Positions 1-64,000 are shown, numbered from the stretch's first letter. The stretch is DNA of 64,000 nt from an uncultured Lachnospiraceae bacterium (GCA_964545045.1 CAZJEN010000019.1:743-64742); one strand, 5' to 3'. The notes: a model not told the origin generated them from the letters alone. Numbers and translations are program-made.

Positions 1-5
1 AAAAC

Positions 6-37
6 AAAGGTTGTCCGTAAGGGCAGCCTTTTGTTGT
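6..37 (+). terminator. Rho-independent terminator of a gene lying upstream of the window
   Basis: Hairpin AAGGTTGTCC-GTAA-GGGCAGCCTT followed by TTTTGTTGT. Confidence 0.5.
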
Positions 38-96
38 AATGGGGAGAGTTAACTGACTCTAATAAATAATCCAACTTTCCTAATTTCTTTTTCTAT

Positions 97-124
97 TTGA
101 AAATCCAGCGAAGTATGATATAAT
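97..124 (+). promoter_or_regulatory. Sigma-A type promoter of the FGGY kinase gene
   Basis: TTGAAA (97-102), 16-nt spacer, extended -10 TGaTATAAT (116-124). Confidence 0.6.
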
Positions 125-133
125 ATTCGCGAA

Positions 134-247
134 GGCAAAACGAGTATGACGAACGATGCCCGACGGATGCGTGCATCCGAGAGGACATGATTCGGCATAC
201 GAGAGCGCACGCGAGCCGTGAGAAACGAAGTTTCTCGAGGCTTTGCC
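134..247 (+). repeat. GC-rich structured element in the 5' leader (extragenic palindrome A)
   Basis: Closing pairing GGCAAAACGAG / CTCGAGGCTTTGCC encloses hairpins CGGATGC-G-TGCATCCG and GAGAAAC-GA-AGTTTCTC. Lies between the promoter and the RBS of the kinase gene. Confidence 0.4.
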
Positions 248-310
248 GAGCAATCTAATAAGCAAAGCGGGGAGGATATCGCTTTGTTAAAAATAAAAGG
301 AGATAAAGGT

Positions 311-1903
311 ATGAATGCAAAGGACATTATTTTAAACGGCAAGGCAGCCCTCGGTATCGAGTTCGGTTCTACCAGAATCAAGGCTGTATTAATCGGTGAG
401 AACCACGAGACCCTGGCCCTCGGTACTCATGACTGGGAGAATCGTCTGGTAGACGGTATCTGGACCTACACATTAGAGGATATCTGGGGCGGTTTACAGG
501 ATTGTTACGCAAGCATGGTTGCGGATGTAAAGGCAAAGTATGACGTAGAGGTGACCAAGCTTTCCGCCATCGGTTTTTCTGCAATGATGCATGGTTATTT
601 GGCATTTGATAAGGACGACAATTTACTGGTTCCATTCCGTACCTGGAGAAATACCATTACGGCACAGTCCAGTGCAATTTTGACCGAGAAGTTAGGCTTC
701 AATATTCCGCAGAGATGGAGTATTTCCCATTTGTATCAGGCAGTATTAAATAAAGAGGAGCACGTAAAGGATGTAGCGTTCTTTACGACCCTTGCAGGTT
801 ATATTCATTACAAGTTGACCGGGGAAAAGGTACTGGGTGTAGGTGATGCTTCCGGTATGTTCCCGATCGATGCAAATACCAACGACTACAATCAGAAGAT
901 GATTGCTCAGTTTGACGAGCTGATGGCTGGAGAAGGTTTCTCCTGGAAGCTGGCTGATATCCTTCCGAAGAGTCTGAATGCAGGTGAAGCAGCAGGTACG
1001 TTGACCGCTGAGGGTGCAAAGCTTCTTGACGTTTCCGGTAAGCTTGAGGCCGGTATTCCGCTTTGTCCGCCGGAGGGCGACGCAGGTACCGGTATGGTAG
1101 CAACCAATGCGGTAGCGGTAGGCACCGGTAATGTTTCCGCAGGTACTTCCATCTTCTCCATGATTGTTACCGAGAAGGATTTGGACGGTGTACATGAGGA
1201 AATCGATATGGTAACTACCCCGGACGGTAAGCCGGTAGCAATGGTACACTGTAACAATTGTACCTCTGATTTGAATGCATGGGTCAATCTGTTCAAGGAA
1301 TTTGCGGATACCTTCGGCATGAGCGTAGATATGAACGATTTATACGGAACCCTATACCGCAAGGCTTTGGAAGGCGATGCGGATTGCGGCGGACTGGTTT
1401 CCTTTAACTATTTCTCCGGAGAGCCGGTAACCGGTTTCGGGGAAGGACGTCCGATGTTTGTACGTAAGCCGGATGCGAAGTTTAGCCTGGCAAACTTCAT
1501 GAGAACCCATATTTTGTCTTCTCTTGCCACCATCAAGATCGGCAACGACATTCTGATTAAGGAAGAGGGCGTAAAGGTTGACTGTATCATGGGACACGGT
1601 GGTCTGTTTAAGACTCCGGTGGTTGGTCAGAAGCTTCTGGCGGCGGCTCTGAACACTTCCGTAACCGTTATGGATACCGCAAGTGAGGGCGGCCCGTGGG
1701 GTATGGCTGTACTGGCTGCTTACATGGCAAACAAGGCAGAAGGCGAGACCTTAAGCGCATACTTAAACGACAAGGTTTTCGCAGGCCAGACTGGCACCAC
1801 CCTGGCTCCGGATGCTGCGGATGTGGCAGGTTTCGATGCTTTCGTAGAAAGCTACAAGGCTTGCTTTGCGGCAGAGCACGGCGCAGTGGATAACTGGAAG
1901 TAA
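311..1903 (+). CDS. FGGY-family carbohydrate kinase (xylulokinase-like)
   Basis: ATG at 311 preceded by AAAGGAG. N-terminal [13 protein letters not shown] ATPase motif and a size of about 530 aa. The ORF-track start at 218 lies inside the structured leader. Confidence 0.85.
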
Positions 1904-1938
1904 ATCTTTTTTACTACATAACATCTTGTGATAATATT

Positions 1939-1996
1939 CCCCCGAAGTGCGTAAACTGTTACTATTACAGTTTGCATACTTCGGGGGTGTTTTTTT
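1939..1996 (+). terminator. Rho-independent terminator after the kinase gene
   Basis: CCCCCGAAGT ... ACTTCGGGGG stem followed by TGTTTTTTT; the next ATG (1997) follows immediately. Confidence 0.75.
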
Positions 1997-2512
1997 ATGA
2001 ATGCGTTGAAAAAGTTCTGTGTCATAGGCTTCTTTGTAACCACGGTGCTTGGGATTTTGTCCCATTTCGTTTACGACTGGACGGGAGGCGGCTTTTTAAT
2101 CGGGCTGTTCTTTCCGGTAAACGAATCCACCTGGGAGCATATGAAGCTTTTATTTTTCCCGATGTTTTTATTTGCGCTGGTGGCGGGAAAACGAATGGAA
2201 CGACAGTATCCTTGTATCTATAACGCCATGTTTACGGGGATTTTGGTAGGGTTGGCCATGATTCCGACCTTGTTTTATACCTATTCCGGTATCTTGGGCT
2301 ATCATGTGGCATGGGCAAACATTGCAGTGTATGTCATCAGTGTGCTTGTGGCGTATGTGGTGGTATACCGGGAGGCAACGACCTGCAAGAATCAGGATTC
2401 CCAGGTATTGCGAATCGTGATGTATGTATTGGTGGTTGCGTTTATGATATTCACCGTATATCCACCGGAAATCGGTCTGTTTCAGGTGCCGCCGCCGGAA
2501 GGGAGAAGGTAA
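1997..2512 (+). CDS. Small polytopic membrane protein (DUF6512-like by recollection)
   Basis: 171-aa ORF with several hydrophobic helices and the motif NESTWEHMKLLFFP. Confidence 0.65.
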   Translation: MNALKKFCVIGFFVTTVLGILSHFVYDWTGGGFLIGLFFPVNESTWEHMKLLFFPMFLFALVAGKRMERQYPCIYNAMFTGILVGLAMIPTLFYTYSGILGYHVAWANIAVYVISVLVAYVVVYREATTCKNQDSQVLRIVMYVLVVAFMIFTVYPPEIGLFQVPPPEGRR

Positions 2513-2609
2513 CGGAGACTGTGGGCAGATAAACGGTGTATTTGAGGTAGGAGGATAAGAGCGCAGGAGTCCCCTAAGGTAAATAAGAAAAATTTAAAGG
2601 TAAATAATA

Positions 2610-2639
2610 TTGACAACATATGTAAACGCGTGTTAATAT
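2610..2639 (+). promoter_or_regulatory. Promoter of the lipoprotein cluster
   Basis: TTGACA (2610-2615), 18-nt spacer, TGtTAATAT extended -10 (2631-2639). Confidence 0.55.
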
Positions 2640-2688
2640 ATAAGTAAGTTAAATTTACTTTTGTTTACACCACGAGGAGGATACCATT

Positions 2689-4059
2689 ATGAAACATAAA
2701 GGACTATGTGCATTGGCAACAGCAGCAATGTTAGTATTAGCAGCAGGTTGCGGAAGTAGTACGGGAGAAGAGAATCCGCAGAATCAGGTGACGGAGGCAG
2801 TGTCCCCTACGGAAGTACCGGAAGCAACCGTAACGACCGAACCGACGGCAACACCTGCACCTACCGCAACACCGGTACCAACAAACTATATGGAGGCCAA
2901 CGGTATCGAGGTGTTGGGAGCGGGATGGCATAGTTATACCGGGTACACATATAGGGAACAGGATGAAGCAGGAAATCCGGTTCTGGAGATGGGAGAATAT
3001 GCATGTAGATTTGAAGTGGAGGAAGAGGATAACGGAGACGGCACCAAAACAATTGAAGCAACGATATCTGTTATGCCGCATATCTATGAAGACGGATATT
3101 GGGTACATATAACAATGGGGGGCTTTGTGGATTTGCAAAGCGGTAAGGCGTTTTCTCCACAGAATATGGATATTGAGCAAGCTACGGTTTTGAAACAGGA
3201 AGAAAAAAATTATGAGTTGATGTTATTTTGTTCCAGCCAGAAGGCTTCTTCAACGAATCCATATAATACGCAGCGATATATATTGACATGTCCGTCCGAT
3301 TATGAGGATGCGGGATTCTATATTACAAGTTTTGATGTGACAACGAATGAAGCATATATCGAACGGATGGGGCTTTGGAAAAAGCTGAATTATATTCGTC
3401 ACGGAGAAGCAGAAATGCTTGTATTCGGAGTGAACGAGGGCTTGAATACTATGGCAAAGACGGCAGAGAAGCCGTTGCCGGAGCCGGAAGGAAGTTTTTA
3501 TGAAGAAAACGGTATTGAGATAAAGGGAGAAGGAACGCATACCTGGTTGGGAACGGAATTTGTGGATAGAAAGAATAGCGAAACCGGTGTTTGGGAGTTG
3601 GTTTCGGTTGAAACGAAGGAAGTGGAAACTGAGTTTTATGTAACGGAAGAGTCTTTGGGTGACGGTACGAAAATAGTCAAAGGAACGTTTGTATTTGTGG
3701 ATGAGGTATCTGAGGATGCAGCAAGTGGGATTATGTGTACCTGCGGAATTGCGGATAAAAAGACCGGTTTAGTGTATATGCCGCGTACTTATTTTCTGGC
3801 AGAGCCTCATGTAATGGAGAAGGACGGAGAGGAAATATCCATATTGGTTGCTGTGGAGCAAGAGGTTGAGGTGCTTGATGACGGAAAAGAAAAAGTCAGT
3901 ATGATATATTCAATTATTTGTCCGGAGAATTACGAGGATGCTGTATTTTTCATCACCGGAAAATATGAGCGTACAGATAGGGATTCTTCGGAGAAGAGAG
4001 AACCGTATTCTTTAACTGAGTTGGAAAACGGTGAGACCGATTTAGTGTTCTTCCGATAG
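2689..4059 (+). CDS. Lipoprotein, paralog 1 (two copies of an uncharacterised ~190-aa domain)
   Basis: RBS GAGGAGG; signal peptide with lipobox LAAGC; Pro/Thr-rich linker; internal duplication (YILTCPSDYEDAGFYIT vs YSIICPENYEDAVFFIT). Confidence 0.85.
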   Translation: MKHKGLCALATAAMLVLAAGCGSSTGEENPQNQVTEAVSPTEVPEATVTTEPTATPAPTATPVPTNYMEANGIEVLGAGWHSYTGYTYREQDEAGNPVLEMGEYACRFEVEEEDNGDGTKTIEATISVMPHIYEDGYWVHITMGGFVDLQSGKAFSPQNMDIEQATVLKQEEKNYELMLFCSSQKASSTNPYNTQRYILTCPSDYEDAGFYITSFDVTTNEAYIERMGLWKKLNYIRHGEAEMLVFGVNEGLNTMAKTAEKPLPEPEGSFYEENGIEIKGEGTHTWLGTEFVDRKNSETGVWELVSVETKEVETEFYVTEESLGDGTKIVKGTFVFVDEVSEDAASGIMCTCGIADKKTGLVYMPRTYFLAEPHVMEKDGEEISILVAVEQEVEVLDDGKEKVSMIYSIICPENYEDAVFFITGKYERTDRDSSEKREPYSLTELENGETDLVFFR

Positions 4060-4091
4060 TAATGGGAACATATAGTAGAGGAGTTTAGGAT

Positions 4092-4862
4092 ATGAAACAC
4101 AAAGGTCTTTATGTATTGGCAACAGCAGCAATATTAGCATTGGTAGCAGGATGCGGAAGCAATCAGGCAGAAGAGAACCCGCAGAATCAGGTAACGGAGG
4201 AAGTGTCCCCTACGGGAGCACCGGAAGTAACCGCAACGACCGAACCGACGGCAACTCCCGCACCTACTGCGACACCGGCACCGGCAAACTATATGGAGGC
4301 TAACGGGCTTGAGGTGTTGGGTGCGGGCTGGCACACCTGTAAAGGTTACGTCGTTGAAAGATGGGACGAGAACGATGAGGAGGTGATCGCTCTTGCGGAT
4401 TGTACCTACCGGTTCCAAGTGGAGGAGGAAGAAGCTGAGGGCGGAACGAAAATCATCCGAGCGACACTGGATCGGATTCCCTATCTTTCCCCAAACGGTT
4501 GGAGCGCCCTGGCACAGGTCGGATTCGTGGACTTACAGACCGGAAAGGCTTATTTACCGATGATACCGGATATTCCTCATACCACATTATTAAAAAGGGA
4601 CGAAGAAACGCTTGAAATACAGATTTTTATAGAGAGGGATCTACCCTCCGTTACCAATCCGTATTATACGGAACGGTATACGTTGGTTTGCCCGGCGGAG
4701 TATGAAGATGCGGGATTTTATATCACCGGCGATGACCTGAGGTCACAGGAATTCGTAGAAGAAATCGGTATATGGAAGTTGTTAAAATATATCCCCCATG
4801 GGAAATCAGATATTCTGGTATTCGGTGTAAATGAAGGACTGGCAACTATGCCGGAAAAATAA
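4092..4862 (+). CDS. Lipoprotein, paralog 2 (single domain)
   Basis: RBS GAGGAG; lipobox LVAGC; N-terminal ~75 aa almost identical to paralogs 1 and 3; YTLVCPAEYEDAGFYIT motif. Confidence 0.85.
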   Translation: MKHKGLYVLATAAILALVAGCGSNQAEENPQNQVTEEVSPTGAPEVTATTEPTATPAPTATPAPANYMEANGLEVLGAGWHTCKGYVVERWDENDEEVIALADCTYRFQVEEEEAEGGTKIIRATLDRIPYLSPNGWSALAQVGFVDLQTGKAYLPMIPDIPHTTLLKRDEETLEIQIFIERDLPSVTNPYYTERYTLVCPAEYEDAGFYITGDDLRSQEFVEEIGIWKLLKYIPHGKSDILVFGVNEGLATMPEK

Positions 4863-4886
4863 CAAAGAACGAAGGAGAGGAAGCTT

Positions 4887-6269
4887 ATGAAACGCAAAGG
4901 ACTTTATGTATTGGCAACAGCAGCGATGTTAGCATTGGCGGCAGGCTGCGGAAATAATCAGGGAGAAGAGAAACCGCAGAATCAGGTGACGGAGGCAGTG
5001 TCCCCTACGGAGGCGACGGAGGCAACCGCTACCCCGGAACCGACGGCAACCCCTGCACCGACCGCGACACCGGTACCGGCAAACTATATGGAGGCCAACG
5101 GGATTGAGGTGCTGGGAGCAGGGAATTATACCTGCAAGGGTTATGTAGCACAGGAATGGGATGAGAACGGAGAGGTAGTGGTAGCTCTTGCGGATTGTGA
5201 GTACCTTTTTGAGGTGACGGAAGAGGATAACGGAGACGGGACAAAAACTATTTATGCAGCTTTAAGCCAGATACCGTATGTAACGGAGAATGGCGGTTGG
5301 AGTGCCTATATAATGGGAGGTTTTGTAGATTTACAGACCGGAAAGTCTTTTGTGCCGATGAATCGGGATGTGGCGCAGATTACGATGTTAAAGCAGGAGG
5401 ATAAAGAATATGAGTTGCAGCTTGCGGTGGAGTATGAGCCGCCGTCTGTAACCTATCCGTATTATACGGAGAAGTATACCTTGGTTTGCCCGTCAGACTA
5501 TGAAGATGCAGGATTTTATATCACCAGCTGTGATAGCAATGCAGATTATGAGGCGTATGGGGAACGTAAGGGGCTTTGGAAAAAGTTAAATTATATCCGT
5601 CACGGAGAAGCGGAGCTGTTTGTGTTCGGCGTGAATAAGGGCCTGGTAACCGAACAGAAGAGACCGATAGACGGTGCGGAGCTTGCCGAGGAGAATTATT
5701 TCGAGACAAACGGTTTTACTGCAAAGGGTGAAGGAACCTATACCTGGCTGGGTATGGAAGCAACACGAAGATGGAACGAAGAAGCAGGACATTGGGAGTC
5801 GGTTTCTCTGGAAGAGAATGAGTTTACGACTACGATTTCTATCACGGAGGAGTCTTTGGGAGACGGAACTAAGATGATTAAGGGAACCTTTATTGAGCTA
5901 CTCGAGCAGATATCCGAGGATGAAGTGAAAATACCGTACAAAAGGTATGGTATTGCAGACAAGAAAACAGGTCTGGCATATCGAGCACGTACCTATAATT
6001 TGGCGGAACCGTATGTGTTGGAGAAGGACGGAGAGGAGATTTCTATATTCGTGGGAATGGAAATTGTTGAAGAAAATCTGGGCGGTGGCAAGATAGACTC
6101 CAGGACAACCTTTACGTTGATTTGCCCGGAAGATTATAATGATGCAGTAATTTACCTGACTGCTGATGTGGAGATAGATGAGGATGAGCATACGTATTTT
6201 AATGAGCAGGAAGTGTTCTCCTTGAACGAACTGGAGCATGGCGATTATGAGCTGATGTTCTTCCAATAA
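4887..6269 (+). CDS. Lipoprotein, paralog 3 (two domains)
   Basis: RBS AAGGAGAGG; lipobox LAAGC; same PT linker and NYMEANGIEVLGAG entry motif; second domain FTLICPEDYNDAVIYLT. Confidence 0.85.
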   Translation: MKRKGLYVLATAAMLALAAGCGNNQGEEKPQNQVTEAVSPTEATEATATPEPTATPAPTATPVPANYMEANGIEVLGAGNYTCKGYVAQEWDENGEVVVALADCEYLFEVTEEDNGDGTKTIYAALSQIPYVTENGGWSAYIMGGFVDLQTGKSFVPMNRDVAQITMLKQEDKEYELQLAVEYEPPSVTYPYYTEKYTLVCPSDYEDAGFYITSCDSNADYEAYGERKGLWKKLNYIRHGEAELFVFGVNKGLVTEQKRPIDGAELAEENYFETNGFTAKGEGTYTWLGMEATRRWNEEAGHWESVSLEENEFTTTISITEESLGDGTKMIKGTFIELLEQISEDEVKIPYKRYGIADKKTGLAYRARTYNLAEPYVLEKDGEEISIFVGMEIVEENLGGGKIDSRTTFTLICPEDYNDAVIYLTADVEIDEDEHTYFNEQEVFSLNELEHGDYELMFFQ

Positions 6270-6315
6270 ACAAGATGTCATACAGCGTAGAAATAGGGTG
6301 GGGAAAAGTTAGTGC

Positions 6316-6344
6316 TTGTATTTTTAATTTACTTATGATATGAT
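6316..6344 (+). promoter_or_regulatory. Candidate promoter of the ABC-F leader transcript
   Basis: TTGTAT (6316-6321), 17-nt spacer, TGaTATGAT (6336-6344). Confidence 0.45.
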
Positions 6345-6587
6345 GAGGATAATAAAAGGAAAGGCGCAGTTTGCGTAAGGTGAGGCAATGAGTAACAGAT
6401 AGTTTTTTCGGACAGGACAAACAGGATTGATAGAAGCCTAGGATATTGTATAGGTTTGTTTGTGTATGCCGAAATCAGACTATCGCACTTATGTACCGAG
6501 CCTTTGAAGGATGTCATGTGGAGCGTGAAATGTAGGGTTTTTTAGGAAGTTCCGGTTTCACAGACATGTAATAGGTTTGATTTGTGT

Positions 6588-6622
6588 AAGTCTGCTTTCG
6601 GTATGAGAGCAGACTTTCTTTC
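6588..6622 (+). terminator. Terminator-like hairpin inside the ABC-F leader (candidate attenuator)
   Basis: AAGTCTGCT-11 nt-AGCAGACTT followed by TCTTTCGT; located 165 nt upstream of the ABC-F start. Confidence 0.45.
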
Positions 6623-6752
6623 GTGCAGGCAAAGTGAGCATGCGAGCAATCCGCGTGTGCTTGCACACAAGCGGATGCGCAGTCATGCGAACGCGCCCAC
6701 GACCGAGCGACATTGTCGCGAGGTGCGTGTGGTGCGAAGCACAGCCTGCACG
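6622..6752 (+). repeat. GC-rich extragenic palindrome B
   Basis: Outer pairing CGTGCAGGC / GCCTGCACG; inner pairings ATCCGC-GTGTGC-TT-GCACAC-AA-GCGGAT and GCGAC-ATT-GTCGC. Confidence 0.45.
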
Positions 6753-6785
6753 GATAAGAACTACAGGCTTCGGTTAGGAGGCACT

Positions 6786-8339
6786 ATGTTACAGATTAAA
6801 AATTTAACCATTACCCATAAAAAGGATTTGCGCTCCATCGTACAGAACTTTTCCCTCGTATTAAACGACGGGGACAAGGCGGTAATGATCGGAGAGGAAG
6901 GCAACGGGAAGTCCACGGTGTTAAAGTGGATTTATGACCCGGAACTGGTGGAAGATTACGCAGAGGGACAGGGAGAGCGTATTTTAAACAGAGAGCGGCT
7001 GGGGTATCTGGCCCAGGAGCTGCCGGCGGAACATAAGGAAAAGACCTTATACGAGTATTTTTCGGAGGAGCCGGCGTTCTGGGAGCAGACGCCGAAGGAT
7101 TTGAGTAAAATGGCGGGAGAGTTCGGCCTTTCTACTGAGTTTTTCTATGGAGAGCAGAAGCTTGCGACCCTCTCCGGCGGCGAGAAAATCAAGGCTCAGC
7201 TACTACGGCTCATAATGGAGGAGCCGACGGCGCTTCTTTTGGACGAGCCGAGTAACGACATTGATATCGAGACTCTGGAGTGGCTGGAACGGTTTATTCT
7301 GGATTGGAAACATATCGTACTTTACATTTCTCATGATGAAACTCTCATTGAGCGTACCGCCAATATGGTCATCCACATGGAGCAGTTAAAGCGGAAGACC
7401 GAAAGCAGATATACAGTGGCAAAGATGCCGTATGAGCAGTATATCGCAGAGCGGAAGGCAGGCATGGAACGGCAGGAGCGTCTGGCGCAAAACGACCGGA
7501 GGGAGAAGGAAATCCGGGATGAGAAGCTGCGGAAGATGGAGCAAAAGGTTGGTAGCAGACTGGATAATATCTCTAAAGCAGAACGGGATGCCATCGGTCA
7601 AATGATGAAAAAGAAGATGAAGGTTGTAAAGAGCATGGAAAAGCGGTTCGAGCGGGAAGATGAGAATATGACCGAAATGCCGGAGGCAGAGGAAGCAATT
7701 TTCTTTAAACTGGGAGATAAGGAGTCCAAGATACCTGCAGGAAAGACTGTGATTGAGTACAGTCTGGACCGTCTTATAACCCCGGACGGAGAACGGGTGC
7801 TGGCAAAAGATATTAAGCTACTGGTCCGTGGCTCCGAGAAGCTTTGCTTTATCGGGAAAAACGGTGCGGGAAAGACCACATTGCTTCGGAAAATGGCAGA
7901 GGAGCTGCTGGCACGAAAGGATATTCATGCGGAATATATGCCGCAAAATTATGAAGAATTGATGGACTTGACCATGACGCCGGTGGATTTTCTGGATACC
8001 ACGGGGGAGAAGGAGGAGCGTACCAGAATCCGCACTTATCTCGGTTCTTTAAAGTATACTGCAGACGAAATGGATCATCCGATGTCGGAGTTGTCCGGCG
8101 GACAGAAGGCTAAGGTATTGCTCCTGAAGATGAGTCTGTCCAAAGCCAATGTGTTGATCCTTGACGAGCCGACAAGAAACTTTTCTCCGTTGTCGGGAGG
8201 TGTGATTCGAAAGCTCCTTGCGGAGTTTCCGGGAGCCATACTCAGTATTTCTCACGACCGAAAATATATGGAGGAAGTGTGTGATACGATTTACCGGCTG
8301 ACGGAGGAAGGACTTCGCAAGGTGGAAAAAGAAGAGTAA
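6786..8339 (+). CDS. ABC-F family ATPase (two ABC domains, long charged linker, no membrane domain)
   Basis: ATG 6786 after GGAGG. Walker A GEEGNGKST and GKNGAGKTT; signatures LSGGEKIKA and LSGGQKAKV; Walker B LLLDEP and LILDEP. The inter-domain linker is a ~100-aa Arg/Lys/Glu-rich stretch. Confidence 0.9.
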   Translation: MLQIKNLTITHKKDLRSIVQNFSLVLNDGDKAVMIGEEGNGKSTVLKWIYDPELVEDYAEGQGERILNRERLGYLAQELPAEHKEKTLYEYFSEEPAFWEQTPKDLSKMAGEFGLSTEFFYGEQKLATLSGGEKIKAQLLRLIMEEPTALLLDEPSNDIDIETLEWLERFILDWKHIVLYISHDETLIERTANMVIHMEQLKRKTESRYTVAKMPYEQYIAERKAGMERQERLAQNDRREKEIRDEKLRKMEQKVGSRLDNISKAERDAIGQMMKKKMKVVKSMEKRFEREDENMTEMPEAEEAIFFKLGDKESKIPAGKTVIEYSLDRLITPDGERVLAKDIKLLVRGSEKLCFIGKNGAGKTTLLRKMAEELLARKDIHAEYMPQNYEELMDLTMTPVDFLDTTGEKEERTRIRTYLGSLKYTADEMDHPMSELSGGQKAKVLLLKMSLSKANVLILDEPTRNFSPLSGGVIRKLLAEFPGAILSISHDRKYMEEVCDTIYRLTEEGLRKVEKEE

Positions 8340-8463
8340 TGTTTGTATTCAAAAAGTCAAGCAAACCGCTGCTACATTTGCTATAGTATACTTAAGCAAT
8401 GAAGGAACCCGATTCATTGACAAAGAAGCGCTTCTTTTAGGGAAAAGAGAAAGAGGGTATCGT

Positions 8464-9261
8464 ATGAACAAAATCGAAATACTGACAACGGCATTGGAAT
8501 ACATCGAGGCCAATCTTTCGTCGGAGATTAAAACGGAGGACGTGGCCGGGGCATGCTATTGCTCCAAAGCGGCATTAGAGAAGCTGTTCCGGTGTCTCAA
8601 TCACATGAGTGTTCATGATTATGTGATTCGCAGACGCATGACACTGGCAGCCCGGATGATGCGGCAGCAACCGGAGGTAAGTGTACTGGATGTGGCACTT
8701 GCTTACGGGTACAGTACCAATGAGTCCTTTTCCAGAGCTTTTAAAAAGGTGTGGGACTGCAATCCGTCGGAGTTTAAAGAAAATCCCCTGCATTTCGAGT
8801 TGTTTCCGAGACGTTACCCGCCTACCATGAAAGGAGACGCGATAATTATGAAAAATGTAGACATCAGTGAATTATACGAGTTTTTTAAGACGAGAAAGAA
8901 TTGTTATTTTGTATGCTGCGACATTGATCATTTGGTGCCGATTAACGAGATTTCCAATAAAGCCGGAGACATGGCAATTTTAGAGTCTTTGCGCCGTATG
9001 GAAGCAGAAGCGGGAGCTGAGGATGTGATTTTCCGTATCGGCGGCGATGAATTTGCCCTGTTAACCGACAGTGAAGACGCAGCGTATGCGGAAGCTATTG
9101 CTGAGCGTATCCGTGCAAACAACGGCAAGCCGATTGTATTTGAAGGAAAAGAAATCCCGCTCAGCCTTCACATTGCGGTAACGAAGTATTCTTCCGGGAA
9201 TGTTCGTTATAAGGATTTGTTCGAGCAGTTACACAATGCCATTATGGAAGTGAAAAAATAA
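8464..9261 (+). CDS. AraC-type HTH domain fused to a GGDEF domain
   Basis: N-terminal AraC signature (GYSTNESFSRAFKKVW); C-terminal RIGGDEFALL motif. Confidence 0.8.
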   Translation: MNKIEILTTALEYIEANLSSEIKTEDVAGACYCSKAALEKLFRCLNHMSVHDYVIRRRMTLAARMMRQQPEVSVLDVALAYGYSTNESFSRAFKKVWDCNPSEFKENPLHFELFPRRYPPTMKGDAIIMKNVDISELYEFFKTRKNCYFVCCDIDHLVPINEISNKAGDMAILESLRRMEAEAGAEDVIFRIGGDEFALLTDSEDAAYAEAIAERIRANNGKPIVFEGKEIPLSLHIAVTKYSSGNVRYKDLFEQLHNAIMEVKK

Positions 9262-9275
9262 AAGGATACAAAGGG

Positions 9276-9309
9276 AAAAGAGAGTGTCGTAAAACGGCAC
9301 TCTCTTTTT
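9276..9309. terminator. Bidirectional terminator between convergent genes
   Basis: AAAAGAGAGTG ... CACTCTCTTTTT. Confidence 0.7.
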
Positions 9310-9327
9310 AGAGGGGGGATTAATCTA

Positions 9328-10356
9328 TTATAAGTTTGATATCAGCGCATCATGGATGTCTTTGTTGATTTCACCGGAGACATCAAAGTTCATCTCTTTG
9401 TAGCTCCATACGGCCCTTGGAATCCGAAGCTCTTCAAGAGCGGTGTGGATGTCCTCAAACCAACGTAAGGTGCTTTCTCGGTCTGCATTATCGATAACGC
9501 CGTATTCGCCGCAATACATCGGGACATCAAATTTTTCGGCAATTTCCATGGCCGGAGCAAACAATCTTCTGAAATAGTCCGCGGATAAAACGTTATCTCC
9601 GAGGGTGTCGAATTCTGCGTCGAAATCGGTTCCGTAAACCATTGCAGACTCTGCACGGGTCTCGGCGGCGGTACGCGGATACGTGGTGTGGAAATCTCTC
9701 GGCATGGTCTTGATCCAACCTGCAGCCTGATGGGTGAAAATCATCGGACTGTAGCAGTGGAAGGTAAAGACAATATTCTCGTCTGCCGGAGCCTCTAACA
9801 GAGACAGTCCGTAAATACTGCTGTTATAGATACCACCGATAATAATCTTTTTCGCAGGAGCAAGGGTGCGGATTGCCGCGATGGTCTCTGCGGAAATCTT
9901 GTTCCACGGCTCTGCGGTGGAACGGTCTGTAACCTCGTTCAACAACTCAAAGGCAATGTTTTCATTATCACCGTAGCGTCTTGTAAACTCCATCCAAAGC
10001 TTGATAAACATATCCTGAAGTCCGCGGTCGGTGAAGAAATTGCAATAGGTTTCATCATCGAATACGTAACCGCAGGTTTTATGTAAATCCAAAACCAGCT
10101 TTAAACCGTTGGCTTCACACCATGCAATACAGTCATCGATATGACGGAAGCCGGATTCGATAAAGGAACCGTCCTCATTCTGTACTACATTGTAGTCTAC
10201 CGGGAGACGGACATGGTCCATGCCCCAGGAGGCAATCAAATCAATGTCTTTCTTCGTAATAAAGGTGCTGTAATGCTCTTCGTTGTACTTGTTACCGCAC
10301 TGGGAGAGCCAGCCTCCTAAATTAATACCCTTTAAATATCCCTTGAATTCTCGCAT
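9328..10356 (-). CDS. Glycoside hydrolase family 5 (cellulase-like)
   Basis: GINLGGWLSQ entry motif, acid/base FELLNEV, nucleophile region YCGEYG. Confidence 0.85.
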   Translation of the reverse strand: MREFKGYLKGINLGGWLSQCGNKYNEEHYSTFITKKDIDLIASWGMDHVRLPVDYNVVQNEDGSFIESGFRHIDDCIAWCEANGLKLVLDLHKTCGYVFDDETYCNFFTDRGLQDMFIKLWMEFTRRYGDNENIAFELLNEVTDRSTAEPWNKISAETIAAIRTLAPAKKIIIGGIYNSSIYGLSLLEAPADENIVFTFHCYSPMIFTHQAAGWIKTMPRDFHTTYPRTAAETRAESAMVYGTDFDAEFDTLGDNVLSADYFRRLFAPAMEIAEKFDVPMYCGEYGVIDNADRESTLRWFEDIHTALEELRIPRAVWSYKEMNFDVSGEINKDIHDALISNL

Positions 10357-10650
10357 ATGAATCGCTCCTTTCTAAAACCGACGTTTTCAGAATGTCGCGT
10401 ACAATATTCCATGTTTCAACGTCAGTATAGCACATTCTCATAAAAAGGATACAATAAAGTTGTGTTTTTTGTCAATGTGTTGTTATGAAGTTTGTGAACT
10501 TATTAATATTTTGGGAATGGAATGAACAGATTGTAAGCGCTATCATTGTAAGTTAACAGAAAAAGTGATACAATAAAATTGACTGCACAGGCAGAGAAAG
10601 TCGGAGAAAATCCGACATAGAGTGTTGGCTTTTGAAGGAGGATAGTCTGT

Positions 10651-13600
10651 ATGACAAAAAGGCGTCTTTGGAATGACGGGTGGGAGTTTGCGGAGAAGCA
10701 GATCGGTACCCCGGCAGAAGAGATTTTTATGGAAAAAGAGAGCTGGTTAGCGGTGGATTTGCCGCATGACTGGCTGATTTACGATGCAACGGATTTGTAC
10801 CGGGACGGTGAAGGCTGGTATAGAAAGAGTTTTTCCTATATGCCGTCAGAGGAGAGAGTGTCTTTACGGTTTGACGGTGTTTATATGAATTGTACCGTAT
10901 ATGTAAATGAGAAGCGGGTATACGACTGGAAATACGGATATTCTGCCTTTGAGTTTGATATAACGGATGCTTTATGGGCCGGAGAGAATACGGTTTATGT
11001 ACAGGTGCGGCATCAGAGTCCGAATTCCCGTTGGTATTCGGGTGCGGGGATTTACCGTAATGTCTGGTTTGTGTCCCGTCCGCAGGTACACTTGGCCAGT
11101 GACGGTGTGTATGCACATATTCTGGAGCACAACGGAGATTACGTTCTGACGGTAACTACGGAGGCGGAGTGCGGTGCCGGAACAAATCTGGGTGCTTTGG
11201 ACCTGTCCGATACGGCAGCGGCGTTCCGTGAGGGCGTTCCGGGGAATTTAGCTGCAGCCGGGGATGTGAGCGGTGTCAAAGTAAGACATACGGTTCTTTC
11301 ACCGGAGGGGGATGTGGTAACATGCAGTGAAGGTAGTCCGCTTGTGGGAGCCTTTGCAACCGATACCCAGGAGTTCTTTGTGAAGATACCGAAGGTGTGG
11401 GACATCGAGAATCCGGTGCTGTATACTTTGGTAACGGAGCTGGTAAAGGAGGAAGCTGTGGTGGATGAACTGAGACAGTCCATCGGTTTCCGTAAGCTTT
11501 TGTTTACGACGGAGCAAGGCCTTTTCTTAAACGGCAGACATATCAAGTTAAACGGTGTTTGCGAGCATCATGATTTGGGTTGCCTGGGTGCGGCATTTAA
11601 TAAAGCGGCATTACGCAGACAGTTTGAAAAGCTGAAGAAAATGGGTGTGAATGCCCTGCGTACTTCTCACAACATGCCGGCGAAGGAGTTTATGGAACTG
11701 GCGGATGAGATGGGCTTTTTGGTAGTGGCGGAGGCCTTTGACATGTGGGAGCGTCCGAAGACGCAGTACGATTATGCCCGCTTTTTAAAGGAATGGTATC
11801 CTGCGGATGTGGCAAGCTGGATTCGTCGTGACCGGAATCATCCGTCCCTTCTTATGTGGAGTATCGGTAATGAAATTTACGATACCCATGCGGATGAACA
11901 CGGATTGGAGATTACGAAATATTTGACGGAAGCAGTGCATACCCATGACCCGCGGGAGAATGCACCGGTGACCATCGGCTCCAATTATATGCCGTGGGAA
12001 AATGCACAGAAATGTGCGGATTATGTGAAGTATGCGGGCTATAACTACGGAGAGATGTGTTACGAGGAGCATCATAAGGCACATCCGGACTGGTACATTT
12101 ACGGCAGTGAGACCTGTTCCACGGTACAGAGCCGGGGCGTATACAAGTTCCCGTTTGAACAGTCTGTTTTGTGTGATGATGACGAGCAGTGTTCCTCTCT
12201 CGGAAATTGTACCACCAGCTGGGGAGCAAAGTCTACGGAGCAGTGTATTTATTCCGACAGAGATGCGAAGTTTTCTATGGGACACTTTATCTGGACCGGT
12301 TTTGACTATATCGGAGAGCCGACTCCGTACCATACGAAGAATTCTTACTTCGGGCAGATTGATACGGCGGGCTTTTTCAAGGACCAGGCCTATATGTATC
12401 AGGCGGAATGGACGGATTACAAGAAAGCTCCGATGGTACACATTTTCCCGTATTGGGACTTCTCTTTGGGACAGACGGTAGATGTGCGGATTTGCTCCAA
12501 TGCCCCACGGGTAGAGCTGTTTGTAAACGGTGTGTCTCAGGGAGTTTATGATATTGACCATGAGAACGGGAAGAAGCTTCTGGGGCATTGGCAGGTGCCT
12601 TATGTGCCGGGCGAGATTACAGCGGTGGCTTATGATGAAAACGGTGTCGAGATAGCGAGAGACACCGAGCATTCCTTCGGCGACCCGGCAAGGCTTGTGT
12701 TAAAGCCGGAAAGTACGGTGATGAAGGCAGACGGCAGAGATTTAATCTTTGTGGAAATCGGTACAGAGGATATGGACGGATATCCGGTAAAAAATGCCAC
12801 CAACCGTGTTCATATTTCTGTAGAAGGTGCGGGACGTCTGGTAGGTCTGGATAACGGCGACAGTACAGATTTCGATCATTATAAAGCAACCAGCCGGAGA
12901 ATGTTTTCCGGAAAGCTCCTGGCGGTAATCGCCGCAAAGAAGGAGCCGGGAGACATTGTGGTGAAGGCCACCTCTGTGGGACTTCCGGAGGCGTCGGTTA
13001 CGTTACGGGCAGAAGCTTCGGCGGTACCGGAGGGCGTGGCTGCGACGGAGGACAATGCGGTAGCGGAAGCAAGATGGCTTGCGAAGAAAGAAGAAGCATT
13101 TGTGGCACAATGGAAGAAACGTATGGCAGAGGAGGTTCCGGTACGTCGTATCGACATTGTGACGGAGGGAACGAACCGTTTGGATGCAGAGCGTAAGGAG
13201 GTAACTCTTACGGCAAAGGTATATCCGGAAAACGCTACCTATCAGGAAATTTTGTGGCGCGTGACCAACAACGGCGGTGTGGATTCCAACATTGCGAAAC
13301 TGGCCGATACGGAAACGGGAAAGACCTCCTTCAGCAAGGAAAGCGGACTTTCTTACGGCAAGAACGTTACGTTAACTGCGCTCGGTGACGGCGAGGTCAG
13401 AGTACGTTGTAATACGAAAAACGGCGGGGATAAGATTCGCTTGATTTCCGATATGGACTTTGAGATTTCCGGTATCGGAACGGCATTTATCAATCCGTAC
13501 GAGCTGGTATCCGGTAGCCTGTACAGCCGGTATGACGGCGTGGTAACCAACGGAAACGAAAGAGGCGTGGCTACCGCCAGAGACGGGAAGACCACGGTGA

Positions 13601-14244
13601 CCTTTGATAACGTGGATTTCGGTGCTTTCGGCTCCGATGAAATCACATTACCGATTTTTGAACTTGGAAACCAACCGGTTGCCATCGAAATTTGGGAAGG
13701 AGCGCCACAGGATGCGGGAAGTATCCTTGTGGATACGGTCATCTATCATGTGCCGTCGATTTGGAATACTTACCAGGAGCGTACTTATAAACTTCCAAAG
13801 AGGTTCAAAGGCGTTACAAGCATCAGCTTTGTAACGGAGCATAAGATACATTTGAAGGGCTTTGTGTTTGCAAAGAAAGAGAAGGCCTTTGAAACTCTTT
13901 CCGTAAAGGAAAATTCATCCATTTACGGCGATACTTTTACGGTGGAAGAGGATGCCATTACCGGTATCGGTAACAACGTGACCGTAGTATTTGAGGATAT
14001 GAATTTCGGAGAAAAGGGAGCGGCGAAGCTGACAATTTGCGGTAAGAGCCGTTTGCCTGTGAATTCCATCCATGTGCGTTTTAACACGGAGCATGGTGAT
14101 GTGAACGAAGTGGCGGAATTTGCCTGGGCAGATGAGTATACGGAGAGAGTTTTTGAATTTTCTAAGGTAACCGGAAAAGCAACGGTAAACTTTGTGTTCC
14201 TGCCGGGATGTGACTTTGACTTTCAGTGGTTCCGCTTTGAGTAG
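10651..14244 (+). CDS. Glycoside hydrolase family 2 (beta-galactosidase/glucuronidase-like) with C-terminal accessory/carbohydrate-binding-like domains
   Basis: RBS GAAGGAGG. GH2 N-terminal pattern (WEFAEKQ...LPHDW), TIM-barrel motifs (HHDLG, RTSHNMP, WSIGNE) and a 1197-aa length. Confidence 0.85.
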   Translation: MTKRRLWNDGWEFAEKQIGTPAEEIFMEKESWLAVDLPHDWLIYDATDLYRDGEGWYRKSFSYMPSEERVSLRFDGVYMNCTVYVNEKRVYDWKYGYSAFEFDITDALWAGENTVYVQVRHQSPNSRWYSGAGIYRNVWFVSRPQVHLASDGVYAHILEHNGDYVLTVTTEAECGAGTNLGALDLSDTAAAFREGVPGNLAAAGDVSGVKVRHTVLSPEGDVVTCSEGSPLVGAFATDTQEFFVKIPKVWDIENPVLYTLVTELVKEEAVVDELRQSIGFRKLLFTTEQGLFLNGRHIKLNGVCEHHDLGCLGAAFNKAALRRQFEKLKKMGVNALRTSHNMPAKEFMELADEMGFLVVAEAFDMWERPKTQYDYARFLKEWYPADVASWIRRDRNHPSLLMWSIGNEIYDTHADEHGLEITKYLTEAVHTHDPRENAPVTIGSNYMPWENAQKCADYVKYAGYNYGEMCYEEHHKAHPDWYIYGSETCSTVQSRGVYKFPFEQSVLCDDDEQCSSLGNCTTSWGAKSTEQCIYSDRDAKFSMGHFIWTGFDYIGEPTPYHTKNSYFGQIDTAGFFKDQAYMYQAEWTDYKKAPMVHIFPYWDFSLGQTVDVRICSNAPRVELFVNGVSQGVYDIDHENGKKLLGHWQVPYVPGEITAVAYDENGVEIARDTEHSFGDPARLVLKPESTVMKADGRDLIFVEIGTEDMDGYPVKNATNRVHISVEGAGRLVGLDNGDSTDFDHYKATSRRMFSGKLLAVIAAKKEPGDIVVKATSVGLPEASVTLRAEASAVPEGVAATEDNAVAEARWLAKKEEAFVAQWKKRMAEEVPVRRIDIVTEGTNRLDAERKEVTLTAKVYPENATYQEILWRVTNNGGVDSNIAKLADTETGKTSFSKESGLSYGKNVTLTALGDGEVRVRCNTKNGGDKIRLISDMDFEISGIGTAFINPYELVSGSLYSRYDGVVTNGNERGVATARDGKTTVTFDNVDFGAFGSDEITLPIFELGNQPVAIEIWEGAPQDAGSILVDTVIYHVPSIWNTYQERTYKLPKRFKGVTSISFVTEHKIHLKGFVFAKKEKAFETLSVKENSSIYGDTFTVEEDAITGIGNNVTVVFEDMNFGEKGAAKLTICGKSRLPVNSIHVRFNTEHGDVNEVAEFAWADEYTERVFEFSKVTGKATVNFVFLPGCDFDFQWFRFE

Positions 14245-14414
14245 CGCGGCGTCCCATTCTTGCAAGTGGGAGGTTTGCTAAGACCGAAAAGACGAACAGA
14301 GGAATATCTTTCTTGCTGAGCGCAACGCCTCGTCAATCTTCCTCTGCCCGTTTTTCGGTTTAGGCAAGTCCTCGGACACTTGCAAGAATTCGCCACACCC
14401 GAAGCCGCCGCGCT
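14243..14414. repeat. Long imperfect extragenic palindrome C (~172 nt)
   Basis: Arms share AGCGCGGCG, CTTGCAAGTG and TTGC(T/C)TAA(G/A)ACCGAAAA(G/A)ACG..CAGAGGAA in inverted orientation. Starts in the GH2 stop codon and ends before the GH2 terminator. Confidence 0.6.
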
Positions 14415-14424
14415 TTAAATTAGA

Positions 14425-14470
14425 GAGGAGTTGTTCTCTTATACAGAGTTCAACGCCTCTTTTTCTTTAT
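14425..14470 (+). terminator. Rho-independent terminator of the GH2 gene
   Basis: GAGGAGTTG ... CAACGCCTC followed by TTTTTCTTTATGTTTTTTTT. Confidence 0.65.
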
Positions 14471-14603
14471 GTTTTTTTTACGGAAATTTGTCTTGGCTTT
14501 ACAGAGATTTAACACCCTTTTCCTGTATACTAAACTTGTCCGCGTATAACGAAAGCGTGGAAAACAGAAAACCGGTCGCAGACCGGCTTTAGGAGGATTG
14601 TAC

Positions 14604-15656
14604 ATGAATATTTCGTTTTCTTACTTCTGGGAGCAGATGTTGGCAAATCCGGTGCTGTTAATTGCGGTGCTGTTGACGCTGGGGGTTATTTTTGTAAACG
14701 GCTGGACCGATGCCCCGAATGCTATTGCCACTTGTGTTGCTACACGAAGTATGCCGGCAGGAGCAGCAATTTTGATGTCGGCGGTATGTAACTTTTTAGG
14801 TGTGCTGGTAATGTCTCTGGTGAATACTACGGTGGCCATGACCATCAAGAACATGGTGAATTTCAACGGAGATAACCGGAAGGCACTGATTGCCCTGTGC
14901 GCCGCCATGTTTGCTATTGTGGTATGGGCGGTGGCAGCCTGGTATTTCGGAATTCCTACCAGCGAAAGTCATGCGCTCATTGCGGGGTTGTCCGGAGCGG
15001 CGATTTCCCTACAGGGAGGTCTTTCCGGTATTAATCCGGCAGAGTGGATGAAGGTTGTCTACGGATTAGGGCTTTCCAGTATTCTGGGCTTTGCATCCGG
15101 ATACGGGGCTTCAAAGATGACTATTTTTCTTTGCAAAAACATGGAACGTCGGAAGACCAACAAGTTCTTTACGGGAGCACAGATTGCGGGTAGTGCGGCA
15201 ACTTCTTTTATGCATGGAGCTCAGGACGGACAAAAGTTTATGGGCGTGCTTTTGCTGGCACTGTTTTTGGTAAACGGGTCCGATACAACCACGGCAGTGC
15301 AGCCTCCGTTTTGGATGATGCTTTTGTGTTCCGTGGTTATGGGACTGGGAACCTCCATCGGAGGAAAGAAGATTATTAAGTCCGTCGGTATGGATATGGT
15401 GCGTCTGGAGAAATTCCAAGGGTTTTCCGCGGATATTGCGGCGAGCTTTTGTTTGTTTTTATCTTCCGCCTTCGGTATTCCGGTCAGTACGACCCATACG
15501 AAGACTACAGCGATTATGGGTGTCGGTGCGGTAAAGCGTCTCTCGGCCATCAATTTCGGAGTGGTGAAAGAGATGGTGCTGACCTGGATATTGACTTTTC
15601 CGGGATGCGGACTCATCGGATTTTTGATGGCTCAGTTATTTATGGTATTGGCATAA
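14604..15656 (+). CDS. Inorganic phosphate transporter, PiT family
   Basis: AGGAGG 7 nt upstream of ATG 14604 (the track start 14598 is TTG); NGWTDAPNAIAT motif; polytopic. Confidence 0.9.
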   Translation: MNISFSYFWEQMLANPVLLIAVLLTLGVIFVNGWTDAPNAIATCVATRSMPAGAAILMSAVCNFLGVLVMSLVNTTVAMTIKNMVNFNGDNRKALIALCAAMFAIVVWAVAAWYFGIPTSESHALIAGLSGAAISLQGGLSGINPAEWMKVVYGLGLSSILGFASGYGASKMTIFLCKNMERRKTNKFFTGAQIAGSAATSFMHGAQDGQKFMGVLLLALFLVNGSDTTTAVQPPFWMMLLCSVVMGLGTSIGGKKIIKSVGMDMVRLEKFQGFSADIAASFCLFLSSAFGIPVSTTHTKTTAIMGVGAVKRLSAINFGVVKEMVLTWILTFPGCGLIGFLMAQLFMVLA

Positions 15657-15712
15657 GGAGAGTTTGGAATAAGACAATTGTAGAGAACATAGAGTGAAAA
15701 GGAGAACAGATT

Positions 15713-16336
15713 ATGGCAAAAAAAGGTGACCGTTACTATTTTGATAATTTTATTGCATGTGTGGAGTGCTCCCACCGTGCGGCAATGTTGCTTGGGGAGA
15801 CCTTAAAGAATTATTCTAAGGCGGACATGGCAAAGAAGCGGGAGCAGATTCATGAAATCGAGCATGAGGCGGATATGAAAAAGCATGAGTTGATGCACAT
15901 GTTAAACAAGGCGTTTATTACGCCGATCGAGCGTGAGGATATTGTTTCTTTGGCGCAGAATCTGGATGATATTACGGATACCATTGAAGATGTATTTTTG
16001 CGGATTTACATTTGCGATATCGATAAGGTAAAGCAGAACGCAATTGAAATGACTGACCTTGTGATTGCGGCCTGTGATGCCCTTAAGACTGCTATGGAGG
16101 AGTTTCCGGAGTTCCGCAAATCTACGAAACTGAAGGAGTATTTGATTCGCATCAATGACTTGGAGGAAAAGGGCGATCAGCTTTATATCGAAGGCATGCG
16201 TGCGCTTCATACCGGTGGAGAGGCTGCGTTGACAGTCATTGCATGGCGTGATATTTATTCCTATCTGGAGCGTTGTATGGATGCTTGTGAGCATGCGGCG
16301 GATATTGTGGAAGCAGTGATTATGAAGAATTCGTAG
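15713..16336 (+). CDS. DUF47 / PhoU-like phosphate-transport accessory protein
   Basis: 207-aa helical protein directly after the Pit gene; the family is typically paired with PiT. Confidence 0.8.
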   Translation: MAKKGDRYYFDNFIACVECSHRAAMLLGETLKNYSKADMAKKREQIHEIEHEADMKKHELMHMLNKAFITPIEREDIVSLAQNLDDITDTIEDVFLRIYICDIDKVKQNAIEMTDLVIAACDALKTAMEEFPEFRKSTKLKEYLIRINDLEEKGDQLYIEGMRALHTGGEAALTVIAWRDIYSYLERCMDACEHAADIVEAVIMKNS

Positions 16337-16338
16337 GA

Positions 16339-17244
16339 GTGTTTGTCAATAAAAGCTGTGTGAAGAGAAATGTTGGAATCGGAGGTAGAAAGCAGTTGGA
16401 AGTGTTTTTTAAGGGGCTGTGGATCGGAGGAACCATGACGGTGCCGGGGGTATCCGGAGGAACCATGGCTATATTGGTCGGTATTTATGACCGGCTCATC
16501 GGAGCGGTCAGCGGACTGATTCCGAAGAGAAGCGAAGGAAAGGTGTGTTGGAAGGAATATCGAAAGGGTGCCTTGTACAATCTTCTGTTCCTGACGGTTT
16601 TTCTGCTCGGTGCGGGCTTGGGAATGCTCTTGTTTGCAAAGGTGATTTCAGGCCTTTTGGAACAGCCGGTAGCCGGCGGATATGTACGGTTTTTCTTCCT
16701 TGGTGCGGTGGCAGGCGGAATTCCGTTGATTCTGGCTTCCGCAAAGGTAAAAAAGTTTTCGATATGGCTGATTGTACTTCCGGTAATCGGTGCGGGCTTG
16801 GTGTACGGACTGACTTTTTTGCCGGAGGAGATGTTTTCCCTGGAGGCGGCAGGCGGCGTAGGTGCGTTTTTACTGAAGCTTGCGGGCGGTATTATTCTGG
16901 CCATTGCGTTGGTGCTGCCGGGAGTGAGTGCATCCCAGATGCTTTATACTTTGGGGATTTATGAAGAACTTCTTTCCTGTATCAGTGATTTTGAACTTGT
17001 ACCGTTGATTCCGCTGGGAATCGGTACGGTTCTGGGAATTTTATTGGTTACAAAGACATTGGATATGCTGATGAGTAAGTACCCGAAGCAGACGTTCTTA
17101 ATTATCTTCGGATTTATTTTGGGTTCCTTGCCGGAACTGTTTCCGCAGGACGCGGCGGGGAACTATCTGCTGTGCGGGGTATGTGTGGCGGCTGGATTTT
17201 TGTTGGCGTATGCAATTGGAAGAAGGGAGAGAGAAAAGGAATAA
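16339..17244 (+). CDS. DUF368 family membrane protein (family implicated in undecaprenyl-phosphate recycling)
   Basis: VPGVSGGTMAILVGIYDRLI motif; polytopic. Start uncertain (GTG 16339 or TTG 16396 after GGAGG). Confidence 0.8.
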   Translation: MFVNKSCVKRNVGIGGRKQLEVFFKGLWIGGTMTVPGVSGGTMAILVGIYDRLIGAVSGLIPKRSEGKVCWKEYRKGALYNLLFLTVFLLGAGLGMLLFAKVISGLLEQPVAGGYVRFFFLGAVAGGIPLILASAKVKKFSIWLIVLPVIGAGLVYGLTFLPEEMFSLEAAGGVGAFLLKLAGGIILAIALVLPGVSASQMLYTLGIYEELLSCISDFELVPLIPLGIGTVLGILLVTKTLDMLMSKYPKQTFLIIFGFILGSLPELFPQDAAGNYLLCGVCVAAGFLLAYAIGRREREKE

Positions 17245-17246
17245 TT

Positions 17247-17432
17247 CTATGCCCGTTTATCCCAAATCTTCTTTCCGGTGGATATAATTCCGAAACAGCC
17301 GGCAAGAAGAAAGTATACAAGGGCAGTTTCTCCCTGATATACTTTTACAAATCCGTATAGGAGAAACAGTAAGGAAATCAAGGAAAGAACGGTACTCAAA
17401 ACTGCAGTTATTTTTTTTAGTCGATGATGCAT
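17247..17432 (-). CDS. Small two-helix membrane protein, function unknown
   Basis: 61-aa ORF with AGGAGG 8 nt upstream of the ATG. Confidence 0.5.
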   Translation of the reverse strand: MHHRLKKITAVLSTVLSLISLLFLLYGFVKVYQGETALVYFLLAGCFGIISTGKKIWDKRA

Positions 17433-17470
17433 TCGTTAAGCCTCCTGAAAGAAAATCATATAGGATTGAC

Positions 17471-17500
17471 AAAGGGCCGCGTTTTACACGCAGCCCTTTT
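17471..17500. terminator. Bidirectional terminator downstream of the decarboxylase genes
   Basis: AAAGGGCCGCG-TTTTACA-CGCAGCCCTTTTG. Confidence 0.6.
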
Positions 17501-17531
17501 GTATGTTTGGTATTTTATCAAAAGTATTTCT

Positions 17532-17672
17532 TTATTCGGCATCCTTCTTCTTGCCGGTCTTAGAAAGCAGGAATACCACAATCATAACGATGATGATGGT
17601 TGCGAAAATACCGAGCATACCTTTTCCCATGATTTCCAGGGTGTCCATTACATTATCCCAATTGATATTCAT
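17532..17672 (-). CDS. OadG-like small membrane subunit (46 aa, absent from the ORF track)
   Basis: GGAGG 7 nt upstream of the ATG, immediately after the beta-subunit stop. Translation MNINWDNVMDTLEIMGKGMLGIFATIIIVMIVVFLLSKTGKKKDAE. Confidence 0.6.
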   Translation of the reverse strand: MNINWDNVMDTLEIMGKGMLGIFATIIIVMIVVFLLSKTGKKKDAE

Positions 17673-17684
17673 CACAGCACCTCC

Positions 17685-18818
17685 TTATAACATACCGAGA
17701 ACAAGCTTGATAACGAGACCGCCCGCAACTGCGGAAGCAATCTGACCTGCTACGTTTGCGCCTGCCGCATGCATCAGGATGATGTTACCCGGCTCTTCCT
17801 TCTGTGCCATCTTCTGAACCACACGGGAAGCCATCGGGAATGCGGAAATACCGGCTGCACCGACCATCGGGTTGATCTTGTTCTTACGGAACAGGTTCAT
17901 GAACTTCGCAAGCATAACGCCGCCGATGGTATCGAAAATGAATGCAACGAGACCGATGACCATAATCAGTAAGGTATCTACCTTTACGAAATCCTCTGCG
18001 CGCATGCTGAAGGAAATGGTAAGACCGAGAAGCAGGGTGATTAAATTTGCAAGGTTGTTCTGAGCGGTATCGGACATGGTGCCGAGCACACCGCACTCAC
18101 GCAGTAAGTTACCGAACATCAGGAAACCTACCAGGGAAACAGACTGCGGGGAAATAAAGCCGACTACAAAGGTAACGATAATCGGGAACAAGATACGGGT
18201 TACCTTGGAAACGTTCTTCGGATTGTATTCCATATGGATCCGGCGTTCTTTTTTCGTCGTGGTAAGCTTGATTACCGCCGGCTGAATAATCGGAACCAGT
18301 GCCATGTAGGAATATGCCGCAACGGCAATTGCACCGACGTACTTGGACTTTAATACCTGAGATACCAAAATCGCAGTCGGACCGTCCGCAGCACCGATGA
18401 TACCGATGGAAGCAGCGTCCTTTAAGTCGAAACCGAAAATTGCCGCAAGAGTGATGGCAAAGAAAATACCGAACTGTGCCGCACCGCCGAATAAGAACAT
18501 GGACGGATTGGAAAGCAGCGGTCCGAAGTCAATCATTGCACCGATACCGATGAACAAAAGAATCGGCATTGCCTCGGAAGCATGAATACCGACTTCGAAT
18601 AACCATTCAATGATACCGGCAGCTTCCACACCCTCGATGGTCTGGTCTAACACAGACGTGAACGGGAAGTTAACAAGAATCGCACCGAAGCCCATCGGAA
18701 CCAAGAGGGACGGCTCGTATTCCTTTTTGATACCCAGCCAGATGAGCAGGGCACCGATTGCGTACATGACACACTGCTGCCAGGTGACAGACATGATGCC
18801 TTCGATTAAGAAATCCAT
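17685..18818 (-). CDS. Sodium-ion-translocating decarboxylase beta subunit (OadB/GcdB/MmdB family)
   Basis: 377-aa polytopic protein; N-terminus and length typical of the family; RBS AAAGGAGAG. Confidence 0.85.
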   Translation of the reverse strand: MDFLIEGIMSVTWQQCVMYAIGALLIWLGIKKEYEPSLLVPMGFGAILVNFPFTSVLDQTIEGVEAAGIIEWLFEVGIHASEAMPILLFIGIGAMIDFGPLLSNPSMFLFGGAAQFGIFFAITLAAIFGFDLKDAASIGIIGAADGPTAILVSQVLKSKYVGAIAVAAYSYMALVPIIQPAVIKLTTTKKERRIHMEYNPKNVSKVTRILFPIIVTFVVGFISPQSVSLVGFLMFGNLLRECGVLGTMSDTAQNNLANLITLLLGLTISFSMRAEDFVKVDTLLIMVIGLVAFIFDTIGGVMLAKFMNLFRKNKINPMVGAAGISAFPMASRVVQKMAQKEEPGNIILMHAAGANVAGQIASAVAGGLVIKLVLGML

Positions 18819-18850
18819 AGTTTCTCTCCTTTGAGTATGATAGTAGAGTA

Positions 18851-19000
18851 GCGCAAAAGAAAAAGACCTCTGTCACAACGAATCCAATGTTGTAACAAAA
18901 GTCTTGCCATTTCAATTCCGAGCGGATTGCTTTCAATCGTTCTGACGCAACGGAATGCACATAAGTGCCGGCTACTCCCTTTTGAGTACCTAACATATTA
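18851..19000 (-). promoter_or_regulatory. Structured 5' leader with an intrinsic terminator (candidate riboswitch/attenuator) upstream of the decarboxylase beta subunit
   Basis: On the minus strand, a 17-bp stem AAGACUUUUGUUACAAC / GUUGUGACAGAGGUCUU (18863-18905) is followed by UUUCUUUUG, about 30 nt before the RBS. A ~90-nt multi-hairpin region precedes it. Confidence 0.5.
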
Positions 19001-19077
19001 ATTATATAATAATTTTGTAAAAAAAGCTAGTACTTTTTATGTTAAGGGGGTGCTAAGAAAAGCGGGGTACAATCAAT

Positions 19078-20022
19078 TTATGAACAATCGGAGGCGGAAG
19101 CGGATACGGAATCCATCAGTTCCTTCATATGGAGAGCCATTTCCTTTGCATCTGTGTAATCCTCGCTTTGCAGTAGCATATGAATGGTAGCCAGCTGATT
19201 ATGAAAATCGTGGCGTATTTTTGCAAGAGCCTCGCTGTGCTGTTCCAGTTCATGGTAATGTTTTTCCTCTATTTGATAGAGTGTTTGCAGCTCACGGTAG
19301 GCGGCTTTTGCAGCAGATTTTTCTTCCTGGTTTATTAGAGATAGGAAAAGAAATAGATTTGCTATGAAAAGTATGACCGGTGCAATTAAGGAAAAATGTA
19401 AGTTTCCTTCGGAGATATCGGCGGCGTACACAACAAAAAGGATAGTAGGTGCAATTAGTTGTATGATTGTAAATACTGCAATCATACAGAAGCGGCGTTT
19501 ACGTTTGATATGTTCGACGAGCTTTAAGAGAAAAATAAACAAAGGGCAGAACATAATCGTAAGGATATTCAAGATTAAAAGAGGAAGTACCATGGTTTTC
19601 GAATAATAATTCATACTTAGCGTTATATGAAGGGCATATTTTAGTAAAGCAGAATAAATAGCTTCAACTGTAAGGGAAAATAATAATAGCATAAGAATAC
19701 ACTTGCCGAATTTTTCCCAGAAGGAGTTTTTAAAAGTGATAATCGTATAACAAAAGAGCGTTAATGTACTGCATAACGCGAAGAGGGCTGATACGAAAGG
19801 ATTGATTGCGGCACATTTAAAGAAAACCGAAACATATAGGATAAGACAATAAAGTAATGTATTCTGTATACGGTTTTTCTTTGGCGTCAGGAAAAAGCTT
19901 AGGATAAAAAATTGAAATCCGCCATTTAGTAAAACAAGAAGGCTGTTAATCAGTAAAAACATGGAGGCACCCGTGGTAAATGCTAACGCTACTTGATGAC
20001 TAATATCATTTTGATAAGGCAT
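19078..20022 (-). CDS. Sensor-kinase-like membrane protein that ends after the H-box/DHp helices (no ATPase domain)
   Basis: Multi-pass N-terminus, then AKIRHDFHNQLATIHMLLQSEDYTDAKEM (SpoOB-type/HPK10-like H-box). The ORF stops ~25 aa later. Confidence 0.6.
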   Translation of the reverse strand: MPYQNDISHQVALAFTTGASMFLLINSLLVLLNGGFQFFILSFFLTPKKNRIQNTLLYCLILYVSVFFKCAAINPFVSALFALCSTLTLFCYTIITFKNSFWEKFGKCILMLLLFSLTVEAIYSALLKYALHITLSMNYYSKTMVLPLLILNILTIMFCPLFIFLLKLVEHIKRKRRFCMIAVFTIIQLIAPTILFVVYAADISEGNLHFSLIAPVILFIANLFLFLSLINQEEKSAAKAAYRELQTLYQIEEKHYHELEQHSEALAKIRHDFHNQLATIHMLLQSEDYTDAKEMALHMKELMDSVSASASDCS

Positions 20023-20188
20023 ATTGCTTTATCAAATGGTGTTTCGGATGTCATCTGTCGTTTGTCCCACTTTATCTGTCATTCGTCGTAAAAAGATAAT
20101 CTTTCCTCCTGGTATGGTAAGATGAGTACAACAAAGGAAGTCAAGCTTCCGAAGTTAAATCAAATTATCATACGAGGAGGAATTTATT

Positions 20189-21301
20189 ATGAAGAACAAG
20201 ACGCATAAGAAGAATGTTGACAGAAAGTTAGGACGAGCAGTTTTGGTGATGGCGGTGATTATCGCACTCATGGTTAGCGTATTCCTGCGGAAGGCAGCAG
20301 ATGCTCAGGCAGCCACGAAGGACGTAATCGGATACGCAACGTTGGATGCAACTTGGGTGAATCTTGGTTTGAACTGGTACATGACCGGAGGAACCAGCGG
20401 TAAGGTGGTACGTGGTGAGTCCTTTGTGGTCTATGAAAAGAAGATGGTAAACGGCACCAACCGTTATTACGTTTATGCGGAAAACGCAGATATCTACGGT
20501 TACATTTCCGAGCGTTTCATTGATTATACGCCGGTGGAAGAGTCCAAGAAGGAGATTATCGGATATGCGAAGTTAAATGCAAATTGGGTAAATCTCGGTT
20601 TGAATTGGAATATGACCGGTGGCACCAGTGGCCGTGTTGTACCGGGTGAGACCTTCATTCTCTATGAGAAGAAGATGGTAAACGGAACGAATCGTTATTA
20701 CGTATATGCGGAAAATGCAGGAATCTACGGTTACATTTCCGAACGTTTCCTTACGTTAGTGGATGCAGAGGCAAGCGGTAAGGATGAAAACCGCCTCGCA
20801 TTGGATGTGGCACTTCACGTACAGGAGACTAGCACGACTTGTGGTGTTGCCAGTGTTAAGATGGTGCTGGATTACCTTGGTATTAAGAATTCTTCCGGTA
20901 GTTATTATTCCGAAAGTGCTCTTTGGAAGTGGGCAAACAGCTACGGAGAAGGTACTTATGTATACCGTATTGCCCAGACCCTTACGAAGTACGGTGCTGC
21001 TTACAAGTATGTTCACATGGGTAATGCGGTAAGTGAAGATTACTGGAATGAGTTAGAAAAGTCTTTGGAAAATAACAGACCGGTGCTTATTCCGATTAAG
21101 CCTACGAAGAATAGTTACTGGGATTATAGTAGCGGACATTACATCCTTGTAACCGGAATGTATGTTGACGGAGATGGCGAGAAGCAGGTCATCATCAATG
21201 ACTGTCACTATAAGTATAGTGCGGAGGATAAAGTGGTTCCGTTAAAGGAACTGGTACGTGTGAGTAAGAACCATAGTGCTTACATTATTGTAGGTAAGTA
21301 A
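20189..21301 (+). CDS. Secreted/anchored protein with two tandem repeat domains and a C-terminal papain-like (peptidase C39-like) domain
   Basis: N-terminal hydrophobic anchor and a repeated ~64-aa module. C-terminal TSTTCGVASVKM (Cys), SGHYILVTG (His) and IINDCHY. Confidence 0.75.
   Translation: MKNKTHKKNVDRKLGRAVLVMAVIIALMVSVFLRKAADAQAATKDVIGYATLDATWVNLGLNWYMTGGTSGKVVRGESFVVYEKKMVNGTNRYYVYAENADIYGYISERFIDYTPVEESKKEIIGYAKLNANWVNLGLNWNMTGGTSGRVVPGETFILYEKKMVNGTNRYYVYAENAGIYGYISERFLTLVDAEASGKDENRLALDVALHVQETSTTCGVASVKMVLDYLGIKNSSGSYYSESALWKWANSYGEGTYVYRIAQTLTKYGAAYKYVHMGNAVSEDYWNELEKSLENNRPVLIPIKPTKNSYWDYSSGHYILVTGMYVDGDGEKQVIINDCHYKYSAEDKVVPLKELVRVSKNHSAYIIVGK
20327..20749 (+). repeat. Intragenic tandem duplication (two units, period 231 bp)
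   Basis: Units 20327-20518 and 20558-20749 encode near-identical IGYA..WVNLGLNW.MTGGTSG.VV.GE.F..YEKKMVNGTNRYYVYAENA.IYGYISERF. Confidence 0.85.
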
Positions 21302-21330
21302 GTCGTTATTCATAGAAAGAAATGAGGTAT

Positions 21331-21370
21331 AAAAGGATGCAATCGTTTTAGGGACGGTTGCATCCTTTTT
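21331..21370 (+). terminator. Rho-independent terminator
   Basis: AAAAGGATGCAATCG ... ACGGTTGCATCCTTTTT. Confidence 0.75.
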
Positions 21371-21516
21371 CTCATTAAATCAGAAATAAGGTTGACATGT
21401 TGTAAATATGTGATAAAATAAAGACTAACAAAGATAGTTCGTATGTTTTATGTGTTAGGAATAATATTGTGAACATAGGTACATGGTATAGAAGTATAAA
21501 TTTGTTATAATAATAC

Positions 21517-21545
21517 TTGAAAATATTACTTATAAGTAATATAAT
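21517..21545 (+). promoter_or_regulatory. Promoter with an embedded 20-bp perfect palindrome (candidate antitoxin operator)
   Basis: TTGAAA (21517-21522), 17-nt spacer, TATAAT (21540-21545). Palindrome ATATTACTTATAAGTAATAT at 21523-21542. Confidence 0.65.
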
Positions 21546-21568
21546 GGTACAGAGGAGGAGGTTTCGGG

Positions 21569-21955
21569 GTGAAACTGGAGAAGCTGGATATGGAGGGACT
21601 GAATGACGTGTATGCGTTAGACGTTATTCGGAAGGAATTTACAAAGGCTGTGTCAGAGTGTTGGAAAGAGAACGCACCGTGGCAAAGATATCAAAAGAAA
21701 TTGATACAGGATCTGGCGGTTTTAGATGAGGAAAAAGAAGGAGCAATTGATTTTCCACAGTATGAGAAGTTGTCGGGAGAAGAGGGACTTTACTGTATAA
21801 GGCATCCCGAGACAAAGAAAAATGTACGAGTAATTTATACGATTGTAGAAGGAGAGACGATTATATTGTTGACTGCATTTTTAGAAAAGAATGCAGGTGA
21901 TTATCAAAAGGCAATACGTCTTGCCAGGAATCGGCTGAAATGGTTGGAAAGTTAA
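21569..21955 (+). CDS. RelE/ParE-superfamily toxin, HigB/Gp49-like
   Basis: GTG start after GGAGGAGG; C-terminal pattern VRVIYTIVEGETIILLTAFLEKNAGDYQKAIRLARNRL. Confidence 0.7.
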   Translation: MKLEKLDMEGLNDVYALDVIRKEFTKAVSECWKENAPWQRYQKKLIQDLAVLDEEKEGAIDFPQYEKLSGEEGLYCIRHPETKKNVRVIYTIVEGETIILLTAFLEKNAGDYQKAIRLARNRLKWLES

Positions 21956-21983
21956 TTTTTTGAGTGGAAATGGAGGAGACAAA

Positions 21984-22382
21984 ATGGGTATTACAGAGAA
22001 AATTAGTGGAGCAAAGAAGGTAAGTTGGCTGTCCCAAGGAATTTCTGAGGCAGAGGTAAAAACAACGGTTGAGTTGGCGAAGATTTCTGCAAAGATAGAA
22101 AGATGCAGACTGGAATTTGGAATGACGCAAAAGGAGTTTGCGGATTATATGGGTGTAACGCAAGGAATGGTATCAAAGTGGGAAAGCAGAGAATATAATT
22201 TTACAATTCGTTCATTGAACGAAATCGCTGAAAAATTGGGAGTATATGTTTCTGTTAGTATGGATAAGACATGTGAGAGGAATAATTATCTTATGATTAA
22301 ATGGGAGGAAGAAAAAATCAAATCTGATAAAGCGATAAAACGGTGGATGGATGTGTATGACAGTAAGGGGGCGATAGCGTAA
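21984..22382 (+). CDS. XRE-family HTH antitoxin (HigA-like) with a C-terminal extension
   Basis: ATG 21984 after GGAGGAG; HTH MTQKEFADYMGVTQGMVSKWE; ~45-aa tail beyond the HTH domain. Confidence 0.75.
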   Translation: MGITEKISGAKKVSWLSQGISEAEVKTTVELAKISAKIERCRLEFGMTQKEFADYMGVTQGMVSKWESREYNFTIRSLNEIAEKLGVYVSVSMDKTCERNNYLMIKWEEEKIKSDKAIKRWMDVYDSKGAIA

Positions 22383-22813
22383 TGGGACTCAATTATGTGG
22401 TTAATGATATAGAATTGTTGGGTACAACTGTCCGTGAATTAAATATAGAAAATATGATTGTTGACGTGGAGAAAGACGGTAAAAGAAATTTTGGACTGTG
22501 TATTAATGAGCCTAAGTTTCAAAAAACAGAGGAAGGTTTATTCGGGCAACTTTGTATTGATTTCGAAGTGGAGATAGTACAGCCTGAGGATAAAGTTTGC
22601 AAGATTCAATTATCACTGGAAGGTGCGTTTTTGTCTGAAAGGGATATTGAAGATGAGAAGTTTAAGGAAATGGTACTTGTGAACGGTGCGGCCGCACTTA
22701 TCGGAATAGCACGCGGAAAAATTGAAGCTATTTCTGCAAATGTTTTCAATAACGGAAAAATAGTGATTCCGTTTGTGAATGTGATTGATTATTATAAGGA
22801 GTGTAGTGAATAG
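22382..22813 (+). CDS. SecB-like chaperone candidate (third gene of a TAC module)
   Basis: TAATG stop/start overlap with the antitoxin; 143 aa. The pattern LSLEGAFLS...LVNGAAALIGIARGKIEAISANVFNNGKIVIPFVNVIDYY parallels E. coli SecB GIFSIAG...[40 protein letters not shown]. Confidence 0.5.
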   Translation: MGLNYVVNDIELLGTTVRELNIENMIVDVEKDGKRNFGLCINEPKFQKTEEGLFGQLCIDFEVEIVQPEDKVCKIQLSLEGAFLSERDIEDEKFKEMVLVNGAAALIGIARGKIEAISANVFNNGKIVIPFVNVIDYYKECSE

Positions 22814-22837
22814 CTTTTATATTATTTTCCAATTTGA

Positions 22838-22900
22838 CTCCCGAAAGGCTTTGTGGTATTCTGATGTTGGATTCCACAGAAGTTTTTCGGGAGGTTTTTT
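22838..22900 (+). terminator. Rho-independent terminator whose 3' arm contains the RBS of the next gene
   Basis: CTCCCGAAAGGCTTTGTGG ... CCACAGAAGTTTTTCGGGAG followed by GTTTTTT, then ATG at 22901. Confidence 0.7.
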
Positions 22901-23815
22901 ATGGAAAAATACAGTTATTCCGCATTTGCGTATGTATATGACGAGCTGATGGACAATGTGCCTTATGATGAGTGGACGGCGTATTTGATTGGATTATTAA
23001 AAGAGAACGGCGTGGCAGAAGGGCTGGTGTGCGAGCTGGGTTGCGGAACCGGACAGATGACAAGACGTTTGGCAGCAGCGGGCTATGATATGATTGGTAT
23101 CGATTTGTCCGAGGAGATGCTTGATGTAGCCAGAGAGCAGGAGTACGGAGTATATGAGGGCGACTTTGGTGAAGAAGAATTTGACGAAAGTGTACCGGAT
23201 GCGGATGATGATTTTGATAGCGCGCCAGATGGCGAAGAAGGAGAGATTGGCGAAGTAGACGCCGCCGAACCTTCCATCCTTTACCTTCAGCAGGATATGC
23301 GTGAGTTTGAGTTATACGGCACCGTGTCTGCGGTGGTCAGCATTTGCGACAGCATGAATTATATGACCTCCGATGAGGATTTGTTACAGGTGTTCCGTCT
23401 GGTAAATAATTATCTGGATAAGGACGGCGTGTTCATTTTTGACATGAATACCGAGTACAAGTATAAGGAGCTGATGGGGGATACCACCATTGCGGAGAAC
23501 CGTGAGGATGTCAGTTTCATCTGGGAGAATCTGTACGATGAGGAAAAGCGACTGAATGAGTATTGCCTGACTTTATTTGCAAAGGCTGAGCAAGATGAGG
23601 AGGAAGAGGGCGCGGCACCTTTGTATGAAAAGTACGAAGAGGTGCATTTGCAACGGGCGTATCCTCTTGCAGAGGTAAAAAGACTACTTGCTGAGGCCGG
23701 TATGACCTTTGTGGCGGCCTACGATGTGCTTACCCATGAGGAGCCGGGACCGCAGTGTGAACGGATGTATATCGTGGCAAAGGAAGGACATCAGAGTGGA
23801 AAGACGTATTTGTAG
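22901..23815 (+). CDS. Class I SAM-dependent methyltransferase with an acidic insertion
   Basis: Motif I ELGCGTGQMT; ~43-aa Asp/Glu-rich insert (23144-23272). Confidence 0.8.
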   Translation: MEKYSYSAFAYVYDELMDNVPYDEWTAYLIGLLKENGVAEGLVCELGCGTGQMTRRLAAAGYDMIGIDLSEEMLDVAREQEYGVYEGDFGEEEFDESVPDADDDFDSAPDGEEGEIGEVDAAEPSILYLQQDMREFELYGTVSAVVSICDSMNYMTSDEDLLQVFRLVNNYLDKDGVFIFDMNTEYKYKELMGDTTIAENREDVSFIWENLYDEEKRLNEYCLTLFAKAEQDEEEEGAAPLYEKYEEVHLQRAYPLAEVKRLLAEAGMTFVAAYDVLTHEEPGPQCERMYIVAKEGHQSGKTYL

Positions 23816-23901
23816 GAAATTTGTGTGTTGGTGATGCGGTTTGTTGATGTCGGTAAAAGTGAAAGTGTATCATGAGGTAGCGTACGATTTAAGGAGCGTT
23901 T

Positions 23902-24987
23902 ATGAATATAGATGATAAAAAAGCATTCCGTAAACAGATGCTTGCCAAGCGGGATGCCATTCCCTATGAAAACAGAATAGAAGCAGACCGGGCGCGGAAC
24001 GAGCTTATCCGAAGCTGGGATGTTTATCAAAATGCCGAGCTGTTGCTTTTTTATGTGAGCTATCGCAGTGAGGCAGATACGTTACAGTTGCTTAAGGAAG
24101 CCCTCGAAGCCGGACGTAATGTGGCGGTTCCGAAGGTGGTAGGTACCGAGATGGTGTTTTACCGGATTATAGACTTCTCGCAGCTGATAGAAGGCTATAA
24201 AGGAATTTTGGAGCCGGATACAGAACGCTGCGAGGCAGTAACCGAAATGAACAGCGTAGATGATGGGCGAATGCAGTCGGTGACGAAACCGGCTCTACCG
24301 GAACATACCCTTCTCTTCGTGCCAGGTTGCGCCTTTGATAAAACCGGTGGACGCATGGGCTACGGTGGCGGATTTTATGATCGGTTTATGGAAAAGTACC
24401 CGGATATACTCAAGGTGGCGCTGGCCTACGAGGAGCAGTTGATGCCGGAGGTGCCGCGGGAAGTCCATGATAAGCCGGTGAACGTGATTGTGACGGAAGA
24501 GAGGAGAATAGAAATGGATCGAGTATACGGTGCCAGAGGAACCCGTGCAAAGGAATTGTTTTTAGAGGGCTATAATTGTGCCCAGGCGGTGGTGCTGGCT
24601 TATGAGGATTATTTTGAGGAGAGCTCGGAGACTTTGGCGCAGCTGGTGTCGGCCTTTGGCGGCGGAATGGGGCGACTTCGTGAGGTGTGCGGTTCCGTCA
24701 GTGGCATGTTTTTCGTATTAAGTAAAGTATACGGCTACGCAGACCCGAAGGAAAAGGACGGAAAGATGGACCTATATGCCAGAGTGCAGGAACTGGCGGC
24801 ACGGTTCCGGGAGCGAAACGGTTCCATTGTCTGCCGGGAGCTGTTAGGATTATCGGAAAAGATAAGTGTGCCGGTACCGGAGGCGAGAACGCCGGAGTAC
24901 TACAAAAAGCGTCCGTGCCCGGATATTATCGCGGATGCGGCGGATATTCTGGAGGAGTATTTGCGGGAACAGGGGAAGTTGAAGTAA
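23902..24987 (+). CDS. 5-formyltetrahydrofolate cyclo-ligase fused to a C_GCAxxG_C_C family domain
   Basis: N-terminal half shows the 5-FCL pattern (KKAFRKQMLAKRDAI ... GYGGGFYDRF); C-terminal half has GYNCAQAVVLAY and GGGMG..EVCGSVSG. Confidence 0.8.
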   Translation: MNIDDKKAFRKQMLAKRDAIPYENRIEADRARNELIRSWDVYQNAELLLFYVSYRSEADTLQLLKEALEAGRNVAVPKVVGTEMVFYRIIDFSQLIEGYKGILEPDTERCEAVTEMNSVDDGRMQSVTKPALPEHTLLFVPGCAFDKTGGRMGYGGGFYDRFMEKYPDILKVALAYEEQLMPEVPREVHDKPVNVIVTEERRIEMDRVYGARGTRAKELFLEGYNCAQAVVLAYEDYFEESSETLAQLVSAFGGGMGRLREVCGSVSGMFFVLSKVYGYADPKEKDGKMDLYARVQELAARFRERNGSIVCRELLGLSEKISVPVPEARTPEYYKKRPCPDIIADAADILEEYLREQGKLK

Positions 24988-25184
24988 ACATAAAAGCCTG
25001 AAACGGAAGATGTTATCCAAAACAGATTTTAGAGATTTTCGAGAAAAACAGAATAATTAAACAGAAATCAAGACACGCTAACCTAGAGTGAATTTTTGGA
25101 TGTGAGCAAAAACGTTTGGACCGGTGAAAAGGCCGGGAGAAACAAACGAAGACGGTACAGTTCAAAACGATAGGAGGGCGTGTC

Positions 25185-26612
25185 TTGACCGGTTTAAAGG
25201 AGAATTTTGAAGAGAGTGTGGCGTATTTTAATAATACGTTACGGGTGACAGAAAATTTTGACGTACTATATCACACCTTTGAAATGGGTGGAAAAAAGGC
25301 TTGCATGTACTTTATCGACGGTATGGTAAAGGATGAAGTGATGCAGAAGCTGTTGCAGTACTTTTTTGGACTGAAGGCGAAGGATATGCCGGAGGACATT
25401 CACGGGGTATTAAAGAAGTTTATGCCTTATGTGGAGGTAGGGCTGATTACATCGGCGGATGAAGCGATCCGGAATATTTTATCCGGTGTGCCGGTTCTGA
25501 TTCTGGAGGGCTATGATAAGATTATTTCCATCGATGCCAGAACCTACCCGGCCCGCAGTGTGGATGAACCGGAAAAGGATAAGGTCATGCGGGGCTCCAG
25601 GGACGGTTTTGTGGAAACGTTGGTGTTTAATACGGCCCTCATCCGCAGACGTATTCGTGACCCGCGGCTGACCATGTATATTACAGAGGCGGGGACCGTG
25701 TCTCACACGGATATTGTGCTTTGCTATATGGAAGACCGGGTGGAGAAAAAATTTCTGGAGGAGATTAAACGACGTATTAAAAAGATTTCTGTGGAGTCTC
25801 TGACCATGAACCAGCAGAGTCTCGCGGAGTGTCTGTATCACGGAAAATGGTTCAATCCTTTCCCGAAGTTTAAGTTTACGGAGCGCCCGGATGCGGCGGC
25901 AGCGGCGGTGCTTGAAGGGGATATTATTATTCTGGTGGATAATGCTCCTCAGGCTATGATATTGCCCACTACGATTTTTGATATTGTGGAGGAGGCGGAT
26001 GATTATTATTTTCCGCCGATTACGGGAACGTATTTGCGCCTGACCCGGTTTGTGACAAATATTCTGGCGCTGATTTTGACGCCGACCTTTATGCTTTTAA
26101 TGCAGCACCCCGAATGGATCAGTGAACGGTGGCAGTTCATTGTGGTGAAGGATCCGTTAAATATCCCGCTGCTACTGCAGTTTTTGATTTTGGAATTTGC
26201 CTTGGACGGTCTGCGTTTGGCGTCCTTAAATACGCCGAATACCTTAAGTCTGCCCCTCAGCGTGATTGCCGGTGTGATTATCGGGGATTTTACGGTGCAG
26301 AGCGGGTGGTTCAACTCCGAAGCTATGTTATATATGGCTTTCGTGGCTATTGCAAACTATACCCAGGTGAGTCTGGAGTTGGGGTATGCGCTGAAGTTTA
26401 TGCGTATCACATTGCTGATTTTAACCCATTGTTTTGGCCTTTGGGGCTATATCGGAGGAATTGCGCTGGATATTTTGGCGATTGCCTTTAACAAGACCAT
26501 CGGCGGCAGAAGCTATTTGTATCCGCTGGTGCCGTTAAAACCGAGACAGTTGGTGCAGAGAATTTTCCGGGTACCGCTGCCGAAAAGTGAGAACCAAAAG
26601 GCGGCAAGATAA
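25185..26612 (+). CDS. GerA-family spore germination protein / SpoVAF-like
   Basis: TTG start after AGGAGGG; soluble N-domain plus C-terminal membrane helices; no adjacent GerB/GerC partners. Confidence 0.75.
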   Translation: MTGLKENFEESVAYFNNTLRVTENFDVLYHTFEMGGKKACMYFIDGMVKDEVMQKLLQYFFGLKAKDMPEDIHGVLKKFMPYVEVGLITSADEAIRNILSGVPVLILEGYDKIISIDARTYPARSVDEPEKDKVMRGSRDGFVETLVFNTALIRRRIRDPRLTMYITEAGTVSHTDIVLCYMEDRVEKKFLEEIKRRIKKISVESLTMNQQSLAECLYHGKWFNPFPKFKFTERPDAAAAAVLEGDIIILVDNAPQAMILPTTIFDIVEEADDYYFPPITGTYLRLTRFVTNILALILTPTFMLLMQHPEWISERWQFIVVKDPLNIPLLLQFLILEFALDGLRLASLNTPNTLSLPLSVIAGVIIGDFTVQSGWFNSEAMLYMAFVAIANYTQVSLELGYALKFMRITLLILTHCFGLWGYIGGIALDILAIAFNKTIGGRSYLYPLVPLKPRQLVQRIFRVPLPKSENQKAAR

Positions 26613-26660
26613 AACGGGATACGAGAAGAAAATCGAAGGGAAACATGACAAAAGTCAAGA

Positions 26661-26730
26661 AAAAAGGAACTGCAGTAATGTATTCCGGGGGCAATACGCC
26701 TTGGGAAACGGCTGCAGTTCCTTCTTTGTA
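26661..26730. terminator. Possible bidirectional terminator between convergent genes
   Basis: AAGGAACTGCAG ... CTGCAGTTCCTT flanked by an A-run and CTTCTTTGT; the loop is long (36 nt). Confidence 0.4.
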
Positions 26731-26794
26731 TCAGGCACAGGCTGTGCCCGAACAGATATGTATGGTCAGTTACCTTGTTTCAAAAAGCAAGAGT

Positions 26795-29071
26795 CTAACG
26801 ATACCATTCCTTGTTGAAATCGTCGTAAATCGGATCATAGTTCTTGTCTTCTTCGAATACGGAAGTGGTCAGGTCGGACAAATCCAAGGTCGGTTCCTTG
26901 CCGTAGACGTGGTAATTAAAGTAATCAATCATATAATTCATGTCCTCGGCAATGACCGCATGACCTTCCTTATGAATGTTAATCGCAATGTTTTCCTTGA
27001 TTCCAAGGAACTCGTAAATGGACTGGGCAGCCTTATAGCACAGGTGCATGGACGGCGCATTTACCCAGTCTTCACTGATACAGGAACCGATGATAAAAAG
27101 GTAACGGTCCTCGTCGGCGCATAAGGATGCCAGCATGTACTGATCCATCGGCAGGTAGGTCACATCGGAGAAGTTTAAGAACATATCGTTAAACCAGCCC
27201 TGTTCGCCGGAGGACTGCAGGCTGCCCAGCGGTTCGTTGGCACCGTAGGTATAAGATGCCGGACCGTTTTCGGAGGAAAAGTCGTAATTTTTTCCTTCCG
27301 ACATATAGCGGTATATTGCAAGACCGCCGGCACCGGAACAGGACGGAGCCACCATTTTAAATCTCGGTTCAAAAGCACCGCAGACGGAAGCTGCTTTGCC
27401 CCAACGGGATACGCCGGTAACGATGGAGTTCTCGCTGTTGATGTGCAACTCCTCACCGAGTCCCGCTTCCAAGGCATCCAAAACTTTGGAGGCACCCCAG
27501 GACCAAGCCGACAGTACACCGGTTTGTTCCTTCCAACTGTCGCCGTACGGATACAGGTCGTAGAAGGCTCCTACATGCTTATTATCGTCGGAAGCAATTT
27601 CGTAGGTATTTAAAATCACGGTGGCATATCCTTTTTCTACCGCCAATTGTTCCTGAATACCGCTGTGCATGCCCACGATAACCGGCCAGCCGCCTTCCGG
27701 CATTTCGCATTTAGAAGCGTCCGGAACGGACACGGTGACGGTAAAGGAAGCAGTTCTGCCTTCCCGTTCTACGGTAATCTTTAACTTGTTGCCGTTTAAA
27801 TCATAGGTCAGGTTTTCACCGGTTCCGTCACGCCATACACCGTACATATAGTACTGGTACATGCCGTGGATTTCATCCGCACGCTTTTTCCAATCGGCAA
27901 CGGTTTCTACATAGCTGCCGTCTAAGAACAAATATGGGTCAGGAAGTCCGGCGTTTGCAGTCAGATTCTTTGCGGATACATAACCGCTGCCGTCGTTTAA
28001 TTGTCCTACGGCTTCTTTTAAGTCGGCCAGTGCCGTATCAACTTCTTCCTGGGTGGCAGCTTCGTTTGCCAAAACAGCTTCTGCCGTTTGCATCGGAGCA
28101 TTCAGAACCTCCGGATTGCCGTACAGGGAGAGGTTAAAGCCCTTTACCTGCTTTAAATAACCTTCCAGCTGTCCTTTCACAATCTTGTTTTCGGTGCTTT
28201 CCTTACAGGTCAGAATTAATTCTCCCATGGCGGACGGCTTCTCCCATGCGGAGCCGGATTTATCGAAAATATTTATTGTGCCCACGCGTGTGCCGCTGTT
28301 ACCTGCTTCGTTTACTTGCAGGTCAAATCCCATCACCGTTCCGTTTGCTGGAATGCTGCTCCACATAACACCGGACTCAATGATATAGCCGATTTTCTTG
28401 CCGGTTTCATCTTTCAGTATTTTGGTAGCGGTAACAAAACGTGTCGGGTCGCCGGCATCCGTACTTTGTTCGTTGTCGAAATTGACACGGTAATGGACAT
28501 CGTCTGCCTGATAGGAGCTTGCCTTGTCATTTAACTCGTCCAAGAAAACTTCTACGGAATCCTGCTCATAGGCGTTTCCGCTGGCTTTATTCAGCACGTC
28601 GTCCGTTACAACCGTTAAGGTATAAAGAAATCCTTCGTCCCAAAGAACTTTGAATACCGGAGCAGCCTTGACGGACGGAGAGGATTTGATTCCCGGATAA
28701 ACCGGTTCTGCATATTTCCAGACATCGTCGATTTCACCGTCCAAAACAGGAGAACCGTATACCGCATTGATTCTGCCGGCATCGTCAAATGCTGCGATTT
28801 TTGCTTCGGTCGGCAGCTCGATAATCGGAGCCTTAGTCGGTACGGGCGTAGCGGTCGGCTTTGGAGTGCTTGTCGGTACGGGCGTATTTGTTGGAGCCGG
28901 AGTGCTCGTCGGAGTCGGAGCCTCTGTCGAATCCGTGGCTTCGGTCGGAGTTACGTCTTCCGAAGGATTTTTCGTGCTCACCGGTTCGGTTTGGTTACAG
29001 GCGGCAAGGCATAAGACAGAAAATGCCAGAAGTGCCGTGAGTAACAATTTGTTTTTGCTTTTCATTCCCAT
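26795..29071 (-). CDS. Lipoprotein with a CBM9-like domain and a CE15 glucuronoyl esterase domain
   Basis: Lipobox LAAC; PT linker; DDVWKYAEP...DSVEVFLDE (CBM9-like); GVSRWGKAA (CE15 G-x-S-R-x-G nucleophile motif). Confidence 0.8.
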   Translation of the reverse strand: MGMKSKNKLLLTALLAFSVLCLAACNQTEPVSTKNPSEDVTPTEATDSTEAPTPTSTPAPTNTPVPTSTPKPTATPVPTKAPIIELPTEAKIAAFDDAGRINAVYGSPVLDGEIDDVWKYAEPVYPGIKSSPSVKAAPVFKVLWDEGFLYTLTVVTDDVLNKASGNAYEQDSVEVFLDELNDKASSYQADDVHYRVNFDNEQSTDAGDPTRFVTATKILKDETGKKIGYIIESGVMWSSIPANGTVMGFDLQVNEAGNSGTRVGTINIFDKSGSAWEKPSAMGELILTCKESTENKIVKGQLEGYLKQVKGFNLSLYGNPEVLNAPMQTAEAVLANEAATQEEVDTALADLKEAVGQLNDGSGYVSAKNLTANAGLPDPYLFLDGSYVETVADWKKRADEIHGMYQYYMYGVWRDGTGENLTYDLNGNKLKITVEREGRTASFTVTVSVPDASKCEMPEGGWPVIVGMHSGIQEQLAVEKGYATVILNTYEIASDDNKHVGAFYDLYPYGDSWKEQTGVLSAWSWGASKVLDALEAGLGEELHINSENSIVTGVSRWGKAASVCGAFEPRFKMVAPSCSGAGGLAIYRYMSEGKNYDFSSENGPASYTYGANEPLGSLQSSGEQGWFNDMFLNFSDVTYLPMDQYMLASLCADEDRYLFIIGSCISEDWVNAPSMHLCYKAAQSIYEFLGIKENIAINIHKEGHAVIAEDMNYMIDYFNYHVYGKEPTLDLSDLTTSVFEEDKNYDPIYDDFNKEWYR

Positions 29072-29304
29072 TTTATCCTTTCGTTGTTTTGTTTGAAAAA
29101 ACTACAGTGCTATTGTACTATAGTCGGGACCTTTTGGCTAGTGTTATTTTGTTAATTAGACAACTATTTTGCTTATTTTCTGTTTATAACTTACACTTTA
29201 TCTTGGGTCATTGTGAAAATGCGGTTGTTTCCTTGCATGAAATGTGCTATCATAAAAATAAGTATATTTTGCTTGCAAAAGATAGCAGTGAAAGGAGATT
29301 TACC

Positions 29305-32154
29305 ATGGGTTTTAAGCTGGTTCACGGGAGCAGTGCGGTACCGTTTGTTGTAGAGAAGGAAGCATTTGAGGGTGTGCGCCTCGTTGCGGAAAAGGTTTGT
29401 AAGGATGTACAGTTGGTATCGGGGAAGCTACCGAAGGTAGAACAGCCGAAGAAGGTGAAGAAACCGTCCGGCTGTGTGTTGGCGGCAACGGTGGGACAGA
29501 GCCCGATTCTTGACTTGTATGAGAGCGAGGGACTTCTTGATTTGTCCGATATTAAGGGCAAAAGAGAGGTTTATAAGATTGCTGTGGTAGGAGACGGAAA
29601 CAAGGCTGTTTTAGTGGTGGCCGGCAGTGATAAGCGCGGTACCATTTACGGTCTGTTCCATATTTCCGAATGTATCGGTGTATCTCATTTGGTGTACTGG
29701 GCGGATGTGCTGCCGGTAAAATGCAAGGAGCCGACGGTGGCGGATGCGCAGATGATTACGTCCAAAGAGCCGTCCGTAAAGTACAGAGGTTTCTTTATTA
29801 ATGATGAGTGGCCGTCCTTCGGGGGCTGGACCTGTGAGAAGTTCGGCGGTTTTAACGCAAAGATGTACGAGCATGTATTTGAACTGTTGCTACGTATGAA
29901 GGGTAATTATTTATGGCCGGCAATGTGGTCCGCATCCTTCCCGCTTGACGGGCCGGGACTGGCAAACGCAGAACTGGCGGATACATACGGTATTGTTATG
30001 GGGACCTCTCATCATGAGCCTTGTCTTCGTGCCAGTGAGGAGTGGGACAAGGTAAGAGGTCCGGAGACCCGCTTCGGAGACGAATGGAATTATTATACCA
30101 ATCGTGACGGCCTGTTAAAGTATTGGGAAGAGGGACTTGCCCGCAGCGGTAAGTTTGAGAATATTATTACCATCGGTATGCGCGGCGAGCGTGATACCTC
30201 CATGCTGGGACCGGATGCAACTCTGGAGCAGAATATCAGCCTGTTAAAGGATATTATTACGGAGCAGAGAAAGTTGATTGCCAAGTATGTGGATGAGGAT
30301 ACCTCGAAAGTGCCGCAGATGCTGGCTCTGTACAAAGAGGTAGAGGAGTATTTCTACGGTGACGCCGAGACCGCGGGACTTAAGGATTGGGACGGTTTGG
30401 ACGGCGTGACCTTAATGCTTTGTGAGGATAACTTCGGTAATATGCGTACGCTTCCGAAGAAGGAGTTCCGTGAGCATAAGGGCGGCTTCGGTATGTATTA
30501 TCACTTTGACTACCATGGAGGTCCGGTGTCCTATGAATGGGTAAACTCTACGCCGATTGCAAAGGTTTGGGAGCAGATGTCCATGGCCTATGATTACGGG
30601 ATTCGTGACATTTGGATTGTGAATGTAGGTGATTTAAAGCCGCAGGAGTTCCCGCTTTCCTATTTCATGAATCTTGCTTATGATTTCGAGAAGAACGGTA
30701 CTGCAGCTCCGAATCAGACGGAAGCTTTTACGGACGCATTTGTAAAGGCACAGTTTTCCGGCGGTTTTAATGAAGAGGAACTAAACGAGATTTCCTACAT
30801 TTTGAAGGAGTATACCAGATTAAACGGTATGCGTCGTCCGGAGGTTATGGCGGCAAATATTTATCATCCGGTACATTACGGAGAGACGGAGAAAATCCGT
30901 GCCAGAGCGCAGAAGCTTGCGGAAACCGCTACAAAGCTGTATGTTTCCTGTAAGAAGGAGTACAAGGCGGCGTTCTGTCAGTTGGTGTATTTCCCGGCAG
31001 TGGCTTCCGCAAATGTGATTCAGATGCAGACAGCCTCCGGCCTGAATCAGTATTATGCAAGATGGGGAATGACAGTGGCAAATCGTTATGCCAAGGAAAT
31101 CGAAAGTGCTATTGTAAGAGACACGGAGTTGACCGAGGAGTATCACAAGACAGCGGACGGAAAGTGGAACCACATGATGTCTTCCGCACATATCGGCTTC
31201 CGTGCATGGAACGATGAAGGCTGGCAGTATCCGGTAGCACAGACTGTATACGGAGTAAAGGGCGCAAGACCGGCGGTTCGTGTGTACGGAGAAGGAAGAG
31301 TTTACCTTGGCGGAAGTATTGCGGTTACCACGCCGAGAGCCGGCGGAGCAGTTCGTGTGGAGCTGTTAAACGGCGGTGCGGCTAAGGTTGAGTTTTCTGC
31401 GGTTGCGGAAGGTGAGTGCTCCGTGGATACGGAAAAGGGCGCTTATGAGTTGAACGCTTGGCTTACGGTAAATGTGGCCGGCGGTGAAGCGGGAGCAGCC
31501 GGTACGGTGAAGATTTTCGCAAACGGAAGAACTTTTGAGCTTAAGATAGAACGTGTAGCTCCGGCGCTTGTAAAGCTTAAGAAGGAGAGTTTTGCGGAGG
31601 ATTATAGGAAGCAGGTACAGGGCATCGGTGAATACGTAGTATTTGAAGCCGGAGATTTTGCGGAAAGTCGTAAGGCAGGCAATGCAGAGTACAAGCTTTT
31701 GACAAATTACGGACGTACGAAGGATTCCGTAAAGGTATATCCGACGACGGAAAGTTTTACGGCAGAACAGGCTGCGAAGCACGAGACGGCAGAACTGGCG
31801 TATATGTTTGAGGCGGCACGGGAAGGACAGTACGGAGTGTCGATATATGTTTCTCCGACCAATCCGCTCTACCCGGGAGATGAGCAGCGTCTGGCACTTA
31901 CAGCAAACGACGAAACAACAGAGGTGTTTTCTACGCTTCCGAAAAACTTTCTGGCAGGAAATTGCTGGAATGCGGAATGGAATAATAATGTATTGGATAA
32001 CATTAGAGAATGTAAGCTGACTGTAACGTTAAAGAAAGGGGAAAACCGCCTGACTGTGGGTGCGGTGGATGCCGGAGTGGTTGTACAGAAGATTGTTGTG
32101 TACCCGCTTGCAAAGCCGTTTAAGGAGTCCTACCTCGGTCCGTGTGGAGAATAA
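29305..32154 (+). CDS. Glycoside hydrolase family 115 (xylan alpha-glucuronidase-like)
   Basis: ATG 29305 after AAAGGAG; ~950 aa; N-terminal pattern typical of GH115. The 72-codon upstream ORF extension has no RBS and is AT-rich. Confidence 0.75.
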   Translation: MGFKLVHGSSAVPFVVEKEAFEGVRLVAEKVCKDVQLVSGKLPKVEQPKKVKKPSGCVLAATVGQSPILDLYESEGLLDLSDIKGKREVYKIAVVGDGNKAVLVVAGSDKRGTIYGLFHISECIGVSHLVYWADVLPVKCKEPTVADAQMITSKEPSVKYRGFFINDEWPSFGGWTCEKFGGFNAKMYEHVFELLLRMKGNYLWPAMWSASFPLDGPGLANAELADTYGIVMGTSHHEPCLRASEEWDKVRGPETRFGDEWNYYTNRDGLLKYWEEGLARSGKFENIITIGMRGERDTSMLGPDATLEQNISLLKDIITEQRKLIAKYVDEDTSKVPQMLALYKEVEEYFYGDAETAGLKDWDGLDGVTLMLCEDNFGNMRTLPKKEFREHKGGFGMYYHFDYHGGPVSYEWVNSTPIAKVWEQMSMAYDYGIRDIWIVNVGDLKPQEFPLSYFMNLAYDFEKNGTAAPNQTEAFTDAFVKAQFSGGFNEEELNEISYILKEYTRLNGMRRPEVMAANIYHPVHYGETEKIRARAQKLAETATKLYVSCKKEYKAAFCQLVYFPAVASANVIQMQTASGLNQYYARWGMTVANRYAKEIESAIVRDTELTEEYHKTADGKWNHMMSSAHIGFRAWNDEGWQYPVAQTVYGVKGARPAVRVYGEGRVYLGGSIAVTTPRAGGAVRVELLNGGAAKVEFSAVAEGECSVDTEKGAYELNAWLTVNVAGGEAGAAGTVKIFANGRTFELKIERVAPALVKLKKESFAEDYRKQVQGIGEYVVFEAGDFAESRKAGNAEYKLLTNYGRTKDSVKVYPTTESFTAEQAAKHETAELAYMFEAAREGQYGVSIYVSPTNPLYPGDEQRLALTANDETTEVFSTLPKNFLAGNCWNAEWNNNVLDNIRECKLTVTLKKGENRLTVGAVDAGVVVQKIVVYPLAKPFKESYLGPCGE

Positions 32155-32157
32155 ACT

Positions 32158-32820
32158 ATGAGTAGTATTACGTATGAAGCAGTAAAAGCAAACCCAAGTG
32201 TGGAAACCTATATCAAGAAGGCGGATGAGTCTTTAAAGGCTCTCGGCTATACGGAGCATAGCTTTGCACATGTGACAAAGGTTGCGGTGGTGGCCAGCGA
32301 TATTTTACAAACTCTCGGTTACAGCGAACGGGAAATTGAACTGGCGAAGATTGCGGGATATCTGCATGATATCGGCAATGTGATTAATCGTATCGACCAT
32401 GCCCAGAGCGGTGCAGTGATGGCGTTCCGTATTTTGGATAAGATGGGCGCGGACGACGAGGATATTGCTACCATTATTACCGCCATCGGTAATCATGACG
32501 AGTCTACCGCTTATCCGGTGAATCCGGTAGCGGCGGCGCTTATTTTGGCGGACAAGACGGACGTGCGCTATACCCGTGTCCGCAATCAGGATTTTGCGAC
32601 CTTTGATATTCACGACCGTGTGAATTATTCCGTAAAGGAGTCTGAAGTGATTGTGCGCAAGGGTGAGTGTATCGAGCTGAAGCTGACCATTGATACCAAA
32701 GAGTGCTCGGTGGCCAATTATTTCGAGATTTTCTTAAATCGTATGATTCTTTGTAAGAAGGCAGCAGAACGGTTAAATCATGCCTTTCGCCTGGTGATTA
32801 ACGGACAACAGCTGATGTAA
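32158..32820 (+). CDS. HD-domain phosphohydrolase
   Basis: GYLHDIGN and GNHDE motifs. Confidence 0.75.
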   Translation: MSSITYEAVKANPSVETYIKKADESLKALGYTEHSFAHVTKVAVVASDILQTLGYSEREIELAKIAGYLHDIGNVINRIDHAQSGAVMAFRILDKMGADDEDIATIITAIGNHDESTAYPVNPVAAALILADKTDVRYTRVRNQDFATFDIHDRVNYSVKESEVIVRKGECIELKLTIDTKECSVANYFEIFLNRMILCKKAAERLNHAFRLVINGQQLM

Positions 32821-32832
32821 TTTGTTTTTTTG

Positions 32833-32875
32833 AAAGCGGACCTCGGACCGGTTGGATCCGGGTGTCCGCTTTTTG
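32833..32875 (+). terminator. Rho-independent terminator
   Basis: AAAGCGGAC ... GTCCGCTTTTTG. Confidence 0.75.
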
Positions 32876-32898
32876 CGAATACAAAGGAGGGGAAGCCT

Positions 32899-34593
32899 AT
32901 GGTGACATGGTTTTATCTGGCAGTACTTGTTGTTGCGGTCTTTATGACCGGAAGTATTTTGCTTAAGAATCGTAAAGTAGATAATGCGTTCATTTTGTTC
33001 GGCATTTTGTTAACCGTGAATTGTGCGGGACAATATATGCTGGCTGTTTCGCAGACGGTGGAAAGTGCGGTTTGGGCAAATAAGATTATGTATGTGGGAG
33101 GATGCTATCTGCCTTTTGTGGTTTTTCTTGTTGTGACAAGATTATGTAATATAAGAGTAAACCGCTATTTCAAATTATTTTTGTTAGGATATGCGACACT
33201 TGTTCTTGCCTTTGTTGTGACCATAGGTCATAATGAATTATATTATGTGTCGGTGGAATTGGTACATGGAAACGGCTTCAATTATTTGATAAAAGAATAC
33301 GGACCGTTTCATGTACTGTACCCGGTTATGATGATAGTGTACAGTGTCATGTTGATTTCGTTTGTGGGGTATGCAATCAAGAAACGAAAAGAGATTCCGA
33401 CACGTACGGTAGTGACCATGAGTTGCCTTTGTTCCGCAATGTTCCTTACCTATATTTTAGAACGGGTTTTGAAATCGGAGGTCAGCTTTCTCCCGGTTGG
33501 ATATATCATTGGAATGACGCTTCTTATGCGATACTTTGACCGGATTAATATGTATGATATGTCTGCGAATATTGTAAGTTCTATAGAAAAACTGCAGGAA
33601 TATGGTTATATCGTAATCGACAATAAGTGTCGGTATGTCAGTGCAAACAATAATATTAAAGCTTTGTTTCCGGAGGTAAAGAACTGGGTGATTGATAAGG
33701 TAATACCGGCTTCGGACAGTTGTTTGTATCAGAAAGTAATACGAGGCTTGTTACGTGATGACGATGAAATAAGAACAAGCCGGACCATTACGGTGGATGA
33801 CCGATATTTTCAAATAGAGGTGAGGGAGTTAACACACGGGAGAAAGGCATTTGCCGGATTTTTAATTGAATTTATTGACCGAACCACCGAACGTAAATAT
33901 TATAATGCCATTGAAGAGTACAATTCCAAACTGGAAAAGGAAGTGGAAGATAAAACAGAGCATATTACCTATATTAAAGATATGATGGTGCTTGGTATGG
34001 CGGAAATGGTGGAAAACCGGGACAGTAACACCGGAGGTCATATTAAGCGGACCAGTGAAGTGGTACATATCTTTGCGGAACGGCTGATGAAGGATAAGGA
34101 GAGATTCGGACTCTCCGGGGAGTTTTTAAAGCTTGTGATAAAAGCGGCACCGATGCATGATTTGGGTAAAGTAGCCATTGATGATGCGGTATTACGTAAG
34201 CCGGGGAAGTATACGGATGAGGAGTACGCGGAGATGAAGCGTCATTCCGCGGAAGGTGCCCGGATTGTGGAAAGTATTCTGCAGGGGGTGGAGGATGATG
34301 CCTTTGTGGAAGTGGCAAAGAATGTGGCGCATTATCATCATGAGAAATGGAACGGCTTCGGGTATCCGATGGGAAAGGCAGGGACGGAAATTCCTGTGGA
34401 GGCCCGCATTATGGCACTGGCGGATGTATTTGATGCATTGGTAAGTAAGCGTTGTTATAAGGAGGCGTTTTCCTACGACGAGGCATTTAATATTATGGAA
34501 GAGTCCATGGGACAGCATTTTGACCCGGAGTTGGGTCGCGTTTTTATGGAGTGCAGACAGGAACTGGAAGCGTTCTATAATCAGAATAAGTAA
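32899..34593 (+). CDS. Multi-pass membrane sensor with a C-terminal HD-GYP domain (c-di-GMP phosphodiesterase family)
   Basis: ATG after AAGGAGGGG; ~7 N-terminal TM helices; HDLGK ... HHEKWNGFGYP signature. Confidence 0.8.
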   Translation: MVTWFYLAVLVVAVFMTGSILLKNRKVDNAFILFGILLTVNCAGQYMLAVSQTVESAVWANKIMYVGGCYLPFVVFLVVTRLCNIRVNRYFKLFLLGYATLVLAFVVTIGHNELYYVSVELVHGNGFNYLIKEYGPFHVLYPVMMIVYSVMLISFVGYAIKKRKEIPTRTVVTMSCLCSAMFLTYILERVLKSEVSFLPVGYIIGMTLLMRYFDRINMYDMSANIVSSIEKLQEYGYIVIDNKCRYVSANNNIKALFPEVKNWVIDKVIPASDSCLYQKVIRGLLRDDDEIRTSRTITVDDRYFQIEVRELTHGRKAFAGFLIEFIDRTTERKYYNAIEEYNSKLEKEVEDKTEHITYIKDMMVLGMAEMVENRDSNTGGHIKRTSEVVHIFAERLMKDKERFGLSGEFLKLVIKAAPMHDLGKVAIDDAVLRKPGKYTDEEYAEMKRHSAEGARIVESILQGVEDDAFVEVAKNVAHYHHEKWNGFGYPMGKAGTEIPVEARIMALADVFDALVSKRCYKEAFSYDEAFNIMEESMGQHFDPELGRVFMECRQELEAFYNQNK

Positions 34594-34693
34594 CAGATAT
34601 AAGATTTTTTCACGTTACTGTAAAAAAGTGCTTGCATTCTAAGAAAAGAAGAGTTACAATATTTGTCATATTAGTAAGAAAGGCAGGGCGCAG

Positions 34694-35188
34694 ATGAAGC
34701 TGATTGCTACCGTAGATAACAATTGGGCCATCGGAAATCGAGGTGGACGACTGGTTCGTATTCCGACGGATGAGCGTTTCTTTCGTTTTGAGACTATGTA
34801 CAAGACCGTGGTAATGGGACGCTGTGTGCAGGAGGAGTTTTCCGCAGGACAGCCGCCTCGTGATCGTAACAACATCATTTTAACGAAGAAGAAAGACCTG
34901 AAGTTAAATGATGTAACGGTGGTGCATAGCTTTGAGGAAGCCATGGAAGCCATCTCAAAGTATCCGACCGATCAGGTGTATGTCATCGGAGGAGCATCGG
35001 TGTTTGAACAGTTTTTGCCGTACTGCGACGAAGCCTTTATTACAAAGATTGATTATGAATATGATGCGGACACGTATTTCCTGAATCTGGATAAGGATCC
35101 GGAGTGGGAGCTGGCAGATGTTTCCGACGAGCAGACCTATTATGATTTGATTTACGAGCGTTGCCGTTATGTCCGTAAGAAAAAGTAA
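34694..35188 (+). CDS. folA: Dihydrofolate reductase
   Basis: 164 aa; IATVDNNWAIG ... VVMGR ... VIGGASVFEQF pattern. Confidence 0.85.
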   Translation: MKLIATVDNNWAIGNRGGRLVRIPTDERFFRFETMYKTVVMGRCVQEEFSAGQPPRDRNNIILTKKKDLKLNDVTVVHSFEEAMEAISKYPTDQVYVIGGASVFEQFLPYCDEAFITKIDYEYDADTYFLNLDKDPEWELADVSDEQTYYDLIYERCRYVRKKK

Positions 35189-35204
35189 GCAGGAGGATAG
35201 AATT

Positions 35205-36275
35205 ATGTTAAACATCAGAATCGAGAAAACTACCAATCCGAAGCCGTTGCCGACTCCGGAGGACCCGTTAAAGTTCGGTACCATTTTTACCGACCACATG
35301 TTTATTATGAATTATGAGACCGGCAAGGGCTGGTTCGACCCGCGTGTCGTACCGTACCAGCCGATCGTTTTAGAGCCGTCCGCAATGGTATTCCATTACG
35401 GTCAGGAAATGTTCGAGGGCTTAAAGGCGTATCGTGCCGATGACGGCAGAGTGCTTTTGTTCCGTCCGGACATGAACGCAAAGCGTACCAACAACACCAA
35501 CAAGAGATTGTGCATTCCGGAACTTCCGATTGAGGATTTCGTAGAGGCTGTTAAGGCTGTGGTTAAGGTAGATGAGGCATGGGTTCCGAATAAGCCGGGT
35601 ACTTCCCTGTACATTCGTCCGTTCATCATCGCAACCGACCCGTTCCTCGGTGTACGTCCGTCCGATACATACCAGTTCATCATCATCCTTTCCCCGGTTG
35701 GACCGTACTATCCGGAAGGTCTTAACCCGGTTAAGATTTGGATTGAGGATGACTATGTAAGAGCCGTAAAGGGCGGTATCGGTGAGGCAAAGACCGGCGG
35801 TAACTACGTGGCTTCCATGGCAGCACAGATGAAGGCACATGACGCAGGTTACTCTCAGGTATTGTGGCTTGACGGCGTAGAGCGTAAGTACATCGAAGAA
35901 GTAGGCGCAATGAACATCTTCTTCAAGATTAACGGCACCATCGTAACCCCGATGTTAAACGGCAGTATCTTACCGGGTATCACCAGAAACTCCGTTATTG
36001 AGCTTTGTAAGGAGTGGGGACTTCCTGTAGAGGAGCGTCGTGTTTCCGCACAGGAGCTTGTAGACGCTTACGAGGCAGGTACTTTGGAGGAAGTATTCGG
36101 TACCGGTACCGCAGCGGTTATTTCTCCGGTAGGTGCACTTCGTTTCGGTGACCGCGTAATGCAGATTAAGGACGGTTCCATCGGCGAGTACAGCCAGAAG
36201 CTGTACGACACCATCACCGGCATCCAGCTTGGTAAGATTAAGGAAACCAAGGGCTGGGTAGTTGAGGTTAAGTAA
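35205..36275 (+). CDS. ilvE: Branched-chain amino acid aminotransferase
   Basis: ATG 35205 after AGGAGG; FGTIFTDHMF, YHYGQEMFEGLKAY and the GGNY region. Confidence 0.9.
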   Translation: MLNIRIEKTTNPKPLPTPEDPLKFGTIFTDHMFIMNYETGKGWFDPRVVPYQPIVLEPSAMVFHYGQEMFEGLKAYRADDGRVLLFRPDMNAKRTNNTNKRLCIPELPIEDFVEAVKAVVKVDEAWVPNKPGTSLYIRPFIIATDPFLGVRPSDTYQFIIILSPVGPYYPEGLNPVKIWIEDDYVRAVKGGIGEAKTGGNYVASMAAQMKAHDAGYSQVLWLDGVERKYIEEVGAMNIFFKINGTIVTPMLNGSILPGITRNSVIELCKEWGLPVEERRVSAQELVDAYEAGTLEEVFGTGTAAVISPVGALRFGDRVMQIKDGSIGEYSQKLYDTITGIQLGKIKETKGWVVEVK

Positions 36276-36294
36276 GAGAATAGCAGAATTATAC

Positions 36295-36328
36295 GGCGGT
36301 GTATCTCGGAAGGGGTACACTGCCTTTT
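36295..36328 (+). terminator. Rho-independent terminator of ilvE
   Basis: GGCGGTGTA ... TACACTGCC followed by TTTT. Confidence 0.6.
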
Positions 36329-36400
36329 CCATATTTATTATGTTAACGGAAAATAATATATGTTATGATATACTTTTATAGAGGCGGAGGAAATCGTGAT

Positions 36401-37171
36401 ATGTGTGTGGAGCATTCAGAAAGATGGAAAGCAATCGTTTTAGATTTGGATGAAACTCTTTTGCATTCGGACGGCAGTGTTTCGGAATATACATTAGAGA
36501 TACTGCACGAATGTAAAAAAAGAGGAATAGTTGTCGTTGTGGCAACAGCAAGATTTTGGTTTAAAGCAGAGAAGTATTTAAATATTATTTTACCTGACTA
36601 TGCAATATTGGCAGACGGGACACAAATCTATCATGCCGGGGAAATGATTCATGGCTACGAAATGGATAAATCACAGAGTAGCGGAATTATAAATGAATTA
36701 CTGAAAAAAGAAGAGTTTGATTTTGTGGTAAGTGTAGGGAAACAGCTGTTATGTTCCGGAGGTGGGATAGAGGAGAAATGGCGCAAGTCCGTAAATTTTA
36801 AAGACTCGTTGGAAGCTCCGGTTTATAAAATAGCAGCAATACTCAAGGGATACGAGGAAGCAAAAGAATTGGCTGAAAACTATGATTGTCGCTTGTATTC
36901 TTACCGTGGTGAAGACTTATATGGATTTGCAAGCAGTAAATCGGGGAAGTATCAGGCGGTTTTGGCTTTGGGAAAAATACTTCACATTAATCCGGAAGAA
37001 ATGATTGCCTTTGGTGATGATGAAAACGATTATGAGATATTAAAAAACGTGGGAAAAGGTGTGGCGGTAAATAATGCAATTCCTATGATAAGGGAGGTTG
37101 CCGATGATATTACCGAAAGCAATAATGACGATGGGGTTGCAAAGTATATAGAGAAATTACTAAGCAAGTGA
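36401..37171 (+). CDS. Cof-type HAD-IIB hydrolase
   Basis: IVLDLDETLL motif I; FGDDENDYEIL motif IV. Confidence 0.8.
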   Translation: MCVEHSERWKAIVLDLDETLLHSDGSVSEYTLEILHECKKRGIVVVVATARFWFKAEKYLNIILPDYAILADGTQIYHAGEMIHGYEMDKSQSSGIINELLKKEEFDFVVSVGKQLLCSGGGIEEKWRKSVNFKDSLEAPVYKIAAILKGYEEAKELAENYDCRLYSYRGEDLYGFASSKSGKYQAVLALGKILHINPEEMIAFGDDENDYEILKNVGKGVAVNNAIPMIREVADDITESNNDDGVAKYIEKLLSK

Positions 37172-37263
37172 TAGTCTTGGATGAGGAAGTGAAGAGGTTG
37201 TGAAAACAATGAACGGGATTTATGAGAAACTGTGGGAGGAGTATGAGAAGTTGATCCGATAGA

Positions 37264-38076
37264 ATGCGAGGACAAAATATAGAAAGAGGGGATATTGTGT
37301 TTGATAAAAGAGCAATTGAGTCGGAATTGAGAAAAATGCTAGCACTTGATTTTAACTGTGAGCCTGAGGATTTTGACAAAAAAGAAAACATCATTGTAGT
37401 TCCGAAGGAGCTTCCGGGAAGGCGGGAGTATACGCCGAAAAAGGCGTTTTTCTCCATGGTTACCATGGGAAAGAATGTGGTAATGAATGCACCGGAGGAG
37501 ATGCATGAGTGGTTGGAAAACTGGTGCAAAGGAAGAGAAAGCATCTGGCTGTTTGAACATCATAATCTGATGGAACTGGAGGCTGAGCTTGCAAAGTACG
37601 GGAAGCGCTTGTGGCAGAGTCATCACATGTTTTTGCCGAAGGCCCGGATGGAAGACGTAGACGGGCTTGTTGAAATGCTAAAGGCAGACGGGGATATTGA
37701 GATACAGTGGTTTGAACAGAAAGATATCCATGCATTGTACGGTCGGCCGGAGTTTCCGAATGCGCTGTGTGATTGTTTCAAGCCGGAGCGTCCGGATGTG
37801 CTGGCGGTAGGTGCCATGCATGATGGTCAGATAGTCGGTCTGGCAGGATGCTCTGCAGATACGAAGCTGTTCTGGCAAATCGGAATCGATGTGCTTCCGG
37901 AGTGGAGAGGTAAGGGAATTGCAACAATGCTGGTAAGATTACTGAAAAATGAATGCTTCCGCAGAGGTGCGATACCGTTTTACGGGACAAGCCTGTCGAA
38001 CCTGGGTTCCTGGCATGTGGCGCTGGGGAGCGGTTTCTATCCGGCTTGGGTAGAGATAGCGACCAAGGAGGTGTAA
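37264..38076 (+). CDS. GNAT-family N-acetyltransferase
   Basis: C-terminal acetyl-CoA motif region LPEWRGKGIATMLV. Start uncertain (ATG 37264 or GTG 37297). Confidence 0.7.
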   Translation: MRGQNIERGDIVFDKRAIESELRKMLALDFNCEPEDFDKKENIIVVPKELPGRREYTPKKAFFSMVTMGKNVVMNAPEEMHEWLENWCKGRESIWLFEHHNLMELEAELAKYGKRLWQSHHMFLPKARMEDVDGLVEMLKADGDIEIQWFEQKDIHALYGRPEFPNALCDCFKPERPDVLAVGAMHDGQIVGLAGCSADTKLFWQIGIDVLPEWRGKGIATMLVRLLKNECFRRGAIPFYGTSLSNLGSWHVALGSGFYPAWVEIATKEV

Positions 38077-38085
38077 CCTCGTAAT

Positions 38086-38538
38086 ATGGATTGGATGCAC
38101 ATGGGGTTGAAAAAGAGGAGACTTTTGCTGATTGTATCCGTTGTGGTAATGTTGCAGTTGGTGTATTACGGAATAAGAGATGTTTATGAAGTGTGTGACA
38201 GGTTTTCCAAAGAGCCGGTCAGTGAAGAAGAAACGTATGTGTTGGAGAAATTGCCGCCGGGAACGAAGGTTATCGATACCGGACACCGATACGGGAGTAT
38301 TCAGAGAGAAAATCACGAGCTTATCGGCGGAGCTATTATGAAATTCGTGTTAGGTATCGGATTTTTCGTATGGTGTTTGTTGAAATATTGGGAGGAAAAG
38401 CGGCTGACGGAGGAGGCAGAACGGCAGTTACGTAAAAAAAGAGAGATAGAAACAAACCTTATGTTGGATAAGGAAAAGCGACTGGCGAAGTACCGGGGAG
38501 AGGACAAGGGAAATGATACGGAGGAGGATTTATTTTAG
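38086..38538 (+). CDS. Hypothetical membrane protein
   Basis: 150-aa ORF with two hydrophobic helices and a charged C-terminus; no recognised family. Confidence 0.45.
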   Translation: MDWMHMGLKKRRLLLIVSVVVMLQLVYYGIRDVYEVCDRFSKEPVSEEETYVLEKLPPGTKVIDTGHRYGSIQRENHELIGGAIMKFVLGIGFFVWCLLKYWEEKRLTEEAERQLRKKREIETNLMLDKEKRLAKYRGEDKGNDTEEDLF

Positions 38539-38735
38539 GAAATGATGGGGCATGCATTGCTTCCCTCATTTTGATATGTCTTCGTTCTGATACTCAACTC
38601 TTGCAAACAGGCAAACCTTATGTTATACTACCATTATTATGGGTTCGTGGGCTCTTGCGTAAACGAACCTGAACTTGAATTAGTTTACGGGACGGGCAAA
38701 AGATGGCTTGTCTTGTTTGAAAGCGAGGATTTTGT

Positions 38736-40547
38736 ATGGCAGCGGACCAGACAAAGATTAGAAATTTTTGTATTATTGCGCATATCGACCACGGTAAGTC
38801 TACCTTGGCGGACCGTATTATCGAAAAGACCGGTCTTCTTACCAGTCGTGAAATGCAGGCGCAGGTATTGGACAATATGGATTTGGAGCGTGAGCGCGGT
38901 ATCACCATTAAGGCCCAGACCGTGCGTACCGTTTACAAGGCGAAGGACGGCGAGGAGTATGTGTTTAACTTAATCGATACACCGGGCCATGTGGATTTTA
39001 ACTATGAGGTTTCCCGTTCCCTTGCAGCTTGTGAGGGCGCGATTTTGGTGGTAGATGCGGCACAGGGTATCGAGGCACAGACCTTGGCGAATGTGTACCT
39101 TGCTCTTGATCATAATCTGGATATTATGCCGGTGATCAATAAGATTGACCTGCCGAGTGCAGACCCGGAGCGAGTTATCAATGAGATTGAGGATGTCATC
39201 GGTTTGGAGGCACAGGATGCACCGCTGATTTCCGCAAAGAACGGCATTAATATCGAGGATGTGTTGGAGCAGATTGTAGCAAAGATTCCGGCACCGCAGG
39301 GAGATGCCAATGCACCGCTTAAGGCTCTGATTTTCGACTCCGTATATGATGCGTACAAGGGCGTTATTATTTTCTGCCGTGTGATGGAAGGTACCGTAAA
39401 GGCGGGGACCCGTATCCGTATGATGGCAACCGGCGCGGAGGCGGAGGTTGTGGAGCTCGGTATTTTCGGACCGGGACGTTTCATCCCGTGTGAGGAGCTT
39501 TCCGCAGGTATGGTAGGTTACATTACCGCCAGCCTGAAGAATGTAAAGGATACCCGTGTGGGTGATACGGTGACCAATGCGAAGGAGCCGTGCGCCGAGG
39601 CGTTGCCGGGCTATAAAAAGGTAAATCCGATGGTGTACTGCGGTATGTATCCGGCAGACGGTGCGAAGTATCCGGATTTAAGAGATGCGTTAGAGAAGCT
39701 TCAGTTAAACGATGCGGCATTGCAGTTTGAGCCGGAGACCTCTATTGCGTTAGGCTTCGGTTTCCGTTGCGGTTTCTTAGGACTGTTACACTTAGAGATT
39801 ATTCAGGAGCGTTTGGAGCGTGAGTACAATCTAGACCTTGTGACTACCGCGCCGAGCGTAATTTACAAAGTATATAAGACCAACGGCGAGGTTATCGAGA
39901 TTACCAACCCGTCCAATCTTCCGGATCCGTCGGAGATTGAGCACATGGAGGAACCGTTTGTTTCTGCGGAGATTATGGTAACCACGGAATTTGTGGGTGC
40001 AATTATGACCCTGTGTCAGGAGCGCCGCGGTATTTACCTTGGTATGGAATACATGGAGCAGACGAGAGCGCTTCTTAAGTACGAGCTTCCGCTTAATGAA
40101 ATCATTTACGATTTCTTTGATGCATTGAAATCACGTTCCAGAGGCTATGCATCCTTTGACTATGAGCTGAAGGGTTATGTACCGAGTGAGCTGGTAAAGC
40201 TGGATATTTTAGTAAACCGTGAGGAAGTGGATGCCTTGTCCTTTATTGTACACGGCGAAACCGCTTACGAGCGTGGCAGAAGAATGTGCGAGCGTTTGAA
40301 GGATGAGATTCCGAGACAGCTTTTCGAGATTCCGATTCAGGCAGCCATCGGTAGCAAGATTATTGCGAGAGAGACCGTAAAAGCAATGCGTAAGGACGTA
40401 CTTGCAAAGTGTTACGGCGGTGATATCTCCCGTAAGAAGAAGCTCCTGGAGAAGCAGAAGGAAGGTAAGAAGCGTATGCGCCAGGTAGGTAATGTAGAGA
40501 TACCGCAGAAGGCGTTTATGAGTGTATTGAAGCTGGATGAAGAGTAA
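38736..40547 (+). CDS. lepA: Elongation factor 4
   Basis: [21 protein letters not shown]-domain; 603 aa; conserved position before hemW. Confidence 0.97.
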
Positions 40548-40637
40548 GAAATACTTGCGAAAGCAGAAGAAATATGATACACTGAAATCAGAAAGGAACA
40601 ACCGCCCACAAGGTGGGTTGACCTAATTGATGAGTTA

Positions 40638-40684
40638 GAAAGACCACCCAGTCAACCGGTCAAAGTTAAGAGGGTGGTTTTTCT
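40638..40684. terminator. Bidirectional terminator (lepA on the plus strand, small ORF on the minus strand)
   Basis: AGAAAGACCACCC ... GGGTGGTTTTTCT. Confidence 0.65.
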
Positions 40685-40692
40685 ATGTTTAT

Positions 40693-40788
40693 TTACTTAC
40701 AAAACGTAAAAACGAATGTAAGCAAAGCTATAAGAAAGAGTCCGAAGGACAACAAATCTCGAAAATCAAATTTGTTCTGATTCTTCAT
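40693..40788 (-). CDS. 31-aa hydrophobic peptide, holin-like/type I toxin-like (absent from the ORF track)
   Basis: MKNQNKFDFRDLLSFGLFLIALLTFVFTFCK. GGAGGTGGAG RBS, its own strong promoter, an SD-sequestering hairpin CCUUCAUUC/GAAUGGAGG, and a terminator directly after the stop. Confidence 0.55.
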   Translation of the reverse strand: MKNQNKFDFRDLLSFGLFLIALLTFVFTFCK

Positions 40789-40855
40789 AAGCTCCACCTC
40801 CATTCTTTAGGAATGAAGGTCACCCCACCCTGTAACACGATTGTTCCATGAGTCT

Positions 40856-40884
40856 AGTATAACAAAACCAGAACAAGGGTTCAA
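40856..40884 (-). promoter_or_regulatory. Promoter of the 31-aa peptide gene
   Basis: Minus strand TTGAAC, 17-nt spacer, TGtTATACT extended -10. Confidence 0.6.
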
Positions 40885-40912
40885 GTAAAAACTCCGAAAT
40901 GAGGGAATTAAA

Positions 40913-42232
40913 ATGAAAAAGAAAGAAATAGCAGAAAAACGTCCTCTGGGACTTTATATCCACATTCCGTTTTGTGTAAAGAAGTGTGCTTATTGTGATT
41001 TTCTGTCCTTCCCGTCGGATGAAGTGGCAAAGGAGCGATATGTAGACGCCCTTTGTGAGGAAATCAGAGCCAACAAAGAGAATGTAGAAGAATATCTGGT
41101 AGAGACTGTATATTTTGGTGGCGGTACACCGAGTGTGCTGTCGGTAGAGCAGATAGAGAAGATATTCGGGACGATTTTGGAAACTTTTTCTGTACGGGGA
41201 TTCGAAGAGGAAAAGCCGGGGAAGCAAGAGAAAAAAGAAAAAAAGAAACTGCGTCTTGGGAAGAAGAATGTCGAAGAACAGGAACAGACAGAGACTCCGG
41301 AAATTCGCCTGCAACGAGTTTTAAGCGGCGAACTGGCGGAGGTTACCATCGAGGTGAATCCGGGAACGGCAGACAGAGAGAAGTTTGCGGCACTTTACGA
41401 GCTAGGGTTCAATCGTCTCAGCATGGGCCTGCAATCTGCTATAACAGAAGAATTGAAATGTCTTGGGCGAATTCACACGAAGGAACAGTTTGCAGATTGC
41501 GTGAAAGCCGCAAGAGAGGCAGGATTTCGTAATATCAGCGGCGATTTGATGTCGGGGCTTCCGGAGCAGACCGAAGAAACTCTGACCGAGAGTATTCGTT
41601 TTCTTTTGGCACAACAGCCGGAACATATTTCGGTGTATAGTTTGCAGGTTGAGGAGGGTACGGAGTTTTATATGCGGTATGGTGAGGATGGACCGGAGAA
41701 GGCAAAGCTTCCGGATGAGGATGAGGATCGGGCGATGTATGAATTGACCGGAAGGCTTTTGTCAGAAGCAGGGTATGAGCGTTACGAGATTTCTAATTAT
41801 GCAAAGCCGGGCTTTGAGAGCCGCCATAACAGTTCTTATTGGACGGGAAGGGAGTATTTGGGCTTAGGTCTTGGTGCGTCGTCTCTTATGTCCAATGCCA
41901 GATTCCACAATACCATGGATATGGAGGAGTATTTGGAAGGAGCGACGGATCCGTTTTCCATTCGAGAGGATATGGAACGTCTGGTGCAGAAGGAACTGAT
42001 GGAAGAGTTTATGTTTCTGGGGCTCCGGATGTGTCGAGGCATTGAAAAAGCGGAGTTTAAGAGGCGTTTTAAATGTGAGATTGAGACGATTTACGGAGAC
42101 GTAATGAAGCGTCTGGTTTCTCAGGGAGTGCTTGCGGAAGCAGAAGGAAGGGTGTTCCTGACGACCAGAGGAATCGATGTCAGCAATGTGGTGCTGGCAG
42201 AGTTTTTGTTGGATGAGTTTGTGCGGAGGTAA
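40913..42232 (+). CDS. hemW: Radical SAM heme chaperone HemW (HemN-like) with a Lys/Glu-rich insertion
   Basis: LYIHIPFCVKKCAYCDF CxxxCxxC motif; position after lepA; low-complexity insert at 41195-41329. Confidence 0.9.
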   Translation: MKKKEIAEKRPLGLYIHIPFCVKKCAYCDFLSFPSDEVAKERYVDALCEEIRANKENVEEYLVETVYFGGGTPSVLSVEQIEKIFGTILETFSVRGFEEEKPGKQEKKEKKKLRLGKKNVEEQEQTETPEIRLQRVLSGELAEVTIEVNPGTADREKFAALYELGFNRLSMGLQSAITEELKCLGRIHTKEQFADCVKAAREAGFRNISGDLMSGLPEQTEETLTESIRFLLAQQPEHISVYSLQVEEGTEFYMRYGEDGPEKAKLPDEDEDRAMYELTGRLLSEAGYERYEISNYAKPGFESRHNSSYWTGREYLGLGLGASSLMSNARFHNTMDMEEYLEGATDPFSIREDMERLVQKELMEEFMFLGLRMCRGIEKAEFKRRFKCEIETIYGDVMKRLVSQGVLAEAEGRVFLTTRGIDVSNVVLAEFLLDEFVRR

Positions 42233-42884
42233 ACGGGAGGTCGTTATAAAAGTAATTGTATTTGACTTGGGCGGTACGTTAATGCAATATGTGGGGATGC
42301 CTCATTCCTGGGTAGAGTTTTATAAACAAGGCTTCGAAGCAATCTGCCGGACCTTTGGGTGTCAGGTGTCGGAAGCGGAGATTGAACGGTCCATACAATG
42401 CTTAACAGAAATGAATCCAAGAGTGAACTACCGGGAGGAGGAATACTTGCCGGAGGAAATGTTCGCGAAGGCGCTGGTTCATTGGCCGGAAGAATTGCCG
42501 ATTGAGGAATGCGTTAAGGTGTTTTTGGACGGTTTAGAATTAAGGGCCGAACTTTATCCGGACGCGATTGTGATACTGCGGGATTTGAAGGAAAAGGGGT
42601 ACAAAATAGCAGCCTTAACGGATTTATCCAGCGGATTTCCGGATGAGCGGTTCCGGCAGGACATCGCAGTACTTATGGGATGTTTTGATTATTATGTATC
42701 CTCTGCAGTTTCCGGTGTCAGAAAACCGAATGACGGCGGACTGCGGATGATTGCCGAAAAGTTTGGAGTGTCTCTTTCGGAGATTGTTTTGGTGGGGGAT
42801 GAGGAGAAAGACGCCCGGACTGCGGAACGGGCCGGATGTAGGTTTGTACGCATGACCGGAGCGGGAAGAGGGAAGGGAGTATAA
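42213..42884 (+). CDS. HAD-superfamily hydrolase
   Basis: VIVFDLGGTLMQ motif I and LVGDEEKD motif IV. Start uncertain; ATG 42213 overlaps the hemW end. Confidence 0.7.
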   Translation: MSLCGGKREVVIKVIVFDLGGTLMQYVGMPHSWVEFYKQGFEAICRTFGCQVSEAEIERSIQCLTEMNPRVNYREEEYLPEEMFAKALVHWPEELPIEECVKVFLDGLELRAELYPDAIVILRDLKEKGYKIAALTDLSSGFPDERFRQDIAVLMGCFDYYVSSAVSGVRKPNDGGLRMIAEKFGVSLSEIVLVGDEEKDARTAERAGCRFVRMTGAGRGKGV

Positions 42885-42936
42885 GCGGTTTGGAGGAACT
42901 GTTGAAAAGATTGGAGTGTATGGGGGGAAGTTGGAG

Positions 42937-42966
42937 TTGACAATTGCTCAAAAGTAATGTTATACT
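42937..42966 (+). promoter_or_regulatory. Promoter of candidate antitoxin sRNA (copy 1)
   Basis: TTGACA (42937-42942), 18-nt spacer, TGtTATACT (42958-42966). Confidence 0.6.
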
Positions 42967-42972
42967 TAGGTC

Positions 42973-43066
42973 AGAAAAGGTGCTACCGATAGAACGGTTG
43001 CCCTGAAATTTTGGGTTACAAAAAAGTAACTGTCAAGTTCTCAGGCTCGGACAGTTACTTTTTTGC
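42973..43066 (+). ncRNA. Candidate ~95-nt sRNA convergent with, and overlapping the 3' end of, the 35-aa peptide gene (copy 1)
   Basis: Strong promoter upstream. Ends in hairpin AAAAAAGTAACTGTC...GACAGTTACTTTTTT, which also contains the peptide stop codon on the other strand. Confidence 0.45.
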
Positions 43067-43280
43067 GTTTTTACCGTTGGAATAGCCTAACTTGTAGGCT
43101 GCACCGCAAGCGATACTTACAATAGCAATCAAATAATACACAGATTCTATAGTCAAATACATAAGCGCAAAAACCTCCCTTTTACATATTCTTGAAGGCA
43201 TGAGCATCCAAGTGAAATCTATGTAAACAGAGCTTGTACTCTCCGGGGGAGGGCAACCGTCCTACCGTACTATGTAGCAC
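42980..43280. repeat. Direct repeat copy 1 (~300 bp) = type I toxin-antitoxin-like module
   Basis: Aligns by eye along its length with 51763-52067. Ends are inverted: GTGCTACCGATAGAACGGTTGCCC ... GGGCAACCGTCCTACCGTACTATGTAGCAC. Confidence 0.85.
43055..43162 (-). CDS. 35-aa hydrophobic peptide, type I toxin-like (copy 1, absent from the ORF track)
   Basis: MYLTIESVYYLIAIVSIACGAAYKLGYSNGKNAKK; GGGAGG RBS 10 nt upstream; the 5' UTR contains the complementary CCCUCCC. Confidence 0.55.
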   Translation of the reverse strand: MYLTIESVYYLIAIVSIACGAAYKLGYSNGKNAKK

Positions 43281-43288
43281 CTAAGAAT

Positions 43289-43317
43289 AGTATAAAACAT
43301 AAATTCGAAAATGTCAA
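43289..43317 (-). promoter_or_regulatory. Promoter of the 35-aa peptide mRNA (copy 1)
   Basis: Minus strand TTGACA, 17-nt spacer, TATACT; predicted start at the repeat boundary. Confidence 0.6.
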
Positions 43318-43401
43318 CGAATAATCGAACATATATTCTTGACAAACGGTGAGAAATGGGCTAATATGAAGATATACAATTGTGTTTGAGGAGGCTATAG
43401 T

Positions 43402-43782
43402 ATGGACGGGATTATCAGAAAGAATTTGGATGATGCATTTGCAAATGAGTGTGCCTATTCGGAAGTGGTGGAGGCCGGTGATTGGGTGTTTCTGAATTTT
43501 TGTGTAGGAAATGTGGGCGGTACAGTGGAAGAACAGGTACATGGCGCTCTTGACCAGATGGAAGCACGTCTTGCGTTGGTGGGACTTACACTGGAGGCTG
43601 TGGTGAAAGTTGATGTTTTAATGAAAGATCCTTGGAATATCCCTGCTATGGAGAAGGTATTTGCTGAGCGTTTTAAAGGAAAGTACCCGGCAAGAAAGAC
43701 GATTGCCACGGAGTTTGCTCACAAGGGCGGCGAGAACGGATTGCAGGTGCAAATCGATGCAATTGCGTATAAAGGTCATTGA
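43402..43782 (+). CDS. RidA/YjgF/L-PSP family protein
   Basis: 126 aa; GAGGAGG RBS; ...YPARKTIA... pattern typical of the family. Confidence 0.75.
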   Translation: MDGIIRKNLDDAFANECAYSEVVEAGDWVFLNFCVGNVGGTVEEQVHGALDQMEARLALVGLTLEAVVKVDVLMKDPWNIPAMEKVFAERFKGKYPARKTIATEFAHKGGENGLQVQIDAIAYKGH

Positions 43783-43820
43783 TGTGGCATAGGGAAGGAA
43801 AGATTTCGATAAAATAAGTC

Positions 43821-43956
43821 TTGCATTTTTTCGTTACATTGTGTATAAAGTAATAGTAGAAAAAGAATACGTTAACTGCCACCGGGTAGTGAATGCGAAG
43901 CATTCGTAGCACATCGTTAGGTCTTAGAAGATGTGTCTGCGGATGCTTTTTGTTTG
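43821..43956 (+). promoter_or_regulatory. Promoter plus leader with an intrinsic terminator upstream of pnuC (candidate riboswitch/attenuator)
   Basis: TTGCAT, 17-nt spacer, TATAAA (43821-43849). Terminator AGCATTCGTAGCACATC ... GATGTGTCTGCGGATGCT followed by TTTTTGTTTG (43899-43956). A competing hairpin GAATGC-GAA-GCATTC (43891-43905) shares the left arm. Confidence 0.5.
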
Positions 43957-44068
43957 AAGGCAAAATCCGAAATGTTATATTACAAAAAGGTAGTTGAAAA
44001 ATGTATAAATCGTAGATAGTTACTTCTGTGGCAGACAAGACTCAGTAGAGAAAAGGAGAACTTTATAT

Positions 44069-44758
44069 ATGAAAAAACGGACTACTTATTTCACCAAAAC
44101 CGAACTTATTCTCTGGTTCGGTTCTATGACCTTAATATTGGCGGCCTTTTGCCTGTTTGACCGGGAAAGTTACTTGACGTTGAGTGCGTCATTGATCGGC
44201 GTGACTTCCCTAATTTTTGCGGCGAAAGGGAATCCGGTGTCTCAGGTGCTGATGATTGCATTTAGCATTTTATATGGGATTATTTCCTATTCTTTTGCCT
44301 ATTACGGGGAGATGCTGACTTATCTAGGAATGACGCTTCCAATGTCGGTGATTGCACTGGTTGCTTGGCTTCGGAATCCGTACGAAGGGAAGAAATCGGA
44401 GGTGAAGGTAAATCATATAGGGAAAAAAGATATTGTATGGATGGTGCTCCTGACGGCAGTGGTAACAGTCGCGTTTTATTTCATATTGGAGGCTTTTGAT
44501 ACCGCCAATATTGTGCCGAGTACGATTTCCGTGACCACCAGCTTTTTGGCGGTGTTTCTGACGTTCCGCCGCAGTCCTTACTATGCGTTGGCTTATGCGG
44601 CCAATGATATTGTGCTCATTGTGCTGTGGGTGTTGGCATCCATAGAGGACATTCATTATGTGTCTGTGGCGGTTTGTTTTGTGGTGTTTTTTGTAAATGA
44701 TATGTACGGATTTGTCAGTTGGCGGAGAATGGCAAAACGCCAGAGGGAGAATGAATGA
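44069..44758 (+). CDS. pnuC: PnuC-family (nicotinamide riboside-type) transporter
   Basis: 229-aa polytopic protein; AAKGNPVSQ...WLRNPY pattern typical of PnuC. Confidence 0.8.
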   Translation: MKKRTTYFTKTELILWFGSMTLILAAFCLFDRESYLTLSASLIGVTSLIFAAKGNPVSQVLMIAFSILYGIISYSFAYYGEMLTYLGMTLPMSVIALVAWLRNPYEGKKSEVKVNHIGKKDIVWMVLLTAVVTVAFYFILEAFDTANIVPSTISVTTSFLAVFLTFRRSPYYALAYAANDIVLIVLWVLASIEDIHYVSVAVCFVVFFVNDMYGFVSWRRMAKRQRENE

Positions 44759-44855
44759 GAAATATTCTGCTAGTTGACTAGAGCGAAAAGCATAGCTTGT
44801 ATTTCGTATGAACAAGCGGTATAATTTTTTTAGGAAAGATTTTTGGGAGGAGACT

Positions 44856-45332
44856 ATGTACAAGCATTATGACAAGGACGGCGCGGCAATCAGTCTGCAT
44901 GACAGCAGAGCCGAAAAGGCAACTTATGAAAACGGTATATTAACCTTTTATTTTCCAGAGGACGGATTCTGGATACTTTCGGAACATGAGGAAAATTCTG
45001 CGGTCGAAGCGGTACGGACGGATGCCTCCGAGGTGCGGTTTCATTTATTATATGAAACCGAAGATGAGTCTCAGTGTTATGTGTTCGATAAGAAATCGGA
45101 ACGAAAGGCAGTGCGGAAGCAGTGGACGCTTTCAGAACTGGTTTCTGCAATAAACAACGGGAAGTATCAACTGGAGTTTTTGTATCGGTACGCAGGCGGA
45201 TATAAGGAACTGGTATTTTACTGCGAGATATGTCAGGATAAGAAACCGTATCGTAGGGAATGCCAGTTGTGGCTGAGTGTGCAGGATGTGACCTATTGTT
45301 GGAATGATTTTGCGAAATGTTACAGAGAATAG
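44856..45332 (+). CDS. Hypothetical protein
   Basis: ATG 44856 after GGGAGGAG; 158 aa; no recognised motif. Confidence 0.55.
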   Translation: MYKHYDKDGAAISLHDSRAEKATYENGILTFYFPEDGFWILSEHEENSAVEAVRTDASEVRFHLLYETEDESQCYVFDKKSERKAVRKQWTLSELVSAINNGKYQLEFLYRYAGGYKELVFYCEICQDKKPYRRECQLWLSVQDVTYCWNDFAKCYRE

Positions 45333-45365
45333 TAGAAAGATTATTCTATAAGGAGATTATGTTAA

Positions 45366-45701
45366 ATGGAGCAATCCACATTTGAACTTATATACAATGT
45401 CGTCAAACAGATTCCAAAAGGTTCCGTCGCAACTTATGGCCAGGTTGCTGCCCTTGCCGGAAATAAACGTTGGGCACGTGTCGTAGGCTACGCCCTTCAT
45501 GCCAATCCGGATCCGGAACATATTCCATGCCATAGAGTGGTGAATCGGGAAGGTGCGGTATCGGAAGCCTTTGCCTTCGGTGGCGAAAACCGGCAGGTGG
45601 AGCTTCTGCGTGAGGAAGGAGTGGAAGTTACCGGTAAGAAGGTGGACCTCACGAAGTACCGCTGGAACCGGATGACGATGGAGATGTTGGGGAAGGAATA
45701 G
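45366..45701 (+). CDS. MGMT-family DNA-binding domain protein (single-domain alkyltransferase-like, Cys retained)
   Basis: 111 aa; IPCHRVVN active-site-type motif; no N-terminal domain. Confidence 0.8.
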   Translation: MEQSTFELIYNVVKQIPKGSVATYGQVAALAGNKRWARVVGYALHANPDPEHIPCHRVVNREGAVSEAFAFGGENRQVELLREEGVEVTGKKVDLTKYRWNRMTMEMLGKE

Positions 45702-45741
45702 GGTAATGTAAAGATTATAGTTGGTTATATTGTTAAAAGAG

Positions 45742-45785
45742 AAAAGTAACGGCCAGTTGTCAAACGTTGACCGTTACTTTTTTAT
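45742..45785. terminator. Bidirectional terminator sharing its stem sequence with the terminators of the two repeat modules
   Basis: AAAAGTAACGG ... CCGTTACTTTTTT; compare AAAAAAGTAACGGTC...GACCGTTACTTTTTT at 51805-51849. Confidence 0.65.
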
Positions 45786-46210
45786 TGTCTTTTTACTTTG
45801 ATTTTCGTAAATTCTATAATTTCTTTTTTATCCGTTTCGGATAGTTTTTCAAAATAATACAAAAGTTCTTTTTCTAAAACAGTATGGAACTGGTACTTTT
45901 TCTTATTGGTTTCGTTGCTGAAGTGACTGAGGTACTCGCCGAAATCTTCTGCGGTATGATCAGGTGTGGAGGTATTAAAAAAATAAATAGAAGGATCAAG
46001 CTCGACGGTATTTGCCATAAGATCATCGACGGTAATGCCATAAAACTTGGCAAGCTTGTAGAGTATATCATTGCTTGGAGTTCTTTTGCCGGTTTCGTAA
46101 TGGGAATAGGTTTGTCTGACAACACCAAGCGCGGCAGCTACATCGGCTTGATTATAGTTGTGAAGTTTTCGAAGTTCTTTTATCTTGCACGCAAGAGTCT
46201 TGTTTGTCAT
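45782..46210 (-). CDS. XRE-family HTH regulator (candidate controller of the adjacent operon)
   Basis: ATG 46210 after GAGGTG; HTH NQADVAAALGVVRQTYSHYETGKRTP; divergent from the methyltransferase operon. Confidence 0.8.
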   Translation of the reverse strand: MTNKTLACKIKELRKLHNYNQADVAAALGVVRQTYSHYETGKRTPSNDILYKLAKFYGITVDDLMANTVELDPSIYFFNTSTPDHTAEDFGEYLSHFSNETNKKKYQFHTVLEKELLYYFEKLSETDKKEIIEFTKIKVKRQ

Positions 46211-46285
46211 GGAAGTCACCTCGTATCGTTTAACTGTCAGAATGAAAAATCATAAGTAAAGTATAGTCGGTTTGTAATACAAAGA

Positions 46286-46363
46286 TGCTACGCGATGTAG
46301 CAAATATTTGACAAAAATGTAAAATAGGTGTAGCATTATGTTAAAATGCTACAAAGTGTAGCG
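46286..46363. promoter_or_regulatory. Divergent promoter region with repeated TGCTAC/GTAGCA operator-like boxes
   Basis: TGCTAC-GCGAT-GTAGCA (46286-46302) and TGCTAC-AAAGT-GTAGCG (46347-46363), plus GTAGCA at 46330-46335. TTGACA at 46308-46313; TGtTAAAAT at 46339-46347. Confidence 0.6.
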
Positions 46364-46443
46364 TTTTGCCGTTGCATAGAACTGCGGGAAGTCGGTTTGG
46401 ATTGAAACGGTGGTCAAAATCCGAGGGAGGAGACGTTGCACTT

Positions 46444-47205
46444 ATGGAAAAACAGGTGAAATCTAAGCAGCGCGTGGCTGATCACGGAGAGGTTTTTACC
46501 GCTGAACGTGAAGTGCAGGCAATGTGCGATTTGGTGAAGCAAGAGACGGAACGAATCGATAGTCGTTTTTTGGAGCCAGCTTGCGGTGACGGAAATTTTC
46601 TTTCTGCGATTTTGGAACGAAAATTAACGGTTGTTACAAAAAAGTACAGACGTAGCGCCTATGACTGGGAGCGTAACGCATTATTGGCGTTGGGAAGCAT
46701 TTATGGGGTAGATATTATGCCGGATAATGTTCTTGCCTGTCAGGAGCGTCTGTTTGAAATTTGGAATAAAGAATACAAGAAGGTTTGCAAAAAAGAATGC
46801 AATGATGCAACGAGAGAAGCGGCGAGGTTTATCCTTTATTTGAACATTGTCTGTGGAAATGCACTGACATTGCTGTGCTGTGATGATGAGGGGAAGGAAC
46901 TGGAAACCCCGATTGTCTTCTCGGAATGGACCTTCCCTTTTAATGACGCACGTATGCAACGTAAGGATTATACGTTCGCTGAACTTTTGGCGGCGGAAGA
47001 TTCAAACGTTAAGAAGAAAAAGCAGGAGGGTGAGTCCTTCGTTCAAGGAACGCTCTTCGATATGGAGTCGGAGAAGGTGGGTGATGAAGGCCGATTCTTG
47101 CAGCAATATATTGCACATTATCGGTGCATTCAAGAGGATGATACCCGTCGAAAGGGAGCAAATCCCTACTTATATCTGACAAAGGAGGAAACGGACAATG
47201 GCTAA
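46444..47205 (+). CDS. DNA-methyltransferase-like protein with a degenerate catalytic motif and no target-recognition domain
   Basis: HGEVFT, motif I LEPACGDGNFL, IYGVDIMPDNV and NIVCGNALT are present. TFPF occupies the position where (D/N)PP(Y/F) is expected. 253 aa. Confidence 0.7.
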   Translation: MEKQVKSKQRVADHGEVFTAEREVQAMCDLVKQETERIDSRFLEPACGDGNFLSAILERKLTVVTKKYRRSAYDWERNALLALGSIYGVDIMPDNVLACQERLFEIWNKEYKKVCKKECNDATREAARFILYLNIVCGNALTLLCCDDEGKELETPIVFSEWTFPFNDARMQRKDYTFAELLAAEDSNVKKKKQEGESFVQGTLFDMESEKVGDEGRFLQQYIAHYRCIQEDDTRRKGANPYLYLTKEETDNG

Positions 47206-48763
47206 CGGTCTTTTTGATAATGTGTATAATCCTGATGTGTTATCTTGTTTGGCAAACCTCTCTAACGATGAGGTATTTACACCGCCTGAAATGGTAAATC
47301 AGATGTTGGATATGCTTCCACAGGAATTGTTTCGCAATCCTGATACCACCTTTTTGGACCCGGCTTGTAAAACAGGAGTTTTCCTGCGAGAGATTGCAAA
47401 GAGACTGATTGTCGGTCTGGAACCTCAGTTCCCGGATTTGCAGGAACGACTGGACCATATTTTTCATAAGCAGTTGTATGGAATTGCGATTACGGAGTTA
47501 ACAAGTCTTCTTTCGAGAAGAGGGTTGTATTGTTCGAAGTATCCGAATAGTGAGTTTTCGGTGTCTTATTTTGATGAGAAACACCAAGACGGAAATATTC
47601 GTTTTAAGAAAATACGACACACATGGGAACCGGAAAAACTCATGAGAGACCTAAACGGGCGAAAAATTGGAAAGTGCATCTGGTGTGGAGCTTCGAGAGA
47701 TGAGTATGACCGGTCGAAAGAGTTGGAGACGCATGCTTATGAATGGATTCATGCAAATCAGCCAGAGGAGATATTTGGTATGAAATTCGATGTAATAATT
47801 GGTAATCCGCCTTATCAGTTAAGTGATGGCGGTAATGGTGCAAGTGCAAAACCGATATATAATCTATTTGTGGAACAGGCTAAGAAATTAAATCCGCGCT
47901 TCTTGATTATGATTATTCCATCTCGTTGGTTCGCCGGAGGAAAAGGTTTGGACGATTTTCGTGAAGCTATGTTAACAGATAGAAGGGTAGTTAGGATAGT
48001 TGACTATGTAAATGCAAAGGATTGTTTCGCTGGGATTAGCCTCGGTGGAGGTGTGTGTTATTTTTTATGGGATAGAGACAATCCGCGGAAATGTGAGTTT
48101 ACAAATATTCATGATGGAAAAGAATCGACAGATTTACGAGATCTTTCTGAGTTTCCTGTATTTGTTCGATACAATGAAGCGATATCTGTTATTCGGAAAG
48201 TATTAGATAAAAATGAACAAAAGGTTTCGGAAGTTGTTGGGTCAAGAAATCCATTTGGTCTTTCATCCGCTGTTCGTGGTGATAAAGACAAGACGGGAAT
48301 TACTGTATATTCCAGTGGCGGGATCGGAAATATAGCAGAAAAAGAGGTAACACAAGGAAAACATTTAATAAATCAATATAAGGTTATGATTAGTAAGGTA
48401 ACAAGTGAGCATGCTGGTGAGCCTGATAAGAGTGGAATGTTTTCTGTACTGTCAACAGTACGTGTTTTGAAACCACAAGAAGTGTGTACGGATTCCTATT
48501 TGATTGCGTATGAATCTAACAATGCCGTATTTGCAGAAAATTTTGCCCAATATATGTGTACAAAATTTTTTAGATTTCTTTTGCTTCAGGCTGTTTCATC
48601 GATTAATCTTTCAAAGGATAAGTTTCAATTTGTTCCTATGCAAGATTTCACGAAAACATGGACTGATGAAATGTTGTATGAAAAATATGAACTTACGCAG
48701 GATGAAGTTGAGTTTATTGAGTCTATGATGAAAGAAAAGGAATTGGAGGGAGGAATTAGGTAA
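47198..48763 (+). CDS. N6-adenine DNA methyltransferase (gamma-class, Eco57I-like methylase domain)
   Basis: AGGAGG RBS; 8-nt overlap with the upstream gene; DEVFTPPEMV, LDPACKTGVFL, FDVIIGNPPYQLSDGG; ~250-aa C-terminal region (putative TRD). Confidence 0.85.
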   Translation: MANGLFDNVYNPDVLSCLANLSNDEVFTPPEMVNQMLDMLPQELFRNPDTTFLDPACKTGVFLREIAKRLIVGLEPQFPDLQERLDHIFHKQLYGIAITELTSLLSRRGLYCSKYPNSEFSVSYFDEKHQDGNIRFKKIRHTWEPEKLMRDLNGRKIGKCIWCGASRDEYDRSKELETHAYEWIHANQPEEIFGMKFDVIIGNPPYQLSDGGNGASAKPIYNLFVEQAKKLNPRFLIMIIPSRWFAGGKGLDDFREAMLTDRRVVRIVDYVNAKDCFAGISLGGGVCYFLWDRDNPRKCEFTNIHDGKESTDLRDLSEFPVFVRYNEAISVIRKVLDKNEQKVSEVVGSRNPFGLSSAVRGDKDKTGITVYSSGGIGNIAEKEVTQGKHLINQYKVMISKVTSEHAGEPDKSGMFSVLSTVRVLKPQEVCTDSYLIAYESNNAVFAENFAQYMCTKFFRFLLLQAVSSINLSKDKFQFVPMQDFTKTWTDEMLYEKYELTQDEVEFIESMMKEKELEGGIR

Positions 48764-51699
48764 TGGCCCAGGAGTTTTTCTTACAACGCCCATCAGTAAC
48801 CCCAACAATCTATGTTTATAACCTCCCGCAAGTAACTACCCACAAAGGCTATGTAAAGGTTGGCTATACTGACCGTGACGCAGAAACACGTATCAATGAG
48901 CAGATGCATACCAGTGGCCTAAAAGCCAACATTCTTTATACGGAATCTGCAATGTGTTCCGACGGTTCCGTTTTTACTGACAAAGAGGTACATCGTGTTT
49001 TGCGTCGTAAAGGCTTCCGTCAGATGAATGAGGGCAATGACCGGAATGAATGGTTTAAGTGTACAGTGGCAGATGTCAAGGCGGCGATTGTGGAGTTAAA
49101 GGAAGGTATTATTACGGAAGCCAGTCGTACCGCTACATTTAAAATGCGTCCGGAGCAACATCATGCTGTAAATCGTACAATGGAGTATTATGCATATGCA
49201 GCGAAGGAAGAACCGGGCAGGCCGCCGAAGTTCCTTTGGAACGCAAAGATGCGTTTTGGTAAGACCTTCGCAGCGTATCAGCTTGCAAAGAAGATGGACT
49301 TTAAGCGTATCCTTGTTTTGACTTTTAAACCTGCGGTGGAATCTGCATGGCGCGAGGATTTGATGACCCATGTAGACTTTGATGGCTGGCAGTTTATTTC
49401 CAATAAGGATGCTGCCGGAAATCATGTGAACATTGATCGTGAGTATATTTATGCGGATAAAAAGAGACCGATTGTGGTGTTCGGTTCTTTTCAGGATTTG
49501 TTAGGAACAAATGAAGCAGGAGGCATCAAAGCCAAGAATGAGTTCATTCATTCGGATAATTGGGATCTCGTGATTTTTGATGAATATCATTTCGGTGCCT
49601 GGCGTGAAAATGCAAGAAAGTTGTTCGAAAATCCGGATGAAGAAGAAACGGCAGATTTTGATGTTGAGAAGTACGGTTTGGAAGAAGCAGGAAACGCTTA
49701 CAATGAGACGTTTTTGCCAATCACAACCGGTCACTATTTGTTCCTGTCGGGCACACCGTTCCGCGCGATCAACAGTGGCGAGTTTATTGAGGACCAGATT
49801 TATAACTGGACGTATTCCGATGAACAGCGTGCAAAAGAAACCTGGGTGGGTTCTAACAATCCATACGCCGCATTACCTCGTATGGTGATGCTTACCTATC
49901 GTATTCCGGACAGCATTCGTCAGATTGCTATGCAGGGGGAATTTAACGAATTTGACCTTAATGTATTCTTTTCGGCAAAAGGCAAGGGTGACGAGGCGAA
50001 GTTTGTATATGAAAATGAAGTACAGAAGTGGCTTGATCTTATCCGCGGTTCTTATCTGCCGTCTAATATCGACGATATGAAGCTGGGACAGGATAAACGT
50101 CCTCCGATGCCGTATTCCGATACTCGTTTACTGAATGTGCTGTCACATACACTTTGGTTTTTGCCGAATGTTGCATCTTGTCAGGCAATGTACAATTTGA
50201 TGATGCAGAAGCAGAATGCATGGTTCAATCAGCGTTATACGATTAACGTTTGCGCCGGGACCAGAGCCGGTATCGGTTTGGATGCGCTTGTTCCTGTGCA
50301 GCGTTCTATGGGAGACCCGCTTGTAACGCAGACCATTACCTTGTCTTGCGGTAAGTTGACAACCGGTGTTACCGTTAGGCCTTGGACCGGAGTTTTTATG
50401 CTGCGTAATCTGAAAAGTCCCGAAACCTATTTCCAGACTGCATTCCGTGTACAGTCTCCGTGGGAAATTACGGATGAGTCCGGGAATCGTCAGATTATGA
50501 AGCAGGAGTGTTATGTGTTTGATTTTGCGTTGGACCGTGCGCTTCGCCAAATTTCCGATTATAGTTGCCGCTTGGATGTAAGGGAATCCAATCCGGAAAA
50601 GAAGGTTGCAGAATTTATCAGCTTCCTTCCGGTACTTGCTTATGACGGAAGCAGTATGCACCAAATCAGTGCGCAGGATATTTTGGATATTGCTATGGCA
50701 GGTACGTCTGCAACACTTCTTGCAAAGCGTTGGGAGTCTGCGTTGCTGGTTAATGTAGATAATGATACGCTTACCCGTCTGATGGCTAGTAAGGAGGCAA
50801 TGAATGCGCTTATGAATATTGAGGGCTTCCGTTCTCTGAACCAGGATATTCAGACCATTATTAATAAGTCCGAAGCAGTTAAGAAAGCCAAAAAGGACGG
50901 CGGAGAAAAGACACAGAAAGAAAAGAAGGAACTTACCGAGCAGGAAAAAGAATATAAGTCCATGCGTAAGAAGATTCAGGAAAAGCTGATTAAATTTGCT
51001 ACCCGTGTTCCGATATTTATGTATCTTACGGATTATCGTGAACGTTCCTTAAGGGATGTGATTACACAACTTGAACCGGGGCTCTTTAAAAAGGTTACCG
51101 GTTTGGATGTGAAGGATTTTGAATTGTTGTGCTCTCTCGGGGTGTTCAATGCAAACCTGATGAACGATGCTATTTTTAAATTTAAGCGTTATGAAGACTC
51201 CAGTCTTTCTTATACCGGTATCGATAAACACAAGGATAAGGATGTCGGCGGTTGGGATACCGTAATTAAACGAGAGGAGTATGACAGGCTTTTTTATAAC
51301 CAGCAGGCGACAATGGAACAGCCGGCGATTTTTGAAGTACCGGTTGCGGCAGAAGACGTCCCGGTTTCGGAAAGAAAACCGGCGGGAAGTCAGAGAAGCG
51401 TTTCGGTAAGTTCCGAACCACAGGCAAAGTCCGGAGAACTGCGATTGATTACCGCGCAGTATGGAGTGAAGTCGCCTGTATATGCAATGAAGGTGGCGGA
51501 TGAACCGTCGGAGTACGGAGTATCCGAGGTGCCGAAGATTAAGAGAGGGGACCAGGTAATACATAAGACCTTCGGAGAAGGTACCATTACCGGAATCGAC
51601 AAGGCACAGACGCATATTCGTGTTACATTTGCCGTGGGGGAAAAGATGTTTATCTATCCGGAAGCATTTGAAAAAGGATTTCTTGTTTTAAAGGAGTAA
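48763..51699 (+). CDS. GIY-YIG/T5orf172-like nuclease domain + SF2 (ResIII-like) helicase + PcrA/UvrD-Tudor-like C-terminal domain
   Basis: TAATG overlap with the methylase. N-terminus TIYVY...VKVGYT...NEWF. Helicase motifs RFGKTF, VIFDEYH, LSGTP, QTAFRVQSP. C-terminus GDQVIHKTFGEGTITGIDKAQTHIRVTF. Confidence 0.8.
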   Translation: MAQEFFLQRPSVTPTIYVYNLPQVTTHKGYVKVGYTDRDAETRINEQMHTSGLKANILYTESAMCSDGSVFTDKEVHRVLRRKGFRQMNEGNDRNEWFKCTVADVKAAIVELKEGIITEASRTATFKMRPEQHHAVNRTMEYYAYAAKEEPGRPPKFLWNAKMRFGKTFAAYQLAKKMDFKRILVLTFKPAVESAWREDLMTHVDFDGWQFISNKDAAGNHVNIDREYIYADKKRPIVVFGSFQDLLGTNEAGGIKAKNEFIHSDNWDLVIFDEYHFGAWRENARKLFENPDEEETADFDVEKYGLEEAGNAYNETFLPITTGHYLFLSGTPFRAINSGEFIEDQIYNWTYSDEQRAKETWVGSNNPYAALPRMVMLTYRIPDSIRQIAMQGEFNEFDLNVFFSAKGKGDEAKFVYENEVQKWLDLIRGSYLPSNIDDMKLGQDKRPPMPYSDTRLLNVLSHTLWFLPNVASCQAMYNLMMQKQNAWFNQRYTINVCAGTRAGIGLDALVPVQRSMGDPLVTQTITLSCGKLTTGVTVRPWTGVFMLRNLKSPETYFQTAFRVQSPWEITDESGNRQIMKQECYVFDFALDRALRQISDYSCRLDVRESNPEKKVAEFISFLPVLAYDGSSMHQISAQDILDIAMAGTSATLLAKRWESALLVNVDNDTLTRLMASKEAMNALMNIEGFRSLNQDIQTIINKSEAVKKAKKDGGEKTQKEKKELTEQEKEYKSMRKKIQEKLIKFATRVPIFMYLTDYRERSLRDVITQLEPGLFKKVTGLDVKDFELLCSLGVFNANLMNDAIFKFKRYEDSSLSYTGIDKHKDKDVGGWDTVIKREEYDRLFYNQQATMEQPAIFEVPVAAEDVPVSERKPAGSQRSVSVSSEPQAKSGELRLITAQYGVKSPVYAMKVADEPSEYGVSEVPKIKRGDQVIHKTFGEGTITGIDKAQTHIRVTFAVGEKMFIYPEAFEKGFLVLKE

Positions 51700-51721
51700 T
51701 CTATACAAGATAAAGTTTCGG

Positions 51722-51750
51722 TTGCTTTTTATTAGAAAGCATGCTATAAT
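51722..51750 (+). promoter_or_regulatory. Promoter of candidate antitoxin sRNA (copy 2)
   Basis: TTGCTT, 17-nt spacer, TGcTATAAT. Confidence 0.6.
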
Positions 51751-51756
51751 AAAACA

Positions 51757-51851
51757 AAGAAAGTGCTACCGATAGAACGGTTGCCCTGAAATTTGACGAA
51801 TTACAAAAAAGTAACGGTCAGCTTACCAGGCGAGGACCGTTACTTTTTTGC
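51757..51851 (+). ncRNA. Candidate ~95-nt convergent sRNA (copy 2)
   Basis: Promoter upstream; terminator AAAAAAGTAACGGTC...GACCGTTACTTTTTT with a compensatory T>G / A>C change relative to copy 1. Confidence 0.45.
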
Positions 51852-52067
51852 GTTTTTACCATTGGCATAACCTAACTTGTAGGCTGCACCGCAGGCGATA
51901 CTTACAATAGCAATCAAATAGTACACAGATTCTATAGTTAAATACATAAGCGCAAAAACCTCCCTTTTACATGTTTCCAAAGGTGAGTACCTATGGATGA
52001 AGCATCTATGTAAACAGAGCTTGTACTCTCTGGGGGAGGGCAACCGTCCTACCGTACTTAGTAGCAC
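51763..52067. repeat. Direct repeat copy 2 (~300 bp) = type I toxin-antitoxin-like module
   Basis: Same organisation as 42980-43280; most divergent in the middle of the 5' UTR and in the terminator loop. Confidence 0.85.
51840..51947 (-). CDS. 35-aa hydrophobic peptide, type I toxin-like (copy 2)
   Basis: MYLTIESVYYLIAIVSIACGAAYKLGYANGKNAKK (one substitution vs copy 1); GGGAGG RBS. The 75-aa track ORF is an upstream extension. Confidence 0.55.
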   Translation of the reverse strand: MYLTIESVYYLIAIVSIACGAAYKLGYANGKNAKK

Positions 52068-52075
52068 TTTAGTAC

Positions 52076-52104
52076 ATTATAGGTCGTAGGATAATAGATG
52101 TCAA
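52076..52104 (-). promoter_or_regulatory. Promoter of the 35-aa peptide mRNA (copy 2)
   Basis: Minus strand TTGACA, 17-nt spacer, TATAAT. Confidence 0.65.
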
Positions 52105-52139
52105 TCGAACAAATTATTAAAATTATTTCACCTTACCAC

Positions 52140-52209
52140 TTGACAAATGTTTCTTGTGGTGTTATTTTATAGACACAAGGTATTAGCACTCCATCGAGTT
52201 GAGTGCTAA
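52140..52209 (+). promoter_or_regulatory. hrcA-dnaK operon promoter with CIRCE operator
   Basis: TTGACA at 52140-52145; perfect CIRCE TTAGCACTC-N9-GAGTGCTAA at 52183-52209. Confidence 0.9.
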
Positions 52210-52234
52210 CAAAGTAAAAAGGACACCGCGTAGC

Positions 52235-53296
52235 ATGGAAACCAAGGAGAAGGGGAACAGGAGGGAACCGGTGGAATTAGACGAGAGAAAACTTAAGATT
52301 TTACAAGCGATTATCAAGAACTACCTTGAAACCGGTGAGCCGGTAGGCTCCCGTACCATTTCGAAGTTTACGGATTTGAATTTAAGCTCCGCTACCATTC
52401 GAAATGAAATGTCCGATTTGGAAGAGTTAGGCTACATCGTACAGCCTCATACTTCCGCAGGCCGCATTCCTTCCGATAAGGGCTATCGTCTTTATGTGGA
52501 CACCATGATGCAGAGCCGCATGCAGGAAGTGGAGCAGATGTGGGACGCTCTGAACGACAAGGCGGATAAGATGGAGACCCTGCTTCAGCAGGTGGCAAAG
52601 CTGTTGGCGGTAAATACCAACTATGCGACACTGGTGACCGGACCGCAGTACCGCAGCCGGAAAGTGAAGTTTATCCAGCTGACGGATGTGGATGAGACCC
52701 AGCTTCTGGCGGTCATCGTTCTGGAAGGCAACATCGTAAAGAACAAGATGCTTCCTCTGGCAGCAGGCCTTGGTAAAGAAGATATCTTAAAGTTGAATAT
52801 AGTATTGAACACCTACCTGACGGGCTTGGATATGTCCGAGATTAACCTTTCGGTGATCGCAAAGCTGAAGGAGCAGGCAGGGGGGCTCGGAAATGTGATT
52901 TCTGAGTTGTTGGATGCCATCGCGCAGGCCATCAGCGAAGAAGAGGACATCCCGGTTTACACCAGCGGAGCAACGAATATTTTAAAGTATCCGGAGCTTT
53001 CCGACAATCACGTTGCCAGCGATTTGCTTTATGAGCTGGAGGAAAAGAAGTACTTGACGGAGCTTTTAAACGAGAACAGCGAAGAGCACGGCATTCAGGT
53101 GTATATCGGTCAGGAGACCTCGGTGGAGTCCATGAAGGATTGTTCCGTGGTGACCGCCACCTATGAGATAGAGGACGGTATTTACGGCCGTATCGGTATT
53201 GTAGGTCCGAAGCGTATGGATTACGAAAAGGTGGTAGGTACGCTGCAAACCTTAAAGAGTCAGTTAGATGATATTTTTAAGAAGAATAAAGAGTAA
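52235..53296 (+). CDS. hrcA: Heat-inducible transcription repressor HrcA
   Basis: ERKLKILQAIIKNYLETGEPVGSRTISK N-terminus. Start uncertain (ATG 52235 or the GTG a few codons downstream); the track start lies inside CIRCE. Confidence 0.9.
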   Translation: METKEKGNRREPVELDERKLKILQAIIKNYLETGEPVGSRTISKFTDLNLSSATIRNEMSDLEELGYIVQPHTSAGRIPSDKGYRLYVDTMMQSRMQEVEQMWDALNDKADKMETLLQQVAKLLAVNTNYATLVTGPQYRSRKVKFIQLTDVDETQLLAVIVLEGNIVKNKMLPLAAGLGKEDILKLNIVLNTYLTGLDMSEINLSVIAKLKEQAGGLGNVISELLDAIAQAISEEEDIPVYTSGATNILKYPELSDNHVASDLLYELEEKKYLTELLNENSEEHGIQVYIGQETSVESMKDCSVVTATYEIEDGIYGRIGIVGPKRMDYEKVVGTLQTLKSQLDDIFKKNKE

Positions 53297-53314
53297 CGAA
53301 GAAAGGTGAAGAAA

Positions 53315-53935
53315 ATGGCAGAGCAGGAAGTGAAAAATCCGGACGAGACCATGGAAGAGGCAGTAGAAGAAACCATGGAAACTCAGGCGGAAGAAACGGT
53401 TGCCGAAGAGACGGAAGAGACCGTAGAGACTGCGGAAGCAGAGGCTACCGAGGGAGCCAAAGAGGGCAAGGGCCTTTTTAAGAAGAAGGAAAAGAAAGAT
53501 AAGAGAGACGAGCAGATTGCGGAGTTAAACGATAAGGTGCTTCGTCAGATGGCAGAGTTTGAGAATTTCAGAAAGCGTACCGAGAAGGAAAAGGCGGCAA
53601 TGTTTGAAATCGGTGCAAAGAGCATCGTAGAAAAGCTTCTTCCGGTCATCGATAACTTTGAACGCGGACTGGCTGCACTTTCCGAAGAGGAGAGAAACGG
53701 GGCATTCGCACAGGGCATCGAAAAGATTTACAAGCAGCTTCTGACGGAGCTTGCGGAAGCAGGTGTTACGCCGATTGAGGCGGTAGGCAAAGAGTTCAAT
53801 CCGGATTTTCATAATGCGGTTATGCACATAGAAGATGAAAATCTTGGTGAGAATATAGTGGCAGAGGAGTTCCAGAAGGGTTACATGTATAAGGATTCCG
53901 TGGTACGTCACAGTATGGTAAAGGTAGCCAACTAA
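53315..53935 (+). CDS. grpE: Nucleotide exchange factor GrpE
   Basis: RQMAEFENFRKR motif; acidic N-terminus; operon position. Confidence 0.92.
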   Translation: MAEQEVKNPDETMEEAVEETMETQAEETVAEETEETVETAEAEATEGAKEGKGLFKKKEKKDKRDEQIAELNDKVLRQMAEFENFRKRTEKEKAAMFEIGAKSIVEKLLPVIDNFERGLAALSEEERNGAFAQGIEKIYKQLLTELAEAGVTPIEAVGKEFNPDFHNAVMHIEDENLGENIVAEEFQKGYMYKDSVVRHSMVKVAN

Positions 53936-53948
53936 AATATTTATATAG

Positions 53949-55826
<1,878 letters not shown>

Positions 55827-55849
55827 TCCGGAATAAGGATTTCAATGAC

Positions 55850-55881
55850 TATGGCGCAGGGGGAGAAGTTCCCCTGTGCCA
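55850..55881 (+). other. Stem-loop between dnaK and dnaJ
   Basis: ATGGCGCAGGGG ... CCCCTGTGCCAT; no directly adjoining U-tract. Confidence 0.35.
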
Positions 55882-55944
55882 TAAAAGTGTTTTAAGGAAG
55901 ATGCACCTTCCCTACGGAAACGGTGTGAAACGGAGGAGTTTAAG

Positions 55945-57105
55945 ATGGCTGACAGTAAGCGGGACTACTATGAGGTCCTTGGCGTGTCTAAGACCGCCAC
56001 GGACGATGAAATAAAGAAGGCGTACCGCCAGACGGCAAAGAAGTATCATCCGGATATGAACCCGGGGGATAAGGAAGCGGAGGCGAAGTTTAAGGAGGCT
56101 TCCGAAGCGTATGCGATTTTAAGTGATGCGGAGAAGAGAAGACAGTACGACCAGTTCGGTCACGCAGCCTTTGAACAGGGCGGTGGTGGCGGAGCCGGCG
56201 GCTTTGATTTCTCCGGCATGGATATGGGCGATATCTTCGGCGATATTTTCGGCGATTTATTCGGTGGCGGCAGACGCAGCAGAGGCGGAAATACCGGTCC
56301 GCAGAAGGGAGCCAATGTCCGTACCGGCATTCGTATTACCTTTAACGAGGCGGTATTCGGTACCGAAAAGGAACTGGATTTGAATTTGAAAGATAAATGT
56401 GATACTTGTAGTGGCAGCGGTGCAAAGCCGGGAACCCAGAGCGAGACCTGTTCGAAATGTGGCGGTAAGGGCCAGGTGGTATATACCCAGCAGTCCTTAT
56501 TCGGTATGGTTCGTAATGTGCAGGCTTGTCCGGATTGTCGCGGTACCGGTAAGATTATTAAGGAAAAGTGTCCGGATTGTTACGGCAACGGTTATGTAAC
56601 GAAGCGGAAGAAGATTCAGGTGTCTGTTCCGGCAGGTATCGACCACGGTCAGAGCATCCGTATTCGCGGAAAGGGCGAGCCGGGAGTCAACGGCGGCGAG
56701 CAGGGTGATTTGCTTGTTGAGGTAGCGGTAAGCTCCCATCCGATTTTCCAACGTCAGGAGTACGATATCTACTCTACCGCGCCGATGTCCTTTACTCAGG
56801 CTGCCCTGGGGGGCGATGTGCGTATCAGTACCGTAGACGGCGATGTGTTATATACCATTAAGCCGGGTACCCAGACCGATACGAAGATTCGTCTTCGCGG
56901 TAAGGGTGTTCCGACCCTTCGGAACAAGGATATTCGCGGTGACCATTATGTAACTTTAGTGGTACAGGTACCGTCGAAGCTGACCTCCGAGCAGAAGGAG
57001 CTTCTTGAAAAGTATGCGGAAGCCTCCGGCGAGCGTAACGATGACGGCGGCGATAAGAACGACAGGGGCGGCAAAGGAAAGAAGTCGAAGTTTTTCGGAA
57101 AGTAA
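55945..57105 (+). CDS. dnaJ: Co-chaperone DnaJ
   Basis: J-domain YHPDMNPGD; Gly-rich linker; four CxxCxGxG zinc motifs. Confidence 0.97.
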
Positions 57106-57115
57106 AAAGAAAATC

Positions 57116-57155
57116 GGAACCGGGAGAAGACGAACTTTCCCGGTTCTTTTCTTTT
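57116..57155 (+). terminator. Rho-independent terminator after dnaJ
   Basis: GGAACCGGGA ... TCCCGGTTC followed by TTTTCTTTTG. Confidence 0.75.
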
Positions 57156-57268
57156 GGCGGAAGAGGTTGGAATCCGGCGCCGTGAAATGTGTTTTGATTG
57201 AATAGTTGGAGGAAGTATGGTATACTAACCACAAAACGGCATTTCGGAAAAGATAAAGGAGACAGACT

Positions 57269-58270
57269 ATGAAGTGGATTAAGATGGAGATGAAGACAAC
57301 CACGGAGGCAGTAGATTTAGTGAGTGTGATGCTTGCCGACCTTGGCGTGGAAGGAATCGAAATTTCGGATTTTGTTCCGCTTTCCGAGGAGGACAAGCAG
57401 AAGATGTTTATTGATATTTTGCCGGAGCTTCCGGAGGACGACGGCAGCGCGGTGGTAAATTTTTATTTGGATACCGATACGGATATCGAGGCGTTAAAGG
57501 CGAACATTGCGGTAGAACTTTCCGAACTTCGTCAGTTTGTGGATGTGGGAAGCGGCGAGCTTTCTGTATCCGAAACTGAGGATAAGGACTGGATTAACAA
57601 CTGGAAGGAGTTCTTTAAGCCGTTCCGTGTGGATGACAGCATTGTGATTAAGCCGACCTGGGAAGAGTTGACGGAGAAAAAGGACGGTGACCTTGTGGTG
57701 GAAATCGATCCGGGCACTGCTTTCGGTACCGGTGCTCACGAGACCACAAAGCTTTGTATCTGGAACTTAAAGAAGTATTTAAAGAAGGGTGACACTGTAT
57801 TTGATGTAGGTTGCGGAAGCGGTATTCTCTCCATCATCTCCATGATGTTAGGTGCGGATTATGCGGCGGCCGTGGATATCGATCCGATTGCGGTAGGCGT
57901 AACCGCGGAGAATGCGGAAGTGAATAAGCTGGCGGCTACGGTATGTGAAAAGGACGAGAAGGGCCTGCCGGTATTTACCGGAAAGAGCGGTCTGATTGAA
58001 GTGTCTGACGGAAATGTTATCGGAGATGCAGCGATGCGCGAAGCGGTCGGTCTCGGAAAATACGATATCGTGGTAGCAAATATTTTGGCCGATGTGATTA
58101 TTCCGTTGTCCGGTGTGGCTCGTGAGTTTATGAAGCCGGGAGCCTTGTTTATCAGCTCCGGTATCATTAACATGAAGCAGGAAGCGGTAGAAGCGGCATT
58201 AAAGGAAAACGGTTTTGAAATCGTGGAGATTGTAACCCAGGGAGATTGGGTGTCTATCGTGGCGAAGTAG
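57269..58270 (+). CDS. prmA: Ribosomal protein L11 methyltransferase
   Basis: FGTGAHETT and DVGCGSGILS motifs; conserved position after dnaJ. Confidence 0.9.
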   Translation: MKWIKMEMKTTTEAVDLVSVMLADLGVEGIEISDFVPLSEEDKQKMFIDILPELPEDDGSAVVNFYLDTDTDIEALKANIAVELSELRQFVDVGSGELSVSETEDKDWINNWKEFFKPFRVDDSIVIKPTWEELTEKKDGDLVVEIDPGTAFGTGAHETTKLCIWNLKKYLKKGDTVFDVGCGSGILSIISMMLGADYAAAVDIDPIAVGVTAENAEVNKLAATVCEKDEKGLPVFTGKSGLIEVSDGNVIGDAAMREAVGLGKYDIVVANILADVIIPLSGVAREFMKPGALFISSGIINMKQEAVEAALKENGFEIVEIVTQGDWVSIVAK

Positions 58271-58284
58271 CAGAAAGGAAAACT

Positions 58285-59031
58285 ATGTATCGTTTTTATA
58301 TCGAACCGTCCCAAAAGCAGGGCGATACCATTGAGATTATCGGGGAAGATGTCAATCATATCAAAAATGTGCTTCGCATGAAAAACGGCGAGAAGTTTAT
58401 TTTGTGCGACGGTGCCGGTACGGACTATTTGTGCGAGCTTGCAGGAAGCAGAGAACGCAATTTGGTTGCTACAATTTTGGAAGAGAAGCAGTCTGATACG
58501 GAGCTTCCTGTGCGCTTGGTGTTGTATCAGGGACTGCCGAAAAAGGATAAGATGGAACTGATTATTCAGAAGGCGGTGGAACTGGGGGCGGCAGAGATTG
58601 TGCCGGTAGTGACAAAGCGTACCATCGTAAAGACCGAGGGCGGTAAAGAAGAAAAGAAGCTGGCTCGTTGGCAGGCTATTGCCGAGAGTGCGGCAAAGCA
58701 GTCCGGGCGTGGCATAATTCCGACAGTGGCACCGATACATACCTGGAAAGAAGCACTTGCGTCCATGGAGAATTTAGACTATAATGTAATTCTGTATGAA
58801 AACGCGGAGGGCATGAAGCCGACGGCGGAGTGCTTGAAAGTAGCGGGACAGAAAGGAAGCATCGGTATCTTCGTGGGACCGGAAGGCGGTTTTACGGAGG
58901 ATGAGGTGGCGCAGTGTACAGAACACGGTGCAGAGCGTCTTTCCCTCGGAAAGCGGATTTTACGAACGGAGACGGCGGGACTTGCTATGCTGTCTATGCT
59001 GATGCTGTCGATTGAGTGTAACGAAGAATAG
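58285..59031 (+). CDS. rsmE: 16S rRNA (uracil1498-N3)-methyltransferase
   Basis: MYRFYIEP start; FVGPEGGFTEDE and LGKRILRTETA motifs. Confidence 0.88.
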   Translation: MYRFYIEPSQKQGDTIEIIGEDVNHIKNVLRMKNGEKFILCDGAGTDYLCELAGSRERNLVATILEEKQSDTELPVRLVLYQGLPKKDKMELIIQKAVELGAAEIVPVVTKRTIVKTEGGKEEKKLARWQAIAESAAKQSGRGIIPTVAPIHTWKEALASMENLDYNVILYENAEGMKPTAECLKVAGQKGSIGIFVGPEGGFTEDEVAQCTEHGAERLSLGKRILRTETAGLAMLSMLMLSIECNEE

Positions 59032-59039
59032 GAGATTTC

Positions 59040-60239
59040 ATGGAAGCGTATTTGGATAATTCGGCCACAACTAAAATCAATGATGATGTACTGGCTTTGA
59101 TGGAGCGGGTATATCGGGAAGATTTCGGGAATCCGTCTTCCCGCCATAAAAAGGGCATGGAAGCGGAGCGTTATATTAAGACGGCAAAGGAGCAGATTGC
59201 AGCGACCTTAAAGTGTAAGCCGGAGGAGATTTTCTTTACATCCGGCGGTACTGAGTCCAACAATATGGCCTTGATCGGTACGGCTCTTGCCAATAAGCGC
59301 AGTGGTATGCATATTATTACCACGTCTTTCGAGCATCCGTCGGTGTATGAGCCGATGTTCTTCCTAGAGGAGTTAGGCTTTCGAGTGACTTATCTGGCTC
59401 CGGGACCTGAGGGTACGGTTACGGTAGATGCGTTAAAGGAAGCTCTTTGCGAGGATACGATTTTGGTATCGGTAATGGCCGTGAACAACGAAGTGGGTGC
59501 AGTGCAGGATATTACGGCACTGGGAGCTGCGGTAAAGGAGTACAACCCGGCTATATTGTTCCATGTGGATGCCATTCAGGCCTACGGAAAGTTCCGGATT
59601 TATCCGAAACGGCAGAATATTGATTTACTTTCGGTCAGTGCCCATAAGCTTCACGGACCGAAGGGCTGCGGATTTTTATATGTAAAAGAAAAGACAAAGA
59701 TTAAGCCGATTCTTCACGGCGGCGGCCAGCAGAAAGGCATGCGGTCCGGTACGGAAAATGTACCGGGAGTTGCGGGGCTTGGTCTGGCGGCAGAGCTTGC
59801 ATGCAAGGAGATTGAAAGTTTACAGGAGCACTTGTTTGAGCTGAAGAAGTATTTTGCGGAAGGAATTGCGGAGATACCGGATGTGACAGTGCACTTGGTG
59901 GATAACAAGGATGGGGCACCGATAGATGTTACGGAACGGGAAGCTAGACTGAGAAAGACAGCACCGCACATTATGAGTGTGGGTTTTGCGGGCGTGCGTA
60001 GTGAAGTATTGCTTCACGCATTGGAGGAAAAAGGAATTTACGTATCCTCCGGTTCGGCTTGCTCGTCCAACCATCCGGCAGTCAGCGGAACGCTAAAAGC
60101 AATTGATGTAAGGAAAGAATTACTGGACGCTACGGTGCGGTTCAGTTTTTGTAAGGATACGACAAAAGAGGAGCTGGAGTATACTTTGACGGTGTTAAAG
60201 GAGTTGTTACCGCAGCTTCGTAGATTTTGGCGGAAGTAA
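59040..60239 (+). CDS. Cysteine desulfurase (NifS/IscS-type)
   Basis: PLP-lysine region SAHKLHGPKG; SSGSACSS active-site Cys loop; adjacent to thiI. Confidence 0.88.
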   Translation: MEAYLDNSATTKINDDVLALMERVYREDFGNPSSRHKKGMEAERYIKTAKEQIAATLKCKPEEIFFTSGGTESNNMALIGTALANKRSGMHIITTSFEHPSVYEPMFFLEELGFRVTYLAPGPEGTVTVDALKEALCEDTILVSVMAVNNEVGAVQDITALGAAVKEYNPAILFHVDAIQAYGKFRIYPKRQNIDLLSVSAHKLHGPKGCGFLYVKEKTKIKPILHGGGQQKGMRSGTENVPGVAGLGLAAELACKEIESLQEHLFELKKYFAEGIAEIPDVTVHLVDNKDGAPIDVTEREARLRKTAPHIMSVGFAGVRSEVLLHALEEKGIYVSSGSACSSNHPAVSGTLKAIDVRKELLDATVRFSFCKDTTKEELEYTLTVLKELLPQLRRFWRK

Positions 60240-60329
60240 GAAAAGGAACGTGAGAGTGACGGTTCGGCGAATGAGAGCCGCACGACAGAGCTTGCCGAAA
60301 GGACGGCAGAGAGAAAATTGGAGGATAAT

Positions 60330-61508
60330 ATGTATCAGGCTTTTTTGGTAAAGTACGGTGAAATCGGATTAAAGGGAAGCAATCGCCACATTTTTGAGAA
60401 TGCATTAAAGAACCGAATTATGGACAGCTTGCGTCCGCTCGGCGAGTACACGGTTGTTCGTGAGCAGGGAAGAATTTTTGTGGAGTGTCCGCAGGGCTAT
60501 GACTACGAAGATACGGTAGAAGCGCTGGGACGTGTATTTGGTGTCATCGGATTTTGTCCGGTAAAGGTGGTGGATACCACGGAATGGGAGACGGTAAAGC
60601 AGGCTGTGGGCGATTTTGTAGAGGAGATGTATCCGCAGAAGAACTTTACCTTTAAGATGGCGGCAAAGCGTGCGGATAAGCAGTATCCGTTGACTTCTCC
60701 GGAGATTTGCGCAAACATGGGAGAATATTTATTGTCCCGTTTTTCCGAATTGTCTGTGGATGTACATGACCCGCAGGAAGTGATTACTGTAGAAATCAGA
60801 AACCGTGCATATATTTACTCCAAGGTTCTGGCAGGACCGGGCGGAATGCCGGTAGGCACTGCAGGAAAGGCAATGCTTTTGTTGTCCGGCGGTATCGACA
60901 GTCCGGTGGCAGGCTATATGATTTCTAAGCGCGGTGTGGCACTGGAGGCAACCTATTTTCATGCGCCGCCTTACACCAGCGACCGTGCAAAGGAAAAAGT
61001 TGTGGATTTGGCAAGAATCGTCAGCCGTTATACCGGCCCGATTCGCCTGAATGTAGTAAACTTTACGGATATTCAGTTGGCAATTTACGAGAAGTGTCCG
61101 CATGAACAATTGACCATTATTATGCGCCGTTATATGATGCGTATTGCGGAGCATTTTGCAAATAAGAGCGACTGTCTCGGGTTGATTACCGGTGAAAGTA
61201 TCGGTCAGGTGGCAAGCCAGACCATGCACAGCTTGCTGACCACCAATGCGGTATGTGAGCTTCCGGTATTCCGTCCGCTTATCGGTATGGACAAAGTAGA
61301 AATCATTGACATTGCACAGAAAATCGGCACCTTTGAGACCTCTATCTTACCGTATGAGGACTGCTGTACCATTTTCGTGGCAAAGCACCCGGTAACGAAG
61401 CCGATTTTGTCTGCAATTGAGAAGTCTGAGGAGTTACTTGCGGATGTCATTGATGATTTGATGAAGGAAGCAATCGAGACGACGGAAGTAATCGAAGTGA
61501 GAGCGTAA
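60330..61508 (+). CDS. thiI: tRNA 4-thiouridine synthase ThiI
   Basis: ATG 60330 after GGAGG; KYGEIGLKG THUMP-type N-terminus; PP-loop LLSGGIDSPVA. Confidence 0.9.
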   Translation: MYQAFLVKYGEIGLKGSNRHIFENALKNRIMDSLRPLGEYTVVREQGRIFVECPQGYDYEDTVEALGRVFGVIGFCPVKVVDTTEWETVKQAVGDFVEEMYPQKNFTFKMAAKRADKQYPLTSPEICANMGEYLLSRFSELSVDVHDPQEVITVEIRNRAYIYSKVLAGPGGMPVGTAGKAMLLLSGGIDSPVAGYMISKRGVALEATYFHAPPYTSDRAKEKVVDLARIVSRYTGPIRLNVVNFTDIQLAIYEKCPHEQLTIIMRRYMMRIAEHFANKSDCLGLITGESIGQVASQTMHSLLTTNAVCELPVFRPLIGMDKVEIIDIAQKIGTFETSILPYEDCCTIFVAKHPVTKPILSAIEKSEELLADVIDDLMKEAIETTEVIEVRA

Positions 61509-61587
61509 GTTATGAGGTTTTGAGAAAGCGGAGAGAAACTTTGATAACAGAGTAATTACCGATTTCCTTTTATGACAAAGAAGGGAG

Positions 61588-61852
61588 AAAATTGATTTTG
61601 TAATAAGAAGGTATGTGTGTATAGTATATTTTTGAATTTGTGTAGGATGTTAGACTTTCTTATTGCTTCGATGGCTGTCAACAATTTCCGGACACGGATG
61701 TCCGGAAAAGACGTGCACGCGGCACGGATGGCGCGTAAGCGTCGGTTGTAGGAAATTGAGGAAAGTTTTGACCGAAGCAATTAGAAAGACTTATATCCGG
61801 AACCCATGAACAAAATATATTATACACACATACCTTCGAATAAATCAATTTT
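61588..61852. repeat. 265-bp near-continuous palindrome D between convergent genes (MITE-like or large hairpin RNA)
   Basis: ~83-bp arms share AAAATTGATTT, GAAGGTATGTGTGTATA, TATATTTT, CTTTCT and ATTGCTTCG in inverted orientation. The ~100-bp GC-rich centre contains CCGGACACGGATGTCCGG. Confidence 0.7.
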
Positions 61853-61860
61853 GCCCTGAT

Positions 61861-61894
61861 GGAAACAAAAGAAAGAGGATACGTTTGTATCCTC
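61861..61894 (-). terminator. Rho-independent terminator of the HPr-like gene
   Basis: Minus strand GAGGATAC-AAAC-GTATCCTC followed by UUUCUUUUGUUUCC. Confidence 0.7.
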
Positions 61895-61923
61895 CCCAGT
61901 TTGTAACAATACCTTTTATTTGA

Positions 61924-62157
61924 TTACTCAACGATGTACGGTGCTAAAACAGCAAGAACAGCGTCTAAGTTGTCCTGAGCATGAACATTTAAGTCGATCG
62001 GCTTAGAAAGGTCCAAGCTGAAAATACCCATGATGGACTTTGCATCGATAACATATCTTCCGGAAACTAAATCAAAATCGGAATCGAACTTGGTGATCTC
62101 GTTAACGAAAGCCTTTACCTTGTCGATAGAATTTAAGGAAATTTTTACGGTCTTCAT
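61924..62157 (-). CDS. HPr-family-like small protein lacking the canonical His15 region
   Basis: 77 aa; IDAKSIMGIFSLDL resembles the HPr Ser46 region; no GLHARPA-type N-terminal motif. Confidence 0.65.
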   Translation of the reverse strand: MKTVKISLNSIDKVKAFVNEITKFDSDFDLVSGRYVIDAKSIMGIFSLDLSKPIDLNVHAQDNLDAVLAVLAPYIVE

Positions 62158-62327
62158 AATAGTACTCCTCCTTCTTTGTTGATCAAGACGCTTATGAATT
62201 AAGCATCTTTATACTTATATAGTACCGTTTGCTGATAAAAATGTCAATATACAAATGTGATAAAAAAGTTAGTTAATTTTGTTGTAAAATATAAAAATGT
62301 ACGAAAACTCGGGAAAGGAACGATGGA

Positions 62328-63731
62328 ATGAACAATAAAAAGCATATCATGGAAGGAAAAAAGGTGGCTTTTTTAACCTTGGGTTGTAAAGTGAATTCCT
62401 ATGAGACGGAAGGTATGCGTGAACTGTATATAAAAGCGGGTGCCGTTGAAACCGAGTTTAGCGAAGTGGCGGATATTTATGTAGTAAATACCTGTTCCGT
62501 CACCAATATGGCAGACCGGAAATCCAGACAAATGCTGCATCGTGCAAAGAAAAAGAATCCGGATGCACTGGTGGTGGCAGCGGGGTGTTATGCTCAGGCG
62601 GCGGGGGAGAAGCTTTCGGTGCAGGAGGGTATCGATTTAGTTGTGGGTAACAATCAAAAGGCCCGGATTGTAGAACTGACGGAGGAGGCTTTGGCTAAGA
62701 AGGAAGAGCGTCTTTGCGCATTGCTTGATATCGGAAAAGAGAAGGAATACGAGGAATTACCGATTGAGACGGTAACGGAGCGGACCAGAGCCTATATTAA
62801 AATTGAGGACGGCTGTAACCAGTTTTGCAGCTACTGTATTATTCCTTATGTGAGAGGAAGAGTGCGTTCCCGGGGAGAAGAGGAAGTTTTGACGGAAATT
62901 ACCCGGTTGGCGAAGGCCGGTTATAAGGAAGTGGTGTTGACCGGAATTCATTTGTCGTCCTATGGTCTGGAAAAAGAAAAAAATGAGCTAAGGGCTTCAG
63001 AGTTTGACCGGACTTTGGCGGAGAAAACAGCCAAAGAACTGCCGTTGTTGCAATTGCTTCGTCAGGTGCAGGAAATCGAAGGAATTGAGCGGATTCGCCT
63101 CGGCTCCTTAGAACCACGCATTATGACGGAGGAGTTTGTACGGGAGCTGTCTTTGCTGTCAAAGATTTGTCCGCATTTCCATTTGTCGTTGCAGAGCGGT
63201 TGTGATGCCACCTTAAAGCGCATGAACCGTAAGTACACTACGGCGGAATACGCACAGGCAGTGGAGTATCTGCGCCGTTATTTTGACAGACCGGCCATTA
63301 CCACGGATATTATTGTGGGATTTCCGGGAGAGACGGAAGAAGAGTTCGAAGAGACGTTAAGATTTGCGGAAAAGATTGCCTTTTCCCAGATTCACATTTT
63401 TAAGTATTCCAGACGAGGAGGAACAGTGGCAGATCGGATGGAGCATCAGGTGCCGGAGCCGGTAAAGTCGGAGCGGAGTGATGTGCTGGAGCAACTGGAA
63501 CAAAAGATGCGGGAGGCGTATATTTCCGGATTTGCCGGAGTGGAAGAAGCCGTTCTTTTGGAGGAAGAGACCGAAGCGGACGGAACGGCATATATGGTGG
63601 GACATACTACCCGTTATGTGAAGGTTTTTGTACCGACAGCAGAGGAAACGGTACAACCGAACGAAACTGTCCGGGTAAGAATTTCGGATGTGCGCCTGAC
63701 GGACGGAATCAAGGCGGAAAGAATCGGATAA
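62328..63731 (+). CDS. mtaB: tRNA t6A37 methylthiotransferase MtaB
   Basis: VAFLTLGCKVNSYE N-terminal domain; radical SAM CNQFCSYC; TRAM-like C-terminus. Confidence 0.9.
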   Translation: MNNKKHIMEGKKVAFLTLGCKVNSYETEGMRELYIKAGAVETEFSEVADIYVVNTCSVTNMADRKSRQMLHRAKKKNPDALVVAAGCYAQAAGEKLSVQEGIDLVVGNNQKARIVELTEEALAKKEERLCALLDIGKEKEYEELPIETVTERTRAYIKIEDGCNQFCSYCIIPYVRGRVRSRGEEEVLTEITRLAKAGYKEVVLTGIHLSSYGLEKEKNELRASEFDRTLAEKTAKELPLLQLLRQVQEIEGIERIRLGSLEPRIMTEEFVRELSLLSKICPHFHLSLQSGCDATLKRMNRKYTTAEYAQAVEYLRRYFDRPAITTDIIVGFPGETEEEFEETLRFAEKIAFSQIHIFKYSRRGGTVADRMEHQVPEPVKSERSDVLEQLEQKMREAYISGFAGVEEAVLLEEETEADGTAYMVGHTTRYVKVFVPTAEETVQPNETVRVRISDVRLTDGIKAERIG

Positions 63732-63860
63732 ACGGTATTTGTATACGGAAGAGAATACGTAAATTTCTCTGAAAAGGATTGAAATTTTCCCGGAAATATA
63801 TTATGATGGATAATAATGGACAGAGTGCGACATTGATTGAACGGAGGAGCGTGTAAACTT

Positions 63861-64000
63861 ATGCAGGAGACGAATCACACACAGTTTTTTAAAGTGGAAA
63901 AGAATATGATGCCGGATGTGCATGAGATTTTGACTACGGTTCATCGTGCGCTCACGGAGCAGGGATATAATCCGGTAAATCAGATTGTCGGTTATATTAT
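63861..64000 (+). CDS. IreB/UPF0297 family protein (3' end beyond the window)
   Basis: ATG after GGAGGAG; ...ALTEQGYNPVNQIVGYI matches the conserved GYNPINQIVGYL core. Confidence 0.7.
   Translation, partial: MQETNHTQFFKVEKNMMPDVHEILTTVHRALTEQGYNPVNQIVGYI

What the first reader, a model, noticed from the sequence alone, without database searches (positions are those of the whole stretch)
48763..51699. Helicase-nuclease carrying a PcrA/UvrD-type Tudor-like C-terminus, a possible tether to RNA polymerase
The last ~55 aa (KRGDQVIHKTFGEGTITGIDKAQTHIRVTFAVGEKMFIYPEAFEKGFL) resemble the C-terminal Tudor domain of PcrA/UvrD (GDRVxHxKFGEGTVV...I.V.F). In those helicases that domain binds the RNAP beta subunit. 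It is separated from the helicase core by a long, apparently disordered Ser/Pro/Glu-rich linker (about 51300-51530). A nuclease-helicase recruited to transcribing RNAP would be an unusual mechanism for a restriction-like enzyme.
Basis: inference. Interest (0 to 1): 0.7.

Follow-up and report, generated by a model that had tools for sequence, protein, structure and literature searches.

The report
Restriction motor with a UvrD-type Tudor tail
The nuclease-helicase subunit of a widespread, mobile restriction-modification system ends in a flexible linker and a small Tudor domain of the kind that the repair helicases PcrA/UvrD use to dock onto RNA polymerase and UvrB, so this restriction enzyme may be tethered to host transcription or repair machinery; no binding partner was tested.

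Summary
ORF 48763-51699 (978 aa) is intact. It has an N-terminal T5orf172/GIY-YIG nuclease, an SF2 (ResIII) motor with intact Walker A, DEYH and SGTP motifs, a helical region, a 77-aa hypervariable linker (res 849-925) and a 53-aa C-terminal domain (res 926-978).

A profile of that tail from 48 homologues hits only UvrD C-terminal domains in the PDB (E 2.7e-5). hhalign against PcrA+UvrD gives 94% probability. The AF2 model (pLDDT 90) is a five-stranded Tudor barrel, and its five best PDB matches are all UvrD/PcrA Tudor domains, two of them in complex with RNAP or UvrB. The four PcrA residues needed for RNAP binding (H681, W684, K712, L714) correspond to H934, F937, K961 and F963, which are invariant or nearly invariant here.

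The gene is the last of a translationally coupled module (small SAM-motif protein, N6A methyltransferase, nuclease-helicase). The module occurs in at least 575 species genomes across many phyla. Close relatives lack the tail or carry a different one (for example Peptidase_S24) yet keep the same partner genes, so the tail is a swappable accessory adaptor.

An RNAP tether is the leading reading, but it rests on homology only. UvrB, autoinhibition and DNA binding remain open. I rate this a new variant of a known kind.

The parts
45782..46219 (-). XRE-family HTH protein (145 aa), divergently oriented. It may be the controller of the module. In other loci a 68-73 aa HTH_26 gene sits on the same strand as the module.
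   Evidence: Pfam HTH_3 E 8.9e-18; HTH_26 genes upstream in L001 and L004.
46444..47205 (+). Small conserved subunit (253 aa from Met27 of the listed ORF). It carries SAM motif I (FLEPACGDGNFL) but no NPPY catalytic motif.
   Evidence: 66% identity to the 226-aa gene of the Dehalococcoides locus, starting at this Met. Present as a separate gene in most related loci. Weak MmeI_Mtase and MTase hits.
47198..48763 (+). N6-adenine DNA methyltransferase of the Eco57I family (521 aa) with a C-terminal target-recognition region. Motif I is FLDPACKTGVFL and motif IV is GNPPYQ.
   Evidence: Pfam Eco57I E 2e-35; PADLOC MTase_II E 2e-51; sequence. Its TAA stop overlaps the next ATG (TAATG at 48761-48765).
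48763..51699 (+). The whole nuclease-helicase-Tudor gene (978 aa plus stop).
   Evidence: More than 8000 homologous clusters, the top 120 at 74-92% identity.
48808..49092 (+). T5orf172 / GIY-YIG nuclease domain (res 16-110).
   Evidence: Pfam T5orf172 E 1.5e-10, above the cut-off. Many invariant residues (Y17, Y19, K32, G34, T36, R38, N95, E96). AF2 pLDDT about 80.
49123..51072 (+). SF2 helicase/translocase core (res 121-770): Walker A MRFGKTF (163-169), DEYH (273-276), SGTP (329-332).
   Evidence: Pfam ResIII 30.6 bits against a cut-off of 22.5. PADLOC REase_MTase_IIG PDLC03626 E 8e-33 over res 121-770. The motifs are invariant in 53 homologues.
51307..51537 (+). Hypervariable, probably disordered linker (res 849-925).
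   Evidence: No invariant columns. pLDDT <50. Composition enriched in P, S, E, A and V. Length 31-99 aa and unrelated sequences in other members.
51445..51471 (+). Short conserved island in the linker, LITAQYGVK (res 895-903; family consensus [LS][VI]TxQYG[IV]K). It is present only in the nearest clade. Its function is unknown.
51538..51696 (+). C-terminal Tudor domain of the PcrA/UvrD type (res 926-978). Five strands and one helical turn. H934, F937, F956, K961 and F963 correspond to PcrA H681, W684, F705, K712 and L714.

Best explanation
The gene encodes the motor-nuclease subunit of an ATP-dependent restriction-modification module. The module has three translationally coupled genes: a small SAM-motif protein, an Eco57I-family N6A methyltransferase with a recognition domain, and a GIY-YIG nuclease fused to an SF2 translocase.

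[quoted passage not shown] The tail is an optional, swappable protein-protein adaptor rather than part of the catalytic machinery.

By homology it most likely docks, through the conserved His/aromatic/Lys surface, onto an exposed 'TGE' beta-hairpin (the helicase-interaction motif) of a host protein. The RNA polymerase beta subunit (SI1/lobe) is the first candidate and UvrB the second. This would keep the restriction motor tethered on a long leash to transcription elongation complexes. Possible consequences are concentrating the enzyme on DNA that the host polymerase is actively transcribing (which includes freshly injected phage or plasmid DNA), or managing collisions between the translocase and RNAP.

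What is shown: the domain architecture, the fold, homology to the UvrD/PcrA CTD, conservation of the binding-surface residues, dispensability and modularity of the tail, and operon structure and distribution.

What is inferred: the partner (RNAP or UvrB), the effect on restriction, and that the module restricts at all.
For: Architecture.

Tudor identity:
- Profile against the PDB finds only UvrD CTDs, E 2.7e-5.
- 42 of 48 tails match PF21196 and 26 of 48 match CarD_TRCF_RID at E<1.
- hhalign 94.4%, E 9e-8.
- AF2 pLDDT 90.4.
- The Foldseek top five are 7egs_B (UvrD CTD with the RNAP lobe), 7egt_B (UvrD CTD with UvrB), 6yi2, 5dma and 9dqs.

Binding surface: the PcrA mutants H681A, W684A, K712A and L714A lose RNAP binding (PMC5397179; numbering checked against 5dma/1pjr). 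The equivalents H934, F937, K961 and F963 are invariant or at least 90% conserved in 53 homologues.

Same overall design as PcrA/UvrD: a disordered linker followed by a Tudor domain (PMC8318588, PMC5397179).

Accessory nature:
- 15 of 82 related genes end right after the core at about 850 aa, and 3 carry another module: Peptidase_S24 (E 1.8e-12), a DUF4926/SH3-like domain, or an unassigned one.
- The nearest neighbours of several tail-less genes, at 79-88% core identity, have the Tudor.
- The small-protein and methyltransferase genes are present in both tail-bearing and tail-less loci. Assembly with the system's own subunits therefore does not need the tail.

Target availability: the system crosses phyla, so a target would have to be nearly universal. 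The TGE motif is reported in most bacterial RpoB and UvrB sequences (PMC8318588).
Against: - No binding was tested, and no rpoB or uvrB is in the window. No helicase-interaction motif was found in the window.
- The window's own tail is below Pfam's curated cut-off for PF21196 (18.2-18.4 bits against 23.9) and scores equally well against CarD_TRCF_RID. The binding site on RNAP, if any, could therefore differ from that of PcrA.
- The conserved His, aromatic and Lys residues could be retained for fold stability or for weak DNA binding, since in UvrD the same surface binds DNA (PMC7585439).
- The same Tudor subtype occurs in tandem arrays of 5-7 copies and in TerB membrane proteins. That is not an obvious design for RNAP docking.
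- In UvrD and UvrD1 the Tudor domain is dispensable for repair in vivo (PMC11975281), so any phenotype may be subtle.
- A related module in B. subtilis (dnmA-yeeB-yeeC) showed no restriction under the conditions tested (PMC9973331).
Confidence: 0.45

Rival explanations
1. The Tudor tail recruits the enzyme to UvrB and nucleotide-excision repair rather than to RNAP. One possible purpose is to hand nicks or gaps made by the GIY-YIG nuclease on host DNA to the repair machinery, limiting self-damage.
For: The PcrA/UvrD Tudor binds UvrB through the same TGE hairpin and competes with RNAP for it (PMC8318588). 7egt_B (Thermus UvrD CTD with the UvrB N-terminal domain) is the second-best structural match, with TMt 0.81. 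The lysine that is critical in PcrA is invariant here. UvrB is near-universal, which fits the cross-phylum spread.
Against: There is no direct evidence. This reading is not separable from the RNAP reading by sequence, because both partners present the same motif. The nearest non-UvrD relatives of the fold (CarD/CdnL, Mfd RID) bind RNAP, not UvrB.
Confidence: 0.15
2. The tail acts within the enzyme. It either docks back on the motor as an autoinhibitory latch or mediates dimerisation of two motor subunits, so that cleavage is licensed only after a trigger.
For: In mycobacterial UvrD1 the Tudor was fitted into density between subdomains 2A and 2B. It has been proposed to autoinhibit unwinding until Ku binds, and removing the E. 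coli UvrD C-terminus destabilises dimers (PMC11912403, PMC11975281). ATP-dependent restriction enzymes commonly need two motors to meet before cutting (established knowledge of Type I, III and ISP enzymes).
Against: The full-length AF2 model was too poor to show any docking (pLDDT 51). Tail-less and tail-swapped natural variants exist at 79-96% core identity, which is hard to reconcile with an integral regulatory latch. No TGE-like hairpin motif occurs in the three subunits, apart from a non-conserved SGEL in the linker.
Confidence: 0.12
3. The tail is a weak, non-specific nucleic-acid-binding module that increases the residence time of the motor on DNA or on R-loops and ssDNA.
For: The UvrD CTD binds ssDNA and dsDNA weakly through the same aromatic and positively charged surface (PMC7585439). 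Tandem arrays of the same Tudor subtype (5-7 copies) would suit multivalent binding to a polymer.
Against: The PcrA CTD showed no detectable DNA binding (PMC8318588). A DNA clamp on an 80-aa floppy leash adds little to a motor that already grips DNA. The specific conservation of the PcrA K712 equivalent points to the protein-hairpin contact.
Confidence: 0.1
4. The tail binds one of the system's own subunits (the methyltransferase or the small SAM-motif protein) and holds the restriction complex together.
For: The motor must associate with the recognition subunit. A PADLOC model exists in which a related motor and methyltransferase are fused in one 1359-aa chain (PDLC03626).
Against: Tail-less relatives keep the same small-protein and methyltransferase genes. 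Neither subunit in the window contains a [TS]G[ED][VILM] or D..TGE motif. The long helical region 590-845 is a more likely assembly domain, by analogy only.
Confidence: 0.06

Closest known systems
[quoted passage not shown]
   Same: A five-stranded Tudor barrel at the extreme C-terminus, behind a disordered linker. It shares the G-x-x-V-x-H-x-x-F/W-G-x-G-T-V signature, the conserved Phe in strand 3 and the G-x-K-x-L/F segment. The residues PcrA needs for RNAP binding are conserved.
   Different: It is attached to an SF2 ResIII motor with a GIY-YIG nuclease, not to an SF1 UvrD helicase. The last strand and turn differ (FxFPDAFxxGFL against LLAxFAPxE). The window sequence is below the Pfam cut-off. 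It forms its own subfamily: 2248 representative proteins match at E<=1e-3. No partner is known.
RNAP-interacting Tudor-like domains of Mfd and CarD/CdnL (Pfam CarD_TRCF_RID) and of RapA
   Same: Same fold class. 26 of 48 family tails match PF02559 at E<1 (best 1.2e-6). CdnL and CarD-RNAP beta structures appear among the Foldseek matches (ranks 7 and 38). All are adaptors that tether a DNA motor or regulator to RNAP beta.
   Different: Those domains bind the beta1 lobe by beta-sheet augmentation and lack the aromatic cage (PMC7585439). The profile search of the PDB found UvrD but not Mfd or CarD.
dnmA(yeeA)-yeeB-yeeC module of Bacillus subtilis and Vibrio (MmeI-like methyltransferase + SF2 helicase + T5orf172 protein)
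   Same: The same three activities (N6A methyltransferase, SF2 helicase, T5orf172/GIY-YIG) in one horizontally acquired operon (PMC9973331).
   Different: Here the T5orf172 domain is fused to the N-terminus of the helicase, the methyltransferase is a shorter Eco57I-family enzyme, and there is an extra small SAM-motif subunit. Orthology was not tested. No Tudor tail is reported for YeeB or YeeC.
Type III (Res/Mod) and Type ISP ATP-dependent restriction enzymes
   Same: A ResIII-type SF2 motor coupled to a nuclease and dependent on a separate (Type III) methyltransferase/recognition subunit. PADLOC files the motor with a Type IIG/ISP-like fused model.
   Different: The nuclease is GIY-YIG at the N-terminus rather than PD-(D/E)XK. 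There is an extra small subunit and a C-terminal Tudor. No sequence relative of the whole protein has a solved structure.
RapA-like BREX helicase BrxHII and related defence helicases with an N-terminal Tudor domain
   Same: Precedent for a Tudor domain on a defence-system SF2 helicase, noted computationally (PMC12839542).
   Different: That Tudor is N-terminal, RapA-type, and sits on a Swi2/Snf2 motor. It was interpreted there as a DNA or modification reader. It is not the PcrA/UvrD subtype.

Membership tests
PcrA/UvrD Tudor domain (PF21196) | Scores above Pfam's gathering threshold (23.9 bits) | tested here: not met
   The window tail scores 18.2-18.4 bits, E 2e-3. 42 of 48 family tails match at E<1, best 6e-5. 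Tandem-array relatives found with the family profile pass clearly (P0143 68.7 bits, P0184 47.6 bits).
PcrA/UvrD Tudor domain (PF21196) | Profile-level homology to solved UvrD/PcrA CTDs | tested here: met
   hmmsearch of the PDB finds only UvrD CTDs, E 2.7e-5 to 0.025. hhalign gives 94.4%, E 9e-8. The score of 26.9 bits is in the range seen between bona fide UvrD CTDs: E. coli against Thermus 24.2 bits, against M. smegmatis 17.6 bits.
PcrA/UvrD Tudor domain (PF21196) | Five-stranded Tudor barrel | tested here: met
   AF2 pLDDT 90.4 with strands 14-17, 21-28, 34-39, 42-47 and 57-59 of the 61-aa construct. The Foldseek top five are UvrD/PcrA Tudors, TMq 0.61-0.70.
PcrA/UvrD Tudor domain (PF21196) | Conserved partner-binding residues (PcrA H681, W684, K712, L714) | tested here: met
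   H934 and F963 are at least 90% conserved and F937 and K961 are invariant in 53 homologues. PcrA numbering was verified.
PcrA/UvrD Tudor domain (PF21196) | Binds RNAP beta SI1/lobe or the UvrB TGE hairpin | not testable with these tools
   No complex prediction or experiment was possible, and no rpoB or uvrB is in the window.
PcrA/UvrD helicases (SF1A) | UvrD-type SF1 helicase core (Pfam UvrD-helicase / UvrD_C) | tested here: not met
   Pfam finds ResIII (SF2) and no UvrD-helicase domain. The motifs GKT, DEYH and SGTP are SF2-like.
Type III restriction enzyme Res subunit | ResIII SF2 helicase domain | tested here: met
   PF04851 scores 30.6 bits against a cut-off of 22.5.
Type III restriction enzyme Res subunit | C-terminal PD-(D/E)XK nuclease | tested here: not met
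   The nuclease is an N-terminal T5orf172/GIY-YIG domain, and no PD-(D/E)XK family is reported.
Restriction-modification system (generic) | Nuclease gene linked to a DNA methyltransferase with a recognition domain, conserved as an operon | tested here: met
   Eco57I-family methyltransferase immediately upstream with a TAATG overlap. The same gene order occurs in Dehalococcoides, in gut MAGs and in about 70 species genomes.
Restriction-modification system (generic) | Methylation-sensitive cleavage of foreign DNA | not testable with these tools
   No experiment was possible. The related B. subtilis dnmA-yeeBC module showed no restriction, while the Vibrio one did against some phages (PMC9973331).
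dnmA-yeeB-yeeC type module | Orthology of the methyltransferase, helicase and T5orf172 parts to YeeA, YeeB and YeeC | not tested
   Only the domain composition was compared (PMC9973331).

The most novel reading that the evidence does not exclude
A large, mobile family of ATP-dependent restriction enzymes is physically coupled to the host's transcription elongation complexes (or to UvrB) through a borrowed PcrA/UvrD Tudor domain. The position after the motor core would then be a general plug-in slot for host-machinery adaptors (Tudor for RNAP/UvrB, an S24 LexA-like module for RecA filaments, others). In that case, where and when restriction happens would be set by host transcription and DNA-damage state and not only by methylation.
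Probability: 0.3. Interest if true: 0.8.

Novelty: new variant of a known kind. Interest (0 to 1): 0.6.

Why it matters
Restriction enzymes are thought to find their targets by diffusion or ATP-driven translocation, independently of host machines. A dedicated RNAP- or UvrB-docking domain on the motor subunit would mean one of two things. Restriction could be targeted to, or protected from, transcribed DNA. Alternatively, the enzyme could use the same hub as PcrA/UvrD and compete with it.

The family is very common in gut and rumen bacteria (more than 8000 protein clusters, at least 575 species genomes) and travels on mobile elements, so the effect would be widespread.

The finding is also directly testable. 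Natural tail-less and tail-swapped relatives exist at 79-96% core identity. Single residues (K961, H934, F937) have clear precedents in PcrA. The fact that the same Tudor subtype recurs in other conflict-type proteins suggests a broader, undescribed use of this adaptor in defence systems.

Tried and rejected
- A full-length AF2 model from 53 homologues (75-92% identical) was too shallow. Mean pLDDT was 51 and only the GIY-YIG domain and the Tudor were confident. It says nothing about docking of the tail or of the linker motif, and it was not used for fold search.
- Exact-sequence look-up of the window protein in the contig index found nothing. The cluster look-up showed only that the source is an unnamed 66.8-kb NCBI contig, so the host species is not identified. 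Synteny points to Bacillota.
- A search for the helicase-interaction motif [VIL]DxxTGE[VIL][VILT], and relaxed forms of it, in all six frames of the window found nothing relevant. The only [TS]G[ED][VILM] match in the three subunits is a non-conserved SGEL in the linker, so a pseudo-ligand in the linker was rejected.
- The profile of the whole protein has no sequence relative in the PDB, and NCBIfam has no model for it.
- Single-copy chimeras in the representative search (TetR_N+tail, PseudoU_synth+tail, small subunit+tail, and others) look like deletion derivatives or assembly artefacts and were not used as evidence.
- Spurious low-complexity Pfam hits to the K/E-rich helix 667-772 (OmpH, Mod_r, ATG14) were ignored.
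- Literature searches for a PcrA/UvrD-type Tudor in restriction or anti-phage proteins found no description. The library is incomplete, so this does not prove absence.

Full report
**1. What is in the sequence**

The ORF 48763..51699 (+) is intact and encodes 978 aa. Its parts are:
- Pfam places a T5orf172/GIY-YIG nuclease at residues 16-110 (E 1.5e-10).
- Pfam places a ResIII SF2 helicase domain from residue 126 (30.6 bits against a cut-off of 22.5).
- A PADLOC model for a fused motor-methyltransferase restriction enzyme (PDLC03626) aligns with residues 121-770 (E 8e-33).
- The motor motifs MRFGKTF, DEYH and SGTP, and the GIY-YIG core residues, are invariant in 53 homologues. Both activities are therefore probably intact.
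- Residues about 590-845 are helical in a low-confidence model.
- The chain then runs through residues 849-925. This stretch is enriched in P, S, E, A and V, has no invariant column and has AF2 pLDDT below 50.
- The last 53 residues form a sharply conserved block (invariant G929, F937, G938, G940, F956, K961, L974).

**2. Is the tail a PcrA/UvrD-type Tudor domain?**

*Single sequence.* Alone, the tail gives only sub-threshold Pfam hits to two RNAP-binding Tudor families: CarD_TRCF_RID (E 8e-4) and PcrA_UvrD_tudor (E 2e-3).

*Profile searches.* I aligned 48 non-redundant tails taken from the 120 best of more than 8000 homologous clusters.
- Searched against all PDB sequences, this profile retrieves only UvrD C-terminal domains: E. 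coli 7egs_B E 2.7e-5, 6yi2_A 3.7e-5, Thermus 7egt_B 5e-3, Deinococcus 4c2t 0.025.
- That score (26.9 bits) is in the range that genuine UvrD CTDs give each other.
- 42 of 48 tails match PF21196 and 26 of 48 match CarD_TRCF_RID at E<1.
- hhalign against the verified PcrA and UvrD CTD sequences gives 94.4% probability, E 9e-8.

*Structure.* AF2 on the tail alignment gives a confident model (pLDDT 90.4) with five strands and a helical turn. Its five best Foldseek matches in the PDB are, in order:
- the UvrD CTD bound to the RNAP lobe (7egs_B);
- the Thermus UvrD CTD bound to UvrB (7egt_B);
- the UvrD CTD NMR structure (6yi2);
- the PcrA Tudor (5dma);
- the UvrD1 Tudor (9dqs).

Eukaryotic PHF1 Tudors, CdnL/CarD and Mfd follow further down the list.

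**3. Is the binding surface retained?**

Sanders et al. showed that the mutations H681A, W684A, K712A and L714A in the Geobacillus PcrA Tudor greatly reduce RNAP binding. K708A in E. coli UvrD reduces RNAP remodelling (PMC5397179). I verified the PcrA numbering against 5dma/1pjr.

In the alignment these positions are H934, F937, K961 and F963 of the window protein. F937 and K961 are invariant, and H934 and F963 are at least 90% conserved. F956 matches the cage residue F705.

Urrutia-Irazabal et al. showed that this surface grips a TGE beta-hairpin, the 'helicase interaction motif' [VIL]DxxTGE[VIL][VILT]. The motif is present in RpoB SI1 of most bacteria and in UvrB, and RNAP and UvrB compete for the domain (PMC8318588).

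**4. Genomic context**

The gene is the last of a tight module:
- a 253-aa protein (46444-47205) with a SAM motif I but no NPPY;
- a 521-aa Eco57I-family N6A methyltransferase (47198-48763) with both motifs and a C-terminal recognition region;
- the motor-nuclease itself, whose ATG overlaps the methyltransferase stop (TAATG).

The same order, usually preceded by a small HTH gene, is found in Dehalococcoides mccartyi, in gut metagenomes and in about 70 species genomes. In the window a divergent XRE HTH gene (45782-46219) takes that place.

The module lies in a lower-GC stretch (0.38-0.45 against 0.48-0.50). This stretch interrupts the Bacillota-type synteny lepA-hemN | hrcA-grpE-dnaK-dnaJ-prmA-rsmE. 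The host is therefore most likely a member of the Bacillota; the closest hit is an Oscillospiraceae MAG at 92%.

Elsewhere the module rides on elements with serine recombinases, a capsid gene and a D5-type primase, or next to conjugation genes. Eight IMG/VR contigs carry it.

**5. Distribution and modularity of the tail**

They fall in Bacillota, Bacteroidota, Fibrobacterota, Spirochaetota, Chloroflexota, Actinomycetota, Pseudomonadota, Myxococcota and others.

I scored the tail HMM over all frames of the loci and checked the C-termini. The 82 related genes divide as follows:

| C-terminus | Genes |
|---|---|
| Tudor tail | 61 |
| Ends just after the core (about 850 aa, after ...EYxxLFxxQQ) | 15 |
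| Cut by a contig end | 3 |
| A different C-terminal module | 3 |

The three alternative modules are Peptidase_S24 (L070, E 1.8e-12), a DUF4926/SH3-like domain (L081) and an unassigned 130 aa (L077).

Several observations point to rapid exchange:
- Several tail-less genes have Tudor-bearing nearest neighbours at 79-88% core identity.
- The S24 variant's nearest neighbours carry the Tudor.
- Cores 91-96% identical to each other carry different tails.
- The small-subunit and methyltransferase genes are present whether or not the tail is.

The tail is therefore an accessory, exchangeable adaptor. It is not needed for the system's own subunit set. This mirrors PcrA/UvrD, where the CTD is dispensable for helicase activity.

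**6. The same Tudor subtype elsewhere**

An exhaustive search of 1.84 billion representative proteins with the tail profile found 2248 proteins at E<=1e-3 and 383 at E<=1e-10. Many are C-terminal fragments of this family. Others are different proteins:
- tandem arrays of 5-7 copies that pass the PF21196 threshold (P0143, P0184, P0216, P0280);
- TerB_N/TerB_C proteins (P0174, P0219);
- a 2992-aa DUF4011-SF1 helicase-MTES_1575 nuclease protein with four copies (P0135);
- an HTH_3+Tudor protein (P0256).

These proteins bridge the family tail to PF21196. They also show that the subtype recurs in conflict-type proteins.

**7. Mechanism**

*Best-supported reading (confidence about 0.45).* The tail is a leash-mounted docking domain for a TGE-hairpin host protein. 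RNAP beta is the first candidate and UvrB the second. It would tether an otherwise ordinary ATP-dependent restriction motor to elongation complexes.

*Shown:* the architecture, the fold, the homology, the conserved surface, the accessory nature of the tail, and the operon structure and spread.

*Inferred:* the partner, and any consequence for targeting transcribed incoming DNA or for handling motor-RNAP collisions.

*Rivals:*
- UvrB/NER coupling (0.15).
- An intramolecular latch or dimerisation, as proposed for UvrD1 and UvrD (PMC11912403, PMC11975281) (0.12).
- Weak DNA binding, as seen for the UvrD CTD (PMC7585439) (0.10).
- Binding to the system's own subunits (0.06). This is disfavoured and by the absence of any TGE-like motif in those subunits.

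**8. Comparison with what is known, and novelty**

The protein is not a PcrA/UvrD helicase, because its motor is SF2. It is not a canonical Type III Res either, because its nuclease is an N-terminal GIY-YIG. The nearest described system by composition is dnmA-yeeB-yeeC (PMC9973331); orthology was not tested. RapA-type N-terminal Tudor domains on BREX-related helicases have been noted computationally (PMC12839542).

I found no description of a PcrA/UvrD-type Tudor on a restriction or defence enzyme, within the limits of the library. I classify the finding as a new variant of a known kind: known parts in an undescribed and very widespread combination, with a clear and testable hypothesis.

**9. 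Limits**

- No partner was tested.
- The host genome is not available.
- The window's own tail is below Pfam's curated threshold.
- The full-length model failed.
- The conserved linker island LITAQYGVK (res 895-903), present only in the nearest clade, is unexplained.

Noticed in passing
window 46444-47205: A conserved 253-aa protein with a methyltransferase SAM motif I (FLEPACGDGNFL) but no NPPY catalytic motif is encoded as a separate gene. It overlaps the start of the complete Eco57I-family methyltransferase by 8 nt. It is present in most related loci, so it is a real third subunit and not a frameshift fragment. Its role is unknown.
   Followed up: partly
L070:5497-8970; L081:2061-4868; L077:5965-8910: In close relatives the position of the Tudor tail is occupied by other modules: a Peptidase_S24 (LexA/CI-like) domain, a DUF4926/SH3-like domain, or an unassigned 130-aa extension. 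Cores 91-96% identical to each other carry different tails. The C-terminus is a hot spot for module exchange.
   Followed up: partly
window 51445-51471 (res 895-903): A short conserved island, LITAQYGVK (consensus [LS][VI]TxQYG[IV]K), sits in the middle of the otherwise hypervariable linker. It is conserved only in the nearest clade and resembles a short linear motif. No partner or structure could be assigned.
   Followed up: partly
proteins P0143, P0184, P0216, P0280, P0174, P0219, P0135, P0256: The same Tudor subtype occurs in several other protein types: tandem arrays of 5-7 copies, TerB_N/TerB_C proteins, four copies in a 2992-aa DUF4011-SF1 helicase-MTES_1575 nuclease protein, and a fusion to an XRE HTH. 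This points to a wider, undescribed use of the domain in conflict systems.
   Followed up: partly
window about 42300-52200: A lower-GC segment (0.38-0.45 against 0.48-0.50) interrupts the conserved Bacillota gene order lepA-hemN | hrcA-grpE-dnaK-dnaJ-prmA-rsmE. It carries HAD hydrolase, RidA, PnuC, an unassigned 174-aa ORF, an Ogt-like alkyltransferase, an XRE HTH and the restriction module. It looks like an inserted island, but its ends were not mapped.
   Followed up: partly
L001:1-12750 (Dehalococcoides mccartyi CP141531.1); L086-L093: The module sits in small mobile elements. In D. mccartyi it lies between two serine recombinase genes, together with a phage capsid gene and a D5-type primase (satellite-like). 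In L004 it is next to a T4SS coupling protein, a UvrD-like helicase, and WYL and GmrSD genes. Eight IMG/VR viral contigs carry homologues at 58-92% identity.
   Followed up: no
proteins P0133, P0137, P0146, P0148, P0223, P0226: Metagenomic proteins join the N-terminus of the small subunit, of the GIY-YIG domain, or of unrelated proteins directly to the linker or Tudor tail. They look like internal deletion derivatives of the module or assembly chimeras.
   Followed up: no
window 45366-45701: A short (111 aa) Ogt-type methylated-DNA-protein-cysteine methyltransferase domain protein lies just upstream of the module, within the same low-GC segment.
   Followed up: no
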